Part shown: in pieces, positions 1 through 64,000 of the stretch
Layout of the letters: every line of letters begins with the position of its first letter
How positions within the stretch are numbered: position 1 is the stretch's first letter
Assembly (NCBI GenBank): GCA_041749335.1
Contig: JBGTBM010000007.1
Span: 149,957-213,956, forward strand
Length of the DNA: 64,000 nucleotides
DNA from: Patescibacteria group bacterium
Lineage (GTDB): Bacteria; Patescibacteriota; JABMPQ01
Direction of reading: 5' to 3'
The notes under the pieces: model-generated
Told to the model about the DNA's origin: nothing
Databases searched by the model: none
The model's input: the letters and a program-made list of their open reading frames with translations, nothing else
Made by a program: the position numbers and the translations under genes

Positions 1-1
1 C

Positions 2-457
2 AATCTGATTTTGACCGGACATTTGGGCAAAGTGATGAAAGAATCGGCGCAAGCGGCCTATTCTTATGCTCGTTATAAAGTCAGGGAACAAGTTGAAGAT
101 AAAAATTTTTATAAAAATAGCGATATTCATATTCATGTGCCGGCGGGTGCAATTCCCAAAGACGGACCTTCGGCCGGCGTGGCGATAGCTACCGCATTAG
201 TATCCCTTTTATTGGGTAAAAAAATCAGAAGATCAGTGGCTATGACCGGAGAAATAACACTGCGTGGCAAAGTAATGGAAATTGGCGGAGTTAAAGAAAA
301 AGTTTTAGCCGCACACCGAGCCGGCATCAAAACCGTACTGCTGCCGATGAATAATAAAAAAGACATGGTGGATATTCCCAAAGAGATTAAAAAAGATTTG
401 AAATTTGTTCTGGTGGAAAATTTAGACCAGGTGCTGGCACTGGCAATGTATCAATAG
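2..457 (+). CDS. lon: ATP-dependent Lon protease, C-terminal proteolytic domain (5'-truncated by window start)
   Basis: The translation '[19 protein letters not shown]...[32 protein letters not shown]' matches the Lon S16 peptidase domain with its catalytic Ser-Lys context. The ORF is open to the window edge. Confidence 0.8.
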
Positions 458-479
458 AGTTTTTAGGTAAATTTTAATT

Positions 480-507
480 AAGCGGGGATTTTCTCCGCTT
501 ATTTTAT
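480..507 (+). terminator. Rho-independent terminator after lon
   Basis: An 8 bp stem AAGCGGGG/CTCCGCTT with one G-T pair and a 5 nt loop, followed by ATTTTAT. Confidence 0.55.
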
Positions 508-514
508 AAAAAAC

Positions 515-1063
515 ATGGCAAAAATTAAGAAAAAACTACTTCTGCATATTTGCTGCGCTCCTTGCTCTACTTATGTAGTGGAAAAATTGCTGACGAAATA
601 CGATGTCAGCGGATATTTTTATAATCCCAATTTATATCCCGCTGATGAGCACAATAAAAGGCTTAAAGAAGCGCAAAATTATTTTGACAGGATTGGCAGA
701 GGCTTTATTTATGAGAAAAGCTATCAAAAAAAAGAATGGAAGCAGTTTATTAAAGGGCTTGAGAGAGAGCCCGAGGGCGGAAAAAGATGTTTGAGATGTT
801 ATTTATTGCGATTGGAAAAAACCGCGCAATGTGCTAAAGAGCGAGGCTTTGACATCTTTACCACCACCTTGACAATTTCTCCTTACAAAAAAGCGGCAGT
901 AATTAATCCGATCGGAAAGGCTTTGGCGCAAAAATACCGGTTGGAGTATTTAAGTGAAGACTTCAAAAAAGCCGACGGATATAAAAAAAGCATTGAAATG
1001 TCAAAACAACACCAATTGTATCGGCAAAATTATTGCGGCTGTGAATTTAGCCTAAGAAAATAA
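515..1063 (+). CDS. queH: Epoxyqueuosine reductase QueH (DUF208)
   Basis: The N-terminal 'LLLHICCAPCS' Cys cluster and later 'CLRCY' / 'YCGCEFS' motifs are typical of QueH. Confidence 0.7.
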   Translation: MAKIKKKLLLHICCAPCSTYVVEKLLTKYDVSGYFYNPNLYPADEHNKRLKEAQNYFDRIGRGFIYEKSYQKKEWKQFIKGLEREPEGGKRCLRCYLLRLEKTAQCAKERGFDIFTTTLTISPYKKAAVINPIGKALAQKYRLEYLSEDFKKADGYKKSIEMSKQHQLYRQNYCGCEFSLRK

Positions 1064-1120
1064 TTCGTGGTTGGCGCATTATATTTAAATCAGTTATAAT
1101 ATAAAAAATATATAATTTAG

Positions 1121-2044
1121 ATGAAATTATTAAAAGAGAGAAAATTACTCAATCGGCCGGAGCAATTAGAATCGCGCCAAGGAAAAATTTTTCGTAAAAT
1201 TCGCCATTTATTTTCAGAAGTCGTTCGTCGTAAAATGTTTGTTTTTAATTTAATTGTGCTTTTGGCAACGGCGGGGTATGCGGTCAAATATTTAATTGAT
1301 CGCGATGAGGGAAAAAGACAAGCAGAGTCGGAGCAGCAGGAAATTGATAAAGCGGGAGCGCGGTTGCGTGATATTTTTTTTAATTCTGTTTATGAAGATG
1401 AGATGAAAGAACAAAGGGAACTGGAAGAAGCGGAAGAGAGGAGAAAAGCTTCTATCGCAGCGTCTACTATAGAGTCGGAACCGATAAGCGAAGGTCAGAA
1501 GCCGGAAGAAGCTGAAGTTGATAGCGATGAAGAAATTTCAGAGGAAGAGCAGCTGGTTATTGATGCCAAAGAAATTCTGGAAAATATCGAAAAAGACAAT
1601 GACGAAGAATTTCCTATTTATGAAAATAAATTATATAAATATACAATAAAATATCCTCCTAACTGGTATTTAGATAAGGAAACTAATGTAAGCAGCTGGC
1701 TGGCTTATCTTACCAGTTATGACCCCGTAAGCCATAATCGCAGTGAATTGCCCCAAACTCCTCGTTTGGAGATTCTAGTCCAGGAAAACTTAAGAAATTT
1801 ATCTCTGGATGAGTGGATGCAGGAGGGTTACAAATATAACGGAGAGCCGACTGTTTCAGAAAAAATTCAGATTGCCGGTATTGATGCGTATCGCAACATT
1901 GAAGCAAATCCCTATCCGGCTATCGTAGTTACTTTAATACATACTGATTTTATCTATACTTTTTCTTTTGCCGGTGGAGATATTGCCAATGAAGACAATA
2001 TAAAAATACTAGATTTTATGCTAAATAACCTTAAATTTCAATAA
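1121..2044 (+). CDS. Hypothetical membrane-anchored protein with an acidic low-complexity region
   Basis: A long ORF with an N-terminal hydrophobic helix, an E/D-rich segment, and a C-terminal globular part. No recognisable family. Confidence 0.5.
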   Translation: MKLLKERKLLNRPEQLESRQGKIFRKIRHLFSEVVRRKMFVFNLIVLLATAGYAVKYLIDRDEGKRQAESEQQEIDKAGARLRDIFFNSVYEDEMKEQRELEEAEERRKASIAASTIESEPISEGQKPEEAEVDSDEEISEEEQLVIDAKEILENIEKDNDEEFPIYENKLYKYTIKYPPNWYLDKETNVSSWLAYLTSYDPVSHNRSELPQTPRLEILVQENLRNLSLDEWMQEGYKYNGEPTVSEKIQIAGIDAYRNIEANPYPAIVVTLIHTDFIYTFSFAGGDIANEDNIKILDFMLNNLKFQ

Positions 2045-2047
2045 TAT

Positions 2048-2623
2048 ATGAATAAAATATTTTTTAAAAAAATTCTAGCTGATTATCAAACCTATATCGG
2101 TTTAAGGGAAATGGTAATTAAAAATTCTCGTAAAGTTCTAAAGCTATCAAAACAAGCAATTTTTAATATCCATCGCGACAATCTTGTTGGAGCCGCTCAA
2201 GATTTAAAAGACGCAGAAAAAAACTTGTTTGAAATCGGCAAATTATTTCAAAAAGAAAAAAGGCTAAATTACGAAGGATCATATAAAGAAGGCGCTGAAG
2301 AATATATCGAAGCCAAACTTTTCTATGAATTTGTGGTAGGAGGAAAAATTGAACTAGATTCAAAATTTAATTTCTCTTTTGAAGATTATTTGGGCGGAGT
2401 GAGCGATTTGACGGGCGAGATGCTTCGGAAAACGATCCAGCTCGCCACCTTAGGAGAGTATGAAAAGTTAAATAACTATCATCAGGTCATGGAAGAAATA
2501 ATGGGAGAGCTGATAAAATTTGACCTGACAGGCAAATTGAGAATGAAATATGATGCCGCTAAAAGAAATTTGCGGCGCCTGGAAGAGATAAAATACGATA
2601 TTAAAATCAAGGGGTTAAAATAA
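2048..2623 (+). CDS. Translin-family protein
   Basis: The C-terminal 'EDYLGGVSDLTGEMLR...LRMKYDAAKRNLRRLEEIKYDIKIKG' closely parallels translin ('DYLSGV..L..EL.R' and 'LRKRYDGLKYDVKKVEEVVYDLSIRG'). Confidence 0.65.
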   Translation: MNKIFFKKILADYQTYIGLREMVIKNSRKVLKLSKQAIFNIHRDNLVGAAQDLKDAEKNLFEIGKLFQKEKRLNYEGSYKEGAEEYIEAKLFYEFVVGGKIELDSKFNFSFEDYLGGVSDLTGEMLRKTIQLATLGEYEKLNNYHQVMEEIMGELIKFDLTGKLRMKYDAAKRNLRRLEEIKYDIKIKGLK

Positions 2624-2628
2624 TTTTT

Positions 2629-2979
2629 ATGAAATTTATTTTACGGCTTTTATTAGTCGCGGCTACGGTTTTGGCAATTAGTTATTTTGTTCCGGGAATA
2701 TATGTTGAAAATTTTTGGGCGGCGGTAATATTTTCTCTAGTTTTGGGTTTAGCTAATTCCATAATTAGGCCGCTGATATCACTTTTTACGCTTCCAATTA
2801 AATTTTTAACGCTGGGTTTATTCTCTTTTGTAATAAATGGGCTGCTTTTTTGGCTGGCTGCGCAATTTGTCCCGGGGGTAGAAGTTGATTCATTGCTAAC
2901 TGCTTTTATCGCGGCATTGATAGTTTGGGCGGTAAGCGTTTTGGCAAATAAATTCTTAAATAATAAAAAGAAAAAATAA
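2629..2979 (+). CDS. DUF360 / phage-holin-4-like small membrane protein
   Basis: Four predicted TM segments, about 115 aa, and 'FWLAAQFVPGVEVDS' typical of the YvlD/DUF360 family. Confidence 0.55.
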   Translation: MKFILRLLLVAATVLAISYFVPGIYVENFWAAVIFSLVLGLANSIIRPLISLFTLPIKFLTLGLFSFVINGLLFWLAAQFVPGVEVDSLLTAFIAALIVWAVSVLANKFLNNKKKK

Positions 2980-2981
2980 AG

Positions 2982-3581
2982 ATGGGAATTTTTTATATAA
3001 CTTTACTGTATTTTTTTATCTTTTTAACCTTAAACAGATTAAAATATTTTGAAATTGGTAAAAGCCTGGGTGAAATGCCGGTATTTGTACTGATATTGGG
3101 GATCTTAATCTATCTGTTCTTGAGCCTGGTCAATATTATTATTAATCGGAAAAAGGGGAAATACAAAGTCAAATTTCAACTTGGTTATCCCCAAGATGTT
3201 CAAGGTAAATTAATAATTAATATTGGAGCGGGAATTATGCCTGTGTTGGCTCTAATCTATCTTTATCCTCGCGCGGCATTGATACCGTTTTTAATCTCTG
3301 TTTCTATTTGCCTATCCATTTGTTTAGTAATTTACCATAGCAAAAAAAATGTCAAAAATGAATTGCCGGTTTTTATAAGCTTCCTGGTTAGCGTGGTATG
3401 CGCTCTGTTTCTTACTCCCGCCAATCCGGTTTTTTTATTGTTGGCGGTATTCGTTGCAGGGAATTTATTTTTATTAATGACTAATATTATATTTTTAAAA
3501 ATAAAAACCCCGCTTTATGTCGGGGAGAAAAAATTTTTTCATGTTTTTTTTATCTTGATTCTGGCCGCCTTGATTTTTTAA
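2982..3581 (+). CDS. Hypothetical polytopic membrane protein
   Basis: Hydrophobic throughout with several predicted TM helices and no conserved motifs. Confidence 0.45.
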   Translation: MGIFYITLLYFFIFLTLNRLKYFEIGKSLGEMPVFVLILGILIYLFLSLVNIIINRKKGKYKVKFQLGYPQDVQGKLIINIGAGIMPVLALIYLYPRAALIPFLISVSICLSICLVIYHSKKNVKNELPVFISFLVSVVCALFLTPANPVFLLLAVFVAGNLFLLMTNIIFLKIKTPLYVGEKKFFHVFFILILAALIF

Positions 3582-4795
3582 GGGCTGAAATGTTTAAAAG
3601 CTTGAAAAGATTGTTTTAGAGTATAGTTTTTAGTAATTAGCCCATATTCTCCCTCTTTGCCAACATGTCCGGTATCTCTTAGGGAATACCAATAAACCCT
3701 CTCAATATTTTGGGAAGCATTAAACAAAGTCATCATATAGGCTAGATTATCAGCCTGTTTTTTTTGTCCAATTGTGAAACTGCTGCAGCCGAACTCGGTA
3801 ATCCAAAGCGGTTTTTTATATTGATTGGAAATTTGTATTATTTCCGCAAGATCTCCGGCCAATTTTTCATAATGGCCGTCCGCCACGCCTTGCTCGCAGT
3901 AATATGCATGGACTCCATAACCATCTATGTAATTTTGCATATTCGCTTTATAAAAGTCTTGGGCATAGTTTGGATCAGGCCAGGTAGTTCCGCCGCTAAT
4001 TACTTTGGCAGCAGGGTCGATGCTTTTAATGGTATTAGAAGTATTTGCTAATAAATTGTAATATTGCTTCCTGGCCCCATTGAAAAAATTTATATCATTA
4101 GGCTCATTCCATACTTCCCAGGCGGATACTTGCCCCTGGTATCTGGTAACGGTTTCTCGAACAAAATTATTCCACTGATCAATGTTGGGAGGATAAAATT
4201 CTTTATTGGCAACATTGTTCGGAGCTTGAGCTGACCATTTCGCGCTATACGCCAAAAGGCCCAGCACTTCTACATCATAGTGCTGATAACTTTGCATAAT
4301 TTCATCGTAGCGGGAATAGTCCATTTTCCCTTTTATTGGCTCAATTAAATTCCAATTAAATTCTTCGCGAACGTATTTAATGTTTGCCTGATAGATCGCA
4401 TCATTTATTAATACATCTCGACAAGGTTCTTCCCGAAATGCCCAGTGCATGTTTGCTCCCAGCTTATTCGGGCTGGAATCGTTACCGGAGGAAAAATATT
4501 TATTTATTAATAAATCATTTCCATTGTCTTCGAAATTTTTAAGCGGAGATTCTTGATAATCACTAGTTGAAATGGGTTGGCTTTCTGGGGAGGTCTCCAA
4601 GGCTTTTATCAAAGTTCCCTCAATATTTTTAGCACCTGAGGATGTATTTATTATTTTTGTTTCATTAACTGCGATATTCTTGTTATTGATCAGATCCAAC
4701 AAGAATTTATTGATAAAAAGCGCAAATAAAATAGTGACAATAATTGCCAAGGAAATGACAAAGGCTTTAATGATTTTTAAAATTGTATCTGCCAT
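3578..4795 (-). CDS. Membrane-anchored glycoside hydrolase, GH5/clan GH-A like
   Basis: An N-terminal TM helix, then 'WEVWNEPN' (acid/base Glu in NEP) and 'WITEFG' (nucleophile Glu), typical of clan GH-A beta-glycanases. Confidence 0.65.
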   Translation of the reverse strand: MADTILKIIKAFVISLAIIVTILFALFINKFLLDLINNKNIAVNETKIINTSSGAKNIEGTLIKALETSPESQPISTSDYQESPLKNFEDNGNDLLINKYFSSGNDSSPNKLGANMHWAFREEPCRDVLINDAIYQANIKYVREEFNWNLIEPIKGKMDYSRYDEIMQSYQHYDVEVLGLLAYSAKWSAQAPNNVANKEFYPPNIDQWNNFVRETVTRYQGQVSAWEVWNEPNDINFFNGARKQYYNLLANTSNTIKSIDPAAKVISGGTTWPDPNYAQDFYKANMQNYIDGYGVHAYYCEQGVADGHYEKLAGDLAEIIQISNQYKKPLWITEFGCSSFTIGQKKQADNLAYMMTLFNASQNIERVYWYSLRDTGHVGKEGEYGLITKNYTLKQSFQAFKHFSP

Positions 4796-4885
4796 CCTAT
4801 TATATTTTTATCTAAATAAAATAATGATATGATTAAATGTAATAACGAAATACTTTAACATAAAAAAATAAAAAAGTCAATAGAT

Positions 4886-6052
4886 ATGGAAAAATACATT
4901 ATTATTCATTACGCGGAAATTGGCCTAAAAGGCAAAAACAGGCCATTTTTTGAAAATAAATTGATTAAGAATATTCGCGCCAAGTTATCGCAGTATAAGA
5001 TTGACTATATTAAGAATATTTTTGGCCGGATTTTGATAAAAATAAATCTTAAAGGCCGAGATATTCAGATAGCCATCAATATCTTAAGCAAGATTTCGGG
5101 AATTAAATATTTTGCCTTTACCCAAATTAGTCCGAAAGAAATAGATAAAGTTTTAGCCAACTCACTCAATTTGCTTAAAAAATTTAAGTTTAACACTTTT
5201 AAAATTTATACTAAGCGAGCTGGCAAGGATTACCCTCTGAATTCCCGGCAAATAAATGAAAAAGTAGGCGAGCACATTTTAGATAATATCAGAGGCATCA
5301 AAGTAAAATTAGATAATCCGGAAGTGACTTTATTTCTCGAGGTGGTAAATCAATATGTTTTTTTGTATTTAGAAAAATTAGGCGGAATTGGCGGTTTGCC
5401 CGTGGGTACGAGCGGTAAAGTATTGAGTTTGATTTCTTCCGGAATAGATTCGCCGGTAGCCAGTTATCGCATGATGAAAAGAGGCGCTTCAGTCTTTTTC
5501 TTGCACTTTCATTCTTATCCTCAGACAAGCCGCGAGTCGATCAATAATGTTAAGGAATTAGTTTTGAAATTAAATCATTATCAAATAAATTCAAAAATAT
5601 ATTTTGTTCCATTTTTAGAATTTCAAAAAGAAGTGGTAGAAAAAGCGAATGCTAGAGATAGAGTAATCCTGTATCGGCGCATGATGATAAGAACCGCTGA
5701 ACTTATCGGTAAAAAAGAAAAAATTAATACTTTGGTAACGGGAGAAAGCCTAGGACAGGTGGCATCTCAGACTCTGGAAAATATGTTAGTAATAGGCGCG
5801 GCATGTGAAAATACACAAGTATTTCGGCCGTTAATATGCTATGATAAAGAAGAAATAATTAAAGAGGCAAAACAGATCGGCACCTATGATATTTCGAGTC
5901 TTGGCGATGAAGATTGTTGTTCGCTTTTTGTTCCCGCGAATCCCAATACAAAATCAAACATAGTCGAGGTGGAAACGCAAGAAAAAAAGCTGGAAATTAA
6001 GCGGCATCTTCGAAGTATGGAAAAAAATTGGGAAATTATCATAATAAATTAA
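4886..6052 (+). CDS. thiI: tRNA 4-thiouridine sulfurtransferase ThiI
   Basis: An N-terminal THUMP-like region and the PP-loop 'SGGIDSPVA' match the ThiI architecture. Confidence 0.75.
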   Translation: MEKYIIIHYAEIGLKGKNRPFFENKLIKNIRAKLSQYKIDYIKNIFGRILIKINLKGRDIQIAINILSKISGIKYFAFTQISPKEIDKVLANSLNLLKKFKFNTFKIYTKRAGKDYPLNSRQINEKVGEHILDNIRGIKVKLDNPEVTLFLEVVNQYVFLYLEKLGGIGGLPVGTSGKVLSLISSGIDSPVASYRMMKRGASVFFLHFHSYPQTSRESINNVKELVLKLNHYQINSKIYFVPFLEFQKEVVEKANARDRVILYRRMMIRTAELIGKKEKINTLVTGESLGQVASQTLENMLVIGAACENTQVFRPLICYDKEEIIKEAKQIGTYDISSLGDEDCCSLFVPANPNTKSNIVEVETQEKKLEIKRHLRSMEKNWEIIIIN

Positions 6053-6062
6053 TAAATTAAAT

Positions 6063-6467
6063 ATGCCAGAAAAAAAATTACGTTCAATTTTATTGGGATT
6101 GCTTTTATGGATTTTGAATTTTACCGCCGCTACATTAGTAGCCTTAAAGCTCAATGATGAAAATATCAAAATATTCATTTTGATAGTAATCCCGATTTTT
6201 ACCGCAGTATTGGCTTACATTTATATGCGTTCTCCTCAAGAAAAATCAGTTTATGAGGGTACTCGGCTGGGCCTTACCTGGTTTGTATTATTATTGACGA
6301 TCGATGTAATTGTAAAAGTCTATCTTATGAAATATGGTTGGGAATATTTTCGTTCTTGGACCGTATGGATTTCCTTCGGCGAGATTATATTTTTATGCGG
6401 AGTGATTGGAGCTTTAATGAAACCGATTAAAGAAGAAATGCCAACAACCGAGAGCGAGCAAAAATAA
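6063..6467 (+). CDS. Hypothetical membrane protein
   Basis: Four predicted TM helices and no recognisable family. Confidence 0.45.
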   Translation: MPEKKLRSILLGLLLWILNFTAATLVALKLNDENIKIFILIVIPIFTAVLAYIYMRSPQEKSVYEGTRLGLTWFVLLLTIDVIVKVYLMKYGWEYFRSWTVWISFGEIIFLCGVIGALMKPIKEEMPTTESEQK

Positions 6468-6491
6468 AACCTATTTTTCAAAATAAAAAAG

Positions 6492-8207
6492 ATGAAAAAC
6501 ATATCAAAGATTCTGCTAGTAATTTCATTATTGTGCATTTTGGTATTTCCCGGTATGAGCCAAGGGAGCACATCTTATGTGGAAAAAATCGATTCCTATG
6601 ATGTTAATATAGAAATTAACAGCGATTCTTCAATTTTGGTAACTGAAAAAATAGAATATGATTTTGGAATGCAGGATCGTCATGGTATTTATCGCTATAT
6701 CCCATACAAATATAAGGCGCGCGGCGGAAACTTTTCTTTAAGATTTTCCGATTTTGACGTTATAGATGAGAAGGGAAACAGATATAAATATGAAACTTCA
6801 AAACAAGGCGATAATATTTATTTAAAGATTGGCGATCCCAATGTTTATATAAGTGGAAAACATATCTATTTAATAAAATATAAAGTTGAGAGAGCGCTTA
6901 ATTATTTTGCGGATTGGGATGAATTATATTGGAATGTTACTGGCACCGAATGGCAAGTTCCGATTGTAAAATCATCGGTTACGGTTGCTTTGCCGCATGA
7001 TATCGCTCAGGGCGACTTAAAAACAAAGTGCTTTACCGGAAGTTTTGGCAGTACTGAAGAAGATTGTACAGTAGATGTTTTATCCCAAGGCCAAATAAAA
7101 TATAGTTCAGATGTTGAATTTAATCCTTATGAAGGCTTTACCATTGTGCTGGGATGGCCTAAACAAATTGTGGCAGCGCCCTCTTGGGGGACAAGGGCAG
7201 CTTGGATTATCGGTGATAATATATCTTTATTTATTGCTCCCTTGGTATTTCTTTTAGTATTTTTATACTGGTATTATCGGGGCAGGGATCCTAAAATCGA
7301 GGGGCCGATTGTGGCGGAATATGAGGCGCCTGAAAATTTATCTCCGATAGAGCTGGGGGCATTAACTAAGGACAAAGTGGTGAATAAATATATTTCCGCT
7401 CAATTAGTGCAGCTGGCAATAAAAGGTTATCTTAAAATAATTCAAACCGGAGAAGGAAAAAAAGATTATAAATTTGTCTATCGTAAAGATTATAATGATT
7501 TGGAAAACGACTATGATAAAAGAATATTGGAATATGTTTTTGATGGCAAGCAAGAGGTGGCGATGGGAGATTTAGAAAATAAGTTCTATCAGCATATTAA
7601 TAAAATAAGTAATCTTATTTATCAGTCTTTAACCGAAAAAAAATATTATGTAAAAAATCCTCAGCGCGCCCGTTTTGGCACAATGTTTGTTGTAGGCGTC
7701 TTGCTGTTATTTATGTCTTTTATATTAGGCTCGGTATTTGTTAGTTTTACGCTGGGCGCTTCAATTTTTATTTCGGCTATCATTATGATAGTTTTTTCCC
7801 AGTTTATGTCTAAAAAAACCAAAGAGGGAGCAGAGGCATTGAGAAAAATATTTGGTTTCAAGAAATTTCTTGAGGTTACCGAAGAGGAACGTTTAAAATT
7901 TCACAATCCTCCCGAGATGGTGCCGGAAGTTTTTGAAAAATTTCTGCCCTACGCCATGATTTTGGGAGTAGAAAACAAATGGGCGAAAAACTTTGAAAAA
8001 ATATATACTCAAAAGCCCGATTGGTATGAAGGCCATCAAGTTTCTGCTTGGAGTTCTGTTTATTTGGCTAATTCTTTATCGACATTTAGCAGCTATTCTT
8101 CTTCGGTTATGGCATCTGCTCCATCCAGCAGCGCTTCTGGCGGTTCCGGTTTTTCCGGTGGCGGTTCAGGCGGTGGCGGAGGAGGGGGCGGTGGAGGTTC
8201 TTGGTAA
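6492..8207 (+). CDS. DUF2207 domain membrane protein with a C-terminal Gly/Ser-rich tail
   Basis: A signal/TM segment, a large extracytoplasmic domain, TM helices, then 'SSSASGGSGFSGGGSGGGGGGGGGGSW'. The poly-Gly end is characteristic of DUF2207 proteins. Confidence 0.6.
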   Translation: MKNISKILLVISLLCILVFPGMSQGSTSYVEKIDSYDVNIEINSDSSILVTEKIEYDFGMQDRHGIYRYIPYKYKARGGNFSLRFSDFDVIDEKGNRYKYETSKQGDNIYLKIGDPNVYISGKHIYLIKYKVERALNYFADWDELYWNVTGTEWQVPIVKSSVTVALPHDIAQGDLKTKCFTGSFGSTEEDCTVDVLSQGQIKYSSDVEFNPYEGFTIVLGWPKQIVAAPSWGTRAAWIIGDNISLFIAPLVFLLVFLYWYYRGRDPKIEGPIVAEYEAPENLSPIELGALTKDKVVNKYISAQLVQLAIKGYLKIIQTGEGKKDYKFVYRKDYNDLENDYDKRILEYVFDGKQEVAMGDLENKFYQHINKISNLIYQSLTEKKYYVKNPQRARFGTMFVVGVLLLFMSFILGSVFVSFTLGASIFISAIIMIVFSQFMSKKTKEGAEALRKIFGFKKFLEVTEEERLKFHNPPEMVPEVFEKFLPYAMILGVENKWAKNFEKIYTQKPDWYEGHQVSAWSSVYLANSLSTFSSYSSSVMASAPSSSASGGSGFSGGGSGGGGGGGGGGSW

Positions 8208-8344
8208 TATTCATTTTGTATTTGTCAAATAAACAACAATTAAAAAGACAATTCGCCGATTAATTTAATTTCTATATTGGAATTACTTATACGACTATAA
8301 ATATGCAAAATTATTAAAAGTATTTAATTAATAAATATATACAA

Positions 8345-8632
8345 ATGACAAATATAAAGATTAAACTAATATCAGAAGATGAAAAAGAATGGAAATATAA
8401 TGTTGATATTGATTCAGATAGTTCGAAATCATCTCACCAAATAATTTTAACTAAAGATTATTATCATTTATTAGCGGAGGATCAAGCAATCACACCAGAT
8501 TTACTGGTGAAAAAATCAGTGGAATTTCTTTTGGAGCGGGAATCTAAGGAAAGCATCTTACCCGCATTTGATTTAAAAATTATTAATAATTATTTCCCGG
8601 AATACGAAGATGAAATAAAGGAAAGATGGTAA
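8345..8632 (+). CDS. Hypothetical small protein translationally coupled to the ABC ATPase
   Basis: A 95 aa ORF ending 1 nt before the ABC ATPase start. No recognisable family. Confidence 0.4.
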   Translation: MTNIKIKLISEDEKEWKYNVDIDSDSSKSSHQIILTKDYYHLLAEDQAITPDLLVKKSVEFLLERESKESILPAFDLKIINNYFPEYEDEIKERW

Positions 8633-8633
8633 A

Positions 8634-9632
8634 ATGAAAAACGGCCAAGCGGCAATTGTAATTAAAAATCTCACTAAAAAATTTAACAGCTTTTCCGCAG
8701 TCAGCGATATCTCCTTGACGGTAGCTAGGGGAGAACTTTTTGGTTTGTTGGGGCCTAATGGAGCCGGCAAGACAACGCTGATAAAAATGTTGGCTACTTT
8801 ATTAAAACCAACATCCGGGCAGGCGATGATTTCCGGATTTGATGTCATAAAGGATCGCAATGAAGTCAGAAATAGCATCGGAATTGTTTTTCAAGAAACA
8901 GCCCTTGATAATAAGTTGACGGGATTTGAAAATTTAGATTTTCATTCCGTGATGTACGGCATGGGCAAAAAAGCCAGAATGAAAAAAATCAAAGAGGTTT
9001 TGGAATTAGTTGAATTGAGCGATAAGTCTGATCAACTGGTGGAAAAATATTCCGGCGGTATGAAAAGAAGGCTGGAAATCGCGCGCGGTCTCATTCACGA
9101 ACCCAAAGTTTTATTTTTAGATGAACCAACTTTGGGGTTAGATGCCCAGACTCGCAGGCATATTTGGGATTATATAAAAAAACTAAATAGCGAAAAAGAA
9201 ATTACCATTATTATTACTACCCATTATATGGAAGAGGCGGATTATTTGTGTGATCGGGTGGGCATTATGGATAAAGGCAAAATCGTAGCGATTGATAGTC
9301 CGGTTAATTTAAAAAATACCATCGGGGCGGATATTATCAGGTTAGAAATAACGGGAGAATATGAGATTGATATTTTTAAAAATTTTGATTTTATTAAAGA
9401 TATTAAAAAACTTAATGGCTTAGTGAACTTAAGCGTTACAGAAGGAGAGTCAAAAATTCCATTATTATTAAAAGCGGCGCAAGACAATAACATAAAAGTT
9501 ATTTCGGTTACTTTAAATAAGCCAAGTCTCGAAGATGTTTTTTTGAAGTTTACAGGAAAAATGATTAGGGAAAATGAAGCCAACGCTCAAGACATTAATA
9601 GGGAAAATATGCGCAGAGGAATAAATAGATGA
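8634..9632 (+). CDS. ABC transporter ATP-binding protein (ABC-2 / DrrA-like)
   Basis: Walker A 'GPNGAGKTT', signature 'YSGGMKRRLEIA', and Walker B 'LFLDEPTLGLD'. Confidence 0.85.
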   Translation: MKNGQAAIVIKNLTKKFNSFSAVSDISLTVARGELFGLLGPNGAGKTTLIKMLATLLKPTSGQAMISGFDVIKDRNEVRNSIGIVFQETALDNKLTGFENLDFHSVMYGMGKKARMKKIKEVLELVELSDKSDQLVEKYSGGMKRRLEIARGLIHEPKVLFLDEPTLGLDAQTRRHIWDYIKKLNSEKEITIIITTHYMEEADYLCDRVGIMDKGKIVAIDSPVNLKNTIGADIIRLEITGEYEIDIFKNFDFIKDIKKLNGLVNLSVTEGESKIPLLLKAAQDNNIKVISVTLNKPSLEDVFLKFTGKMIRENEANAQDINRENMRRGINR

Positions 9633-10399
9633 AAATTATTAATTTTAACGCTATCTATATTTTATGGCTGCGGGAGATGAAAAGAACCTGGCGGGCTAAG
9701 TCCAGAATTATAGCTACTATTCTAATGCCCTTGTTTTTTTTGGCATTCTTGGGATTTGGTTTTCGCCGCGCATCAATACCGGGATTGCCGGAAGATGTAA
9801 ATTACTCAATATTTTTGGTTCCGGGCATTATAGGCATGACGATGCTTTTTACATCAACCATAGCCGGATTTTCTTTTTTGTGGGATAAAGAGTTCGGTTT
9901 TTTAAAAGAGATTATGGTTACTCCGGTTTCCAGATTATCGATAGTGATTGGAAGAATAGCTGGCGGCGCGACTATATCAATTTTCCAGGGTTTGATTATA
10001 CTTTTTTTAAGTTATATTTTTGGATTTAGAATTCCGGGCATTTTTGCTTTTTTATTGACCTTTTTATTAATGTTAATTATCTCTTTTACTTTTATTGGGA
10101 TGGGGTTAATTTTCGCTTCGCGCATGAAAGACATTCATGGATTTTCTCTAATCGTAAATTTTGTAGTATTCCCAATATTTTTTTTATCAGGTGCAATATA
10201 TCCCCTAGATGAGATGCCAAAATTCATTAGAATTTTAACTTATATTGATCCTTTGACTTATGGAGTGGACGGGTTGCGCAATATTCTAATTGGATCTTCG
10301 ACATTTCCTTTTTTGTTTGATTTTGCGATTATGCTATTGGTTTGCGTAATATTTTTAGTTGTGGGGTCATATTTGTTTGAAAAATCAGAAGTAAACTAA
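9629..10399 (+). CDS. ABC-2 type transporter permease
   Basis: Six predicted TM helices, overlapping the ATPase stop. Typical ABC-2 permease size. Confidence 0.75.
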   Translation: MKIINFNAIYILWLREMKRTWRAKSRIIATILMPLFFLAFLGFGFRRASIPGLPEDVNYSIFLVPGIIGMTMLFTSTIAGFSFLWDKEFGFLKEIMVTPVSRLSIVIGRIAGGATISIFQGLIILFLSYIFGFRIPGIFAFLLTFLLMLIISFTFIGMGLIFASRMKDIHGFSLIVNFVVFPIFFLSGAIYPLDEMPKFIRILTYIDPLTYGVDGLRNILIGSSTFPFLFDFAIMLLVCVIFLVVGSYLFEKSEVN

Positions 10400-10417
10400 T
10401 TTAAAAAGTTTGTCATT

Positions 10418-12121
10418 TTGTGGTATAGTGTAAAAAATAGCTTATTTATGCAAAAGAGAACATATTGGATATTAATTATTGTATTGATTCTACTGATTAT
10501 AGCGATTGCAGCGTGTTTATTTTGGTTTATCAATAAGGAAAATATTTTTAATGAAGAAGATGGCGAATTAATCATTAGCAATAATGCCAATGAAGATGTT
10601 GTGGGGCCTGGGGGAAATAATTATATTTATTGGCTTCAAGAAATCGGGACGGAAAAAAATCTTATGGCGATGCGAGGAGATGGAAGGGAAGCAGGAAATG
10701 TGTTTGAAGATGATGCACCATGGCCCAATACGGGAATCGTGGAAATTGCTTCGGATGGCTCTAGGTATGCCTATCTCTGTCCTGATAACAAGAATAAAAT
10801 TTGCGTTTATAATTTAAATGATAAAAAACTTTTAAAGTTAGAGATTAAAAATGAAATTCAGGATTTATCATGGAGTAATGATGGTAAAAATATAATATTT
10901 ATCAGTAAAGATAATTATAACGGAAAAGAAAACAATATTATTGCTATTATAGATGCGGACGGCAATAATTATCGAGAGATTATTAGCGGAAATAATTTGC
11001 TCGGACAGCCTGCGATGCCCCTTATATCACCCAATGGTGAAAAAATATTATTCCAAATAAGCAAGGAAAATGGAAATCAGGGAATTTATATAATCAATAT
11101 CGACGGGCAAGAAATTAATCCATTGATTGATTCTGAAAAAAACGAGACAGACGCTCGATTTTCACCTGATGGAAATCGGGTGGTATATTGTGTTAAAAAT
11201 GGGACGGAACAAATTTATATAATGAATATTGATAGAAGCAATAATCAGCGATTGACTCAACTGGGAAATAATCACAAGCCGGATTTTTCACCGGATGGAG
11301 ATCGTATGGTATTTGTATCAGATCGAGATCATGGAGGAGTTTGGGAAATTTATGCTATGGATATTGATGGGGCAAATCAAACCAGGCTGACCAATAACGA
11401 TATTAATGATTTATGGCCTCGCTGGTCTAGCGATAAGATTAATATACAGGTGGAAGATGAGATAAACGATCCCGGCATTGTATTGAATTCGTTTATTATG
11501 GCAAAAATATCAGATACTGCGGAAGTTATTTTGGAATTGGTCCATCCGGACTCAAGATCAAATATGGATTTAATTAATCCCTATCGTAATCTATATTCTG
11601 AAGATGTTGTGAGCTATAATTTATTGGCAGAACAAGATATGGAAGGTGGAAAGAAAGAATTTGAAGTTGTGTTAAAATATCGAAACGATAAATTAGCAGA
11701 GCAAACTTTGTATTATCAGCTGGAACTTTATAATAATAACTGGGTTGTGTCTGATGTGAAATATAAAGAAGAAAGTATTGAAGATGAAAATAATATTTTA
11801 TCAAAGAATATTATTGTAGGCCCTATTGAAAACGACAGAACTGCTTTGGAAAATAAACAAGTGGCGGTTGATGATGGAAATGAGGTCTGGCTTTTAGATC
11901 CATATGAAGTTGCCAAAAGAGATAGTAATCATTATGGATTTGATCCGAACAAAGACATATACACACTGGTCTCTAAGGTTGAAATTGGCGATTATTCCGG
12001 AACAGGCGAGGCGACCATAGAAGTTAATCATGAAAATGATATTTATATCATCCAATTGATTCAGCCTACAAGGCCGGGAGATGATGGAATTTGGGCGTTA
12101 AATAATATAGTCAAAAAATAA
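10418..12121 (+). CDS. TolB-like WD40/PD40 beta-propeller protein with N-terminal TM anchor and an uncharacterised C-terminal domain
   Basis: Repeated PD40-like units ('FSPDGNRVVY', 'FSPDGDRMVFVSDRD', 'ISPNGEKILF', 'WSNDGKNIIFIS'). Confidence 0.65.
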   Translation: MWYSVKNSLFMQKRTYWILIIVLILLIIAIAACLFWFINKENIFNEEDGELIISNNANEDVVGPGGNNYIYWLQEIGTEKNLMAMRGDGREAGNVFEDDAPWPNTGIVEIASDGSRYAYLCPDNKNKICVYNLNDKKLLKLEIKNEIQDLSWSNDGKNIIFISKDNYNGKENNIIAIIDADGNNYREIISGNNLLGQPAMPLISPNGEKILFQISKENGNQGIYIINIDGQEINPLIDSEKNETDARFSPDGNRVVYCVKNGTEQIYIMNIDRSNNQRLTQLGNNHKPDFSPDGDRMVFVSDRDHGGVWEIYAMDIDGANQTRLTNNDINDLWPRWSSDKINIQVEDEINDPGIVLNSFIMAKISDTAEVILELVHPDSRSNMDLINPYRNLYSEDVVSYNLLAEQDMEGGKKEFEVVLKYRNDKLAEQTLYYQLELYNNNWVVSDVKYKEESIEDENNILSKNIIVGPIENDRTALENKQVAVDDGNEVWLLDPYEVAKRDSNHYGFDPNKDIYTLVSKVEIGDYSGTGEATIEVNHENDIYIIQLIQPTRPGDDGIWALNNIVKK

Positions 12122-12131
12122 AATAAACAAA

Positions 12132-13244
12132 ATGGAACAAAATAAACAAACACAAGGAGTGGCAAGAGAAATTAATCGTCGTGATATTAAAAGCAGACCA
12201 AATAGAGTTTTATGGTTTTTTATAGTTCTAATTCTAATTGTGGGCTTAGGGGCGGCAGGCTATTATTTATACGGAAAAATTTTTAAGAATCAGGCAGAAA
12301 TTGATGATGGTTTTGCAGATAGTGTTCGATATATTGAAATTTCAGCGGAAAAAGCCAAAGAAATGTTAGATAGTAATAAAGATTTAATTATATTGGATAT
12401 TTCCAATAATTATATTAATGGGCATATTCCGACGGCGATAAATATCGAATTAAAAGATCTTGCGGAAAATTTAAGCGAACTTGATCAAAATGATGATATT
12501 TTAATATACGGAAGATTTTATATGAATAGCGTGGAAGCGGCAAAAATATTAACGGATAATAATTTCAATAAAGTTTATCGTTTGCGGGGGGAATTTGATG
12601 CTTGGGTTAGCGAGGGTTATGATATTGAAACCGGCGAGGGATCTGGCATGAAAAAAGATAGCGATAATGATGGAATTTCCGACAAGGAAGAGGAGGCCCT
12701 GGGTTCCGATCCGCATGATCCGGATACAGACAAGGATGGCTTGCTGGATGGCGATGAAATAAAATTAGGAACCGATATTACCAATCCGGATACAGACAGT
12801 GATGGCTTTTTAGATGGAGATGAAGTTGATGACGGATATGATCCACTTTCCAAGCCGGAAGATTTACAAAATAAAATCAGAGAATTAGAGGAAATTGATT
12901 TGGAAACGGTCAATATGTCTAATGTAGAGGGAACTGCCAGCAGGTATATGAGCAAAGGAAATTATTATTTAGAGGTTTCCGGCATTTTACCTAAACTGGA
13001 AGAAAAAAACAAATATATAGTTTTTTTGATAAATGATAATTCCGGTGAAAAAGTCAGAACAGGAGAATTAATATATGTGAAAGATATAAGCTCTGAAGAA
13101 GATGATGAAAATAATTATGCGCAGTACTCTTTAGAGTATCAAACTCATCTAGATTATTATGATTATTACTTAGTTGAATTAGATATTCAGCAAGAAATCG
13201 ACTCAGTTACTATAATGCGAGGAGAATTTCAAAGAAGTGAATAA
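12132..13244 (+). CDS. Membrane-anchored rhodanese-domain protein with thrombospondin type-3 (Ca-binding) repeats
   Basis: An N-terminal TM helix, a rhodanese fold ('ILIYGRFYMNSVEAAKIL...YRLRGEFDAWVSEGYD'), then three DxDxDGxxDxxE repeats ('DSDNDGISDKEE', 'DTDKDGLLDGDE', 'DTDSDGFLDGDE'). Confidence 0.65.
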   Translation: MEQNKQTQGVAREINRRDIKSRPNRVLWFFIVLILIVGLGAAGYYLYGKIFKNQAEIDDGFADSVRYIEISAEKAKEMLDSNKDLIILDISNNYINGHIPTAINIELKDLAENLSELDQNDDILIYGRFYMNSVEAAKILTDNNFNKVYRLRGEFDAWVSEGYDIETGEGSGMKKDSDNDGISDKEEEALGSDPHDPDTDKDGLLDGDEIKLGTDITNPDTDSDGFLDGDEVDDGYDPLSKPEDLQNKIRELEEIDLETVNMSNVEGTASRYMSKGNYYLEVSGILPKLEEKNKYIVFLINDNSGEKVRTGELIYVKDISSEEDDENNYAQYSLEYQTHLDYYDYYLVELDIQQEIDSVTIMRGEFQRSE

Positions 13245-13325
13245 AAAAATATTGACATAAATATAATAATTGCTATTATCGTATTGGGAGATGGAGAAGA
13301 GGTAAAAAGAAGGCGGATAAAAAAA

Positions 13326-13355
13326 GAGCGGCTCTCTACAATGCCGCTCTTTTTG
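13326..13355. terminator. Bidirectional intrinsic terminator between convergent genes
   Basis: An 8 bp stem AGAGCGGC/GCCGCTCT flanked by an A-run upstream and TTTTTG downstream. Confidence 0.55.
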
Positions 13356-13365
13356 TTATCTAAAA

Positions 13366-16300
13366 CTATTTTTTCTTGAATAATTTATTTGTTATGCTTG
13401 TAAGACTATAGTATATAACTGGTGTTATTAATAATGTTAGAATAGTTGAAATTATTAGTCCCGAAATCATGGCAACACCCAAGGGTTTCCAGAAAGATAT
13501 TGTTACTGTTAAAGGAAAAATTCCTCCTATGGTGGTTATTGAAGTTGATAATACAGAACGTATTCTAAGTTTTGTTCCTTCTTTAACCGCTTTTTTTAAA
13601 GTTTTTCCTTCATCTCTTAGCTTGTTAAAGCGGTCTAGTAGTACAATTGAATCATTTACTACAATGCCCGCTAATGCAATAATTCCCAATAAACCTAAAA
13701 AGCTGATAGGGGTTTTTGTTAGATAGAGCCCAAAGAATACGCCGATCATGGAAAGGGGAATAACAAGCATAATAATAAAAGGCTGAAGAAAAGATTTGAA
13801 TTGAAAAACCAAAACCATAAAGATCAATATTAGGGCGAAGATAAAAGCTTGCTTAAAATCGGAAAAAGCGTTATCTTCTTCTTCAAATTCTCCCCGAAAA
13901 GTGATAGCGTCGATATTTATTCCTAGTTCATTGAGCTTATTGTCATTGTAATAATCTTTGATTCTTTTAATTATTTCATTTGAATCCACATTATCTTTGA
14001 GTGATGCCTTTACTTCTACGTATCGTGTATTATCATAATGTTTGATGCTTTTTAACTCATCTACTTTTTCAACTTTACTTACATCATTTAGTTTAATTGG
14101 TCCGGTCGGGGAATTAAAAATATTGATATTTTTAAGCTGATCAATTTTATTAGTGTCAATTAGCGTATTTAAATACAGATCAACGTTTTTATTGGATTCT
14201 TTGTCAAATACTTCACCAATTTTTTCAGGTTGATAAATATTTCTGATTATTTGAGCAACTTGTACTGAAGGAACGCCATAAAAATTTAGCTTATTGCGGT
14301 CTATTTGAATATTGATTTGTGGAGATTTATCATTTTGGACGCCGTCGCTAATTTTATTTATTTCATCTTGATTTCTAAGAAAATTTGCTAAATCGATAGC
14401 TGTATTCTTGGCAATGCTTAAGTCGTCATTTGCAATTTGAACTTCAACGGGGAATTCAGCCTTGGGCGGACCTAAACTAAAATTTGAAGCTTGAATTTCT
14501 ACATCTTTTATATTTGCTAATTTATCCTCGATTTTATCGATTACATCCGTGCTGGTAAGTTCACGTTTCCGCATATCAATCAATTTTACAATTAAGGAAT
14601 CTTGGCTGGAAGCAGATGCAAAAGGACCGCCAAATATAGAGAAAGGTGCATAGCTAACCATTATTTTGGAAATTTCAACATCTTCAATAAACAATTCTTC
14701 TATTTTAGCTCCGATTTGGTTTAAAATTTTATCTTTAGTTTCTTCAGATGTGCCCGGAGGATATTTGGCGGATATTTGAAAAAAATCCATATCATCTTCG
14801 GCTGGCCAGAGATCAACAATAACTCTGCCTGAAGCCGGCAATGATATGCTGGCAGCAAATAATCCGAGTACTATTAATATGATCGCAATTTTTTTAAAAC
14901 GAGAATTTAAAATATTTCCAAGCCTGTTGATATATTTATTAACTAGCTTCCATTCGATATTGCCTTCTTGATCAATTTTATTTTGTTGGCGGTGGGATAA
15001 TTTTAAAAGGGTTTTTCCCAGGAATGGGATTATGCTAAGCGATATTAACAATGCTCCTGATAAAACAGTAATAACGGTATAAGGAATAAATTTTATAAAT
15101 TCCCCGGTAATTCCACCCATCATTGCTATTGGAATAAATACTAAAATTGTTGTAAGCGTCGAAGTGATAATCGGTCCGCCAACATCAGATACGGATTTTA
15201 TCGCCGCATCCTTTTTGCTCAGTCCGATTTGTAAATTATGCTGAATGCCTTCGACTATCACAATTGTAGTATCTACCAGAATTCCCAGAGTCAATATCAA
15301 GGAAAATAGAGTAACGGTATTCAATGTAAGATTAGTAAAACTAAAAACGAGAAAAACAAATAAAAGTGATAATGGAATAGACAAAGCTATTACCAATGAG
15401 CTGCGCAATGAAATAAAAACAAATAATACAATGAAAATTATTATTAGGCCTTGCCAAGCACTTCTAATCAGGTCCCCAATTTGTTGTCTGGCTTCATCTG
15501 CTTCGTCATAAACTAGAATTGCTTCGATATCTTGATCAAGCTTATTCTTTTTTAATTCAGATAATTTTTCCGTGATCTCATCTGAAATTTGAATTAGGTT
15601 TGAATTCTTAATCGTAGTGATAGAAATACTTAAGCTTTTATTAGAAATTAACTTTCCATCTTTTAAATAACCGGTTCGGGGCATGCGGTTGTCGGTCTGG
15701 TAAATATCTTTTATTGATGCTACGTCTTTAAGTAAAATCGGTTGATTCTTATTTGAGCCAACTTTAATTTCTTTAATTTCTTTATAATCTTTTATTCGCC
15801 CATCGACTTGAATTGGATAACTTTTATCATTTTCTTGAAAATATCCTCCAGGAAGACTAATGTTGTTGCTTTTTATGGCGTTGGTGATGTCTTGGTAGTT
15901 CAGCTGGTACTGGGAAAGTTTGTTAAAGTCTATTTCTATGTTAATTTTTCTTTCAGCGCCTCCCAAAATATTAATTTCCTTAACGCCCCCTACGCTATTT
16001 AATTCATCCTTAATTATCTTGGCGTTTTCAGTTAATTGTTTGTTATTATATGGACCGACTACGTTTATTAGTATGCTCAAACTGCTGGCATCAAATTTTA
16101 CCACTGAGGGATTTTCAGCATCATCGGGAAGTAGATCTTTAGCATTTTCAATATTTTGTCTTAATTTATCTACGCTTCTGTCAATATCTGCGTCGGCGTT
16201 AAAGGTTATTGTTATAGCCGAATAACCCTCCATTGAAGAGGATTCTATGGTTTTAACGTTTTCGGAGCTGCTGGCCGCTTTTTCCAGCGGATTGGTTATT

Positions 16301-16506
16301 TTCTCTTCTACATCCTGCGGAGTAGCACCGGTATAAATGGTATTAATGCCGGCATAGGGTATATCTACTCTCGGCATTCCTTCTTTTGGTAATTTAAAAA
16401 CACCTAATATCCCGCCGACAACCATTAAAATAATTATTATTAAAGATATTTGGTAATTTTTGATAAAAAATTTGGCGAATTTGCCAACCGGCTTAATATT
16501 ATTCAT
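13366..16506 (-). CDS. RND superfamily transporter (AcrB/MMPL-like)
   Basis: 1046 aa with two TM bundles (around residues 340-500 and 880-1040) separated by large soluble loops. The N-terminus 'VKNYQISLIIIILMVVGGI' is AcrB-like. Confidence 0.7.
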   Translation of the reverse strand: MNNIKPVGKFAKFFIKNYQISLIIIILMVVGGILGVFKLPKEGMPRVDIPYAGINTIYTGATPQDVEEKITNPLEKAASSSENVKTIESSSMEGYSAITITFNADADIDRSVDKLRQNIENAKDLLPDDAENPSVVKFDASSLSILINVVGPYNNKQLTENAKIIKDELNSVGGVKEINILGGAERKINIEIDFNKLSQYQLNYQDITNAIKSNNISLPGGYFQENDKSYPIQVDGRIKDYKEIKEIKVGSNKNQPILLKDVASIKDIYQTDNRMPRTGYLKDGKLISNKSLSISITTIKNSNLIQISDEITEKLSELKKNKLDQDIEAILVYDEADEARQQIGDLIRSAWQGLIIIFIVLFVFISLRSSLVIALSIPLSLLFVFLVFSFTNLTLNTVTLFSLILTLGILVDTTIVIVEGIQHNLQIGLSKKDAAIKSVSDVGGPIITSTLTTILVFIPIAMMGGITGEFIKFIPYTVITVLSGALLISLSIIPFLGKTLLKLSHRQQNKIDQEGNIEWKLVNKYINRLGNILNSRFKKIAIILIVLGLFAASISLPASGRVIVDLWPAEDDMDFFQISAKYPPGTSEETKDKILNQIGAKIEELFIEDVEISKIMVSYAPFSIFGGPFASASSQDSLIVKLIDMRKRELTSTDVIDKIEDKLANIKDVEIQASNFSLGPPKAEFPVEVQIANDDLSIAKNTAIDLANFLRNQDEINKISDGVQNDKSPQINIQIDRNKLNFYGVPSVQVAQIIRNIYQPEKIGEVFDKESNKNVDLYLNTLIDTNKIDQLKNINIFNSPTGPIKLNDVSKVEKVDELKSIKHYDNTRYVEVKASLKDNVDSNEIIKRIKDYYNDNKLNELGINIDAITFRGEFEEEDNAFSDFKQAFIFALILIFMVLVFQFKSFLQPFIIMLVIPLSMIGVFFGLYLTKTPISFLGLLGIIALAGIVVNDSIVLLDRFNKLRDEGKTLKKAVKEGTKLRIRSVLSTSITTIGGIFPLTVTISFWKPLGVAMISGLIISTILTLLITPVIYYSLTSITNKLFKKK

Positions 16507-16588
16507 ATTTTTATTAATTTAATGTAAAAGTAATATAAATCAAAATTAATATTAAAACAATATTTTATCTTATATAAATAAGATGATT

Positions 16589-16598
16589 TTGCTATAAT
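16589..16598 (+). promoter_or_regulatory. Extended -10 promoter element (TGcTATAAT)
   Basis: 'ttTGcTATAAT' lies about 22 nt upstream of the 16620 start codon. Confidence 0.35.
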
Positions 16599-16619
16599 AA
16601 AAAAAAATAATAAAACAAT

Positions 16620-16946
16620 ATGGAAAATAGAAAAAATGTTATATATGGCATGCTTACTGGTCTTTTGGCAGTACTATATTGCATTTTGGTGGCACTTTTT
16701 ATGTTTAATATAAATAAATTATTTAGCGATGACAATAATGGCCTATTGGGCATCATTGCCGCCTTGATTCTATTGGTTATTAGCGCTGCAATTACTGGAT
16801 CATTGGTTTTTGCTTATCCGGCTTATTTGTTTATCAATAAAAAATTTAAATCTGGACTTTACGCCTTTTTAGCAAACATAATTTCAATAATTATTTTGGG
16901 GATAATAATATTTATTATTATTTTATTAACATATAAATTTTTCTAA
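16620..16946 (+). CDS. Hypothetical small membrane protein
   Basis: Three predicted TM helices, 108 aa. Confidence 0.4.
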   Translation: MENRKNVIYGMLTGLLAVLYCILVALFMFNINKLFSDDNNGLLGIIAALILLVISAAITGSLVFAYPAYLFINKKFKSGLYAFLANIISIIILGIIIFIIILLTYKFF

Positions 16947-17386
16947 TGACAAAGATCGAGTATTCCGCTGGAGGAATAGTATATAGAAATAATGGAAAAA
17001 AAATACAATTTTTGTTTATTTTAGATCCCTATGGGAAATGGGCTTTTCCCAAGGGACATATTGAAGAGGGCGAAAAAACAGTCGACGCCGCCTTGAGAGA
17101 GGTTAGTGAAGAAACCGGGATTAATATAAGTGATATGAATATAATTACAGAAATTGGCGCGACAGATTTCCGGTTTTCCCAAGAAGGCAAAAAAATTCAT
17201 AAGTTTCTGAAATTATATTTAATCAAGGCAAGGTATGATGTGGTGGTTAAACCTCAACTGGCAGAAAAAATAAAAAAAGTAAAATGGGTAGATATTAATA
17301 AATCTTTAGCCTTTTTTGATTATGAAAATGGGAAAGAAGCATTAATTAGAGCAAATGATTATTTAAAAACACATCATGGAATATAA
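16946..17386 (+). CDS. NUDIX hydrolase
   Basis: Nudix box 'GKWAFPKGHIEEGEKTVDAALREVSEETGI' (GX5EX7REUXEEXGU). Confidence 0.8.
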   Translation: MTKIEYSAGGIVYRNNGKKIQFLFILDPYGKWAFPKGHIEEGEKTVDAALREVSEETGINISDMNIITEIGATDFRFSQEGKKIHKFLKLYLIKARYDVVVKPQLAEKIKKVKWVDINKSLAFFDYENGKEALIRANDYLKTHHGI

Positions 17387-17726
17387 ATTAATATTAGTAT
17401 TATCTTTGTTAATAGCTATTCTGTTAATTTTACTTCTAAATTCCAGGAAAAAAATAAAAGAATTAAAATTTTCTAAACGCAGCATTTCTTCCAAATATGG
17501 CAAAATGACTGAGCAATTTATGCCATTCATTGATGATTATCCGTATAATCCGCAAAATTTTAGATTTTTGGGGACTCCGATAGATGGTGTACAATTTGAG
17601 GATGATAAAATTGTTTTTATTGAATTTAAGGCATCGAATTCTCATCTAAATAATAAGCAGAAATTAATTAGAAATTTGGTTGATCGAGGCGATGTAATTT
17701 TTGAAGAGCATAATTTAGATTTATAA
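17376..17726 (+). CDS. Putative Holliday-junction-resolvase-related endonuclease (Endonuc_Holl-like)
   Basis: 'FRFLGTPIDGVQFEDDKIVFIEFKASNSHLNNKQKLIRNLVDRGDV.FE' resembles the PF10107 family. Recalled from memory, not searched. Confidence 0.4.
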   Translation: MEYKLILVLSLLIAILLILLLNSRKKIKELKFSKRSISSKYGKMTEQFMPFIDDYPYNPQNFRFLGTPIDGVQFEDDKIVFIEFKASNSHLNNKQKLIRNLVDRGDVIFEEHNLDL

Positions 17727-17736
17727 ATAATTAAAT

Positions 17737-17877
17737 ATGGTAAATCCAGAAAATCCATTCGATCGAGCGGAGAAAAAGCGTGAAGCAGCGCGCGATTCAT
17801 CTTTGTCGAATACAATCAAAGGAAAAATAAAGCTGCGAAAACAAAAACAAAGCAATAAAGAAATAAAGCGTAAATAA
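17737..17877 (+). CDS. Possible small basic protein (46 aa), not in the ORF track
   Basis: ATG..TAA ORF 'MVNPENPFDRAEKKREAARDSSLSNTIKGKIKLRKQKQSNKEIKRK' fills the gap and ends 1 nt before the permease start. No Shine-Dalgarno sequence. Confidence 0.25.
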   Translation: MVNPENPFDRAEKKREAARDSSLSNTIKGKIKLRKQKQSNKEIKRK

Positions 17878-19026
17878 ATGTACGCGATGAATAAGAAGAT
17901 TTTTTCTGCAATAGTTATTTTTACCGGGACGGTAGTTGGCGCGGGAATTTTTGGCATCCCTTATGTAGTAGCCAGTATTGGTTTTTTCCCTGGAGTTATT
18001 TATCTAATAATTTTAGGGGCGGTTTTATGTGTTGTTATGCTTACTTATGGCGAAATCACTTTACGAACCAAAAAATTTCATCAATCGGCCGGTTATGCTC
18101 ATAAATATTTAGGCAAATGGGGAAAATTAGCGATGTCATTCTCTTTGATATTCGGTATATATGGTGCGCTTTTAGCTTATATGATCGGCATAGGGGACTT
18201 TCTCTTTACTTTATTGGGAGATTACTTGGGCGGCAGTCCGATTTTGTATTCGACCATCTTTTTTATAATGGGCAGTGCTGCTATTATGTTTGGTTTAGGC
18301 ATGGTAATAAAAATGGAAAAAGGCATGTTTTTACTTTTGTTGGTAGCAGCTATGCTTATTTTTATTCTCGGTTTTAGTAAAGTTGATTTAAATAATTTTA
18401 CTACTTTAAATTTAGCTAATATATTTTTGCCTTTTGGCGTGATTTTATTTGCTTATTCAGGATTTTCCGCTATCCCCGACATGAGCAGGGTTTTAGATGG
18501 AAGTAAAAAAAATCTTAAAAAGGCCATTATTATTGGCACCGTAATAGTAGTTATAGTTTACTTAGCATTTACTTTTATTATCGTAGGGATTTCCGGAAAA
18601 GATACGTCTGAAGAAGCAATCGTCGGATTGAAAGGAATATTAGGAAGTAAAATTGTAATAATTGGCGCAATATTTGGTATCTTGGCCATGGCAACTTCTT
18701 TTTTAACTCTGGGCCTGGCTCTGAAAGAAGTTTATAACTATGATTACGGGGTTGATAAAACACTAGCTTGGGTATTAACTTGCTTTATTCCTTTTATCCT
18801 TCTTATTCTGGGCTTATCTAGCTTTATAGATGTACTTGGAATTGTCGGATCTTTAACTGGAGGAATTTCCAGCATTTTGATATTAGCCATGCATAAAAAA
18901 GCTCAGAAGAGCGGGGATCGGAAGCCGGAATATTCTCTTGAATTGTCTAAATCTGTCATATATTTATTGTATATAATTTTTATTCTTGGTATTATCTACC
19001 AGATATATTATTTGTTTTTAAAATAA
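17878..19026 (+). CDS. Aromatic amino acid (Trp/Tyr) permease family transporter
   Basis: Eleven predicted TM helices, with an N-terminus 'IFTGTVVGAGIFGIPYVVA' typical of Trp_Tyr_perm / HAAAP transporters. Confidence 0.65.
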   Translation: MYAMNKKIFSAIVIFTGTVVGAGIFGIPYVVASIGFFPGVIYLIILGAVLCVVMLTYGEITLRTKKFHQSAGYAHKYLGKWGKLAMSFSLIFGIYGALLAYMIGIGDFLFTLLGDYLGGSPILYSTIFFIMGSAAIMFGLGMVIKMEKGMFLLLLVAAMLIFILGFSKVDLNNFTTLNLANIFLPFGVILFAYSGFSAIPDMSRVLDGSKKNLKKAIIIGTVIVVIVYLAFTFIIVGISGKDTSEEAIVGLKGILGSKIVIIGAIFGILAMATSFLTLGLALKEVYNYDYGVDKTLAWVLTCFIPFILLILGLSSFIDVLGIVGSLTGGISSILILAMHKKAQKSGDRKPEYSLELSKSVIYLLYIIFILGIIYQIYYLFLK

Positions 19027-19059
19027 TTTAATAAAATATCATTATAATAATTATTTTAT

Positions 19060-20394
19060 ATGTTGTCCGAAATTAAAAAATATATTCCTAAACCTTTAAT
19101 GCGTCTTTATCACGTCTTTTTGGCAGTGGCGGCTGTTTTGTGGTATTGGTTCCCCTCAAATAAGTTAATTGTAGTTGGCGTTACCGGCACTAATGGTAAA
19201 ACTACAACATGTAACATGATAGCCAAAATCTTGGAAGAAGCCGGCTATAAGGTTGGCTTGATGACAACTGCTAATTTTAAAATTGGCGAAGAAGAGTGGA
19301 TAAATAAAACTAAGCAGACAATGCAAGGAAGATTTCGATTACAAAAATTTATTAGAAAAATAGTAAGAGAGGGGTGTGATTATGTCGTCATCGAAACATC
19401 TTCCGAGGGGATTGCTCAATATCGCCATCTCGGAATAAATTATGATATTGTTGTGCTTACCAATTTAACTCCCGAACACATAGAATCACACGGCTCATTT
19501 GAAAAATATAAGGAGGCTAAGGGAAAGTTATTTAAAAAATTATTAACTTCTAATTATAAATCTAAAAAAGGGAAAAAGGTTGACAAAGTGTCGGTAGTTA
19601 ATTTAGATAGTCCTCACACGGCTTATTTTTTGGATTTTTTTGCTGAAAAAAAATATGGCTTTGGTAAATTTGTATCTAAAAATGTTAAAGAAATATTTAA
19701 AAGCGTCGATGACTTTTTTCTTTTTGGAGAAGAGGAGCTGAAAAATCATGGAAGCAAATTTATTTATAAAGGGGTGAGATTTAATTTAGCCATTTTAGGA
19801 AAATTTAATATATATAATGCCGCAGCAGCAGCTTGTGTTGGTTTATCGCAAGGCATTAAAGTTGAAATTATTAAAAATGCTCTTGAGAAAATAAAAAATA
19901 TTCCCGGAAGAATGGAATTGATTAATGAAGGCCAGAATTTTAGTCTAATTGTTGATTACGCGCATGAGCCAGCCGCTTTAAAGAATGTTTTCTTGTCGAT
20001 CAAGCCGCATGCTTTAGGTAAAATTATTAGTGTTTTAGGATCGTGCGGAGGAGGAAGAGATAAAGCGCGAAGGCCCATACTGGGCAAAATAGCGGCTAAA
20101 TACGCTGATCTGGTGATAGTTACCAACGAGGATCCATATGACGAAGAGCCGGAGGTGATAATTGATCAGGTTGCAGAAGGAGCTTTATTGCAGGGAAAAA
20201 TTATGGGTAAAAATTTGTTTAAAATAATTGATCGGAAGGAAGCCATAAAGTTAGCAGTACAAAATGCAGATTCAAAAGACATCGTTCTTATAACTGGCAA
20301 GGGATCTGAACAATGTATAGTTGTCAGGGGAGGGAAAAAAATTGATTGGGACGATAGAAAAGTAAGTCGAGAGGTATTAAAAAATAAAATATAA
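19060..20394 (+). CDS. Mur ligase family protein (MurE-like)
   Basis: ATP-binding 'VVGVTGTNGKTTT' and a Mur ligase middle domain ('VIETSSEGIAQYRHLGINYDIVVLTNLTPEHIESHGSFEKYKEAK'). The usual N-terminal domain is replaced by a short hydrophobic segment. Confidence 0.6.
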   Translation: MLSEIKKYIPKPLMRLYHVFLAVAAVLWYWFPSNKLIVVGVTGTNGKTTTCNMIAKILEEAGYKVGLMTTANFKIGEEEWINKTKQTMQGRFRLQKFIRKIVREGCDYVVIETSSEGIAQYRHLGINYDIVVLTNLTPEHIESHGSFEKYKEAKGKLFKKLLTSNYKSKKGKKVDKVSVVNLDSPHTAYFLDFFAEKKYGFGKFVSKNVKEIFKSVDDFFLFGEEELKNHGSKFIYKGVRFNLAILGKFNIYNAAAAACVGLSQGIKVEIIKNALEKIKNIPGRMELINEGQNFSLIVDYAHEPAALKNVFLSIKPHALGKIISVLGSCGGGRDKARRPILGKIAAKYADLVIVTNEDPYDEEPEVIIDQVAEGALLQGKIMGKNLFKIIDRKEAIKLAVQNADSKDIVLITGKGSEQCIVVRGGKKIDWDDRKVSREVLKNKI

Positions 20395-20817
20395 GATCGC
20401 GGCGAGAAGAATTCCAATTAATCCGCCGACAACAACTTCGGGATAAGTATGTCCCATTCGATCTGCCAATTCATCTTCAACATTAAGTTTTTTTTCGAAA
20501 TTATTTACACCAACTAATTTTTTTATAATGCGTCCTTGTTTTTCTAGTTCCATTCTGATGCCAACGGCATCGCGAACCAATATCGCGGCAATAATAAAGC
20601 ATACGGCAAACAATGTAGAATAGATTCCTTCATAAAAGCCGATTGAGGTTAATAATGAAGAAAGAAAAGCCGTATGAGCAGATGGCATTCCGCCGTAATC
20701 GTCAAAGGTTGAAGCCTTAAATTTTCGAGCTTTAATGCTTTTTATCACTATCTTTAATAATTGAGCAAACAGCCCGGAAATTAAAGATATGATTAATATT
20801 TTTGGTAATAAATCCAT
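20377..20817 (-). CDS. Divergent PAP2 / acid-phosphatase-vanadium-haloperoxidase-related membrane protein (DUF212)
   Basis: 'GGMPSAHTAFLSSL' and 'RMGHTYPEVVVGGLIG' match the PF02681 family. Confidence 0.65.
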   Translation of the reverse strand: MDLLPKILIISLISGLFAQLLKIVIKSIKARKFKASTFDDYGGMPSAHTAFLSSLLTSIGFYEGIYSTLFAVCFIIAAILVRDAVGIRMELEKQGRIIKKLVGVNNFEKKLNVEDELADRMGHTYPEVVVGGLIGILLAAILYFIF

Positions 20818-20875
20818 TTAAATAAATTATTTATTTAATTTTATCATTTAATACATTATAGACAAGTTTATTTAT

Positions 20876-21520
20876 ATGTATCTGCTTATAAACACAATCA
20901 GGGAAAAGAGCTTAATAGCGCTGTTTGATTTGAAAAAAGAAATAAAGTTTAATCAATGGGATTCTCGGAATAACCAATCAGAAGAATTATTAATAGCGGT
21001 GGATAAGTTACTAAAGACAAGTAAGCGATCACTCAAGGATTTAAAAGGGGTTGGCGTTATTAACGGCCCCGGTTCTTATACCGGAATTAGAGTAGGCGTA
21101 GGGATCGCAAACGCCCTGGCATATTCTTTGCAGATAAATATATTGGGTATAAGTATCTTAGAGATAATGTCGGCATATTATTTTAGTAGAAACAAAGACA
21201 AGGAAGTAGTTGCTCTAATGCATGCCATCTATGATAAATATTATTATGCCAGATACGCAAAGAAGGGCGAAACATTATTATTAAAAGAGTGCGGTAATGA
21301 AAAAATAATTAAGATTATCAATGAAAATGCTAATAAATATATAATCTTTAATGAGGGAGAAGCGGTAAATTTTAAACTAGAAAGTTGTGAATATTTTGAT
21401 GAGAAACAGAGATTATTTATTGAAAAATATTTTTTATCAGAACTTATAAAATCCAAAAAACAAAATAAAATAGCCACTCCTTTTTACTTAAATCAACCCA
21501 AGCTTACACTAAGCAGTTAA
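20876..21520 (+). CDS. tsaB: tRNA threonylcarbamoyladenosine biosynthesis protein TsaB (YeaZ)
   Basis: 'GVGVINGPGSYTGIRVGVGIANALAYSL' matches the TsaB/YeaZ N-terminal fold. No metal-binding HxxH, consistent with TsaB rather than TsaD. Confidence 0.7.
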   Translation: MYLLINTIREKSLIALFDLKKEIKFNQWDSRNNQSEELLIAVDKLLKTSKRSLKDLKGVGVINGPGSYTGIRVGVGIANALAYSLQINILGISILEIMSAYYFSRNKDKEVVALMHAIYDKYYYARYAKKGETLLLKECGNEKIIKIINENANKYIIFNEGEAVNFKLESCEYFDEKQRLFIEKYFLSELIKSKKQNKIATPFYLNQPKLTLSS

Positions 21521-21572
21521 GATTAAATATTATATTAAGGAGTTGAAGGAAAATTGATTAATAAATAAAAAA

Positions 21573-21601
21573 ATCAGCTTTAAGCAGCTGATCATGTTTT
21601 T
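21573..21601. terminator. Bidirectional hairpin terminator
   Basis: A perfect 7 bp stem ATCAGCT/AGCTGAT with loop TTAAGC and a T7 run downstream. Confidence 0.45.
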
Positions 21602-22177
21602 TTAACAAGGTGCTCCGAAATCATTAATATAAACAGTTACATAACATTGCCGATCCAATGTGATTATTTTTGATGGCGAGCGATGCGCGTTTTCAGCAAC
21701 CCACGTTACCATGTCGGCCAGCCCCTCATTTTTATTTTGAGAATAGTCAAAGGCGACTGCGGCCTGGTTCTTTTTGAAAAACTTGATTATAGAAGACATT
21801 AGCTTAAAGCCATAGCCTTGGCTTTGGGCTTTCGGAGAGATACAGAGGGCCGTTACATAATATAGTCTTCCTTGAGCAGTGTATTGTGGGAATCTTTTAC
21901 GCAAATATCTGTCATTACAGTAGGCGATTCGGGCTTTTACCAGATTATTGGTTAATAGACATAATCCGATTATTTTTTCTCCCGCGAAAAGAATATATTT
22001 ATGATAATCTGGATCTTTCATTGCTTGGTTGAATGAATCGAAATCGTAGCAAATTTGGTCTTGAGCACAGAAATCATCACAATCCGCAAAAGATTCTCTA
22101 TATGCTTCCCAAGCCGCTTGAATCAGGCCAATATCCAATATTTTGCGCTCAATTAAAACTTGTTCGTCTTTGGGCAT
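21602..22177 (-). CDS. GNAT-like acyltransferase (putative), GC-enriched
   Basis: About 190 aa with a 'ISPKAQSQGYGFKLM' motif resembling the GNAT acyl-CoA binding segment. Local GC is clearly higher than surrounding genes. Confidence 0.4.
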   Translation of the reverse strand: MPKDEQVLIERKILDIGLIQAAWEAYRESFADCDDFCAQDQICYDFDSFNQAMKDPDYHKYILFAGEKIIGLCLLTNNLVKARIAYCNDRYLRKRFPQYTAQGRLYYVTALCISPKAQSQGYGFKLMSSIIKFFKKNQAAVAFDYSQNKNEGLADMVTWVAENAHRSPSKIITLDRQCYVTVYINDFGAPC

Positions 22178-22242
22178 TTCGGCTCCATGTCAAAGTGCAA
22201 TTAAATTTATGATATAATATAAATAGAATATTACAATGCAAC

Positions 22243-23382
22243 ATGCTTTCAATCAAAAAACAAAATAAATATTATAATCCCCAAACATTAAAGACGCCCT
22301 ATTTAGTAATGGATAAAAGCATTATTGCGGATAAATATAAGCAACTCGAAAATATTACAGCAGGAGTGCAGGTATTTTATGCGGTTAAGGCTAATCCTGA
22401 TATAAATATAATAGGGCATTTGCATAAATTAGGGTGCGGTTTTGAAATATCTTCACAGCAAGAGTTGAAAGAAGTTTTAAGTATTAGGGTGAATCCCGAG
22501 ATGATTATTTCATCTAACCCGTTAAAATTGCCTGAATTTATTAAAGCAGCTTATCAAGCGGGGGTTAAACATTTTTCTTATGATAGTCAGATGGAGATTG
22601 ATAAATTATCCAAATGGGCTCCAGGCAGTAAAGGGTATCTAAGGTTGGAAGTTGATAATTCTAAATCCGAATGGCCGTTATCAAAAAAGTTTGGAGTGGC
22701 TTTTAACGAAGCTTTAAAATTATTGGAATATGCTACAAAATCAAATATGAATCCCGAGGGCATAACTTTCCATGTGGGTTCACAATGCACCGATTCACAT
22801 AGTTGGAAAAATGCTATTGATAAAACCAATGATTTATTTAAGGCAGCTAAGACAAAAAAAATAAATTTACACACGGTTAATATTGGCGGCGGAATACCAA
22901 TTCACTACACCAATGATGTTCCATCAGTGGAGGATATTGGACGGACAGTCAGTCAGAATTTAAAGGAAAAATTTACCCATAATGCAATTAAAGTAATGAT
23001 CGAACCGGGCCGAGCCTTAGTAGGTGATTGCGGGAATATTGTCACTAAAGTAATTTTAAAAGCAGTGCGAAAAAAAGAACATTGGCTCTATCTTGACGTC
23101 GGAGTATTTAACGGCTTAATGGAAACCCTGGAGGGGATGAAATATGATATCTTCTCAGAAAGACATTTGTCAGGTAATATGAAAGATGTAAAAAAAATTC
23201 CTTATACCATTGCGGGTCCATCATGCGATAGCCTTGATGTCATGTTTAAAAATTATTTATTACCGGCAGATTTGAGGTTGGGCGATATTTTATATATTAT
23301 AAATACTGGCGCTTACACCACAGCCTACGCTTCAAAATTCAATGGGATTCCCATCCCTAAAACATATTTTATTGAAAAATAA
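22243..23382 (+). CDS. Orn/Lys/DAP decarboxylase family (fold-type III PLP enzyme)
   Basis: PLP-lysine motif 'FYAVKANPD', then 'GCGFEISSQQEL', 'HVGSQ', and a C-terminal 'GAYT.A..S.FNG'. Confidence 0.75.
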   Translation: MLSIKKQNKYYNPQTLKTPYLVMDKSIIADKYKQLENITAGVQVFYAVKANPDINIIGHLHKLGCGFEISSQQELKEVLSIRVNPEMIISSNPLKLPEFIKAAYQAGVKHFSYDSQMEIDKLSKWAPGSKGYLRLEVDNSKSEWPLSKKFGVAFNEALKLLEYATKSNMNPEGITFHVGSQCTDSHSWKNAIDKTNDLFKAAKTKKINLHTVNIGGGIPIHYTNDVPSVEDIGRTVSQNLKEKFTHNAIKVMIEPGRALVGDCGNIVTKVILKAVRKKEHWLYLDVGVFNGLMETLEGMKYDIFSERHLSGNMKDVKKIPYTIAGPSCDSLDVMFKNYLLPADLRLGDILYIINTGAYTTAYASKFNGIPIPKTYFIEK

Positions 23383-23401
23383 AAAACAAAAATAAACCAA
23401 T

Positions 23402-25558
23402 ATGTTTGTTTATTTAATTTATATTCCAATCTTAATCATTCTAATTATTTTAGGCTTTTTTGTATTTATTAAAAATCGTAAAAGTCCGGTAAATATTTCT
23501 TTCAGTCTATTCGTTTTATCAATTGCTTTTTGGGTCTTTGCACTTATTTTTGCTGATGGCCTAAAAAATTATGAACAGGTATTTTTGTGGAACCAGCTGG
23601 CCATGATTGGTCCGGCTTTTGTGCCGGTGACTTTTTTAATTTTTGTAATTTATTATTTAAAAGAATATCAACCATCGATATTCACAATTTTAGCTTTATT
23701 TATTCCGGCGATTATAATTTTGATTTTTATTCCAACGAAATATAATATCAAAGAGATAAAAATAAGGGATTGGGGATCAGAGGTTGTTCCCGGTAGCCTG
23801 TATTTATTTTTTTTGGGGTATATCATAATTTATATGGGTTGCGGCTTATATCTTTTGGCAAAAAAATATTTTAGAGTATCGGGGCTGACAAGGATGCAGA
23901 TAAAATATATTTTTGGAGGTATTTTTTTGGGTGCCTCATTGGGAGTTTGCACAAATCTGATTTTCCTTTTCTGTGGTATTTCTAATTTTAGTATTTTGGC
24001 TCCTTTTTCCGCTTTAATTATGTCTGTTTGTATTTCCTACGCGATCTTAAAGTATCAGCTAATGGATATTAAAGTTATTATTCAAAAAGGCTTAATTTAC
24101 GCGATGCTTTTTGGCCTGACATTCATTTTTTATTCATTAATCATAAGGCTACTGACAGAGTTATTGGAAAATTCTGTTCAATTTATTTCTGCCATGACCG
24201 TTTTTATTTCTTCGCTTTTTATTGTTTTGACTTTTAAGCCGATGGAAAGATTTTTTCAAAAAATTACAAACCGCATTTTTTTCAAACAGGAATATGATTA
24301 TAGCAAAACCTTATCTCAGCTGGGAGAGGCCTTAAATGAAATCGTACAGGTCAATGCTTTAGTAAAACAAGTGGTTAAAACATTATCACGATCATTGCAG
24401 GTGCGGGATATTAAGGTTTTACTAAAAAATCCCAAGGAGAAAATTTATAAAGTGGTAGGGGTAAATAAAAAAAATAATAAAATATTTGAAATAAGTATTA
24501 AAAGCGAAATAGCAAAATATTTACTAAAAAATAATGTGGCAATCAATCGCGATTGGCTGCAAATCAAGATCGAAGAAAACGAAAAACACAATAATAAAAA
24601 TTATCAAGAAATTATATCTAAGCTTGATCAATATAAAGTTGTATTGGCCCTACCCTTAATATTCCAAAAAGAATTAATTGGCATTATGACATTGGGAAAA
24701 AAGTTGTCCGGCGACCCATTTTCCGAAAAAGATATTGGCTTACTTTCAATATTTTCTAATCAGCTGGCCGTTGCGATCAATAATGCCTGGCTATTTGAAA
24801 ATTTGGAGCAAAAAGTAAAAGACCGCACTAAGGATCTAAAAAGGGCCTATAATGAGTTAAGTAAAATTGATAAAGCAAAAACCGAATTTATTTCCGTTGC
24901 CTCACACCAGCTTAGAACGCCGCTTACTGCCATTAAGGGCATATTGGACATGTCGCGTAGTGGTGATTTCGGGGAGCTAAATGAGCTGCAGTCAAAATAT
25001 ATTAGCAAGGCGTTTGAAAGCAATGAGCGTTTGATTAGATTGGTTAATGACCTTTTAAATATTTCTCGCATTGAAATGGGAAGAATGAAATTAAAGATCG
25101 AAAATTTTGCCATTGATTCTATGATCAGGAGCGTAATGGAAGAATTGTCCGAACATGCCAGGAATAAAAGTTTAAGCTTGATACTAAAAACTAAAGCCAA
25201 TAAAAAATATAACGTCAGTGCTGATCCGGAACAAATTAGGCAAGTATTAGTAAATTTAATAGACAACGCCATTAAATACACCGATCGCGGGAAAGTTGTG
25301 GCAAAAATAATCGACTCAAGCGATGCGCTGGTTGTTGGTATAGCTGATACGGGGAGAGGCATTGGGCAGCAGGATTTGAAATATATTTTTAAAAAATATA
25401 CCAGGGCAAAATATGAGACTAGTCGATATATTGGAGGAGAGGGGTTGGGTCTTTATATAGTAAAGAAAATACTGGAGGCGCATAACGGAGAAGTATGGGC
25501 GGAAAGTGCCGGTATTAATAAAGGCGCCAGCTTTTATTTTAATTTACCTAGAAAATAA
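23402..25558 (+). CDS. Sensor histidine kinase with a large N-terminal polytopic membrane domain and GAF-like linker
   Basis: About 9 TM helices, an H-box 'SVASHQLRTPLTAIKG', N-box 'LIDNAIKYT', and G-boxes 'DTGRGIG' / 'GEGLGLYIV'. Confidence 0.8.
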   Translation: MFVYLIYIPILIILIILGFFVFIKNRKSPVNISFSLFVLSIAFWVFALIFADGLKNYEQVFLWNQLAMIGPAFVPVTFLIFVIYYLKEYQPSIFTILALFIPAIIILIFIPTKYNIKEIKIRDWGSEVVPGSLYLFFLGYIIIYMGCGLYLLAKKYFRVSGLTRMQIKYIFGGIFLGASLGVCTNLIFLFCGISNFSILAPFSALIMSVCISYAILKYQLMDIKVIIQKGLIYAMLFGLTFIFYSLIIRLLTELLENSVQFISAMTVFISSLFIVLTFKPMERFFQKITNRIFFKQEYDYSKTLSQLGEALNEIVQVNALVKQVVKTLSRSLQVRDIKVLLKNPKEKIYKVVGVNKKNNKIFEISIKSEIAKYLLKNNVAINRDWLQIKIEENEKHNNKNYQEIISKLDQYKVVLALPLIFQKELIGIMTLGKKLSGDPFSEKDIGLLSIFSNQLAVAINNAWLFENLEQKVKDRTKDLKRAYNELSKIDKAKTEFISVASHQLRTPLTAIKGILDMSRSGDFGELNELQSKYISKAFESNERLIRLVNDLLNISRIEMGRMKLKIENFAIDSMIRSVMEELSEHARNKSLSLILKTKANKKYNVSADPEQIRQVLVNLIDNAIKYTDRGKVVAKIIDSSDALVVGIADTGRGIGQQDLKYIFKKYTRAKYETSRYIGGEGLGLYIVKKILEAHNGEVWAESAGINKGASFYFNLPRK

Positions 25559-25562
25559 TAAA

Positions 25563-25937
25563 ATGGCAAAGAACCAAAAAAGAATTTTAATTGTAGAAGA
25601 TGATGAAATTTTATCTGATATCTACGCGGTTAAGCTTGAGCTAGAAGGATATGAGGTAATAATGGCAGCTGAGGGGCGCAAGGGTATAGAAGCCGCAATC
25701 AGCAAGCAACCGGATTTAATTCTGTTGGATATAGTACTGCCAAAAATAAATGGTTTTGAAGTGCTAAAAATACTTAAAAAAAATAAAAAAATGAAAACAA
25801 CTCCGGTTGTTTTTTTATCCAACTTGGGGCAGGATTACGAAGTAAAAAAGGGCTTAGAACTGGGTGCGGTTAAATATCTAGTTAAATCCAATTATACTCC
25901 GGCACAGGTAATTCAAATAGTTAAAGAAATTATATAA
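25563..25937 (+). CDS. Response regulator receiver (stand-alone REC domain)
   Basis: 'RILIVEDDE', 'LILLDIVLP', and 'VVFLSN..' match CheY-like acidic pocket residues. Start moved from the ORF-track 25506 to the in-frame ATG at 25563, just after the kinase stop. Confidence 0.75.
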   Translation: MAKNQKRILIVEDDEILSDIYAVKLELEGYEVIMAAEGRKGIEAAISKQPDLILLDIVLPKINGFEVLKILKKNKKMKTTPVVFLSNLGQDYEVKKGLELGAVKYLVKSNYTPAQVIQIVKEII

Positions 25938-26033
25938 ATTTAATACCTTTCAATTTTAATCGCACTTACTTTTTTTCCAGTTTAATATATACTTAAAAAA
26001 TAAATTAAATAAAATTGGAAGGGGGTGACATTG

Positions 26034-26453
26034 ATGAAAAAATTTTTTACCTTGCAAAAGGAGCACAAAGGTTTTACTCTGGTTGAATTATTGGTAGTGA
26101 TTGCTATCATAGGAATTTTGGCAGCTTTAGTGCTTGTCGCCTTATCGCGGGCCAGAACTAAAGCTGATGATGCGCAAAGAGAAAGTGATATAAGACAAGT
26201 GGCGCTTGCTATGGAAATGGCATATGATGATGACGATGCATATCCAATTTCAGCTGCTTATCCAACATCAATTGCCAGCAGCTCGGGAACTTATGTCGAG
26301 AATTCTCCCACTGACCCATCAGGCGGAAGTTATGGCTGGAAGGATAATGCTGGTGACGATCAAATATTTTGCGTTTCCGCGGATCTGCAATTGGGAGATT
26401 ATTTCAAATGTACTCAAGATGGATGTAGTGAAGAGGCGGAAGCTTGTTTATAA
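26034..26453 (+). CDS. Type IV pilin-like protein (prepilin N-terminal methylation motif)
   Basis: Leader '[13 protein letters not shown]' then '[24 protein letters not shown]' (G|F cleavage, Glu+5). A ribosome-binding site GGAAGGGGG lies upstream of this ATG. The C-terminal region has 3 Cys. Confidence 0.8.
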
Positions 26454-26478
26454 GGCTAAAATCATTATTTATCTTAAT

Positions 26479-26509
26479 AAAAGACGAGCCAATGTTCGTC
26501 TTTTATTTT
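26479..26509 (+). terminator. Rho-independent terminator after the pilin gene
   Basis: Stem AAGACGA/TCGTCTT with an 8 nt loop, followed by TTTTATTTT. Confidence 0.55.
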
Positions 26510-26538
26510 AGTTCGCTTAATGTTAAAATGAGTTATCT

Positions 26539-29372
<2,834 letters not shown>

Positions 29373-29408
29373 ACAAAATATTTTAAGGTAAAATATAAAT
29401 AATTTAAT

Positions 29409-29720
29409 ATGAAAAAAATAAATAAACTAACCAAGCAAGATGTTGAACATGTGGCTAAACTAGCGCGCATTAAAATATCCGAAACCGAAAAAGAAATATA
29501 TAGTGCGCAGCTAAGCTCAATCCTAGAGTATATCAATAAACTGAACGAAGTCGAAACTGATAAGATTTCAGCGGCAACTCATATGAGCGGATTAAAAAAT
29601 GTCATGAGGGCAGATAAAGCCGCGGAGTGTAATATACAAAAAGATTTAATTGAAGCCGCGCCTGAATACGAAAATAATATGATAAAAGTAAAAGCGGTTT
29701 TGAAAGGAGGAAAACAATGA
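29409..29720 (+). CDS. gatC: Asp/Glu-tRNA amidotransferase subunit C
   Basis: About 100 aa, 'VEHVAKLARIKISETEKE...', positioned immediately upstream of gatA. Confidence 0.8.
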   Translation: MKKINKLTKQDVEHVAKLARIKISETEKEIYSAQLSSILEYINKLNEVETDKISAATHMSGLKNVMRADKAAECNIQKDLIEAAPEYENNMIKVKAVLKGGKQ

Positions 29721-31192
29721 ATATTAATGAATTATCTATTAAATTAGCTTATGAAAAGCTTAGAGCTGGCGAAATATCTTCGTATGAGCTAACAAAATCT
29801 TGCTTGGATAGAATAGAAAATATAGATCATAAGTTAAATGCGTTTTTAGCGGTTTTTCGAGATGATGCCTTGAAACAAGCGAAAGAAATTGATGAAAAAA
29901 TAAGCAAAAATGAAGATTTAAATTATTTGGCGGGAATACCGGTGGCGATCAAAGATGTAATATTGATGAAGGGGAAAAAGAATACCTGCGGTTCTAAGAT
30001 ATTGGAGAATTATGTGGCATCGTATGACGCAACCGTGATAAAGAAATTAAAAGAAGCAGGCGCAATTATTATTGGAAAAACAAACTGTGACGAGTTTGCT
30101 ATGGGATCATCTACAGAAAATTCAGCCTTTGGCAGCGTTAAAAATCCCTATGATCTTGAAAGAGTGCCGGGTGGATCTTCCGGAGGATCAGCGGCTGCTG
30201 TAGCATCAGACCAATGTATCTACGCTCTCGGGTCCGATACGGGTGGATCAATCAGGCAGCCTGCAGCTTATTGCAATATTGTCGGGTTGAAGCCTACTTA
30301 TGGAAGAGTTTCTCGCTATGGACTATCTGCTATGGCTTCCAGTCTAGATCAGATCGGTCCTTTTACGAAAACTGCGGAAGATGCGGCTTGGGTATTCAGC
30401 GTTTTGGCGGGAACGGATGAGAATGATTCAACTTGCATGACCGAAGCTGCTCCGGAATTTTTCAATAATATTTACCCTGGAGTTAAAGGCAGAAAAATTG
30501 GCATTATTAAGCAAGGTTTTGGGGAAGGAATCAATGAAAATGTAAAAAAACAAATTTTAAAAGAAATGGAAAAATTTGAAAAATTGGGCGCAAAAGTTTC
30601 AGAGGTGGAAATACCGCATTTGGAATATTCGCTGCCGGTATATTATATAATCATGCCATCGGAAGTAAGTTCAAACTTAGCTCGCTTTGACGGTATTCGT
30701 TACGGATTTTCGCAAGTAAAGCATGCGCCACAGGACGTTAAAGATTTATTGGATGTATATATGAAAAGTCGTGCCAAGGGCATGGGCGACGAAGTTAAAA
30801 GGAGGATTATGATTGGAACATACGCGCTATCCTCCGGTTATTACGATGCTTATTATAAAAAAGCGCAAAAGGTGAGAACAATAATTATCAATGATTTTAA
30901 AAAGGCTTTTGAAAAATATGATGTTTTGATCACGCCAACTGCGCCGGATATTGCTTTTAAGCTTGGTGAAAAAATTAATGACCCCTTGAGCATGTATTTG
31001 AGTGATATTATGACGGTTTCAGCTAATGTAGCCGGACTTCCAGCAATCTCTATTCCTAGTGGTTTTGTAAACGGTATGCCGATTGGTATGCAAATATTTG
31101 GAAATTATTTTGATGAGAAAAAATTATTTGAAACAGCCATTAGTTATGAGCTTTATAACAAGTGGCGGGATGTTAAGCCGAAAATAAATTAA
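29717..31192 (+). CDS. gatA: Asp/Glu-tRNA amidotransferase subunit A (amidase)
   Basis: Amidase signature 'GGSSGGSAAAVA' with a Ser-cisSer-Lys triad context ('IKDVI', 'GSDTGGSIRQPA'). Confidence 0.9.
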   Translation: MNINELSIKLAYEKLRAGEISSYELTKSCLDRIENIDHKLNAFLAVFRDDALKQAKEIDEKISKNEDLNYLAGIPVAIKDVILMKGKKNTCGSKILENYVASYDATVIKKLKEAGAIIIGKTNCDEFAMGSSTENSAFGSVKNPYDLERVPGGSSGGSAAAVASDQCIYALGSDTGGSIRQPAAYCNIVGLKPTYGRVSRYGLSAMASSLDQIGPFTKTAEDAAWVFSVLAGTDENDSTCMTEAAPEFFNNIYPGVKGRKIGIIKQGFGEGINENVKKQILKEMEKFEKLGAKVSEVEIPHLEYSLPVYYIIMPSEVSSNLARFDGIRYGFSQVKHAPQDVKDLLDVYMKSRAKGMGDEVKRRIMIGTYALSSGYYDAYYKKAQKVRTIIINDFKKAFEKYDVLITPTAPDIAFKLGEKINDPLSMYLSDIMTVSANVAGLPAISIPSGFVNGMPIGMQIFGNYFDEKKLFETAISYELYNKWRDVKPKIN

Positions 31193-31201
31193 TGCAAAAA
31201 T

Positions 31202-32461
31202 ATGAATGAAGAAAAAACACCCAAGATTGTGAAAAAAACAAGAGAAAAAAATAAGTCCGGATATTGCGGAATAATAACCATTACTGCCGCGATAAGCATA
31301 GTATTAAGTATGATTGTTGGTTTTGCTTCCTCCGGGCTGGGAGCGGTTTTGGCGGATAAATTAACCGGCAAAGAAATTGAAAAAACCATCCAGCAAGAAA
31401 TGGTTGAAGAAGAATCAGCTACCATTACGTCAGTCGAGAAAGTTAAACCGGCGGTGGTAAGCATTGTTGTAACAAAAGATTTACAAACTTATTATCGCAG
31501 TAGCGATCCTTTTAATCATCCATTTTTTAGAAATCTTTTTGACCAATATGGTATTAATGAACCCCAGTATGAAGAAGAAGTAGAGACGGAAAAACAAAAA
31601 ATTGGGGGTGGTACGGGATTTATTATTTCATCTGACGGAATGATACTTACTAATCGCCATGTGGTAACTGACAATGGAGCGGATTATACCGTGGTAACCA
31701 ATGATGGCAAGGAATATGAAGCCAGAATTTTAGCTACGGATCCTATCAACGATGTTGCCTTAGTAAAAATTGATGCTGCGGATCTTCCGGTGGTTGAATT
31801 GGGAGATTCAAGTAATTTAAAGGAAGGTCAGACCGTAATTGCCATTGGGTACACCTTGGGGGAATATCATAATACGGTTACCAAAGGAGTAATATCGGGT
31901 TTGAGTCGCGCCATAACTGCCGGGGGTGTAAATGGAACTAAATCAGAAAATTTGGAAAATATCATACAGACCGATGCAGCCATTAACCCGGGCAATTCAG
32001 GCGGACCCTTGGTTAATTTAGCGGGGCAGGTAGTAGGTATCAATACGGCTGTTGATTTTTCCGGTCAATTAATCGGTTTCGCTATTCCGATTAATGACGC
32101 CAAGGAAGATATCGACAGCGTAATGGAAAGCGGAAAAATTACCCAACCTTATTTAGGCGTAAGGTATGTGTTATTAGACAAAAATATTGCTCAGGAAAAT
32201 AACCTTGAAATTGATTATGGAGCATTAGTAATTCGAGGTTCCGGAGTAAGTGAGATCGCTGTAATTCCGGGAAGTCCGGCCGATAAAGCCGGAATAGTAG
32301 AGAATGATATTATTTTGGAAATCGACGACAAACAAATTAAACAGGGCAACGATCTGCAAAAGGCCATATCAAAATATCGAGTCGATGCTGAAATAAAATT
32401 AAAAATCTGGCACAAAGGAGAAATAAAAGAAGTCGCAGTTAAATTAGAAGAAAGAAAATAA
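31202..32461 (+). CDS. HtrA/DegP-family serine protease with PDZ domain
   Basis: An N-terminal TM helix, catalytic triad contexts 'LTNRHVV', 'DVALVKID', 'GNSGGPLVN', and a C-terminal PDZ. Confidence 0.85.
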   Translation: MNEEKTPKIVKKTREKNKSGYCGIITITAAISIVLSMIVGFASSGLGAVLADKLTGKEIEKTIQQEMVEEESATITSVEKVKPAVVSIVVTKDLQTYYRSSDPFNHPFFRNLFDQYGINEPQYEEEVETEKQKIGGGTGFIISSDGMILTNRHVVTDNGADYTVVTNDGKEYEARILATDPINDVALVKIDAADLPVVELGDSSNLKEGQTVIAIGYTLGEYHNTVTKGVISGLSRAITAGGVNGTKSENLENIIQTDAAINPGNSGGPLVNLAGQVVGINTAVDFSGQLIGFAIPINDAKEDIDSVMESGKITQPYLGVRYVLLDKNIAQENNLEIDYGALVIRGSGVSEIAVIPGSPADKAGIVENDIILEIDDKQIKQGNDLQKAISKYRVDAEIKLKIWHKGEIKEVAVKLEERK

Positions 32462-32481
32462 TTTATATATTATTTAAAAAA

Positions 32482-32508
32482 GAGGCGAGATAAAACGCTT
32501 CTTTTTTT
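32482..32508 (+). terminator. Rho-independent terminator after htrA
   Basis: Stem AGAGGCG/CGCTTCT with one G-T pair, followed by a T7 run. Confidence 0.5.
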
Positions 32509-32571
32509 GTTGGTTATTGAAAAAAGATTATATTAATAATATAATAGATTATATATAAATAGCTTTTAATT

Positions 32572-33018
32572 ATGAAAAATTTAGAGAAAAAAATAAAGGA
32601 AGATTTGGTTTCCGCGCTCAAAAGCCGCAACGAACTGACATCGTCGGTGCTTAGAATGCTGTTGGCGGATATTAAGAATCGCAGTATTGAAAAGAAATCG
32701 GATTTAGACGATGCAGAAGTGGAAGCCGCTATAAAGAGCGGAGTTAAAAAAAGAAAAGATTCAATCGAGTCATATCTGGCAGGTAATCGTCCCGAATTGG
32801 CGGAAAAAGAGGAAGCTGAGATAAAAATACTGAAAGAATATTTACCGGAGCAGATGGGTGAAAATGAGATCGTAAAAATTGTAAAAAATGTTATCAGCGA
32901 ATTGGGCGCAGTATCACATGCAGATTTTGGCAAAGTAATGGGCGTGGCAATGGGAAAATTAAAGGGTCAGGCGGATGGAAATACCGTCAGCAAGATTGTT
33001 AAAGAAAATTTATCATGA
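32572..33018 (+). CDS. GatB/YqeY domain protein
   Basis: 'LKEDLVSALKSRNELTSSVLRMLLADIKN...' matches the YqeY family. Confidence 0.7.
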   Translation: MKNLEKKIKEDLVSALKSRNELTSSVLRMLLADIKNRSIEKKSDLDDAEVEAAIKSGVKKRKDSIESYLAGNRPELAEKEEAEIKILKEYLPEQMGENEIVKIVKNVISELGAVSHADFGKVMGVAMGKLKGQADGNTVSKIVKENLS

Positions 33019-34103
33019 AAAATTTATTAAAATGGATTATTACCGGTGGCTTTATATTTGTAGTGGGATTGGTCGGGCTAATCAAAATTATTGGTTCTGA
33101 TGATATCGACAGCGATGATGCCGGGATAAATAGTATAGAAAACAAGATAAACAGCATTGATTCAAGCTCGAGAGTACAGGATGTTGAATTTGAATTAGCG
33201 GCCGGAGGAGATGTAATGCTATCCCGCCATGTTGGAACAAAAATTCGAGAATCTGGAGATTATGCCATGCCCTTCAGAAAAATTACGGATATTTTTTCAC
33301 AAGCAGATATTGCGTTTGTAAATTTAGAAGCGCCATTCCATGATCAGGGTGATTATGTAACCGAGGGAATGGTTTTTAAAACCGAACCGGAATATGTAGA
33401 GGGATTAAATTTAGCCGGAATTGATATGGTGTCGCTGGCTAATAATCACATGCGAAATCGGGGGAGGTCGGGATTAATATATACGATGGATTATTTGGCG
33501 GGGAAGGGCATTGAATATTCCGGCGCCGGTAAAAATTTTTCAGAGGCGCACTCATTCAAAACCATTATAATTAAAGATTTAAAAATTGCCTTTTTGTCTT
33601 ATACCTATAGCGACGGCAATGATTTTACTTCCAGTGTCGGAGCGGAAGATCCGGATGTCGCCTTTATGGATGTTGCGCAAATGATTAAAGATGTGAAATG
33701 GGCCAAGGAAAATAATGATGTCGTAGTGGTTTCTATGCACGCCGGTATTGAATATAAGAGTTATCCTAATCAGCAGCAACAAGAATTTGCCAAGGCGGCG
33801 ATTGATAATGGAGCGGAATTAATATTAGGCCATCATCCTCACGTAGTGCAAACTACTGAAAAATATAACGATGGATATATAATATATAGTATGGGCAATT
33901 TGGTATTTGATCAGATGTGGTCAGAGGAAACTCGAGAAGGCGTAATTGCAAAGTGCAAATTCATAAATAAGGATATACGGGAAATAGAGTTTATTCCTAT
34001 TATAATAGAAAATTATAGCCAGCCGAGATTGGCGGTAAACGATGAATCTGCTAAAATACTAGATAGAATGGGATTGGAAAGTGAAAAAATAAAAATATTA
34101 TAA
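33015..34103 (+). CDS. CapA/PGA_cap-family metallophosphoesterase-like protein
   Basis: An N-terminal TM helix, 'GGDVMLSRHVG', 'ANNHMRNRGRSG' and 'HAGIEY' are CapA hallmarks. Confidence 0.7.
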   Translation: MKNLLKWIITGGFIFVVGLVGLIKIIGSDDIDSDDAGINSIENKINSIDSSSRVQDVEFELAAGGDVMLSRHVGTKIRESGDYAMPFRKITDIFSQADIAFVNLEAPFHDQGDYVTEGMVFKTEPEYVEGLNLAGIDMVSLANNHMRNRGRSGLIYTMDYLAGKGIEYSGAGKNFSEAHSFKTIIIKDLKIAFLSYTYSDGNDFTSSVGAEDPDVAFMDVAQMIKDVKWAKENNDVVVVSMHAGIEYKSYPNQQQQEFAKAAIDNGAELILGHHPHVVQTTEKYNDGYIIYSMGNLVFDQMWSEETREGVIAKCKFINKDIREIEFIPIIIENYSQPRLAVNDESAKILDRMGLESEKIKIL

Positions 34104-34106
34104 CTA

Positions 34107-34670
34107 ATGCAAGAAATATACGAAATAAGAATACATGCTCGGGCGGGGCAAGGATCCAAAACGATGGCCCAGCTTATAGCTGAAGTGGCAGCCGACAAGA
34201 ATTATTATATTCAAGCTTTTCCTTATTTTGGCCCAGTCCGCTCGGGAGCTCCTATGGACGCGTACGTTAGAGTTTCAAAGCAAAAAATAAATATTCATAC
34301 TCCGATTAAGGAGCCCGATTTATTGATTGTATTAGATGAAACACTTTTAATGATAGATAATATCTGCCTTATATTAAATAAAGATCAGTCTTTGTTAATA
34401 AATTCATCTAAATCAAAAGAGCAGATAATTGAAAAATATAAAATTAAATCTTCAGTCCATGTGGTTAATGCCAATAAAATTGCTCGAGATGTATTTAAAA
34501 AAATATTTACCAATACTGTAATGTTGGGGGCATACGCTAAGATTTCGAAATTAGTTTCATTGGAAGAAGCAAAAATGATCGTTAAGAAAAAATTTGAAAA
34601 AAAATATGGCAAGCAGATGACGCAGCTTAATTTACAGGCGATTGAGGAAGGTTATAATAAGGTATTATGA
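34107..34670 (+). CDS. porG: Pyruvate/2-oxoacid:ferredoxin oxidoreductase gamma subunit
   Basis: 'IRIHARAGQGSKTMAQLIAEVA', about 185 aa. Confidence 0.75.
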   Translation: MQEIYEIRIHARAGQGSKTMAQLIAEVAADKNYYIQAFPYFGPVRSGAPMDAYVRVSKQKINIHTPIKEPDLLIVLDETLLMIDNICLILNKDQSLLINSSKSKEQIIEKYKIKSSVHVVNANKIARDVFKKIFTNTVMLGAYAKISKLVSLEEAKMIVKKKFEKKYGKQMTQLNLQAIEEGYNKVL

Positions 34671-34945
34671 AAAATAAAAAGTGGCAGAAATTAAATATTG
34701 GAGCGAGAATTGATAAGCCGGGGTCATCGGCAAATTATCAAACTGGTTCTTGGCGAAACCAAATTCCGGTATACAATGAAAAGGATTGCGATCAATGCGG
34801 GGACTGCGTCGCTTTTTGTCCCGAAGACTGTATTATTGTAAAAAATAATAAAATTTCGCATATAGACTATAAATTTTGCAAAGGTTGTGGAATTTGCGCA
34901 CGGGAGTGTCCGAAGGGGATGTTTAAAATGAAGGAAATTAAATAA
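34667..34945 (+). CDS. porD: 2-oxoacid:ferredoxin oxidoreductase delta subunit (2x[4Fe-4S] ferredoxin)
   Basis: Two CxxCxxCxxxCP clusters ('CDQCGDCVAFCP', 'CKGCGICARECP'). Confidence 0.8.
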   Translation: MKNKKWQKLNIGARIDKPGSSANYQTGSWRNQIPVYNEKDCDQCGDCVAFCPEDCIIVKNNKISHIDYKFCKGCGICARECPKGMFKMKEIK

Positions 34946-34946
34946 T

Positions 34947-36122
34947 ATGAAAAAAAATTATCAGGAAAAAGTAATTTCCGGAGCGGAAGCGGTAGCAGAA
35001 GCCATGCGCCAGATAAATCCGGACGTGGTTGCGGCTTATCCAATTACGCCTCAAACCCATATTGTGGAAAAGTATTCGGAATATGTCGCTGATGGCATAG
35101 TAGATACCGAGTTTGTTTCGGTCGAATCGGAACATTCCGCTTTAAGCTGCGTGATTGGGGCGCAAGCGGCCGGAGCTCGCTCAATGACAGCGACATCATC
35201 TCAAGGCCTGGCATATATGTGGGAAGTTTTGGGAGTGGCTTCGGGAATGAGGCTACCAATATTAATGCCGGTGGTAAATCGCGCCTTATCTGCGCCGATT
35301 AATATCCACTGCGACCATTCTGATTCAATGGGAGCCTCTGATCAGGGCTGGATACAAATATTTTCTGAAAATAATCAGGAAGCATATGAAAATATGCTAC
35401 TTATGATGAAATTAATTGAAAGAGGAAATATTCATTTACCGGCCATGGTGCTTCAGGATGGTTATGTTACCAGCCATAACGCAGAGAGAGTAAGAATATA
35501 TAACGATAAATTAGTGAAAAAATTTATCGGAGAATATAATCCATATCAGCCGCTATTGGATTTTAGCCATCCGGTTAGCTATGGGCCGATAGTGCTGCCT
35601 GATTATCAAATGGAAATCAAAAGGCAGCAGGTTGAAGCGATGGATAATGTAATTAAAGAATATAAAAATATAGCCAATGAATTAAAAAAGATAACCAATC
35701 ATGATCATTCTTTATTTGAACAGTATAAGCTTAAAGACGCCAAGGCCGCCATTGTGGTCAGTTCGTCAACCGCCGGTTCGGTAAAATATGTGGTTGATAA
35801 ATTAAGGCAAAAAGGTAAAAGAGTGGGATTGTTAAAAATTAAATTATTCCGGCCATTTCCTTATGGGGAAATTTTTAAATCATTATTTGGCATTAAAAAT
35901 ATAGCAGTGCTTGATCGCAGCATAAATTATGGCAGCGATGCCGCAATTTTTGATGAGGTGCTGTCAACCTTTGCGAAAAATAATCAGACGATAAAAATTC
36001 AGAGTTGCATTTTTGGTTTGGGCGGCAGGGATATTGATTTGGAACAGATTGAAATGATATTTCAACAATTATTGGCGGGGGAAGTCAGCCAAAAAATAAA
36101 ATACATCGGATTAAATGAATAA
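34947..36122 (+). CDS. porA: 2-oxoacid:ferredoxin oxidoreductase alpha subunit
   Basis: 'ISGAEAVAEAMRQINPDVVAAYPITPQT' matches the POR domain I. Confidence 0.8.
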   Translation: MKKNYQEKVISGAEAVAEAMRQINPDVVAAYPITPQTHIVEKYSEYVADGIVDTEFVSVESEHSALSCVIGAQAAGARSMTATSSQGLAYMWEVLGVASGMRLPILMPVVNRALSAPINIHCDHSDSMGASDQGWIQIFSENNQEAYENMLLMMKLIERGNIHLPAMVLQDGYVTSHNAERVRIYNDKLVKKFIGEYNPYQPLLDFSHPVSYGPIVLPDYQMEIKRQQVEAMDNVIKEYKNIANELKKITNHDHSLFEQYKLKDAKAAIVVSSSTAGSVKYVVDKLRQKGKRVGLLKIKLFRPFPYGEIFKSLFGIKNIAVLDRSINYGSDAAIFDEVLSTFAKNNQTIKIQSCIFGLGGRDIDLEQIEMIFQQLLAGEVSQKIKYIGLNE

Positions 36123-36825
36123 AAATAAAAATTCTTATCCTAAAATAATTGCTCATCGGGGAGCATCTTTTTTTTCTAAGGAAAACACCTTAAAATCTTT
36201 TCAAAGAGCTATCGAACACGGGGCGGATAAGGTTGAGCTGGATGTACAAATGACTAAAGACAATAAGCTAATTATTTTACACGATGTTCATATTGATAGA
36301 ATATCCCAAGGAACAGGATTAACCAGAAATTTTACCTTGGAAGATATTAGAAAAATTGATATATTCGGCAAAGAAAAAATTCCTACTTTGGATGAAGCTC
36401 TGGAGTTATTGTTAGACAAGGTCGGTGTTGTCTTAGACCTGAAGCGGCCGGATGTAGTTCCGTATATTTTGAAATATTTAAAAAATTACAAATTAAAAAA
36501 AAGTTGCATCGTTTCCTCTTTTAACAAGGAGGTGGTAAAAAGCATTAAACATTTTGATCATGAAATTAAAGTTGGCTTGCTTTGTTGGCGGCCCAGTGGA
36601 AGATTAATCAAGTTTTGTAAAAATAATAATATAGATTTTATTCACCCCAATTATCTTTTCTTAAATAGAAGGTCATATCGAAAAATAAAAAAGTCTAAAC
36701 TGGGAATAAATGTTTGGACTGTCAATTATAAAAGAAATTTACGCAAATTATCAAAGATGCAAATTGATGGAATAATAACCGATCGACCCTTGAGAGTAAG
36801 GAGAATTTTAGATAATTTTTATTAA
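36115..36825 (+). CDS. Glycerophosphodiester phosphodiesterase
   Basis: 'IIAHRGAS' and '[17 protein letters not shown]' match GDPD catalytic His/Glu-Asp motifs. Confidence 0.8.
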
Positions 36826-37272
36826 ATTTGCCATTTCAATCGCGGATAAAGCGGCCTCTCTGCCTTTATTGCCATGCTTTGTTCCCGCTCTTTCAATTGC
36901 TTGTTCAATATTTTCTGTTGTCAAGATGCCCATTGATATGGGCATATTATAATCTAGGCTAATTTTTGCAATTCCCTTGGTGGCTTCGCTGGCAATAAAA
37001 TTGAAGTGTGGCGTTGCTCCTTGAATAATGCAGCCTAAACATACAATCGCGTCATGATATCTTTTTTCCGCTAATTTTTTAGCAGCTAATGGAATTTCAA
37101 AACCTCCCGGTACCCAAACAACATTGATATCATCGGGATTAACTCCATGCCTAACCAAAGTATCAGTACAGCCTTCCAATAATTTATTGGTGATAAAATC
37201 ATTAAAACGTGATATTACAATTCCGATTTTTAGGTTATCAGCGACGAGTTTGCCTTGGGTATTGTTTATCAT
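36808..37272 (-). CDS. ribH: 6,7-dimethyl-8-ribityllumazine synthase
   Basis: '[20 protein letters not shown]' and 'VPGGFEIP' are RibH motifs. The 3' end overlaps the convergent GDPD by 18 nt. Confidence 0.85.
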
Positions 37273-37286
37273 ATTATTTATGTTAT

Positions 37287-37925
37287 TTATATAAATCCAT
37301 TTTGGGCAAGTAATTTAAAATCAATTCCGGCGGAGCATTTATCTTTTAAAGCATTGTATGTATATTTTGCGATTAAATCAGTTTCAATATTTACCAAATT
37401 ACCAATAATCAGCTTGCCAAGGTTGGTATTTTCCAAGGTATGCGGGATTGCCGCGATCCGAATAACGTTTTTATTAATTTCAGCAATAGTTAAACTTACA
37501 CCATTGACCGCGATTGAGCCTTTAACTGATAAAAATTTCAGTAGATCTTGCGGTATATTAATATAAAAATTTTTAGATCCATTATTTTTCGCAATATTCC
37601 TGATTTTCCCGATTCCATCAATATGTCCTGTGACATAATGCCCCGAATTTTCTTCTCCAAATTTGGCGGCATTTTCTAAATTTACTCGATCGCTGCTCCT
37701 TAAAAATCTTATAGTGGTTTTATTTTGAGTTTCTTTAATGGCTTCAAAGGTAAAGATATTGTCTTCAATATTTATTATTGTTTGGCAAATGCCATTTATC
37801 GCTATGCTGCCGCCAATAGATAATTTATTTAAAATTTTATTAGTCCAAACATAAAAACGAATATTGCCGTTGATATTTGATGTCTTCTTTATTATTCCCA
37901 ATTCTTTAATAATTCCGCTGAACAT
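37287..37925 (-). CDS. ribE: Riboflavin synthase alpha chain
   Basis: '[13 protein letters not shown]' and the repeated lumazine-binding '[10 protein letters not shown]' half-site. Confidence 0.8.
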
Positions 37926-38298
37926 ATTTGCGTAATATATTTTTTGAATTAATGCAGTCTTTATTAATTTGAAGCTTTAGGTCGTTGATATTTTCAAATT
38001 TCATTATTTCTCTAATCTTTATAATAAATATTATTTGTATTTTTTTAATTGGCGGCAAAACATTTTTATCTAATAAGTGGGATTCAATCGTTTTTCGGTT
38101 ATTTTTAAAGGTAATGGCATTTCCCGCAAAGGTAGCTGCCGGATAGTAATTATTCTTAATTTTAATTAGCGATGCCCAAACTCCGGTACCTATATTTTTA
38201 TAATCAGAAGAATAATATCTGACATTTAAGGTAGGTAATTGCAATAATTTGCCTCTTTGGTAGCCATTAATAATATTTCTGTGTATTCTATAATGCAT
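37906..38298 (-). CDS. Monofunctional riboflavin kinase (RibF C-terminal-type domain only)
   Basis: 'GYQRGKLLQLPTLNV' (GxGxxLGFPTAN-like) and 'ESHLLD' motifs. At 130 aa there is no FAD-synthetase domain. Confidence 0.6.
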   Translation of the reverse strand: MHYRIHRNIINGYQRGKLLQLPTLNVRYYSSDYKNIGTGVWASLIKIKNNYYPAATFAGNAITFKNNRKTIESHLLDKNVLPPIKKIQIIFIIKIREIMKFENINDLKLQINKDCINSKNILRKYVQRNY

Positions 38299-38394
38299 AT
38301 TTAAATATTTATATCAGACAAAATATGCTCTGGCAAGCTAAATTAATATTGAATATCTCAAAAATTAATGGTATTTTGGGTTTATAAATAGTAT

Positions 38395-38468
38395 GCGCCC
38401 GTAGCTCAATTGGATAGAGCGCGTGGCTTCGGACCACGAGGTTGCAGGTTCGACTCCTGCCGGGCGCA
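38395..38468 (+). tRNA. tRNA-Arg (anticodon TCG)
   Basis: Manual cloverleaf: acceptor GCGCCCG/CGGGCGC, D-arm AGCTC..GAGCG, anticodon stem CGTGG/CCACG with loop CTTCGGA, T-arm GCAGG-TTCGACT-CCTGC. 74 nt, with CCA not encoded. Confidence 0.85.
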
Positions 38469-38515
38469 TTTCTGAGGTGTAGCTTAGTTAACTATATTTG
38501 CCCGCTGTCGCCTAT

Positions 38516-38587
38516 GGGCCATTAACTCAGTGGTAGAGTGTCTCCATGGCATGGAGGAAGTCATCGGTTCAAATCCGATATGGTCCA
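38516..38587 (+). tRNA. tRNA-Ala (anticodon GGC)
   Basis: Manual cloverleaf: acceptor GGGCCAT/ATGGTCC with the G3:U70 Ala identity pair, anticodon loop ATGGCAT, T-arm ATCGG-TTCAAAT-CCGAT. 72 nt. Confidence 0.8.
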
Positions 38588-38589
38588 TT

Positions 38590-38655
38590 GGCGATGGCAG
38601 GAGGGGCGTTTGCATGGCATACAAGAGTCCAAAGGTTCAAATTCCATCGTCTCCA
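38590..38655 (+). other. Degenerate tRNA-like 3' fragment (T-loop GGTTCAAAT + acceptor-3'-like + CCA)
   Basis: Contains 'GGTTCAAATTCC...CGTCTCCA' resembling the T-arm and 3' end of the preceding tRNA-Ala. No consistent D or anticodon arm could be folded. Confidence 0.3.
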
Positions 38656-38760
38656 AAAGAAATAATAATTATACTTTAGATTTAATAAGATAAATTTTAT
38701 CAAGAATAGGTAATTACTACCTATAATTCAAATATAGGCCATACATTCTCATCGCACTAA

Positions 38761-39396
38761 ATGTTAAAAAAAAATAAAAAGTATCCAACCTTTGAAGAAG
38801 AATTAAAAATTTGGGGTAAGGGCTATAAATATATTGCCGGTATGGATGAAGTGGGGTGTGGTTGCTGGGCTGGTCCGGTGGTATCAGCCGCTGTTATTTT
38901 AGCGCCGGAATTTAATGATCCGGGCGTGATGGATTCCAAAATGCTAACCGGTTTAAAAAGAGAACGCTATTATGATATAATTATCAAAGAAGCTTTAGAT
39001 TATGCTATCGGGGAAGCATCGGAAAATGAAATAGATCATTTTGGCCTTGGTAAAGCAAAAGTTATGGCGATGCAAAGGGCTTTGAGTAAATTAAATTTGA
39101 GGCCCGACTATGTTTTAATCGACGGAAATAATTTGAGCTTAAGGGAATATCCATACCATACAATCGTGAGGGGCGATCAAAAAGTTAAATCTATCGCTTG
39201 TGCGTCTATTATTGCTAAAGTATATCGAGATCATAAAATCATTAAGCTGGCGGAAAAATATCCGGGGTACGGATTTTTAAGCAATAAAGGGTATGGCACA
39301 AAAGAACATATAGATGGTTTGGCAAGGAGAGGAATATGCGCCATTCATCGCCAATCTTATCAGCCGATAAAAAAAATATTAAATAAAAATAAGTAA
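38761..39396 (+). CDS. rnhB: Ribonuclease HII
   Basis: 'GMDEVGCGCWAGPVVSAAV' (DEVGRG-type active site) and 'IIAK' motifs. Confidence 0.85.
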   Translation: MLKKNKKYPTFEEELKIWGKGYKYIAGMDEVGCGCWAGPVVSAAVILAPEFNDPGVMDSKMLTGLKRERYYDIIIKEALDYAIGEASENEIDHFGLGKAKVMAMQRALSKLNLRPDYVLIDGNNLSLREYPYHTIVRGDQKVKSIACASIIAKVYRDHKIIKLAEKYPGYGFLSNKGYGTKEHIDGLARRGICAIHRQSYQPIKKILNKNK

Positions 39397-39401
39397 AATT
39401 T

Positions 39402-39953
39402 ATGGGGTTTGACAATCAATTAAAACAAAAAGTATTTAATCCGAAGGAAGTAATTAAGCAGCTGAATCTTGAACAGGCTATGATAGTCGCCGATCTGGGT
39501 TGTGGCACCGGATTTTTGGCTTTTGAAGCAGCTAAGCAGGTTGGGATAGACGGCATAGTTTATGCGGTTGATATTCAGGATCATATTATTTCGGTTATTG
39601 AGAGCGGAAAAAAGCTATATGGGTTAAGGAATATAAGGACGATTAAGGCTAATCTGGAAATTCCAGGTAATACGGGAATTGAAGATGAATCAGCGGACTT
39701 TGTATTTTTGGCCACGATTTTATATCAAGTGGAAAAAAAGGAAAACGTGGTTGTTGAAGCAAAAAGAATTGTAAAGCCGGAGGGGAAAATATTAATATTT
39801 GATTGGCGCAAACAAGATGTATCTTTTGGGCCGGAAATTCAGAGGAGAATTGGACAAGATGATGCCAAAAAATTAGCAGCAAAAGCAAAATTAAAATATG
39901 TTGGTGAAATTGATGCCGGTAATTTTCATTACGGTTTGATATTTCAAAAATAA
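39402..39953 (+). CDS. Class I SAM-dependent methyltransferase
   Basis: Motif I 'VADLGCGTGFLA', followed by an acidic motif II 'AVDIQ'. Confidence 0.65.
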   Translation: MGFDNQLKQKVFNPKEVIKQLNLEQAMIVADLGCGTGFLAFEAAKQVGIDGIVYAVDIQDHIISVIESGKKLYGLRNIRTIKANLEIPGNTGIEDESADFVFLATILYQVEKKENVVVEAKRIVKPEGKILIFDWRKQDVSFGPEIQRRIGQDDAKKLAAKAKLKYVGEIDAGNFHYGLIFQK

Positions 39954-39960
39954 ATAAATT

Positions 39961-41337
39961 ATGACCATGGGAAAAATCAATAAGGAAATTTTTAAGGCTT
40001 ATGATATCAGAGGAATATATCCTGACGATTTAAATGAGGAATTAATTTATAAAATCGGTAGAGCGTACGCTGATATAATTAAAGAAGAGTTAAACAAAGA
40101 AAATATTATTTTTGTAGTGGGCAGGGATATGCGAGTATCTTCACCGCAATTGACTAAAGAGTTAATGAGGGGAATTACTGCCCAGGGCGTTAATATTATT
40201 GATATCGGACTGGCTTCCACTCCTACTTTTTATTATGGCGTATCGATATTAGGGGCGGATGGTGGTATGCAAGTTTCTGCTTCTCACAATCCCAAAGAGT
40301 ATAACGGCGTAAAGATTGTAAAAGCAAAAGCTTTCCCGGTCGGTTTTGAAACAGGCATAGAAGAAATTATGAAAAGAGTGATCGCTAATAATTTTCAAGT
40401 AGCCGAAAAACAGGGAGAAATAACAAAAAATAATGAAATTTTGGATCAGCATATTGATTATGCATTTTCCGCAGTAGATACTGGTGCAATAAAACCATTG
40501 AAAGTGGTAGCAGATGCGGCGAATTCCATGGGTGCTCCTTATCTTGAGAAAATTTTTGCCAAGCTGTCGGGAGAATTAATAAAAATGAATTTTGATCTGG
40601 ATGGGACATTCCCGGCGCATGAAGCAGACCCTTATAAAGAAGAAAATATCGCCGCCTTAAAAGAAAGAGTGGTGGCGGAAAAGGCGGATTTGGGAATCGC
40701 GACAGATGGAGACGGCGATCGCATCTTTTTTATAGATGACCAAGGAGAACTGGTTGATCCCGCTATCATTCGAGGCTTGCTATCAAAAATAGTATTAAAA
40801 GAATATCCCGGCGCGACCATCTGCTATGATATTCGTCCCGGCAGAATTACCAGGGATATGATTGTAGAAAATGGCGGCAAACCTTGTGTGACCAAGGTTG
40901 GACATTCATTAATAAAAGCCCAGGGAATAGCTGAAGGCGCTAAGTTTGCCGGTGAAAGTTCCGGACATTTCTTTTTTGATACCAAGTATGGATTTTTTGA
41001 GACACCCGACATTGTAACTTTAAAAATTTTGGTTGAGATTTCACAAGCGGATCAAAAATTTTCTGAAATAGTAAAGCCGCTTAAGCGTTATTATCATTCC
41101 GGTGAAATAAATTCAGAAGTAGAAGACAAAGAAGGCGTTATGAATAAATTACAAGATATTTATCAGGATGCAAAAAATATCAGTTTATTGGATGGCGTTA
41201 CTATAGAATATGACGACTTTTGGTTTAATGTGCGGCCGTCTAATACCGAACCAAAATTACGTTTAAATTTAGAAGCGGTAAGTAGGGAGATTATGGAAGA
41301 AAAAAGAGAAGAAGTATTAAAAGTTATTCGGGGATAA
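39961..41337 (+). CDS. Phosphomannomutase/phosphoglucomutase (alpha-D-phosphohexomutase)
   Basis: Active-site 'SASHNP', metal loop 'DGDGDR', and sugar-binding 'GESSGH'. Confidence 0.85.
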   Translation: MTMGKINKEIFKAYDIRGIYPDDLNEELIYKIGRAYADIIKEELNKENIIFVVGRDMRVSSPQLTKELMRGITAQGVNIIDIGLASTPTFYYGVSILGADGGMQVSASHNPKEYNGVKIVKAKAFPVGFETGIEEIMKRVIANNFQVAEKQGEITKNNEILDQHIDYAFSAVDTGAIKPLKVVADAANSMGAPYLEKIFAKLSGELIKMNFDLDGTFPAHEADPYKEENIAALKERVVAEKADLGIATDGDGDRIFFIDDQGELVDPAIIRGLLSKIVLKEYPGATICYDIRPGRITRDMIVENGGKPCVTKVGHSLIKAQGIAEGAKFAGESSGHFFFDTKYGFFETPDIVTLKILVEISQADQKFSEIVKPLKRYYHSGEINSEVEDKEGVMNKLQDIYQDAKNISLLDGVTIEYDDFWFNVRPSNTEPKLRLNLEAVSREIMEEKREEVLKVIRG

Positions 41338-41352
41338 TTACAAAAATTAAAA

Positions 41353-41376
41353 AAGAGCTCTATAAGCTCTTTTTTG
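41353..41376 (+). terminator. Rho-independent terminator after the PMM/PGM gene
   Basis: A 7 bp stem AAGAGCT/AGCTCTT with loop CTATA, followed by a T6 run. Confidence 0.6.
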
Positions 41377-41394
41377 ATAGTGAATAATTAGTCT

Positions 41395-41423
41395 TGAAAA
41401 ATACCAAAAATTATGGTAAAATT
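41395..41423 (+). promoter_or_regulatory. Sigma70-like promoter (-35 TTGAAA, 17 nt spacer, TGgTAAAAT extended -10)
   Basis: Near-consensus hexamers about 28 nt upstream of the 41451 start. The leader 'CAAAAATAAAAATAAAAAATGAA' is shared with the 47384 paralog. Confidence 0.5.
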
Positions 41424-41450
41424 AAGTTGATACAAAAATAAAAATAAAAA

Positions 41451-42446
41451 ATGAAATTATCTATAAAATACGTATTAGGCGCTGTTATCGCGCTTTTTAT
41501 TATTTCTTTTTTGGGAATAAATCCTATTTTTGCTCTTGAAGTGAGCCCTATTCAGCCCGCCGAGACAATAAGTTATCAGGAGCCCGTAGGCGTTAATAGT
41601 TCGCTAAGTGCTACTTTACCGAGCTATTTTTTCCAGGGTATGCACGTAGGAACGCTTGATGGCAGCGGGGGAGTGTTATTTGCCAATGGCACTATTATTA
41701 ATGTAACGCGGACAAAAAAAGATAATAAACCTATCCCAATTACTATGGGAGATGATTTAAGAATAGATGGTGAAATTTGGCGGGGACCAAAAAAGGGAAC
41801 AGAGGATGGAATGCCTTTGAAAATATCCGATACTATGGTTCCTACTATAAATGATATCAACGATCTGGGTGATTCAACAAGAAAATGGAAAGATCTATAT
41901 TTATCAGGAACGATATTTGGTAATAATGCAATATTTAGTGGAGATATTGATTTTTCTGATGCCAATATAGGCGGTTTAAGTATATCAAATGCAGATACTT
42001 TAGATGGAATTGACTCTACCGGCTTTGCGCTTAATCCGCACGATCATGACAGCAGATATTTACAGTTAACCGGAGGAACTTTAACCGGACTAACTTCTGT
42101 GGATGCAACTTTAAGGGTTAAAAGCGGTGGTTATACATTGGGAGGCGTTTCTATTACTACAGACGGAGATATTATGGCTGCTGGAAATCTAACATTAGAT
42201 GAGAATATAAATGCGAATTCTTTAAATTTAACGGGAAATGTTGATAGTAAGGGAGGAGCAATATTAGGTACTGGACCAAATAATGTATTAATTACTGGAA
42301 GTGGCAATGCTTATTTTAATGGTAAAATAATTATTCCTAATGGACCTGCGATCCCCGTAGGGAGTTGCATTATTGGGGAAATATATTTAGAAACAACCAC
42401 TCCGCAAATTTATGGATGTGCTGCTTCAATATGGCAAGCCCTGTAG
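41451..42446 (+). CDS. Secreted hypothetical protein, paralog family A (copy 1)
   Basis: A signal peptide, then a conserved block shared with 47384..48457: 'FNGTI.NV', 'GDD.RIDG.IW.GP.KG', 'DLG.S...W..LYL.G..GNN'. The C-terminus has two Cys. Confidence 0.6.
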   Translation: MKLSIKYVLGAVIALFIISFLGINPIFALEVSPIQPAETISYQEPVGVNSSLSATLPSYFFQGMHVGTLDGSGGVLFANGTIINVTRTKKDNKPIPITMGDDLRIDGEIWRGPKKGTEDGMPLKISDTMVPTINDINDLGDSTRKWKDLYLSGTIFGNNAIFSGDIDFSDANIGGLSISNADTLDGIDSTGFALNPHDHDSRYLQLTGGTLTGLTSVDATLRVKSGGYTLGGVSITTDGDIMAAGNLTLDENINANSLNLTGNVDSKGGAILGTGPNNVLITGSGNAYFNGKIIIPNGPAIPVGSCIIGEIYLETTTPQIYGCAASIWQAL

Positions 42447-42447
42447 G

Positions 42448-43425
42448 TTAAATTAATCCCACAGATTTTTTTATCTTATCAATATTAGTGGTCGCGAATT
42501 TTTTCGCTTTATCGGCTCCCTCATTAAGAATGTTAATAACATTCTTTTTATTTTTTAATAATTTATTTCTTTTATTTCTGAAATCTGCAAAATAATCAGA
42601 AATTGCGTTGTTTAGTACTTCTTTTAATTCGCTATATTTAATTTTACTGTCTTGAAGTTCATGCTGGAATTTTTGGTAATTATCCGTGCTGCCGAAGATT
42701 TTTAAAAGCCTAAATAAATTTTCCACTCCCGGACTAAGTTTATCAGTTGCTGCCCCGGCATCGGTTATCGCCTTTTTGATTTTTTCTTTAATAAGTTCCG
42801 GAGTGTCGGATAGAGCGATATAGTGTTCCGGTCCTAAACTTTTACTCATTTTTTTCGTGGGATCTTTCAGGCTCATTATTTTGGGCGTTTCGGTCAATAA
42901 AGGTTTTGGTTCTCGGAAAATATTACCAAATTTATGATTGAATTTTCTCGCCAAATCCCTAGCCAGCTCAATGTGCTGTATTTGATCTCTGCCAACCGGT
43001 ATTAGGTCGGCTTGGTATAAAAGGATGTCGGCTGCTTGCAATACCGGATAAGTAAATAAGCCAACATTTATATTTTCTTTAAAGCGTTCTGACTTTTCTT
43101 TAAATTGTGTCATTCTTTTAAGTTCGGCCATAGGCGTCAGGGTATTCAAAATCCATGCGAGCTCGGTGTGTTCCGATACTGCCGACTGGATGAATAATGT
43201 GCATTTTTTCGGATCTATGCCGCAAGCGATAAGGTCAATGGCGGTATTAAGAATATTTTCCGGCATGATTTTAGAGTCAAAGGGAACGGTGAGGGCGTGG
43301 TAATCAACAATACAAAAAATACATTCGTATTTTGATTGCAATTCAACCCAATTTTTTATAGCGCCCAAGTAATTTCCAATATGAATGTTGCCGGTCGGCT
43401 GAATGCCGCTAAAAACTTTATTCAT
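42448..43425 (-). CDS. trpS: Tryptophan--tRNA ligase
   Basis: HIGH-type 'PTGNIHIGNYLGA', 'KMSKS', and class I TrpRS size (325 aa). Confidence 0.9.
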   Translation of the reverse strand: MNKVFSGIQPTGNIHIGNYLGAIKNWVELQSKYECIFCIVDYHALTVPFDSKIMPENILNTAIDLIACGIDPKKCTLFIQSAVSEHTELAWILNTLTPMAELKRMTQFKEKSERFKENINVGLFTYPVLQAADILLYQADLIPVGRDQIQHIELARDLARKFNHKFGNIFREPKPLLTETPKIMSLKDPTKKMSKSLGPEHYIALSDTPELIKEKIKKAITDAGAATDKLSPGVENLFRLLKIFGSTDNYQKFQHELQDSKIKYSELKEVLNNAISDYFADFRNKRNKLLKNKKNVINILNEGADKAKKFATTNIDKIKKSVGLI

Positions 43426-43440
43426 GTTTATAAAAATTAT

Positions 43441-45114
43441 TTATACTTCAATAATTACGGGAAGTACCATCGGTCGGCGTTCAGTTTTTTGGAATAAAAA
43501 TTGTCCGATATCGTCGCGCAGCTTGTTTTTTAAGTAAGTGTAATTAGCTGCGACGCGGTTATCTTTATTCTGCAAAATACTTCTGACTTTTTTTCGAGTT
43601 TGTTCAACCAAAGCCTTTGATTCTTTCATATAAATAAATCCGCGGGAAATTAAATCGGGGCTACCGATCAATTCTCCGGTTTTACCATCAATGGTGGCAA
43701 TGACTACAAACATTCCATCTTCGGCCAGCATTCTGCGGTCTCTGATCACGATATTACTGACATTATTATCTCCCAAGCCGTCTATCATAATCGGATCAGA
43801 TGGCGCCTTTCTCTTGGTCAAATATCCTTTGTTGTCAACGAATTCCATAATCTGGCCATTATCTACAACAAATATATTTTTTTTATCCATGCCGATGCTT
43901 TCTGCCAATTCGCCGTGTAAACTGCACATATAATGGTTGCCATGAATGGGGATTAAATATTTTGGCTTGCACAGCTGAATCATTAATTTTAAATCCTCTT
44001 TTAGCGCGTGGCCGCCAGTATGAACATCCATCATTTTATAGTGGTAAATTTTAGCGCCTAACCTGGCGAGTGCGTCTTTTAGCTTTTGCACGGTACGCTC
44101 ATTTCCGGGAACAACCGATGAAGAGAAAATTATTGTATCTCCTCTTTCAATTTTTACATCGCGGTGTTCATTATTTGACATTCGAACTAAGGCTGCTCTT
44201 TCTTCTCCTTGAGCGCCTGTACAGGCGATAACAACTCTATTTCCCGGTAAATTTTTTGTTTCTTTAATTGATATTAATGTGCCCTTTTTAGTCTTAAAAT
44301 AGCCGAGTTTTTTGGCAATTTCTGCGTTTGATTTCATACTAAATCCATCTAAAGCTAATTTACGATTATATTTTTCCGCCAGCATGGCAATTTGTTGGAG
44401 CCTGGTTAATAAGGAGGAAAAGGTGGCGACAATGATGCGCCCTTTGGTGCTTTCAAAGATTTGATCCAAGTTATTCATAATAGTCTGTTCCGAAATAGAT
44501 CGGCCCTCTTGTTCCGCGCCGGTGCTATCTGACATCAAAGCTAAGACATTTTGTCCTCCCAGCCGAGCGATCTTTGCCATATCTGCCGGTTCATCTCCAA
44601 CGGGCGAAGGGTCAAACTTAAAATCTCCGGTATGTATAATTAATCCTTCGGGTGAGTGAATGGCGACGCCAAAGCCGTCAGGAATATTATGGTTCACTCG
44701 GAAAAATTCAACTTTGAAAGTACCTAGCTTTAATACGTCGCTAAAATCAATGTTATAAATGTTTAATTTCTTTTTATGCTTAAAATCTTCTTGTCTTTTT
44801 TGAATGATGGCACTGGATAATTTAGCCGTAAATATTGTAGGGTTGCCTAATCTATCCATCAGATGGGGGATAGCCCCAATATGGTCATAATGCGCGTGGG
44901 TGATAATCACGCCCCTGATGAAATTTTCTTTGCCTTTGAGGTAGGAAATATCGGGAATAATATAGTCAATTCCCGGCTGGTCCTCTTCAGGAAACTGCAG
45001 ACCCATATCAACAATAATTATATCGCGATCATACTCAAAAATTGTCATATTTCTGCCAATTTCTTCTACGCCTCCCAGGGGGATAATTTTTAATTTTGGT
45101 GGTTGTCTTTTCAT
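43441..45114 (-). CDS. rnj: Ribonuclease J (metallo-beta-lactamase / beta-CASP)
   Basis: 'HAHYDHIGAIPHL' (HxHxDH), a beta-CASP region, and 557 aa. Confidence 0.85.
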   Translation of the reverse strand: MKRQPPKLKIIPLGGVEEIGRNMTIFEYDRDIIIVDMGLQFPEEDQPGIDYIIPDISYLKGKENFIRGVIITHAHYDHIGAIPHLMDRLGNPTIFTAKLSSAIIQKRQEDFKHKKKLNIYNIDFSDVLKLGTFKVEFFRVNHNIPDGFGVAIHSPEGLIIHTGDFKFDPSPVGDEPADMAKIARLGGQNVLALMSDSTGAEQEGRSISEQTIMNNLDQIFESTKGRIIVATFSSLLTRLQQIAMLAEKYNRKLALDGFSMKSNAEIAKKLGYFKTKKGTLISIKETKNLPGNRVVIACTGAQGEERAALVRMSNNEHRDVKIERGDTIIFSSSVVPGNERTVQKLKDALARLGAKIYHYKMMDVHTGGHALKEDLKLMIQLCKPKYLIPIHGNHYMCSLHGELAESIGMDKKNIFVVDNGQIMEFVDNKGYLTKRKAPSDPIMIDGLGDNNVSNIVIRDRRMLAEDGMFVVIATIDGKTGELIGSPDLISRGFIYMKESKALVEQTRKKVRSILQNKDNRVAANYTYLKNKLRDDIGQFLFQKTERRPMVLPVIIEV

Positions 45115-45212
45115 ATTTTAATTGTTAATAACAAAAAATTTTTATTATAATAAATTGAATAATAAATAATTCATAAAGATTGTCTGAATTGTTTTTTTAG
45201 TGGGGAGTAAGT

Positions 45213-46976
45213 TTATTTCCAGCGCCTATTGATTTCGACGAACCAATTTTTGATGTCTGTGAACCGATCGCTGGGAATGGTAATAAAATCCAGTTCTACG
45301 CCCCTAATTTTTTTATTTAGTCCGTAAGGATAGGTAGGACTACAGATAAATAATGCCGGCAATTCTTCGGCCATTATATTTTGAAAATGTATATACTTAG
45401 TTTGGCGCTCTTCTGCCTTATTGGTTTTTCTCGCAGTTTCCAACAGATCGTCAGCAGTTTTATCTTTAAAAGACGTTAAATTTAAGCCTGGATCGTTTCT
45501 TTGCGATGAATGCCAAAAAGGATAAGGATCGGGATCATGGCCTAAAAGCTGCCCATAAAGCAAAATTTCATAATTTCTTGATCGTAAATAATCAGTTTGC
45601 AGTTCCGTCGGATCTAACGCTTTAATCTTAACATTTATGCCGATTTCTTTCCATTGTTTTTTTAAGATATCTGATAATTCTGAAAATTCCTTTTGATTGG
45701 TGGTGGTAATCGTCAATTCTAGAGCCTTGCCATCTTTTTCTCTTATTCCTTCTTTATTTATCTTATTGAAACCGAATTTATGCAACAATTCTCCGGCCTT
45801 ATCTTTATTATATTCATATTTTTTTATTTCCGGGTTATAGCCCAAAAAATTTTCTAAAATAGGAGAATCAATTTCTACGCCTTGTCCGCCGAATACCGCT
45901 TCAATAATTTCTTGTTTGTTTGTTCCGTAGGCCAGAGCTTGCCTTATTTCTTTGCTACCCAGTAAATCATTTTTAGGCTGATTGAAAAATAAAGCGTAAT
46001 ATCGAGGTAGTCTTAAATTATAGAAAAAAAGCTGATTTTTAACTTCGGGTTTAATATTTTCTATTTCTTCCGAGGGGATAAAGCTGATGTTATCGATTTC
46101 TTCTTTATTCAAAGCATTTATCAATTCAGAATAATCATCGTAAAATTTGAAAGTAATATTGTCGATATAAGGCGATCCGGCAAAATATTCTTGATATCTT
46201 TCGAGAGTGTATGAAGCGATTATGCCGCTTCTTTTATCCTTTTTGAACTCTTTGAATTTGAAAGGGCCGGATCCGATTGGATTTAAATTATATTCTGATA
46301 AAAGAGATTTATTGGGAGATACATCTTCCCAAATATGTTTGGGGATAATTCCAAAAGTGGTACTCTCTTTAAGAAAGGGGGAAAGCGCTTCTCCGGTCAA
46401 AGTGAATGTCACGGTATAATCATCTATTTTCTTTATTGCCACATTTTCAAAATTGGGCAAATAAGAACTTTGAAAATCAGGATTTTTTATAGTTTGTACG
46501 GTAAAAACAACATCGTCGGCATTAAGCGGCTCTCCGTCGTGCCATTTAATATTCTGCTTGAGCTTAAAAGTATAGTTTTTATTATCTTCGGATACTTCGT
46601 AGCTCTCAGCGATATCCGGCGCTAATTCTTGATTGCTGTCATATTTCATTAGTCCGGAAAAAATTAAACCGGCAAGATCCATATCGACATCATTGGCGGA
46701 TGATAATAGCGGGTTAATATATTGAGGGCGTCCCACAATACCTTCAACAAAATTGCCGCCAAAATCAGGTTTAATATCCACATGTCGGGCATATATATTA
46801 AAAAATATAAAAGAAGATGATGCCAAGGCAGCGCAAAACAAAAACAAAATTATCACTTTTTCCTGTTTGGTTAGTACATGGGAGAGGTATTTTAAGCGGA
46901 TTTTTTTCTTTTTGTCCTCCTTATTAATCTTCTTTTTCTTAAATAAAAACGAAGAAATGCTATTTAAGGATTTCAT
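45213..46976 (-). CDS. ABC transporter substrate-binding protein, family 5 (peptide/nickel-type), membrane-anchored
   Basis: An N-terminal TM helix, about 587 aa, with overall similarity to the OppA/DppA fold ('GSGPFKF', 'NLRLPRY'). Confidence 0.55.
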   Translation of the reverse strand: MKSLNSISSFLFKKKKINKEDKKKKIRLKYLSHVLTKQEKVIILFLFCAALASSSFIFFNIYARHVDIKPDFGGNFVEGIVGRPQYINPLLSSANDVDMDLAGLIFSGLMKYDSNQELAPDIAESYEVSEDNKNYTFKLKQNIKWHDGEPLNADDVVFTVQTIKNPDFQSSYLPNFENVAIKKIDDYTVTFTLTGEALSPFLKESTTFGIIPKHIWEDVSPNKSLLSEYNLNPIGSGPFKFKEFKKDKRSGIIASYTLERYQEYFAGSPYIDNITFKFYDDYSELINALNKEEIDNISFIPSEEIENIKPEVKNQLFFYNLRLPRYYALFFNQPKNDLLGSKEIRQALAYGTNKQEIIEAVFGGQGVEIDSPILENFLGYNPEIKKYEYNKDKAGELLHKFGFNKINKEGIREKDGKALELTITTTNQKEFSELSDILKKQWKEIGINVKIKALDPTELQTDYLRSRNYEILLYGQLLGHDPDPYPFWHSSQRNDPGLNLTSFKDKTADDLLETARKTNKAEERQTKYIHFQNIMAEELPALFICSPTYPYGLNKKIRGVELDFITIPSDRFTDIKNWFVEINRRWK

Positions 46977-46984
46977 TAATTTAG

Positions 46985-47206
46985 TTATATGAATAAGTTG
47001 ATGAAGGCGATGCCTAAAAATGATACCGCCAAAACCACGGTTATAATGAAGATGGTTTTTTCGGCGCCTCGTCGGGCTTTAAAAATATTGCCTTCTCCGC
47101 CTCCGCCGAATGTTTGCGATAAGCCGACTCCTTTATTTTGAATAAGGATCACGGCAATAAGCGCGATGGATATAATTATTTGGATTATACTGATTGCTTT
47201 ATTCAT
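46985..47206 (-). CDS. secG: Preprotein translocase subunit SecG
   Basis: 73 aa with two TM helices and the 'QNKGVGLS..FGGGG' glycine loop. Confidence 0.75.
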   Translation of the reverse strand: MNKAISIIQIIISIALIAVILIQNKGVGLSQTFGGGGEGNIFKARRGAEKTIFIITVVLAVSFLGIAFINLFI

Positions 47207-47298
47207 TATGATTATTACTAATTAAGTGTTGAATAGAATTTATCACTACTTATAGTTTTTGTCAATCTAACTGTATTTTTCATAATTTATAAAAAGGG

Positions 47299-47327
47299 TT
47301 GATTATTTTTTAAAAATATGTTACAAT
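47299..47327 (+). promoter_or_regulatory. Sigma70-like promoter (-35 TTGATT, 17 nt spacer, -10 TACAAT)
   Basis: About 55 nt upstream of 47384. Followed by the same A-rich leader motif as the copy-1 paralog. Confidence 0.5.
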
Positions 47328-47383
47328 TTAAATAAGAAATTGAAAGACTTTTTCTATAAAAAACAAAAATAAAAATAAAAAAT

Positions 47384-48457
47384 ATGAAGAAACTAATTAT
47401 GCTTTTTGGCGCGATGGCTCTGATTTTTAGCACATTATTTGTGCTAACAGCAGTAGCTTTGGCGTCAGATGCCGATTTATTGCAGCCGGCATCAACAGTC
47501 ACTTATAATGAGGATTTGAACGTGAATGGTACCGGAAGATTCAATTCCGTTTATATCGGATCCGAAGGAGTGGGGGGAGTAACTTTCTTTAATGGAACGA
47601 TCGTAAATGTGGGAGAATATGTGCCGGTTACTTTTGGCGATGATGTTCGTATTGATGGTCAGATCTGGGGCGGACCCAATAAGGGCAATGTTTCCGATCA
47701 GGCTCTAAAAATCGCCGATACTCTGCTTCCCGGGCTTACCAACGCCAATGATCTTGGATCTGACAGTTTAAAATGGAGAAATCTTTATTTGGCCGGCGTT
47801 TTATACGGCAATAATGTAAATTTGGATGGAACGTTAAGTGCTACGGATCTGCTTTATTCCGGTAATCTTTATGGCAACCATGCAAATTTAAATGGAACAT
47901 TGACAATGCAGCCTGCTGGAGATTCGCCGAAAACCCGCATAACTTTATCTAATCAATTAATAACACAAAATCAAGCCGAAAATAGCGCTTTCAAAGCGCA
48001 AGGTTTACGTTTTGAAAATTATGCTGAAAAATACGATATGAGCTTTGGAAAACAAGTGATTACGAATTTTGGTAATTCAGGCCAAGATATCGTTTTACAT
48101 GGCTTGCAGGGAATGAACGATAATCAGACAAATCTCTTATATATGGGATTGGTCAAGGGATACCCGGATTATGACTCAGTTTTATGGAGTGCTGATATAT
48201 CCGGCGAAGATAATGCCAGATTGGGTATTTTAGCGAATGATATTGATATCAAAGCAAGGTCAATCTACATGGAAGATTTGAAAACAATGCGTTTTGAAGG
48301 GGTTGATGTAAAAGATAATGGGGATACAAAATGCGAGGTTAAAATTGAGGGTGAATGGAAGGATGTTATGCCCGGTACTTTGTTGCGAGGGAATGATGGA
48401 ATTAATACCAAGTTGCGTTATTGTGAATCCAATAAGTGGGAAGATCTATATCCATAA
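47384..48457 (+). CDS. Secreted hypothetical protein, paralog family A (copy 2)
   Basis: Signal peptide 'VALA|SDAD', the same conserved N-terminal block as 41451..42446, and repeated 'GN..NL.GTL' beta-strand-like repeats. Confidence 0.6.
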   Translation: MKKLIMLFGAMALIFSTLFVLTAVALASDADLLQPASTVTYNEDLNVNGTGRFNSVYIGSEGVGGVTFFNGTIVNVGEYVPVTFGDDVRIDGQIWGGPNKGNVSDQALKIADTLLPGLTNANDLGSDSLKWRNLYLAGVLYGNNVNLDGTLSATDLLYSGNLYGNHANLNGTLTMQPAGDSPKTRITLSNQLITQNQAENSAFKAQGLRFENYAEKYDMSFGKQVITNFGNSGQDIVLHGLQGMNDNQTNLLYMGLVKGYPDYDSVLWSADISGEDNARLGILANDIDIKARSIYMEDLKTMRFEGVDVKDNGDTKCEVKIEGEWKDVMPGTLLRGNDGINTKLRYCESNKWEDLYP

Positions 48458-48484
48458 AAAAAATAATTTTAAAAAACAGGTCCA

Positions 48485-48512
48485 TCCGGGATCTGTTTTT
48501 TTATTGAGTTAA
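48485..48512. terminator. Bidirectional intrinsic terminator between paralog copy 2 and uvrC
   Basis: A 9 bp stem AACAGGTCC/GGATCTGTT, with an A-run upstream and a T7 run downstream. Confidence 0.55.
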
Positions 48513-50126
48513 GTTTTTTGACCTTAATTTTTTGTGGTAGGTAATCGCAAAGCGATGGGCTTCGTCTCTGATTCTTTGCAATAATTTTAACGTGTCGGAA
48601 TATTTATTTAAACTAATAGGATTTTTTTTATGAGTAAGAAATACTTTTTCTTCTTTCTTCGCCAAAGCAATTAAGGGCATAGCCAGTTTTTTTGCCGTTA
48701 GTAGATTCTTTATTTGATTAAGCTGCGGTTTGCCGCCGTCTAAAATAATTAAATCGGGATAAGGCCAGGAAATATTTTTTAATCTTCTTGCAATAATTTC
48801 TTTCATCATGGCAACATCATTGGCGCCGCGGACGGTCTTTATCTTAAATTTGCGATATTCTTTTTTATCAGCCTGCCCGTTCGTGAAGACTACCATTGAT
48901 CCTACGGCCAAAACCCCTTGAATATTTGAAATGTCGTAGCATTCTATCCTTTTGGGAAGGTTGGTCAAATATAATGAGGTTTTTAAATTTTGTAATATTT
49001 TTTGGTTTTTGGAATTTATCGTCGGTCCGATTTTTTTTGCTAAGAAATTTCTGGCATTTTGAATACCCAGATTTATTATTGCTTTTTTCTTGCCGCGCAC
49101 CGCCTGAATAATCTTTAATTTTTTATGGGCTTTTTTGCTTAGGAGTAAGGCAAGAGGGGCAGCATTCGGGATTGCCGCTTGAGTGATAATCTCCTTCGGA
49201 AAATCAAAAGCATGCAGATAATATTCTTTAATAAATGATTCCAGCAATACATGTTCGGAAAATTTTCCCAAATTATCAATAACAAAATTTTCCTTGCCGA
49301 TTATTTTACCTTCACGAACGATAAAAACATTTACGTAATAATTATGGCGGTATTTTATATAAGCGATATAATCTTGACTTTCATTTTTGGTAGAAATCAC
49401 AGATTGCTTTTCAATAATTTTGGTTAAATCGGAGATTTGATCTCTAAGCATGGCCGCCTTTTCGTAATTTTTGCTGCGGCTCGCGAGCGTCATTTGCGAG
49501 CCTAGTTTTTTAATTATCGCGGAACGTTTTCCCAATAAAAAAAGTTCACAATTTCGGATAATATTGTTATATTCGTCTTTATTTATTGCGCCGATGCAGG
49601 GAGCTAGGCATTGTTTAATGTGGTATTTCAGGCACGCTTGATTTTTTCCAAATAAATTTTCACTGCAATCACGGTAAGGAAATAATTTTCGCAGCATTTT
49701 TAAAGTTTGTCTGACTGCTTGTCCGTCCGTGAAAGGCCCAAAATAAGCGGATTGGTTGTCGTCAATTTTTCTTACGGTATAAATTTTGGGATATTCGTTG
49801 AGATTATCAATTTTAATGTATAAATAATTTTTATCATCCTTGAGCCTGATATTATAAAGGGGGCGATATTGTTTGATTAAATTTGACTCCAGTAAAAGCG
49901 CTTCGTATTCATTTTTGGTGATAATATAATCAATATCCGCGATTTTATTTATCATATTGATTTTTCCGGCTTCCAAATAATTTGATTTGAGAAAATACGA
50001 ATTAATTCTATTTTTAAGAATTTTCGCTTTGCCAACATAAATAACCCGGCCCTCACTGTTTTTAAAAAGATAAACGCCGGGTTTCAGGGGAATATTTATT
50101 AAGACATTTGCAATATTTTTGGTCAT
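48501..50126 (-). CDS. uvrC: Excinuclease ABC subunit C
   Basis: GIY-YIG 'GVYLFKNSEGRVIYVGKAKILKNRINSY', the UvrC family middle region, and a C-terminal RNase H-like/HhH. Confidence 0.85.
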   Translation of the reverse strand: MTKNIANVLINIPLKPGVYLFKNSEGRVIYVGKAKILKNRINSYFLKSNYLEAGKINMINKIADIDYIITKNEYEALLLESNLIKQYRPLYNIRLKDDKNYLYIKIDNLNEYPKIYTVRKIDDNQSAYFGPFTDGQAVRQTLKMLRKLFPYRDCSENLFGKNQACLKYHIKQCLAPCIGAINKDEYNNIIRNCELFLLGKRSAIIKKLGSQMTLASRSKNYEKAAMLRDQISDLTKIIEKQSVISTKNESQDYIAYIKYRHNYYVNVFIVREGKIIGKENFVIDNLGKFSEHVLLESFIKEYYLHAFDFPKEIITQAAIPNAAPLALLLSKKAHKKLKIIQAVRGKKKAIINLGIQNARNFLAKKIGPTINSKNQKILQNLKTSLYLTNLPKRIECYDISNIQGVLAVGSMVVFTNGQADKKEYRKFKIKTVRGANDVAMMKEIIARRLKNISWPYPDLIILDGGKPQLNQIKNLLTAKKLAMPLIALAKKEEKVFLTHKKNPISLNKYSDTLKLLQRIRDEAHRFAITYHKKLRSKNLTQ

Positions 50127-50182
50127 ATTGATAGTTTAAAAATAAAATTCGTATTTAACAAGAATATTTGTGTAAAAAACTA

Positions 50183-50211
50183 TTGACATACACTAATAAT
50201 GTGTTTAAGAT
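50183..50211 (+). promoter_or_regulatory. Sigma70-like promoter upstream of rpoB (-35 TTGACA, 17 nt spacer, -10 TAAGAT)
   Basis: A consensus -35 with correct spacing, about 85 nt upstream of the rpoB ATG. The ribosome-binding site AAGAAAGAGAG precedes the start. Confidence 0.45.
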
Positions 50212-50296
50212 TAACCTATGCTAAAATTAAATATGTAATAAACGCCTTCTATTTTATAAAGGCTCATTCTTTAATATAAGAAAGAGAGTTATTTTT

Positions 50297-53200
50297 ATGC
50301 TACAAAAAATGTCAATTTTAAACATGCCCATGTCAAAAAGAAAATTTTTTACCAAAAAGCACGAAATAATTGATCTGCCACCCCTTACCGAAATTCAAAT
50401 CGATTCATATGAATGGTTCCTAAGAGAAGGAATGATGGAGCTATTTAATGAAATATCTCCGATTAAAGATTTTACCGAGAAAAAATTCGATCTTAATTTC
50501 ACCGATTTCTTAATTGATGAACCTAAGATGGATGAAAGATTAGCGAAATCAAAAAACGCCACATTTGAAGCTGCCGTGAGAGCTAAGGTGCAGCTTATTA
50601 ATAAAGAAACGGGAGAAATTAAGGAACAAGAAATATATTTAGGCGAGTTCCCCTTAATGACCGATCGAGGAACTTTTATTGTTAATGGCGTGGAGAGAGT
50701 AGTGGTTAGCCAATTGATCCGCTCTCCCGGTGTTATTTTTACTATGCAGGAAAATAAAGGCGAAAGATTGTTTGGCGCTAAAGTTATTCCTAATCGCGGC
50801 GCTTGGTTGGAATTTGAAACCGATTATCACGGTGTAATTAATGTTAAAATTGATCGCAAAAGGAAAGTTCCCGCCACTTCATTAATGAAAGCTTTCGGCA
50901 TTGGCCTTGATAAAGAGCTTAAGACAATATTTAAGGATGTTGATACTCATCCCGATAAAAAATATATCGCAGCAACCCTGGAAAAAGATTTGGCTAAGAA
51001 TGAAAATGACGGACTGATTGAAGTTTATAAAAGAATCAGGCCGGGTGATTTGGCTACCGCAGATAATGCCAGATCATTAATTGAAGCGATGTTTTTCAAT
51101 TTTGAAAGATATGATTTAGGCAAGGTGGGACGATTTAAAATGAACCAGCGGCTAGGTATAGATATTCCGATCAATAAAAAAACCAGAGTATTTAGAAGAG
51201 AAGATTTAGTGCTTTTGATAAAAGAGATAATCAGATTAAATGTGCTTGACGGCAAGCCGGATGATATTGATCATTTAGGCAATAGGCGTTTGCGCGCTGT
51301 CGGAGAATTAGTGCAAAATAAACTAAGAATAGGTTTAACCCGCATGGTGAGAATTGCCCGGGATCGAATGAGCACCATTGATCCGGAAACTTTAACTCCA
51401 GCCCAGCTGATAAATGCCAGACCGATTATTGCTGCCGTGAGAGAATTTTTCATGTCTTCACAGCTATCGCAATTTATGGATCAGACAAATCCTTTATCCG
51501 AATTGGAACATAAAAGAAGAGTATCGGCTATGGGGCCGGGCGGATTATCCCGAGAAAGAGCGGGCTTTGATGTCCGCGATGTGCATCGATCTCATTATGG
51601 CAGAATTTGTCCGATTGCTACTTCGGAAGGTCCTAATATTGGATTGGTCGGACATATTTCATCCTACGCAAGAGTCAATGAATATGGATTTATCGAAACC
51701 CCTTATCGCAGAGTGGCCAGAGAGTTTAGCTTAAAAGATCTTGATCGGGCCGTGGGGGAATATACATATAAAGATATTGAAGATCCTAAAACCAAAAAAG
51801 TATTAATTCCGGCTGAAAGCAAAATTACTCATGAAGATGTAAAGAAACTTAAAAAATCAAATATAGAATCTTTGGTCGTTAAATCGCGAGTGACCGATGA
51901 GATAGTTTATCTTGATGCGTTTGAAGAAGAGCAGGCGATTACTACGCCGGCCACCACGCCGATTGATGAAAATGGATTCTTTGCTAATAAGCGAGCCGAA
52001 GTAAGAGTGAAGGGCGAACCTTCACTGGAAGCTACCGGAAAAATTGAATATATGGATGTTTCTCCCCGCCAGATTATCAGCGTGGCTACTTCGATTATTC
52101 CCTTTTTGGAAAATGATGATGCTAATCGCGCCTTGATGGGAACCAATATGCAGCGTCAAGCGGTTCCTTGTATAAAGCCACAAGCTCCAATTATCGGAAC
52201 GGGCGTTGAAGGCAGAGTGGCTAAGGATTCGGGAGCGGTCGCGATAGCAAAAAAAAGCGGAGAAGTAATTGAATTGAGTTCAGATCTAATCAAGGTTATG
52301 AGCGATGATGGCGAAGTGATTGAATATAAGCTTCATAGTTTTGTCAGATCAAATACTTCCACTTGTATAAATCAGCGGCCAATTGTAAATATCGGTGATA
52401 AATTAAAAAAGGGACAAATAATTGCCGATGGTCCCGCGGTGGAAAATGGAGAATTGGCGCTGGGGCAGAATCTATTGGTGGCATTCATGTCATGGCATGG
52501 CGGTAATTTTGAAGATGCAATTTTAATTTCAGATCGTGTTTTGAGAGACGATCGTTATACTTCAATACACATTGAGGATTTTTCGGTTGACGTGAGAGAT
52601 ACCAAGCTTGGACCCGAAGTTGTGACCAGAGATATTCCCAATGTTGGAGAGGAAAAACTAAAAGACTTAGACGAAGAAGGAATTGTAAGATTAGGAGCAG
52701 ACGTTTCTTCGGGCGATATTTTGGTTGGAAAAATTACGCCCAAAGGAGAAACTGAACTAACCGCGGAAGAAAGATTATTGCGAGCTATTTTTGGCGAAAA
52801 GGCGCGCGATGTTAAAGATTCATCCTTATATCTTGAGCATGGCGAGCAAGGCAAAGTTGTGGATATTAAAATATTTTCACGCGAGGCCGGCGATAAGCTT
52901 CCCACCGGTGTCATTAAAACTATTCAAGTTTCCATCGCGCAGATGAGAAAGATCCAGGTGGGTGATAAGCTGGCCGGACGCCATGGAAATAAAGGTGTAA
53001 TTTCAAAAATAGTCCCGGCGGAAGATATGCCTCACTTGGAAGACGGCACTCCGGTTGATGTTGTTTTAAATCCTTTGGGAGTGGCATCGCGTATGAATTT
53101 GGGCCAAATATTGGAAACTCATTTGGGCTGGGCCGCTAAAAAATTGGGCTATACGGTAGCTACGCCGGCACTAGACGGTTTATCCGAAAAAATGATAAAA

Positions 53201-53692
53201 GTTGAATTGAAAAAAGCGGGAATTCCGGAAGATGGAAAGGTGCAGTTGACAGACGGCAAAACCGGAGAAAAATTTACCGAAAGAACAACCGTGGGCATTA
53301 TGTATATTTTAAAACTTTATCATTTAGTTGAAGATAAAATCCATCAACGTTCTATTGGACCATACTCATTGATTACCCAACAGCCATTGGGCGGTAAAGC
53401 TCAATTCGGCGGCCAAAGATTTGGAGAAATGGAAGTGTGGGCTCTGGAAGCTTATGGCGCCGCTCATACTTTGCAGGAAATGCTGACTATCAAGTCCGAC
53501 GATGTCTTGGGAAGATCAAAAACTTATGAAGCCATTATTAAGGGCGAGGAAATTAAAAAACCCAATATCCCCGAATCTTTTGGCGTATTAATTAAAGAAT
53601 TAAAAAGCTTGGCGCTTGATGTAGAACTGGTGGAAAGTGATGAGAAGAAGAAAGAGCGGGAAAGGAAAGAGCGGTTCAGAAGTAAAAAATAA
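50297..53692 (+). CDS. rpoB: DNA-directed RNA polymerase subunit beta
   Basis: Multiple invariant RpoB blocks ('[20 protein letters not shown]', 'GPNIGLV', 'NMQRQAVP', '[12 protein letters not shown]', '[27 protein letters not shown]'). Confidence 0.95.
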
Positions 53693-53731
53693 TTATTATT
53701 TAATTTATAAAAATTTAAATATTAAAAATAT

Positions 53732-56700
53732 ATGATTCCTACAGACTTCAAGGCCATGAGGCTTAAACTGGCTTCTCCCGAAGATATCCAAGAATGGTCT
53801 CATGGGGAAGTGAAAAAACCCGAGACTATTAATTATCGTACCCAGCGTCCGGAAAAAGACGGGCTTTTTTGCGAGAAAATATTTGGACCAACTAAGGATT
53901 GGGAATGCTACTGCGGTAAATATAAAAGGATTAGATATAAAGGCGTGGTATGCGATAAGTGCGGAGTGGAAGTAACTCGATCAATCGTCCGCAGAGACCG
54001 TATGGGACATATTTCTTTGGCCACTCCTGTTTCCCATATTTGGTTTTTAAGAGGCGTGCCTTCTAAAATCGGCTTACTGCTTGATTTATCATTCCAAAAA
54101 CTGGAGAAGGTGATATATTTTGCCGATTATATTGTTACTTCAGTAGATGAACAGGCTAAAGAGGAAGCTATCGAACAGCTGAAGGCGGAATTTAAATCTA
54201 AACAAAAGCAGATACATGATAAATATAAGCAACTCGCTTCTGCCACCAAGGTAAAAGAGGGAGATAAGACAAAAGATTTAAATAAAGAATTAAATAAACA
54301 AATCAAGGAAAGAGAAGCGGACTTATCTAAGTTGGATAAACTTTTTAAAAAAGAAAAATCTAATTTGGATCAACTGAAAAAGCTAAAAATAATCTCTGAA
54401 ATGGAATATCGAGATTTGTCTTTGAAGTATGGGCATGTTTTTGAGGCGGGAATTGGAGCGGAAGCGATTAGAAAAATATTGAGCGAAATCGATTTGAAAG
54501 AGCTGGAAAAAGAAATGGAAAAGAAAGGCGAAGATATTCCCGCAACCCAAAAGAAGAAGCTTAAAAGAAGGTTAAATCTTGTTCGCGGCATGATGAACGC
54601 CAAAGTCAGGCCGGAATGGACCGTATTGACGCACCTGCCGGTTATTCCGCCGGATCTAAGGCCAATGGTGCAATTGGATGGAGGTAGGTTTGCCGCTTCA
54701 GACTTGAATGATTTATATCGCAGAGTAATTAATCGAAATAACCGCTTAAAAAGATTGATAGAATTAGACGCTCCGGAAGTTATTTGCCGGAATGAAAAAA
54801 GAATGCTGCAGGAAGCAGTTGACGCTTTGATAGATAATACCGCCAGACACGGCAGCGCCGCCGCCGCGACGACCGGCAAGAAAAGGCCGCTGCGCTCTTT
54901 GGCAGATATGTTAAAAGGAAAACAGGGCAGGTTTAGACAAAATTTATTAGGCAAGAGAGTTGATTATTCCGGAAGGTCGGTCATTGTGATCGGTCCGAAT
55001 TTGAAATTAAATGAATGTGGAATTCCTAAAACCATGGCGCTGGAATTGTTTAAGCCGTTTGTAATTAATAAATTGATTAATAGCGAATTGGCGCACAATG
55101 TTCGTTCAGCTTCTAAATTAATTGAAGAGGGAAGAACTGAAATTTGGGATATGTTGGAAGAAGTGATTAAAAATCATAAAGTGCTTTTGAATCGCGCTCC
55201 GACCTTGCATCGCCTTGGCATCCAAGCCTTCCAGCCGGTATTAATTGAAGGCAAAGCGATACAAATTCATCCAATGGTTTGTTCTGCCTTTAATGCTGAT
55301 TTCGACGGCGATCAAATGGCGGTGCATGTGCCGCTAACTCCGCAAGCCATGAAGGAAGCCGACAAAATAATGAGTTCCGACGTTAACTTGTTAAAGCCGG
55401 CGACCGGCGTGCCGATTACGACCGCTTCACAAGATATCGTTTTGGGCTGTTACTATATGACCAACATTAAAAAAGGAGTTAAGGGTGAAGGCCGCTATTT
55501 TAAAGATTATGATGAAGCGATGTTGGCCTATCAGTGCGGTGAATTAGATGTTAGGGCCCAAATGCATATTAGATTAGACGGAAAAATTATTGAAACTTGT
55601 TTGGGCAGAGTTATTTTTAATCAAATTCTTCCCAAAAAATTACAATTTGTAAATAAAACATTAGATAAAAAATCATTAACCAAGTTGATATCTGAATGTC
55701 TGGACAAGTACGGCAAGGAACGCACGGTTGAACTGATAGATAATTTAAAAAACACCGGATTTGCCAATCTGACTAAATCGGGGCTTTCTTGGGGAATGGA
55801 CGATTTGAAATTACCGGAAGAGAAACCGGCGCTAATTGAAAAAGCGACGCAAGAAGTTGAAACAGTGAGACAACAATTTAAAATGGGTCTTTTAACTGAT
55901 GATGAAAGATATCGAAAAATTATTGAAATTTGGGCAAATATTAAAGAAGAGATCACCAAGGTGGCGGTCGGGAAGTTGGATAAACATGGACCGGTTTATA
56001 TGATGATTGAGTCGGGCGCGAGAGGAAGCTGGCCGCAAATCGTTCAACTGACCGGAATGAGAGGCTTGATGGCGGCGCCATCCGGAAAAACTATCGAATT
56101 GCCGGTGAAAAACAGCTTTAAGGAAGGGTTGGGAGTATTGGAATATTTCATTTCTACCCATGGAGCGCGCAAGGGTTTATCCGATACCGCATTAAGAACC
56201 GCCAATGCCGGATATTTAACCAGAAGGCTAATTGATGTTGCTCAAGATATGATTGTCAAGGAAGTTGATTGCGGCGATACCGAAGGAATTGAGGTTACCA
56301 GGCAGGAAAGCGAGGATATGAGCAAAGATTTTGCGAATCGCTTGTTGGGCAGGACCGCTTTAGTCGATATTAAGGATGAAAAATCCAAAGAAGTAATCGT
56401 TGAAAAGAATGAAATTATAAATGAAAAACAAGCTCTAAGAATTGATGAATTGGGTTTAGACAATGTTAAAATCAGATCGGTATTATCTTGTCAGGCGAAA
56501 TCAGGACTTTGTTCCAAATGCTATGGCTGGGATTTAGGTACCAATAAAGAAGTGATTATCGGACAAGCGGTGGGAATCATTGCCGCACAGTCTATTGGTG
56601 AGCCCGGTACTCAACTTACCATGCGTACATTCCATACCGGTGGTGTTGCCGGCGAAGGCGATATTACTCAAGGTTTGCCGCGCGTGGAAGAATTATTTGA

Positions 56701-57535
56701 AGCCCGAGGAATTAAAAAACCGGCGATAATTGCGGAAATTAATGGAATGGCGCATGTAGCGGAAGAAAAAGAAAATAAAATCATTCGAATATATTCTACC
56801 AATATCAAAAAAGATGAATATAAAATCGCAGGTTTAAAGCCGGCGGTTAAAGACGGTGATAAAGTGGAAAAGAATCAAGTAATTGCTAAGGATAAGAAAG
56901 GTAAAAGCATAAAAGCCAAAAATGCCGGATTTGTCAAAGTAAAAAACGACTTATTGTCGGTAATTCATGAAGGAGGAGAAGAAAAAGAATATATCTTACC
57001 AGCCAACGCGGTTATCTGGATTAAAAAGGGAGACTTGGTGACGAAGGGACAACAATTAACTGAAGGATCAATTGATATCCAGAGCTTGTTTAAGCTAGGC
57101 GGGCCAATTGCGGTGCAAAAATATATATTAAGAGAAGCTCAATTTATTTATTCTTCACAGGGGCAAGATGTTAATGACAAACATATCGAAATTATTGTCA
57201 AACAGATGCTTTCCAGGGTAAAAATCTTATCTGCCGGCAATAGCGAGTTGTTAGCCGGTTCCATTGAGGATAAAATTAAATTTGAAGATACCAGAGACAG
57301 GCTAAAAAAAGAAGGAAAAAGACCACCGGAAGCCTCTTCGCTGCTATTGGGCATTACCAAAGCTTCGTTGACCACTCCCAGCTTTTTATCAGCCGCTTCG
57401 TTCCAGGAAACATCTAAAGTATTGATTGAAGCTTCCATTATCGGAAAGACGGATAATCTTCGTGGATTAAAGGAAAATGTAATAATCGGCAAGCTTATTC
57501 CGAGCGGAACCGGATATAAAGCGACGGAAAAGTAA
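53732..57535 (+). CDS. rpoC: DNA-directed RNA polymerase subunit beta'
   Basis: Zn-finger '[23 protein letters not shown]', catalytic '[12 protein letters not shown]', and trigger loop/bridge helix blocks. Confidence 0.95.
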
Positions 57536-57557
57536 AATAAATTTGAATAAATCAAAA

Positions 57558-57580
57558 AGGTCCGATGCGCGGACTTTTTT
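57558..57580. terminator. Bidirectional intrinsic terminator after rpoC
   Basis: Stem AGGTCCG/CGGACTT with loop ATGCG, an A5 run upstream and a T6 run downstream. Confidence 0.6.
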
Positions 57581-57602
57581 GATTGGCAGATTGACTTTTA
57601 TA

Positions 57603-57980
57603 TTATTTACCTTTTGGTTTTTTTAGGCCAATCAAGAAAAGAATACCGGCTATCAGGAAGGGGAAAGTTAAAATAAAAATAGATAGCGCTTCATTTAAAC
57701 CAATGGTTAACCAAGTAAAAATTATTAAAATTAAACCGGAAATAATAATCGTTAGGCTTCCCGACCTGGCATTTTTCCAAGATATAATTACTCCGGTAAT
57801 ATTCAATACCATTAGCGTAGTGAGCAAAAATTTTGCCAGGCTTAAATCTTTTTCTGCGGATATTGCTTGCACCAGCAATGTTGCTCCCCAAAAAATCGCA
57901 GCTAAAGCGCCGATTATTTTCCCCAGCAAGTTAAAAATATTTTGCGTTAAAGCTGTTTTTTTTGTAAAATTATTTGGCAT
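57603..57980 (-). CDS. Hypothetical small membrane protein
   Basis: Four predicted TM helices. Preferred over the overlapping + strand ORF because of its hydropathy periodicity and the downstream terminator. Confidence 0.45.
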   Translation of the reverse strand: MPNNFTKKTALTQNIFNLLGKIIGALAAIFWGATLLVQAISAEKDLSLAKFLLTTLMVLNITGVIISWKNARSGSLTIIISGLILIIFTWLTIGLNEALSIFILTFPFLIAGILFLIGLKKPKGK

Positions 57981-58025
57981 AATTTAAATATTATAATAGT
58001 GTAATTTTACCGAATTTTATTTATC

Positions 58026-58052
58026 TTGACAATTGATAGCCGAGCTGATAAT
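58026..58052 (+). promoter_or_regulatory. Sigma70-like promoter (-35 TTGACA, about 15 nt spacer, -10 GATAAT)
   Basis: Hexamers upstream of the ribosome-binding site 'CAAGGAGAAGAAAATG' at 58100. Confidence 0.4.
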
Positions 58053-58099
58053 TTCACTGTAATTTGCACCTTATTGGATCAGATTCCAAGGAGAAGAAA

Positions 58100-58363
58100 A
58101 TGTTAGGATCTTTGAAAAAATATTTGGTTTTAAGATTTGGATTTGTTTTTATGGCAATTCATTATGGGGAAATTCGGGAAGTTGATTTATTTGTTAAGGC
58201 CCTGCGTGGTGTTTCCGGAGTGGACTTGATTTATTATCAGGAATACGCTGATCAAGTGATGGTTAAAATATTGGGAGATACCAATCGGGTAGAGCGGGCG
58301 ATGCGGGAATTGATTCCCAGATTTCGATTAGACATTTCTCGAAATGGCATTAAGGTTCACTGA
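58100..58363 (+). CDS. Hypothetical small protein (possibly a ferredoxin-like alpha/beta fold)
   Basis: An ATG with a good Shine-Dalgarno sequence (AAGGAG), 87 aa. Overlaps the next gene by ATGA, suggesting translational coupling. Confidence 0.45.
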   Translation: MLGSLKKYLVLRFGFVFMAIHYGEIREVDLFVKALRGVSGVDLIYYQEYADQVMVKILGDTNRVERAMRELIPRFRLDISRNGIKVH

Positions 58364-58770
58364 TGGACTTAGCCAGACTGAAATTAATTAATATTCCGGC
58401 CGATTGGATTCCCGGGCGCGACGCGTTTGTGAGATTAAGGATAAATCCGAAACAATCTGATTTCTCTGATGAAATATTGCCATATGCTGAAATTGCCGCT
58501 TCAATATTTGTTTGGCTAGCTAAGAAGAATAACGGATTTAAGCCGATTCCGTATCAGAATTTGTCTGAAATAAAATCGCCCTTAGTGCGTATTACCAGTC
58601 CGGAAGGCGATACTTTTGAAGCAACGCGCTTAGCGGCAGGAATAAAAATATTAATAGAGCTGGGCTGGGTGGAAAATGATGAAGAAAATAGGTTGTTTAT
58701 AGTCGATCAAGGCATTTTGAAAAATATTATTTTTTGTCACCAGGTTTTATTTTCATCTCCGTGCGCTTAA
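58363..58770 (+). CDS. Hypothetical protein
   Basis: 135 aa with no recognisable motifs. Its 3' end and terminator are duplicated 0.8 kb downstream. Confidence 0.45.
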   Translation: MDLARLKLINIPADWIPGRDAFVRLRINPKQSDFSDEILPYAEIAASIFVWLAKKNNGFKPIPYQNLSEIKSPLVRITSPEGDTFEATRLAAGIKILIELGWVENDEENRLFIVDQGILKNIIFCHQVLFSSPCA

Positions 58771-58862
58771 AAAATAAATCTCTTTTTAGGCGAAGATATT
58801 TTACTAAATTCCCTCGAAGTGAATTATGTCACATATCGAGGGTTTTTTAATTAATTTAAATT
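58746..58862 (+). repeat. Direct repeat copy 1 (gene 3' end + terminator + AT-rich tail)
   Basis: About 80-85% identical to 59587..59694, ending in an identical 'CGAGGG(A)TTTTTAATTAATTTAAATTTT'. Confidence 0.7.
58811..58848 (+). terminator. Rho-independent terminator (CCCTCG...CGAGGG + T6)
   Basis: A 6 bp GC-rich stem with an 18 nt loop that itself has GTGA/TCAC pairing, followed by TTTTTT. Confidence 0.6.
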
Positions 58863-58981
58863 TTTTATATTAAAGAGAAAAAGGAGAGAAGGAGTATTTT
58901 ATTGATAAACTTGACAAAAATTATAAATATGATTAAATGAATAGTTCTCAACATATGAGCCGTGAAGGCTAAGGAGGAACA

Positions 58982-59431
58982 ATGTATAAGAACTGGAAGG
59001 CAATTTGTGAAGTTAAGGATAATCATATGATGTGGGCGCTGGCGCTCCTTGATCTGACATCCGATCTTGGTCGAAGGTTCGTGGAGCAACTTCCGGAGTT
59101 TTTCTCACAGGAAGAGACTGCCGGACCTTATCCGCTGTCACTTATGCGGGAAGCAGCGCAGGAAAATGGAAGAAAACAGGGCACTGACAATGGGGCAAAT
59201 TACATTGTCTCTCACGATGGCGTACCCGGCCACATTCCTGTTAAGATGTTTGACAAGTTTGGCAAGAATGTTGCTTCTCTCAACGGACCAAAGCTGCCTG
59301 ACGAGATCAGTCCGGATGCTCGCGCGGGTGAAACAGTTACCTGGGAGGGTAAACAGTTCGTTGTATTGGAAAACAACGATAGCTGTGAAGAGCTAGCGAT
59401 TGCGCCGGCAGAACTGATCTTTGTTGATTGA
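58982..59431 (+). CDS. Hypothetical protein encoded by a GC-enriched cassette
   Basis: A strong ribosome-binding site (AAGGAGG, 6 nt spacer) and a TTGACA -35-like hexamer upstream. GC is around 48% against a roughly 33% background. No recognisable family. Confidence 0.55.
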   Translation: MYKNWKAICEVKDNHMMWALALLDLTSDLGRRFVEQLPEFFSQEETAGPYPLSLMREAAQENGRKQGTDNGANYIVSHDGVPGHIPVKMFDKFGKNVASLNGPKLPDEISPDARAGETVTWEGKQFVVLENNDSCEELAIAPAELIFVD

Positions 59432-59586
59432 TCTTTAATCCAATTAAATTTATTAGTATTCCGCATTGGAGAGTTAATCTAATGCGGTTTTTTATACAAA
59501 AAAATATTCAAAACAATTTTAGTTATTATTCGGGAAGAATGTGAAGTAAAATTGAATCTGAACAAATAGAATTAGATAATTGCAGC

Positions 59587-59694
59587 CCTATTATTTTTAT
59601 CTCTGTGCGTTTAAAAACAATGTCTTTTTACGTGAAGAGATTTTACTAAATTCCCTCGTGCACATCGAGGGATTTTTAATTAATTTAAATTTTA
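59587..59694 (+). repeat. Direct repeat copy 2 (relic gene 3' end + terminator + AT-rich tail)
   Basis: Contains the relic reading frame '...LLFLSLCV*' (compare copy 1 '...VLFSSPCA*') plus the same terminator arms. Confidence 0.7.
59653..59677 (+). terminator. Rho-independent terminator (CCCTCG-TGCACAT-CGAGGG + ATTTTT)
   Basis: A 6 bp stem with a 7 nt loop and a T-run. This is a paralog of the 58811 terminator. Confidence 0.6.
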
Positions 59695-59753
59695 TAGACC
59701 AGCAAAGAAAATTTATAATATTGCGACAATCTGAAACATGATAAAGTCGGATT

Positions 59754-60164
59754 TTATTCAATTTCTTTTACTAATTTTTTAATTAATAATATTATTTGAT
59801 TTCTTACTTTGCGATGTAAATTCAATTCTCCTTTATCCGGATCTTCAATATCCCAAAAAGATAATTTATTCGACTTTTTTAAAAAATCCGGCCAACCTTC
59901 CTTTTCTCCAATTACAATTACTTTTTCTGCTTCATCTATCATTTGTTTTGTTAGTTTTTTTGAGAATTTGTCATTTATATCATAGCCAATTTCAGCCATT
60001 ACGGAGGCAACAAATTTTGTTTTAGATAATTTTTGGCCTTCCCATAATTTTGGGGGATTGAGCCCGGCACTGATAGCTTTATGTTTTTTGGTGATTGAAT
60101 TAAAAATTGCTTCCGCCATCTGGCTTCGTCCAACGCTTGCTCGGCAAATAAAAAGTACTGTCAT
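59754..60164 (-). CDS. Low-molecular-weight phosphotyrosine phosphatase / ArsC-type arsenate reductase family protein
   Basis: P-loop 'CRASVGRS' (CX5R-S) at the N-terminus and a conserved Asp-Pro 'DIEDPDKG' region. Confidence 0.7.
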   Translation of the reverse strand: MTVLFICRASVGRSQMAEAIFNSITKKHKAISAGLNPPKLWEGQKLSKTKFVASVMAEIGYDINDKFSKKLTKQMIDEAEKVIVIGEKEGWPDFLKKSNKLSFWDIEDPDKGELNLHRKVRNQIILLIKKLVKEIE

Positions 60165-60189
60165 ATTTTTAAAATAAAAGTTTATTGAT

Positions 60190-60741
60190 TTATTTCGATG
60201 TGCTTGCGCGCTGAAACAACAGCGCCGATATTACAAAGAGCATGGCAAAACACGCATTTAGAACAAACACCCGAAACACGCTTGGCGACCAGGAGGTAGT
60301 AGAAGGCGGCCAGATAATGAGTGCTATCAGGGGAACCGACATTTGCGCCACAGCCGTCGTAAATAATGTTATTGCCATTCCGCGCGGCTTAAAGCGTGCC
60401 ATCAAGGAGCCGATTAATCCGACCGCGAATACTATTGTATACATCAGGTTGGCGGGTTGATCTTCGTTCCCGATGATGCCGACAGCGCCATTCACGAAAA
60501 AAAGGAAGAAAGCTCCCATAAGTCCAATGCTAAAAGCGGCTCGGTACACGGATTTCTCCACCCTTCTTGCAATTAGCTCATACGCAAAGGCAAGGCTTGA
60601 CAGGACAACGCCCATTAAGATGAAATCGAACAAGCTCCAATTCACTTCTTTAGTAAATTGCATTGCGATAAGTGGTATCATCAATACGAGCGCGATGGCG
60701 GCAGCCCACACAATTATTCTTTTTGCAATATTTTGCATCAA
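60190..60741 (-). CDS. Hypothetical membrane protein (5-6 TM)
   Basis: 183 aa, hydrophobic, comparatively GC-rich. Probably co-transcribed with the LMW-PTP/ArsC-like gene. Confidence 0.45.
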   Translation of the reverse strand: MMQNIAKRIIVWAAAIALVLMIPLIAMQFTKEVNWSLFDFILMGVVLSSLAFAYELIARRVEKSVYRAAFSIGLMGAFFLFFVNGAVGIIGNEDQPANLMYTIVFAVGLIGSLMARFKPRGMAITLFTTAVAQMSVPLIALIIWPPSTTSWSPSVFRVFVLNACFAMLFVISALLFQRASTSK

Positions 60742-60808
60742 GATTTAAATTAATTATATAAACATCCAATAGAATAATTTTCTCTTTTACAAATAAAAAT
60801 TATTTCCG

Positions 60809-61897
60809 TCATGAATTAGGATCCGCTTTCTTAATAATTTTTACGGTGCCATTTTTTGTATTTACTTCGACTACGTCATCATTTTTAATTGCTTTTGTGG
60901 CAATTTTAGTAGCGATTAATGTTGGTTTTTTTAATTCTCGCGAGATTATGGCGGCGTGGCAAGTTAAACCTCCTTCATCAGTCACTATCGCGGCAGCTTT
61001 TTTCATTGCCGGTAGGAAATTTGGAGCGGTCATTGCCGTAACTAAGATTCCATCCTTCGGAAAATTATTTATATGGTGACTAAGGAAGATTAAAAAAGCT
61101 TTGCCCCGAACTGTTTTTCCAATATATGCTGATTGTCCTTTAAAAAAATTTATTCCTTTTTCAAAAAAATCAAAAGTATAATTTGCATCTTGCAGTAATT
61201 TTGGAAAAGACTTATTAACATATAATTTGCCATTGATAATAACATAGCCCTTCTGCCTTGCTTTTAATTTATCTATATTTATTGAATATTTTTCGGCAAA
61301 TAATTTATTAAATTCGGATAAAGTTAAAAAGCGGGCGAGCAAAGGATCCGCATTTAGATATCTTAGCTTTTCAGCTACTATTTTTCTAATAAATAAATCC
61401 ATTGATTCAAAAATTCCTTCAATTTTTATCCTAAGATTAAAAAAGTCATTGATGATTCTTTCACTGTCGCTACCGCGCAATTTTTTAAAGTCATCGGACC
61501 ATGGTCCGGGTAAAAAATTTGCCAGCATATAACCCGGGTACATTTCAGACCATAAATGAAAAATTTCATCTATCAGGTCGGTATAATCATTTTCTGTTTT
61601 TTTGTTAAGTAAAAATTTTATCCGTTTTACCGCAGCAATGGTTATTCGAATACGGTTTTGAGAAAACAGCGGGTGATTCGTTGGCAAATTAATTACATGA
61701 TTTTTAATTTTTTCGACTTCATCGTGTATGCGATACGATTCAATTACTTTGCCATTAAAATGAATAATTTGGTCAGAAATAGTAATTCCCCAAATTTTCT
61801 TTATATCCTTGAGAAGCAGTTGGTCCCGCCAAAAAATACAAGTAAATAAAGAAATATCTCTAGTGAAGATTAAATCCAATTTTTTTAATTTTGTCAT
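60809..61897 (-). CDS. PEP-utilizing enzyme mobile (phosphohistidine swivel) domain protein with an uncharacterised N-terminal domain
   Basis: The C-terminal 'GILVTAMTAPNFLPAMKKAAAIVTDEGGLTCHAAIISRELKKPTLI' is a PEP-utilizers motif with the phospho-His. The N-terminal roughly 270 aa has no recognisable motifs. Confidence 0.6.
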   Translation of the reverse strand: MTKLKKLDLIFTRDISLFTCIFWRDQLLLKDIKKIWGITISDQIIHFNGKVIESYRIHDEVEKIKNHVINLPTNHPLFSQNRIRITIAAVKRIKFLLNKKTENDYTDLIDEIFHLWSEMYPGYMLANFLPGPWSDDFKKLRGSDSERIINDFFNLRIKIEGIFESMDLFIRKIVAEKLRYLNADPLLARFLTLSEFNKLFAEKYSINIDKLKARQKGYVIINGKLYVNKSFPKLLQDANYTFDFFEKGINFFKGQSAYIGKTVRGKAFLIFLSHHINNFPKDGILVTAMTAPNFLPAMKKAAAIVTDEGGLTCHAAIISRELKKPTLIATKIATKAIKNDDVVEVNTKNGTVKIIKKADPNS

Positions 61898-62006
61898 ATA
61901 TGTTATTTATAATATTTTGATAAAGATGCGGGAAATTTTACATTTAATATACAATTACCAATCAAATTTTTCTACAAAATTCACTAAAAAGTGAAAAAAA
62001 ATTATT

Positions 62007-62567
62007 TTAGTTTATATTTGTCAAATGATTCCTGTCTTGTTCTGATGTCCATTTGAAAGGATTATTTTGTACGTATTTACGAATATTAAATAATGATTTT
62101 TCATTGCGAATAATATGGTCATAAAAAGATTTCTGCCAGACAAATTCATCATTATTTTTTTCACGAAAATATTTAGTAACGCCTATTTTGAAACCGCGGA
62201 TAATTGATGATAGCGATTTTGATAATTTTGTTTGCCATGGAAGGGAACAAAAATTTTTGTTCCCTTCATCATTATTTTTAATTATCACGATTCCGTGAAT
62301 ATGGTTTGGCATAATTATAAATTCATCCAATATCACGTTTGGGAAATGATCCGGAATTTCCCGCCAGCATTTTTTTGTGATTTTCCCATATTCATTCAAC
62401 GTCAATTCTCCGTTTTTTATTTCACCGAAAAATTCCTGCCGATTTTTGGTACAAATGGTGACAAAATAATACCCATTTTGGGAATAATCATATCCTTTCA
62501 ACCTGTTTAATTTGCGATCGGGCAAATTTTGCCCTCTTTTACCCGATTTCTTTATTATATTCTTCAA
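62007..62567 (-). mobile_element. IS200/IS605-family Y1 (HUH) transposase, RAYT/TnpA_REP-like
   Basis: 'YFVTICTKNRQ' (like the IS200 'Y..VW.PKYR' block), the HUH motif 'MPNHIHGIVII', and the catalytic Tyr context 'WQKSFYDHIIRNE' typical of REP-associated tyrosine transposases. Confidence 0.7.
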
Positions 62568-62693
62568 TTTTTTTATTTCTTTTATGTAAAAATACTATAT
62601 AATTATTTTCCATTTATTCCAATTTATTATGGTATTTTATATTACAAGAAAAACCAAAAATTGGGATTTTTGCAAGCCGGTGGCGGTTAAAGA

Positions 62694-63110
62694 TTATCTT
62701 TTTTCACCACATTTCAAACAAGAATCTCTATGTACACAAAGCAATTCTCCACATTTTGGGCATTTCCATATTTTTTGTTCGGATTTAACAAATTTCTTAA
62801 TTCCAAATTTATTAATAAATTCTAGATTTTCAAGCATACTCATTCCGTATTTGGTTCGATACCTCTTATCGAGATTTTTTAATCTTGTGCAGGGGAATTT
62901 TTTACACTTATCCGAACAAAATTTCCATTTATTTTTCTTTAGGATTTGGCAACTTCTTATGATGCATTTTCTACCATAACTTGATCGGTATGCATCCATT
63001 TCTCTACAGCCGAGACATTTATTTTTCTCTCTAAGATAACCCAAGCAAATTCCACAATTCATTCCGCAAGGGGCAACTAGTTTGGGATTAATTGTAGATT
63101 TTTTGTTCAT
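62694..63110 (-). CDS. Cys-rich zinc-ribbon-like protein (DUF3795-like)
   Basis: 138 aa with about 8 CxxC pairs ('CGMNCGIC', 'CLGC', 'CKKFPC', 'CPKCGELLC', 'CLKCG'). Confidence 0.5.
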   Translation of the reverse strand: MNKKSTINPKLVAPCGMNCGICLGYLREKNKCLGCREMDAYRSSYGRKCIIRSCQILKKNKWKFCSDKCKKFPCTRLKNLDKRYRTKYGMSMLENLEFINKFGIKKFVKSEQKIWKCPKCGELLCVHRDSCLKCGEKR

Positions 63111-63185
63111 ATAAAAAAAGAAAGTCCAATTATTTAAATTTATTTAATATCGTGGTCTGGATAATATTGAATATAACATTTGCGT

Positions 63186-63503
63186 ATATCTGATGTTTTA
63201 CGGAGTGAAGGCTAGGCAAAGTTTCGTAAAAATTTGCCTGTCCTGAGCATGTCGAAGGGAGCATAGCCGTTTAGCCGTTGTTATGCGAAGTCGCGCAGCG
63301 ACTATCGGCTAGCCGCCGCCATTAGGCAAAAGAGCGAAGCGATTTTGCCTAACGTTCCAGCGTATGCGATGTTTTTGCGACCAACGGGAGCAAAAATATG
63401 GGAGAGGGGCGAGCCGAGCCCCGAACCGCATACGCTGTGTTATACGCCCCGACGACCGAAGGGAGGAGAGCGCAGCGGGGCGCGACTGAAAGGAGCGAGT
63501 TCA
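63186..63503. ncRNA. Candidate structured non-coding RNA (class not assigned), GC about 60% in an AT-rich background
   Basis: No credible ORF. Nested helices: 213-220/233-240; 272-277/306-311 enclosing 289-294/298-303; a 10 bp hairpin 322-331/343-352; an 11 bp long-range helix 359-369/427-437 enclosing hairpins 372-378/390-396 and 406-410/418-422; and 445-451/476-482. Confidence 0.45.
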
Positions 63504-63627
63504 AAAAATATTTTTCATTCAATTTCATTTTGACAGGCTTTTTATTCAATAATCATAAATTTGTTTTTTTGTTTTGGATTTTGGGCAGAGGGGTTAGGGG
63601 TGAATGCCCAAAATCCAAAACTCCTTA

Positions 63628-64000
63628 TTATTCAATTCTGTATCCTATTCGAACAATTGGTGTATATCCAGCATTTGAGCATTGTCGTTGCCATTCGGCG
63701 AGTTTCATCATAAAAATCAGTGATTTGATTTCTGATATTTGTGTAATTTCCGTTTGCCGATCAAGAATAAGCCAAAGGCAGATGTTTTTGGGTTTTATGT
63801 CTTGACTATCAATTTGGATCGTAGACGTTTGGCTCTGTAAAATTTTTATCGTGGCAACGGCTTGATCTATCACATATCCTAATTTTTGTGGCGTGCCAAT
63901 TTTTACAAAATAGGCCACGTCATCTTTGTATAAATCCAATTTCTCTATTTTGTACTGTTGTAGCGACTCAATTTGGCGATCTAAATTTTTATAGCCATCT
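63628..64000 (-). CDS. Hypothetical protein, N-terminally truncated by the window end (about 124 C-terminal aa visible)
   Basis: The reading frame is open from the window edge to the TAA stop at 63628. No recognisable family; it contains 'LYKDDVAYF'. Confidence 0.4.
   Translation of the reverse strand, partial: DGYKNLDRQIESLQQYKIEKLDLYKDDVAYFVKIGTPQKLGYVIDQAVATIKILQSQTSTIQIDSQDIKPKNICLWLILDRQTEITQISEIKSLIFMMKLAEWQRQCSNAGYTPIVRIGYRIE

What the first reader, a model, noticed from the sequence alone, without database searches (positions are those of the whole stretch)
63186..63503. About 320 bp GC-rich, heavily base-paired non-coding block with no obvious family assignment
GC jumps from about 33% (genome background) to about 60% over roughly 320 bp with no plausible ORF on either strand.

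The stretch is almost wall-to-wall helices. Two hairpins share the same arms (TAGGCAAA/TTTGCCTG at 213-240, and TTAGGCAAAA/TTTTGCCTAA at 322-352). A perfect 11 bp long-range helix (CAGCGTATGCG 359-369 / CGCATACGCTG 427-437) closes a two-hairpin junction. A GCA-triloop hairpin is nested inside a 6 bp helix (272-311). A 7 bp GC helix follows at 445-482.

By eye I do not see RNase P P4 (GGAAAGTCCGGGC), a tmRNA tRNA-like end, or a convincing SRP helix-8 consensus.

The block sits between an IS200/RAYT-type transposase, a Cys-rich protein and a truncated gene. That leaves three possibilities: an element-associated guide/regulatory RNA, a retroelement-type template, or an unannotated housekeeping ncRNA of a divergent CPR lineage.
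Basis: seen in the sequence. Interest (0 to 1): 0.75.

Follow-up and report, generated by a model that had tools for sequence, protein, structure and literature searches.

The report
Folded-DNA recombination sites of gene cassettes
The GC-rich, hairpin-packed block is most likely not an RNA gene but the folded-DNA docking sites (integron attC-like) at the end of an array of mobile single-gene cassettes, a system found widely in ultra-small bacteria and archaea and apparently run by a simpler recombinase than classical integrons use.

Summary
No Rfam family, tRNA or tmRNA matches it.

The block recurs in 70 species-representative genomes, mainly CPR bacteria and DPANN archaea. There it forms co-oriented arrays with a median spacing of about 1 kb. 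Each copy lies just 3' of an unrelated accessory ORF.

The repeat unit is about 100 nt. It has AAC/GTT boxes, an 11-bp helix and two hairpins, with strong compensatory covariation. The strand that folds is antisense to the ORFs.

Arrays stop at a divergently transcribed 270-aa tyrosine recombinase resembling XerA and IntI. It lacks the IntI-specific domain. A conserved attI/dif-like site lies upstream of its gene.

The 3' box of each unit is complementary to the 5' box of the next unit across the ORF. That is the signature of circularisable cassettes.

The window holds one intact unit (63347-63445), its conserved 3' module, and one ORF-less cassette with a degenerate unit.

The neighbouring RAYT and DUF3795 genes are unrelated to the block.

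Verdict: an integron-like attC site, a new variant of a known kind. No recombinase gene lies in the window; the contig beyond 64000 could not be retrieved.

The parts
63347..63445 (+). Intact attC-like unit A. It runs from the 5' R box GCCTAAC (63347-63353) to the 3' R box GTTATAC (63439-63445). The predicted strand-exchange point is AA|C, between 63352 and 63353.
   Evidence: The covariance model R1 hits 63332-63459 at 135.9 bits, E = 2.4e-28. The ssDNA fold of the + strand reproduces the consensus structure including the R box, at -25.2 kcal/mol, z = -4.2. Near-identical copies in other genomes lose similarity to the left of AAC.
63358..63437 (+). P1 is the 11-bp helix 63358-63368 with 63427-63437. 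Its inner TATGCG/CGCATA part is the proposed L arm. P1 encloses P2 (63369-63399) and P3 (GGGGC 63406-63410, loop GAGCCGA, GCCCC 63418-63422).
   Evidence: Nine of the 11 P1 pairs show changes on both sides. All five P3 pairs covary, including complete arm swaps. A G.U pair is conserved in P2 in 54 of 60 sequences.
63177..63352 (+). ORF-less cassette M, lying between the predicted crossovers at 63176|63177 and 63352|63353. It contains the degenerate unit A' and the hairpin 63322-63352.
   Evidence: The same kind of module lies directly beside the attI-like site in L008, L011, L013, L018, L021 and L055. It lies directly beside an E module in L007, L013, L045, L038 and L042.
63156..63300 (+). Degenerate or chimeric attC-like unit A'. 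The R box ATATAAC (63171-63177) and P2 are kept; P1 is broken.
   Evidence: R1 scores 33.2 bits, E = 4.4e-5, with non-paired P1 positions marked. nhmmer gives E = 7.7e-10. The ssDNA fold is not better than shuffles, z = -0.6.
63322..63352 (+). Hairpin TTAGGCAAAA / TTTTGCCTAA. It is read here as the 3' R-box half of cassette M pairing with the 5' R-box half that precedes unit A.
   Evidence: The arms covary completely in L007, L013, L045, L038 and L042. The general rule that the 3' box of unit k pairs with the 5' box of unit k+1 is shown.
63446..63570 (+). Conserved spacer of the E module. It has a GC-rich part (helix 63445-63451 with 63476-63482) and an AT-rich part (TTGACAGG... TAAATTTG). Its function is unknown.
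   Evidence: It is 96-99.6% identical in L007-L010, L012-L014 and L060, beside unrelated ORFs. The spacing between its AT-rich motifs varies between subfamilies, which argues against a fixed -35/-10 promoter.
63571..63621 (+). Terminal hairpin H. It has a 17-bp stem and the conserved loop GAGGGGTTAGGGGTGAA, and lies six bases from the cassette ORF's stop codon.
   Evidence: repeat I1. The ssDNA fold gives z = -5.8. The loop motif has 48 matches in 37 loci, all co-oriented with the units. Stems differ in sequence between copies.
63628..64000 (-). Cassette ORF X, of the DUF6119 family. It is cut by the window end. Its stop codon is at 63628-63630.
   Evidence: Homologs are 190-201 aa and carry PF19614. 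Homolog loci L083-L086 carry no unit, so the gene and the recombination module are separable.

Best explanation
The block is DNA-level machinery of an integron-like gene-cassette array, not an RNA gene.

What the window contains:
- One intact attC-like unit of about 100 nt (63347-63445).
- The conserved 3' module 'E' that this unit belongs to (63353-63627), which follows cassette gene X.
- One ORF-less cassette 'M' (63177-63352), which carries a degenerate unit.

Proposed mechanism (inferred):
1. When the + strand is single-stranded, the unit folds. The + strand is antisense to the cassette genes; in integron terms it is the bottom strand.
2. The 5' box ...YTAAC pairs with the 3' box GTTAR..., and the inner part of helix P1 (TATGCG/CGCATA) forms a second arm.
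3. The hairpin therefore mimics the double-stranded core site TCGTATAA-N7-TTATGCGA that lies upstream of the recombinase gene in related genomes.
4. A tyrosine recombinase of about 270 aa binds the two arms. It resembles XerA and IntI and lacks the IntI-specific domain.
5. It exchanges one strand at AA|C. Exchange with the attI/dif-like site inserts a cassette. Exchange with another unit excises one.
6. Replication resolves the product, as in integron attC x attI recombination and CTX-phage integration at dif.

Shown here: recurrence, array organisation, co-orientation, covariation, strand asymmetry, recombinase adjacency, the attI-like motif, and box complementarity across each ORF.

Inferred: that single-stranded DNA is the substrate, the recombinase's activity, and the exact cleavage point. 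It is also inferred that the source genome carries the recombinase to the right of position 64000.
For: 1. Recurrence. A translated-frame scan of the block found 70 loci in species-representative genomes. nhmmer and the model R1 find 173 units in 71 sources, 172 of them on the same relative strand.

2. Array organisation. Median unit spacing is 1023 bp. The longest ORF between two units is antisense to the unit strand in 95 of 104 intervals.

3. Cassette content. The ORFs are unrelated accessory genes: an MBL-fold protein, an SDR, methyltransferases, APH-like and ANT(2'')-like enzymes, a deaminase, Fic and NUDIX proteins.

4. Structure. 88.9% of cells pair, against 71.3% in shuffles. There are 298 double-change cells against 104.5, and the covariation score is 0.411 against 0.131. 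Slid controls give 0.05-0.11.

5. Folding strand. G.T pairs number 386 against 63 A.C, so the + strand is the one that folds. The ssDNA fold of the + strand gives the consensus structure with the R box.

6. Recombinase at the array end. A tyrosine recombinase is present in 14 loci. It lies on the units' strand in 12 of them, so it is divergent from the cassette ORFs. No unit lies beyond it in 13 of them, although there are kilobases of sequence on that side.

7. Reciprocal test. Four of the five have 1-4 strong units, all upstream of the gene and on its strand, and none downstream.

8. attI-like site. The junction ...ATTTNNNNYAAC|TCGTTTYTATRCGAA lies upstream of the recombinase start codon, about 110-130 nt away in four of the five reciprocal-test loci and about 280 nt in the fifth.

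9. Cassette signature. The variable part of the 3' box of unit k is complementary to the 5' box of unit k+1, across the ORF, at 6 or more of 8 positions in 27 of 84 pairs. The rate is about 5% for a unit's own box, the previous unit's box, or random pairs. Binomial p = 3e-15.

10. Recombinase family. It scores near cut-off on NF040815, named 'tyrosine recombinase/integron integrase', and below cut-off on TIGR02249 in two pieces. The alignment to VchIntIA (2a3v) skips IntI residues 186-238. It is colinear with P. abyssi XerA.
Against: - No recombinase gene and no attI-like site lie inside the window. The source contig beyond 64000 could not be fetched.
- The window shows only one ORF cassette and one ORF-less cassette, so the array architecture is inferred from related loci.
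- The unit lacks the extrahelical bases typical of attC. It also has a conserved three-way junction where canonical attC sites are variable.
- The recombinase lacks the domain that IntI uses on folded attC.
- The canonical attC covariance model (IntegronFinder) could not be run.
- E is 93-99.6% identical across genomes labelled as different phyla and domains. This is unusual for attC sites and could partly reflect mis-binned MAG contigs.
- Covariation alone cannot tell folded DNA from RNA.
Confidence: 0.8

Rival explanations
1. The architecture is the same, but the platform is the cell's chromosome-dimer resolution system. The recombinase would be the housekeeping XerA-type enzyme and the 'attI' would be dif. 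The cassettes would then be miniature IMEX-type elements that integrate at dif through a folded single-strand mimic of dif, as CTX phage does, rather than a dedicated integron.
For: - The L055 recombinase is colinear with P. abyssi XerA and has no insertion. NF040815 is an archaeal XerA model.
- The site next to the gene is a dif-like imperfect palindrome, TCGTATAA-N7-TTATGCGA.
- The recombinase gene sits among housekeeping genes in L078-L082.
- One platform, L079, has the site and the gene but no strong unit.
- In the window, gene orientation flips and cumulative GC skew peaks near 59.5 kb, which could mark a terminus.
Against: - Known IMEX elements are phages, plasmids or islands with many genes, not arrays of single-gene cassettes each with its own folded site.
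- The flanking gene orientation at L079 is divergent, not convergent as expected at a terminus.
- Whether a second Xer or a separate dif exists in these genomes was not testable here.
- This rival changes the name of the platform, not the nature of the block in the window.
Confidence: 0.3
2. The unit is a structured RNA. It would be either an antisense or small RNA transcribed from the + strand, or a 3'-UTR element of the cassette mRNAs that acts in regulation, stability or termination. On this reading its link to the recombinase is indirect.
For: - Covariation is strong, and the junction and loop nucleotides are conserved (AWGUU, AUWUGGGNGA, GAACC, loop GAGCCGA), which is typical of functional RNAs.
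- A TTGACA motif lies on the + strand at 63530-63535.
Against: - The folding strand is antisense to the cassette mRNAs: 386 G.T against 63 A.C. A 3'-UTR structure is therefore excluded.
- The scan found no promoter-like site upstream of the unit on the + strand.
- The TTGACA motif lies downstream of the unit, and its spacing to the next motif varies between subfamilies.
- An RNA model does not explain the AAC/GTT boxes, the similarity break at AA|C, the shared half-site with the attI-like junction, or the box complementarity across ORFs.
- No Rfam family matches.
Confidence: 0.08
3. The block is a cluster of REP/BIME-like or IS200/IS605-derived palindromic elements, mobilised by the Y1 (RAYT-type) transposase encoded 0.6 kb away at 62007-62567.
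For: - A Y1_Tnp protein lies nearby.
- The block is made of GC-rich hairpins, several with GCGAAGC-type mini-loops that are stable in single-stranded DNA.
- The copies are co-oriented, as expected for single-strand transposition.
Against: - No RAYT homolog was found by tblastn in any of the 70 element-bearing loci, about 700 kb in all.
- No other copy lies in the remaining 63 kb of the window.
- The units are 100-nt three-way junctions, not 20-40 nt palindromes.
- The arrays end at a tyrosine recombinase.
Confidence: 0.02

Closest known systems
Integron attC sites and gene-cassette arrays (sedentary chromosomal integrons, e.g. the Vibrio cholerae VCR array, and CALINs)
   Same: - One site follows each mostly promoterless single-gene cassette, in co-oriented arrays with a spacing of about 1 kb.
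- The boxes are RYYYAAC and GTTRRRY.
- Structure is conserved rather than sequence.
- The folding strand is the one antisense to the cassette genes.
- Box complementarity across each ORF indicates circular cassettes.
- The recombinase gene is divergent from the array, with an attI-type site ending in G|TT.
- Cassettes carry accessory cargo, and ORF-less cassettes occur.
   Different: - The recombinase lacks the IntI-specific additional domain, the I2 helix region.
- The unit has no evident extrahelical bases.
- It has a conserved three-way junction with conserved loop and junction bases where attC has a variable terminal structure.
- It often comes with a conserved 180-nt extension and a second hairpin, H.
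- One subfamily is 93-99.6% identical across phyla and across the bacteria/archaea divide.
- The hosts are CPR bacteria and DPANN archaea.
Archaeal integrons and CALINs (Ghaly et al. 2022, PMC9668308)
   Same: attC arrays were reported in DPANN archaea, including Nanoarchaeota orders such as Woesearchaeales and SCGC-AAA011-G17. Most have no adjacent IntI. Near-identical attCs were seen across domains.
   Different: That study describes IntIs that carry the additional domain, and it does not cover CPR bacteria. Whether its attC set includes this family could not be checked here.
CTX-phage type IMEX integration at dif by Xer recombinases
   Same: An unadorned Xer-type recombinase would act on a folded single-stranded hairpin that mimics its double-stranded core site. 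One strand is exchanged and replication resolves the product.
   Different: IMEX elements are whole phages or islands, not arrays of single-gene cassettes. It is not shown that the site here is dif.
REP/BIME elements with RAYT transposases
   Same: These are also GC-rich extragenic hairpins in 3' intergenic regions, and a Y1 transposase is encoded nearby in the window.
   Different: No RAYT is linked to the units in any related locus. The units are larger and branched, and they are confined to arrays next to a tyrosine recombinase.

Membership tests
Integron attC site / cassette array | Inverted core boxes R'' (RYYYAAC) and R' (GTTRRRY) at the two ends of the site | tested here: met
   AAC and GTT are present in 90% or more of 60 diverse units and pair with each other (98.3% of cells paired). 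In the window they are GCCTAAC at 63347-63353 and GTTATAC at 63439-63445.
Integron attC site / cassette array | The site is recognised as a folded single strand, so structure is conserved while sequence varies (paired L box) | tested here: met
   Nine of the 11 P1 pairs change on both sides. The covariation score is 0.411 against 0.131 in shuffles and 0.05-0.11 in slid controls. That the folded molecule is DNA is an inference.
Integron attC site / cassette array | The recombinogenic (folding) strand is the bottom strand, antisense to the cassette ORFs | tested here: met
   G.T pairs number 386 against 63 A.C on the + strand. ORFs are antisense to that strand in 95 of 104 intervals.
Integron attC site / cassette array | Extrahelical bases in the L box and an unpaired central spacer | tested here: inconclusive
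   P1 is a continuous helix with no conserved bulge. Between the R box and P1 there is an asymmetric internal loop, GTTY on one side against T on the other. This could play the spacer role. No canonical extrahelical bases were seen.
Integron attC site / cassette array | Length of about 57-141 nt | tested here: met
   The window unit is 99 nt from box to box (63347-63445). The model has 128 positions including flanks.
Integron attC site / cassette array | Cassette signature: the bases after the crossover at the start of a cassette are complementary to that cassette's own R'' | tested here: met
   The 3' box of unit k pairs with the 5' box of unit k+1 at 6 or more of 8 positions in 27 of 84 pairs, against about 5% in controls, p = 3e-15.
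Integron attC site / cassette array | An adjacent, divergently transcribed integrase gene with an attI site | tested here: inconclusive
   This is met in related loci. Fourteen loci have the recombinase at the array end, and four of five independently chosen recombinase loci have units upstream. The attI-like junction is seen. It is not visible in the window itself, and the contig beyond 64000 was unavailable.
Integron attC site / cassette array | The integrase carries the IntI-specific additional domain (I2 helix) | tested here: not met
   The alignment to VchIntIA (2a3v) skips IntI residues 186-238. TIGR02249 matches in two pieces and below its cut-off. The proteins are 270-285 aa and colinear with XerA.
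Integron attC site / cassette array | Detection by the curated attC covariance model (IntegronFinder) | not testable with these tools
Xer/dif IMEX | A Xer-type recombinase and a dif-like palindromic core site at the integration point | tested here: inconclusive
   The recombinase is XerA-like. The core TCGTATAA-N7-TTATGCGA lies next to its gene. Neither identity with dif nor a location at the replication terminus was established.
REP/BIME with RAYT | Association with a RAYT gene and dispersal of short palindromes across intergenic regions | tested here: not met
   No RAYT homolog occurs in the 70 loci. The window has no other copy in 63 kb.
Catalogued structured RNAs (RNase P, tmRNA, SRP, 6S, introns, ribozymes, omega/bridge RNAs) | A match to an Rfam covariance model or an ARAGORN call | tested here: not met
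   There is no hit in the block at gathering score or at E<=10, and no tmRNA.

The most novel reading that the evidence does not exclude
CPR bacteria and DPANN archaea carry a widespread integron-type cassette platform whose recombinase is a plain XerA/IntI-like enzyme without the I2 'additional domain'. That domain is considered the key innovation that let integron integrases use folded single-stranded attC sites.

If this reading is right, the system is one of two things:
- a surviving proto-integron stage, in which a Xer recombinase works on hairpin mimics of its own core site; or
- an independent solution that reads a conserved three-way junction instead of extrahelical bases.

Its recombination modules, at 93-99.6% identity, would be exchanged between phyla and between the two prokaryotic domains.
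Probability: 0.45. Interest if true: 0.85.

Novelty: new variant of a known kind. Interest (0 to 1): 0.7.

Why it matters
- **A gene-capture platform in CPR and DPANN.** If confirmed, ultra-small, host-dependent CPR and DPANN organisms have a dedicated platform that shuffles single accessory genes, including antibiotic-modifying-enzyme-like and toxin-like genes. They would share its modules across phyla and domains.
- **The origin of integrons.** Current work (PMC7790495, PMC4792948, abstracts) ties recombination of folded single-stranded DNA to the acquisition of the I2 helix by a Xer-like ancestor. A natural system with attC-like cassettes and no I2 domain would make that transition directly testable.
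- **Annotation.** GC-rich, hairpin-dense intergenic blocks in AT-rich CPR genomes should not be annotated as novel ncRNAs without checking for this repeat family. These repeats also break assemblies: a Logan contig ends inside the block, and many related contigs end at units.

Tried and rejected
- **Rfam.** Searches at gathering score and at E<=10 found nothing in the block. ARAGORN found no tmRNA.
- **Leader or riboswitch of the DUF3795 gene.** Rejected. Five homolog loci have no similar upstream sequence.
- **REP/RAYT link.** Rejected.
- **BLAST against phage and plasmid collections.** Only chance 27-nt matches. A viral-contig scan with the translated block found no relative.
- **Retrieving the source contig beyond 64000.** Look-ups of two window proteins returned only a Logan contig that ends inside the block. 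The truncated gene X has no exact full-length entry. An exact 37-mer from the window end is absent from the JGI metagenomes.
- **Gene X always travels with the element.** Rejected. Its homolog loci have no units.
- **A fixed -35/-10 promoter in the AT-rich spacer.** Not supported. The motif spacing varies, and the scan found no such site.
- **A protein-coding reading of the 62-66 aa ORFs across the unit.** Rejected because of the compensatory changes and arm swaps.
- **The hairpin 63322-63352 as an inverted-polarity attC in itself.** Replaced by the reading that it reflects pairing between box halves of neighbouring cassettes.
Full report
**1. Observation**

The block is real. GC reaches 0.60-0.61 at 63200-63549 against a window mean of 0.356, the highest peak in the window.

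The shared-arm hairpin pattern occurs three times in the block and nowhere else in the window, against 0.01 expected.

The folding energy is better than shuffled controls on both strands. Rfam gives nothing in the block at gathering score or at E<=10. ARAGORN finds only two tRNAs, at 38.4 kb.

**2. Neighbours**

To the left, all on the - strand, lie:
- a DUF3795 Cys-rich gene (62694-63110);
- a Y1/RAYT-type transposase (62007-62567);
- a PEP-utilizers-domain gene.

To the right lies a - strand gene cut by the window end.

Homologs of the DUF3795 protein sit in varied contexts with no similar upstream sequence, so the block is not its leader. A Logan contig from the source sample ends at window 63340, inside the block. 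This was a first hint that the block is repeated DNA.

**3. Recurrence**

No DNA-similarity search of large collections was available. I therefore translated the longest stop-free frame of the block and used it as a pseudo-protein query, which seeds the scan with six degenerate 24-nt patterns.

The viral collection gave nothing. The collection of species-representative genomes gave 70 loci. Their labels include:
- CPR bacteria: Saccharibacteria, Moraniibacteriota, Peregrinibacteria, Uhrbacteria, Magasanikbacteria, Gracilibacteria and others;
- DPANN archaea: Woesearchaeota, Nanoarchaeota, Micrarchaeota;
- a few others. Several AT-rich contigs labelled 'Gammaproteobacteria' look like placeholder taxonomy.

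nhmmer with the window sequence found 117 matches in 71 loci. All matches within a locus were on one strand, often 2-4 per locus.

**4. Anatomy from the alignment**

Near-identical copies define a sharply bounded module E.
- On the left it begins after ...YTAA|C, at window 63353.
- On the right it ends at ...CCAAAACTCC, at 63627, directly before the stop codon (TTA on the + strand) of a - strand ORF.

E is 99.3-99.6% identical in L007, L008 and L009. It is about 96% identical in L010, L012 and L014, and 93.5% identical over 186 nt in a Nanoarchaeota single-cell genome. The adjacent ORFs are unrelated to one another.

Iterated nhmmer on the most widely conserved 130 nt converged on 183 copies, 180 of them co-oriented. 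In the window there are two: 63332-63459, and a weak one at 63165-63288.

**5. The unit**

The consensus, read along the + strand, is:
- ATTTCnnnTAAC;
- GTTnn;
- P1 (11 bp);
- P2 hairpin, which begins AWGUUUU and ends AAAAUWU;
- UGGGnGA;
- P3 hairpin, with loop GAGCCGA;
- GAACC;
- the 3' strand of P1;
- T;
- GTTAnnnG.

On a MAFFT alignment of 60 diverse copies:
- 88.9% of cells pair, against 71.3% in shuffles;
- 298 cells change on both sides, against 104.5;
- the covariation score is 0.411, against 0.131 in shuffles and 0.05-0.11 in slid controls.

A covariance model built from this alignment (R1) finds 173 units in 714 kb, 172 of them co-oriented. In the window it finds unit A at 135.9 bits and the degenerate unit A' at 33.2 bits, and nothing else.

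**6. Which strand folds**

Across 150 model-aligned units there are 386 G.T pairs and 63 A.C pairs on the + strand. Two G.T positions are nearly invariant.

As single-stranded DNA, the + strand of unit A folds into exactly the consensus structure, including the AACG/TGTT box helix (-25.2 kcal/mol, z = -4.2). The - strand does not form the box.

The folding strand is antisense to the neighbouring ORFs. This excludes a 3'-UTR structure in the mRNA. It also matches the bottom-strand rule for integron attC sites; that rule is from my knowledge of the integron literature.

**7. Array architecture**

Median unit spacing is 1023 bp. The longest ORF between consecutive units is antisense to the unit strand in 95 of 104 intervals.

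The ORFs encode unrelated accessory functions:
- an EamA fragment;
- a metallo-beta-lactamase-fold protein;
- a PLP enzyme;
- an SDR;
- methyltransferases;
- an APH-type phosphotransferase;
- an ANT(2'')-like nucleotidyltransferase;
- a cytidine deaminase;
- Fic and NUDIX proteins;
- kinases.

**8. The recombinase**

Clustering all ORFs of the loci singled out one recurrent protein that is not an artefact of the repeat: a tyrosine recombinase, present in 14 loci.
- In 12 of these it lies on the unit strand, so it is divergent from the cassette ORFs.
- In 13 no unit lies beyond it, although several kilobases were examined on that side.

Family assignment:
- It scores around the cut-off of NF040815, named 'site-specific tyrosine recombinase/integron integrase' (an archaeal XerA model).
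- It scores below the cut-off of the IntI model TIGR02249, in two pieces.
- Against solved structures, one member matches VchIntIA best but skips IntI residues 186-238, the IntI-specific domain.
- Another member matches P. abyssi XerA colinearly.
- Thousands of homologs of about 270 aa exist. NCBI names some of them 'tyrosine recombinase/integron integrase [Patescibacteria]'.

**9. Reciprocal test**

- Four of the five have 1-4 strong units (E <= 1e-11). All are upstream of the recombinase gene and on its strand; none is downstream.
- The fifth has only a marginal hit.

**10. The attI/dif-like site**

Upstream of the recombinase start codon there is a conserved junction...ATTTnnnnYAAC|TCGTTTYTATRCGAA. 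It lies about 110-130 nt from the start codon in four of these five loci and about 280 nt in L081. A second TATACGAA repeat follows nearer the gene.
- Left of the bar, the sequence is the same kind of 5' box half that precedes every unit.
- Right of the bar, it is specific to the platform.
- Together they form an imperfect palindrome, TCGTATAA-N7-TTATGCGA, the layout of a tyrosine-recombinase core site.

The 5' strand of a unit (GTATAAC-GTTCCAGCG-TATGCGA) is colinear with this site. Its 3' strand supplies the complement, so the folded unit mimics the double-stranded site.

**11. Cassette signature**

If the crossover is at AA|C, a mobile cassette consists of a unit body, its ORF, and the 5' box half that lies beyond the ORF. 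That distal half should therefore pair with the unit's 3' box.

It does. The 3' box of unit k is complementary to the 5' box of unit k+1 at 6 or more of 8 variable positions in 27 of 84 pairs. The rate is about 5% for the unit's own 5' box, the previous unit's box, or random pairs (p = 3e-15).

The hairpin 63322-63352 is the 3' box of an ORF-less cassette M pairing with the 5' box half in front of unit A. The same kind of M module sits directly beside the attI-like site in six loci, and beside E in five others.

**12. What was excluded**

- No RAYT homolog occurs in the 70 loci.
- Gene X belongs to DUF6119, and its homologs elsewhere carry no unit.
- The AT-rich spacer does not behave like a fixed promoter.
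- The literature library holds no paper linking attC or integron integrases with CPR lineages beyond resistome surveys.
- Ghaly et al. 2022 report attC arrays in DPANN archaea, but with IntIs that have the additional domain.

**13. Limits**

- The recombinase and the attI-like site are not in the window, and the contig beyond 64000 could not be obtained.
- Folded DNA as the substrate, the cleavage point and the recombinase's activity are inferences from integron and CTX-phage precedents.
- Whether the platform is a dedicated integron or the cell's Xer/dif system is open.
- The roles of the conserved three-way junction, the 180-nt spacer and hairpin H are unknown.
- Some cross-phylum identity may reflect mis-binned short contigs, although the 44-kb single-cell contig L034 argues that this does not explain all of it.

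**Verdict**

The finding is a real, non-coding, structured element. It is best read as attC-like recombination sites at the end of an integron-like cassette array: a new variant of a known kind.

Noticed in passing
window 63571-63621; also 48 sites in 37 related loci: Hairpin H has a conserved loop, GAGGGG-N(2-8)-RGGGTGAAT. Its stems reach 16-17 bp and differ in sequence between copies, framed by GTTT...AAAC. It lies within a few bases of the stop codon of cassette ORFs. It is always co-oriented with the units, and sometimes occurs in tandem or without a unit. It has no U-tract in either direction, and its function is unknown.
   Followed up: partly
L078 9869-9950, L079, L080, L082 (about 60-130 nt upstream of the recombinase start): The attI/dif-like region carries a second TATACGAA repeat about 45 nt closer to the recombinase gene. 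This recalls the accessory direct repeats of integron attI sites.
   Followed up: partly
window 60809-61897 (-); L023 1780-2100; L038 9789-10181: The PEP-utilizers mobile-domain gene outside the array in the window has homologs (44-48% identity) that are cassette ORFs directly beside E modules in two other genomes.
   Followed up: partly
window about 59400-59750: Gene orientation switches from the + strand to the - strand here, and cumulative GC skew peaks near 59.4 kb. This could mark the replication terminus, about 4 kb from the array, and bears on whether the platform's site is dif.
   Followed up: no
window 63340 (end of Logan contig L001/L077): The only retrievable assembly of the source sample breaks inside the loop of the 63322-63352 hairpin. 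In the related genomes, 10 of 180 units touch the end of the held locus. These repeats fragment assemblies.
   Followed up: partly
window 62007-62567 (-): This is a RAYT/IS200-like Y1 transposase (PF01797, E = 5e-7). No REP-like repeats were seen in the window, and it has no link to the cassette units. It may be domesticated or a remnant.
   Followed up: partly
L034 92-292 (Nanoarchaeota SCGC AAA011-G17, 44-kb contig); L024 (Micrarchaeota): The bacterial E module is 93.5-95.7% identical in archaeal genomes, one of them a single-cell assembly. This suggests recent cross-domain transfer of cassettes or of their recombination modules.
   Followed up: partly
L016, L018, L022, L025, L026 and other loci: Many AT-rich contigs that carry CPR-type arrays are labelled 'uncultured Gammaproteobacteria' in their records. 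This is probably placeholder or erroneous taxonomy.
   Followed up: no
window 60190-60741 (-): This is the second GC-rich stretch of the window's right end (about 0.50-0.55 GC). It is an ordinary multi-pass membrane-protein ORF, not another copy of the element.
   Followed up: partly
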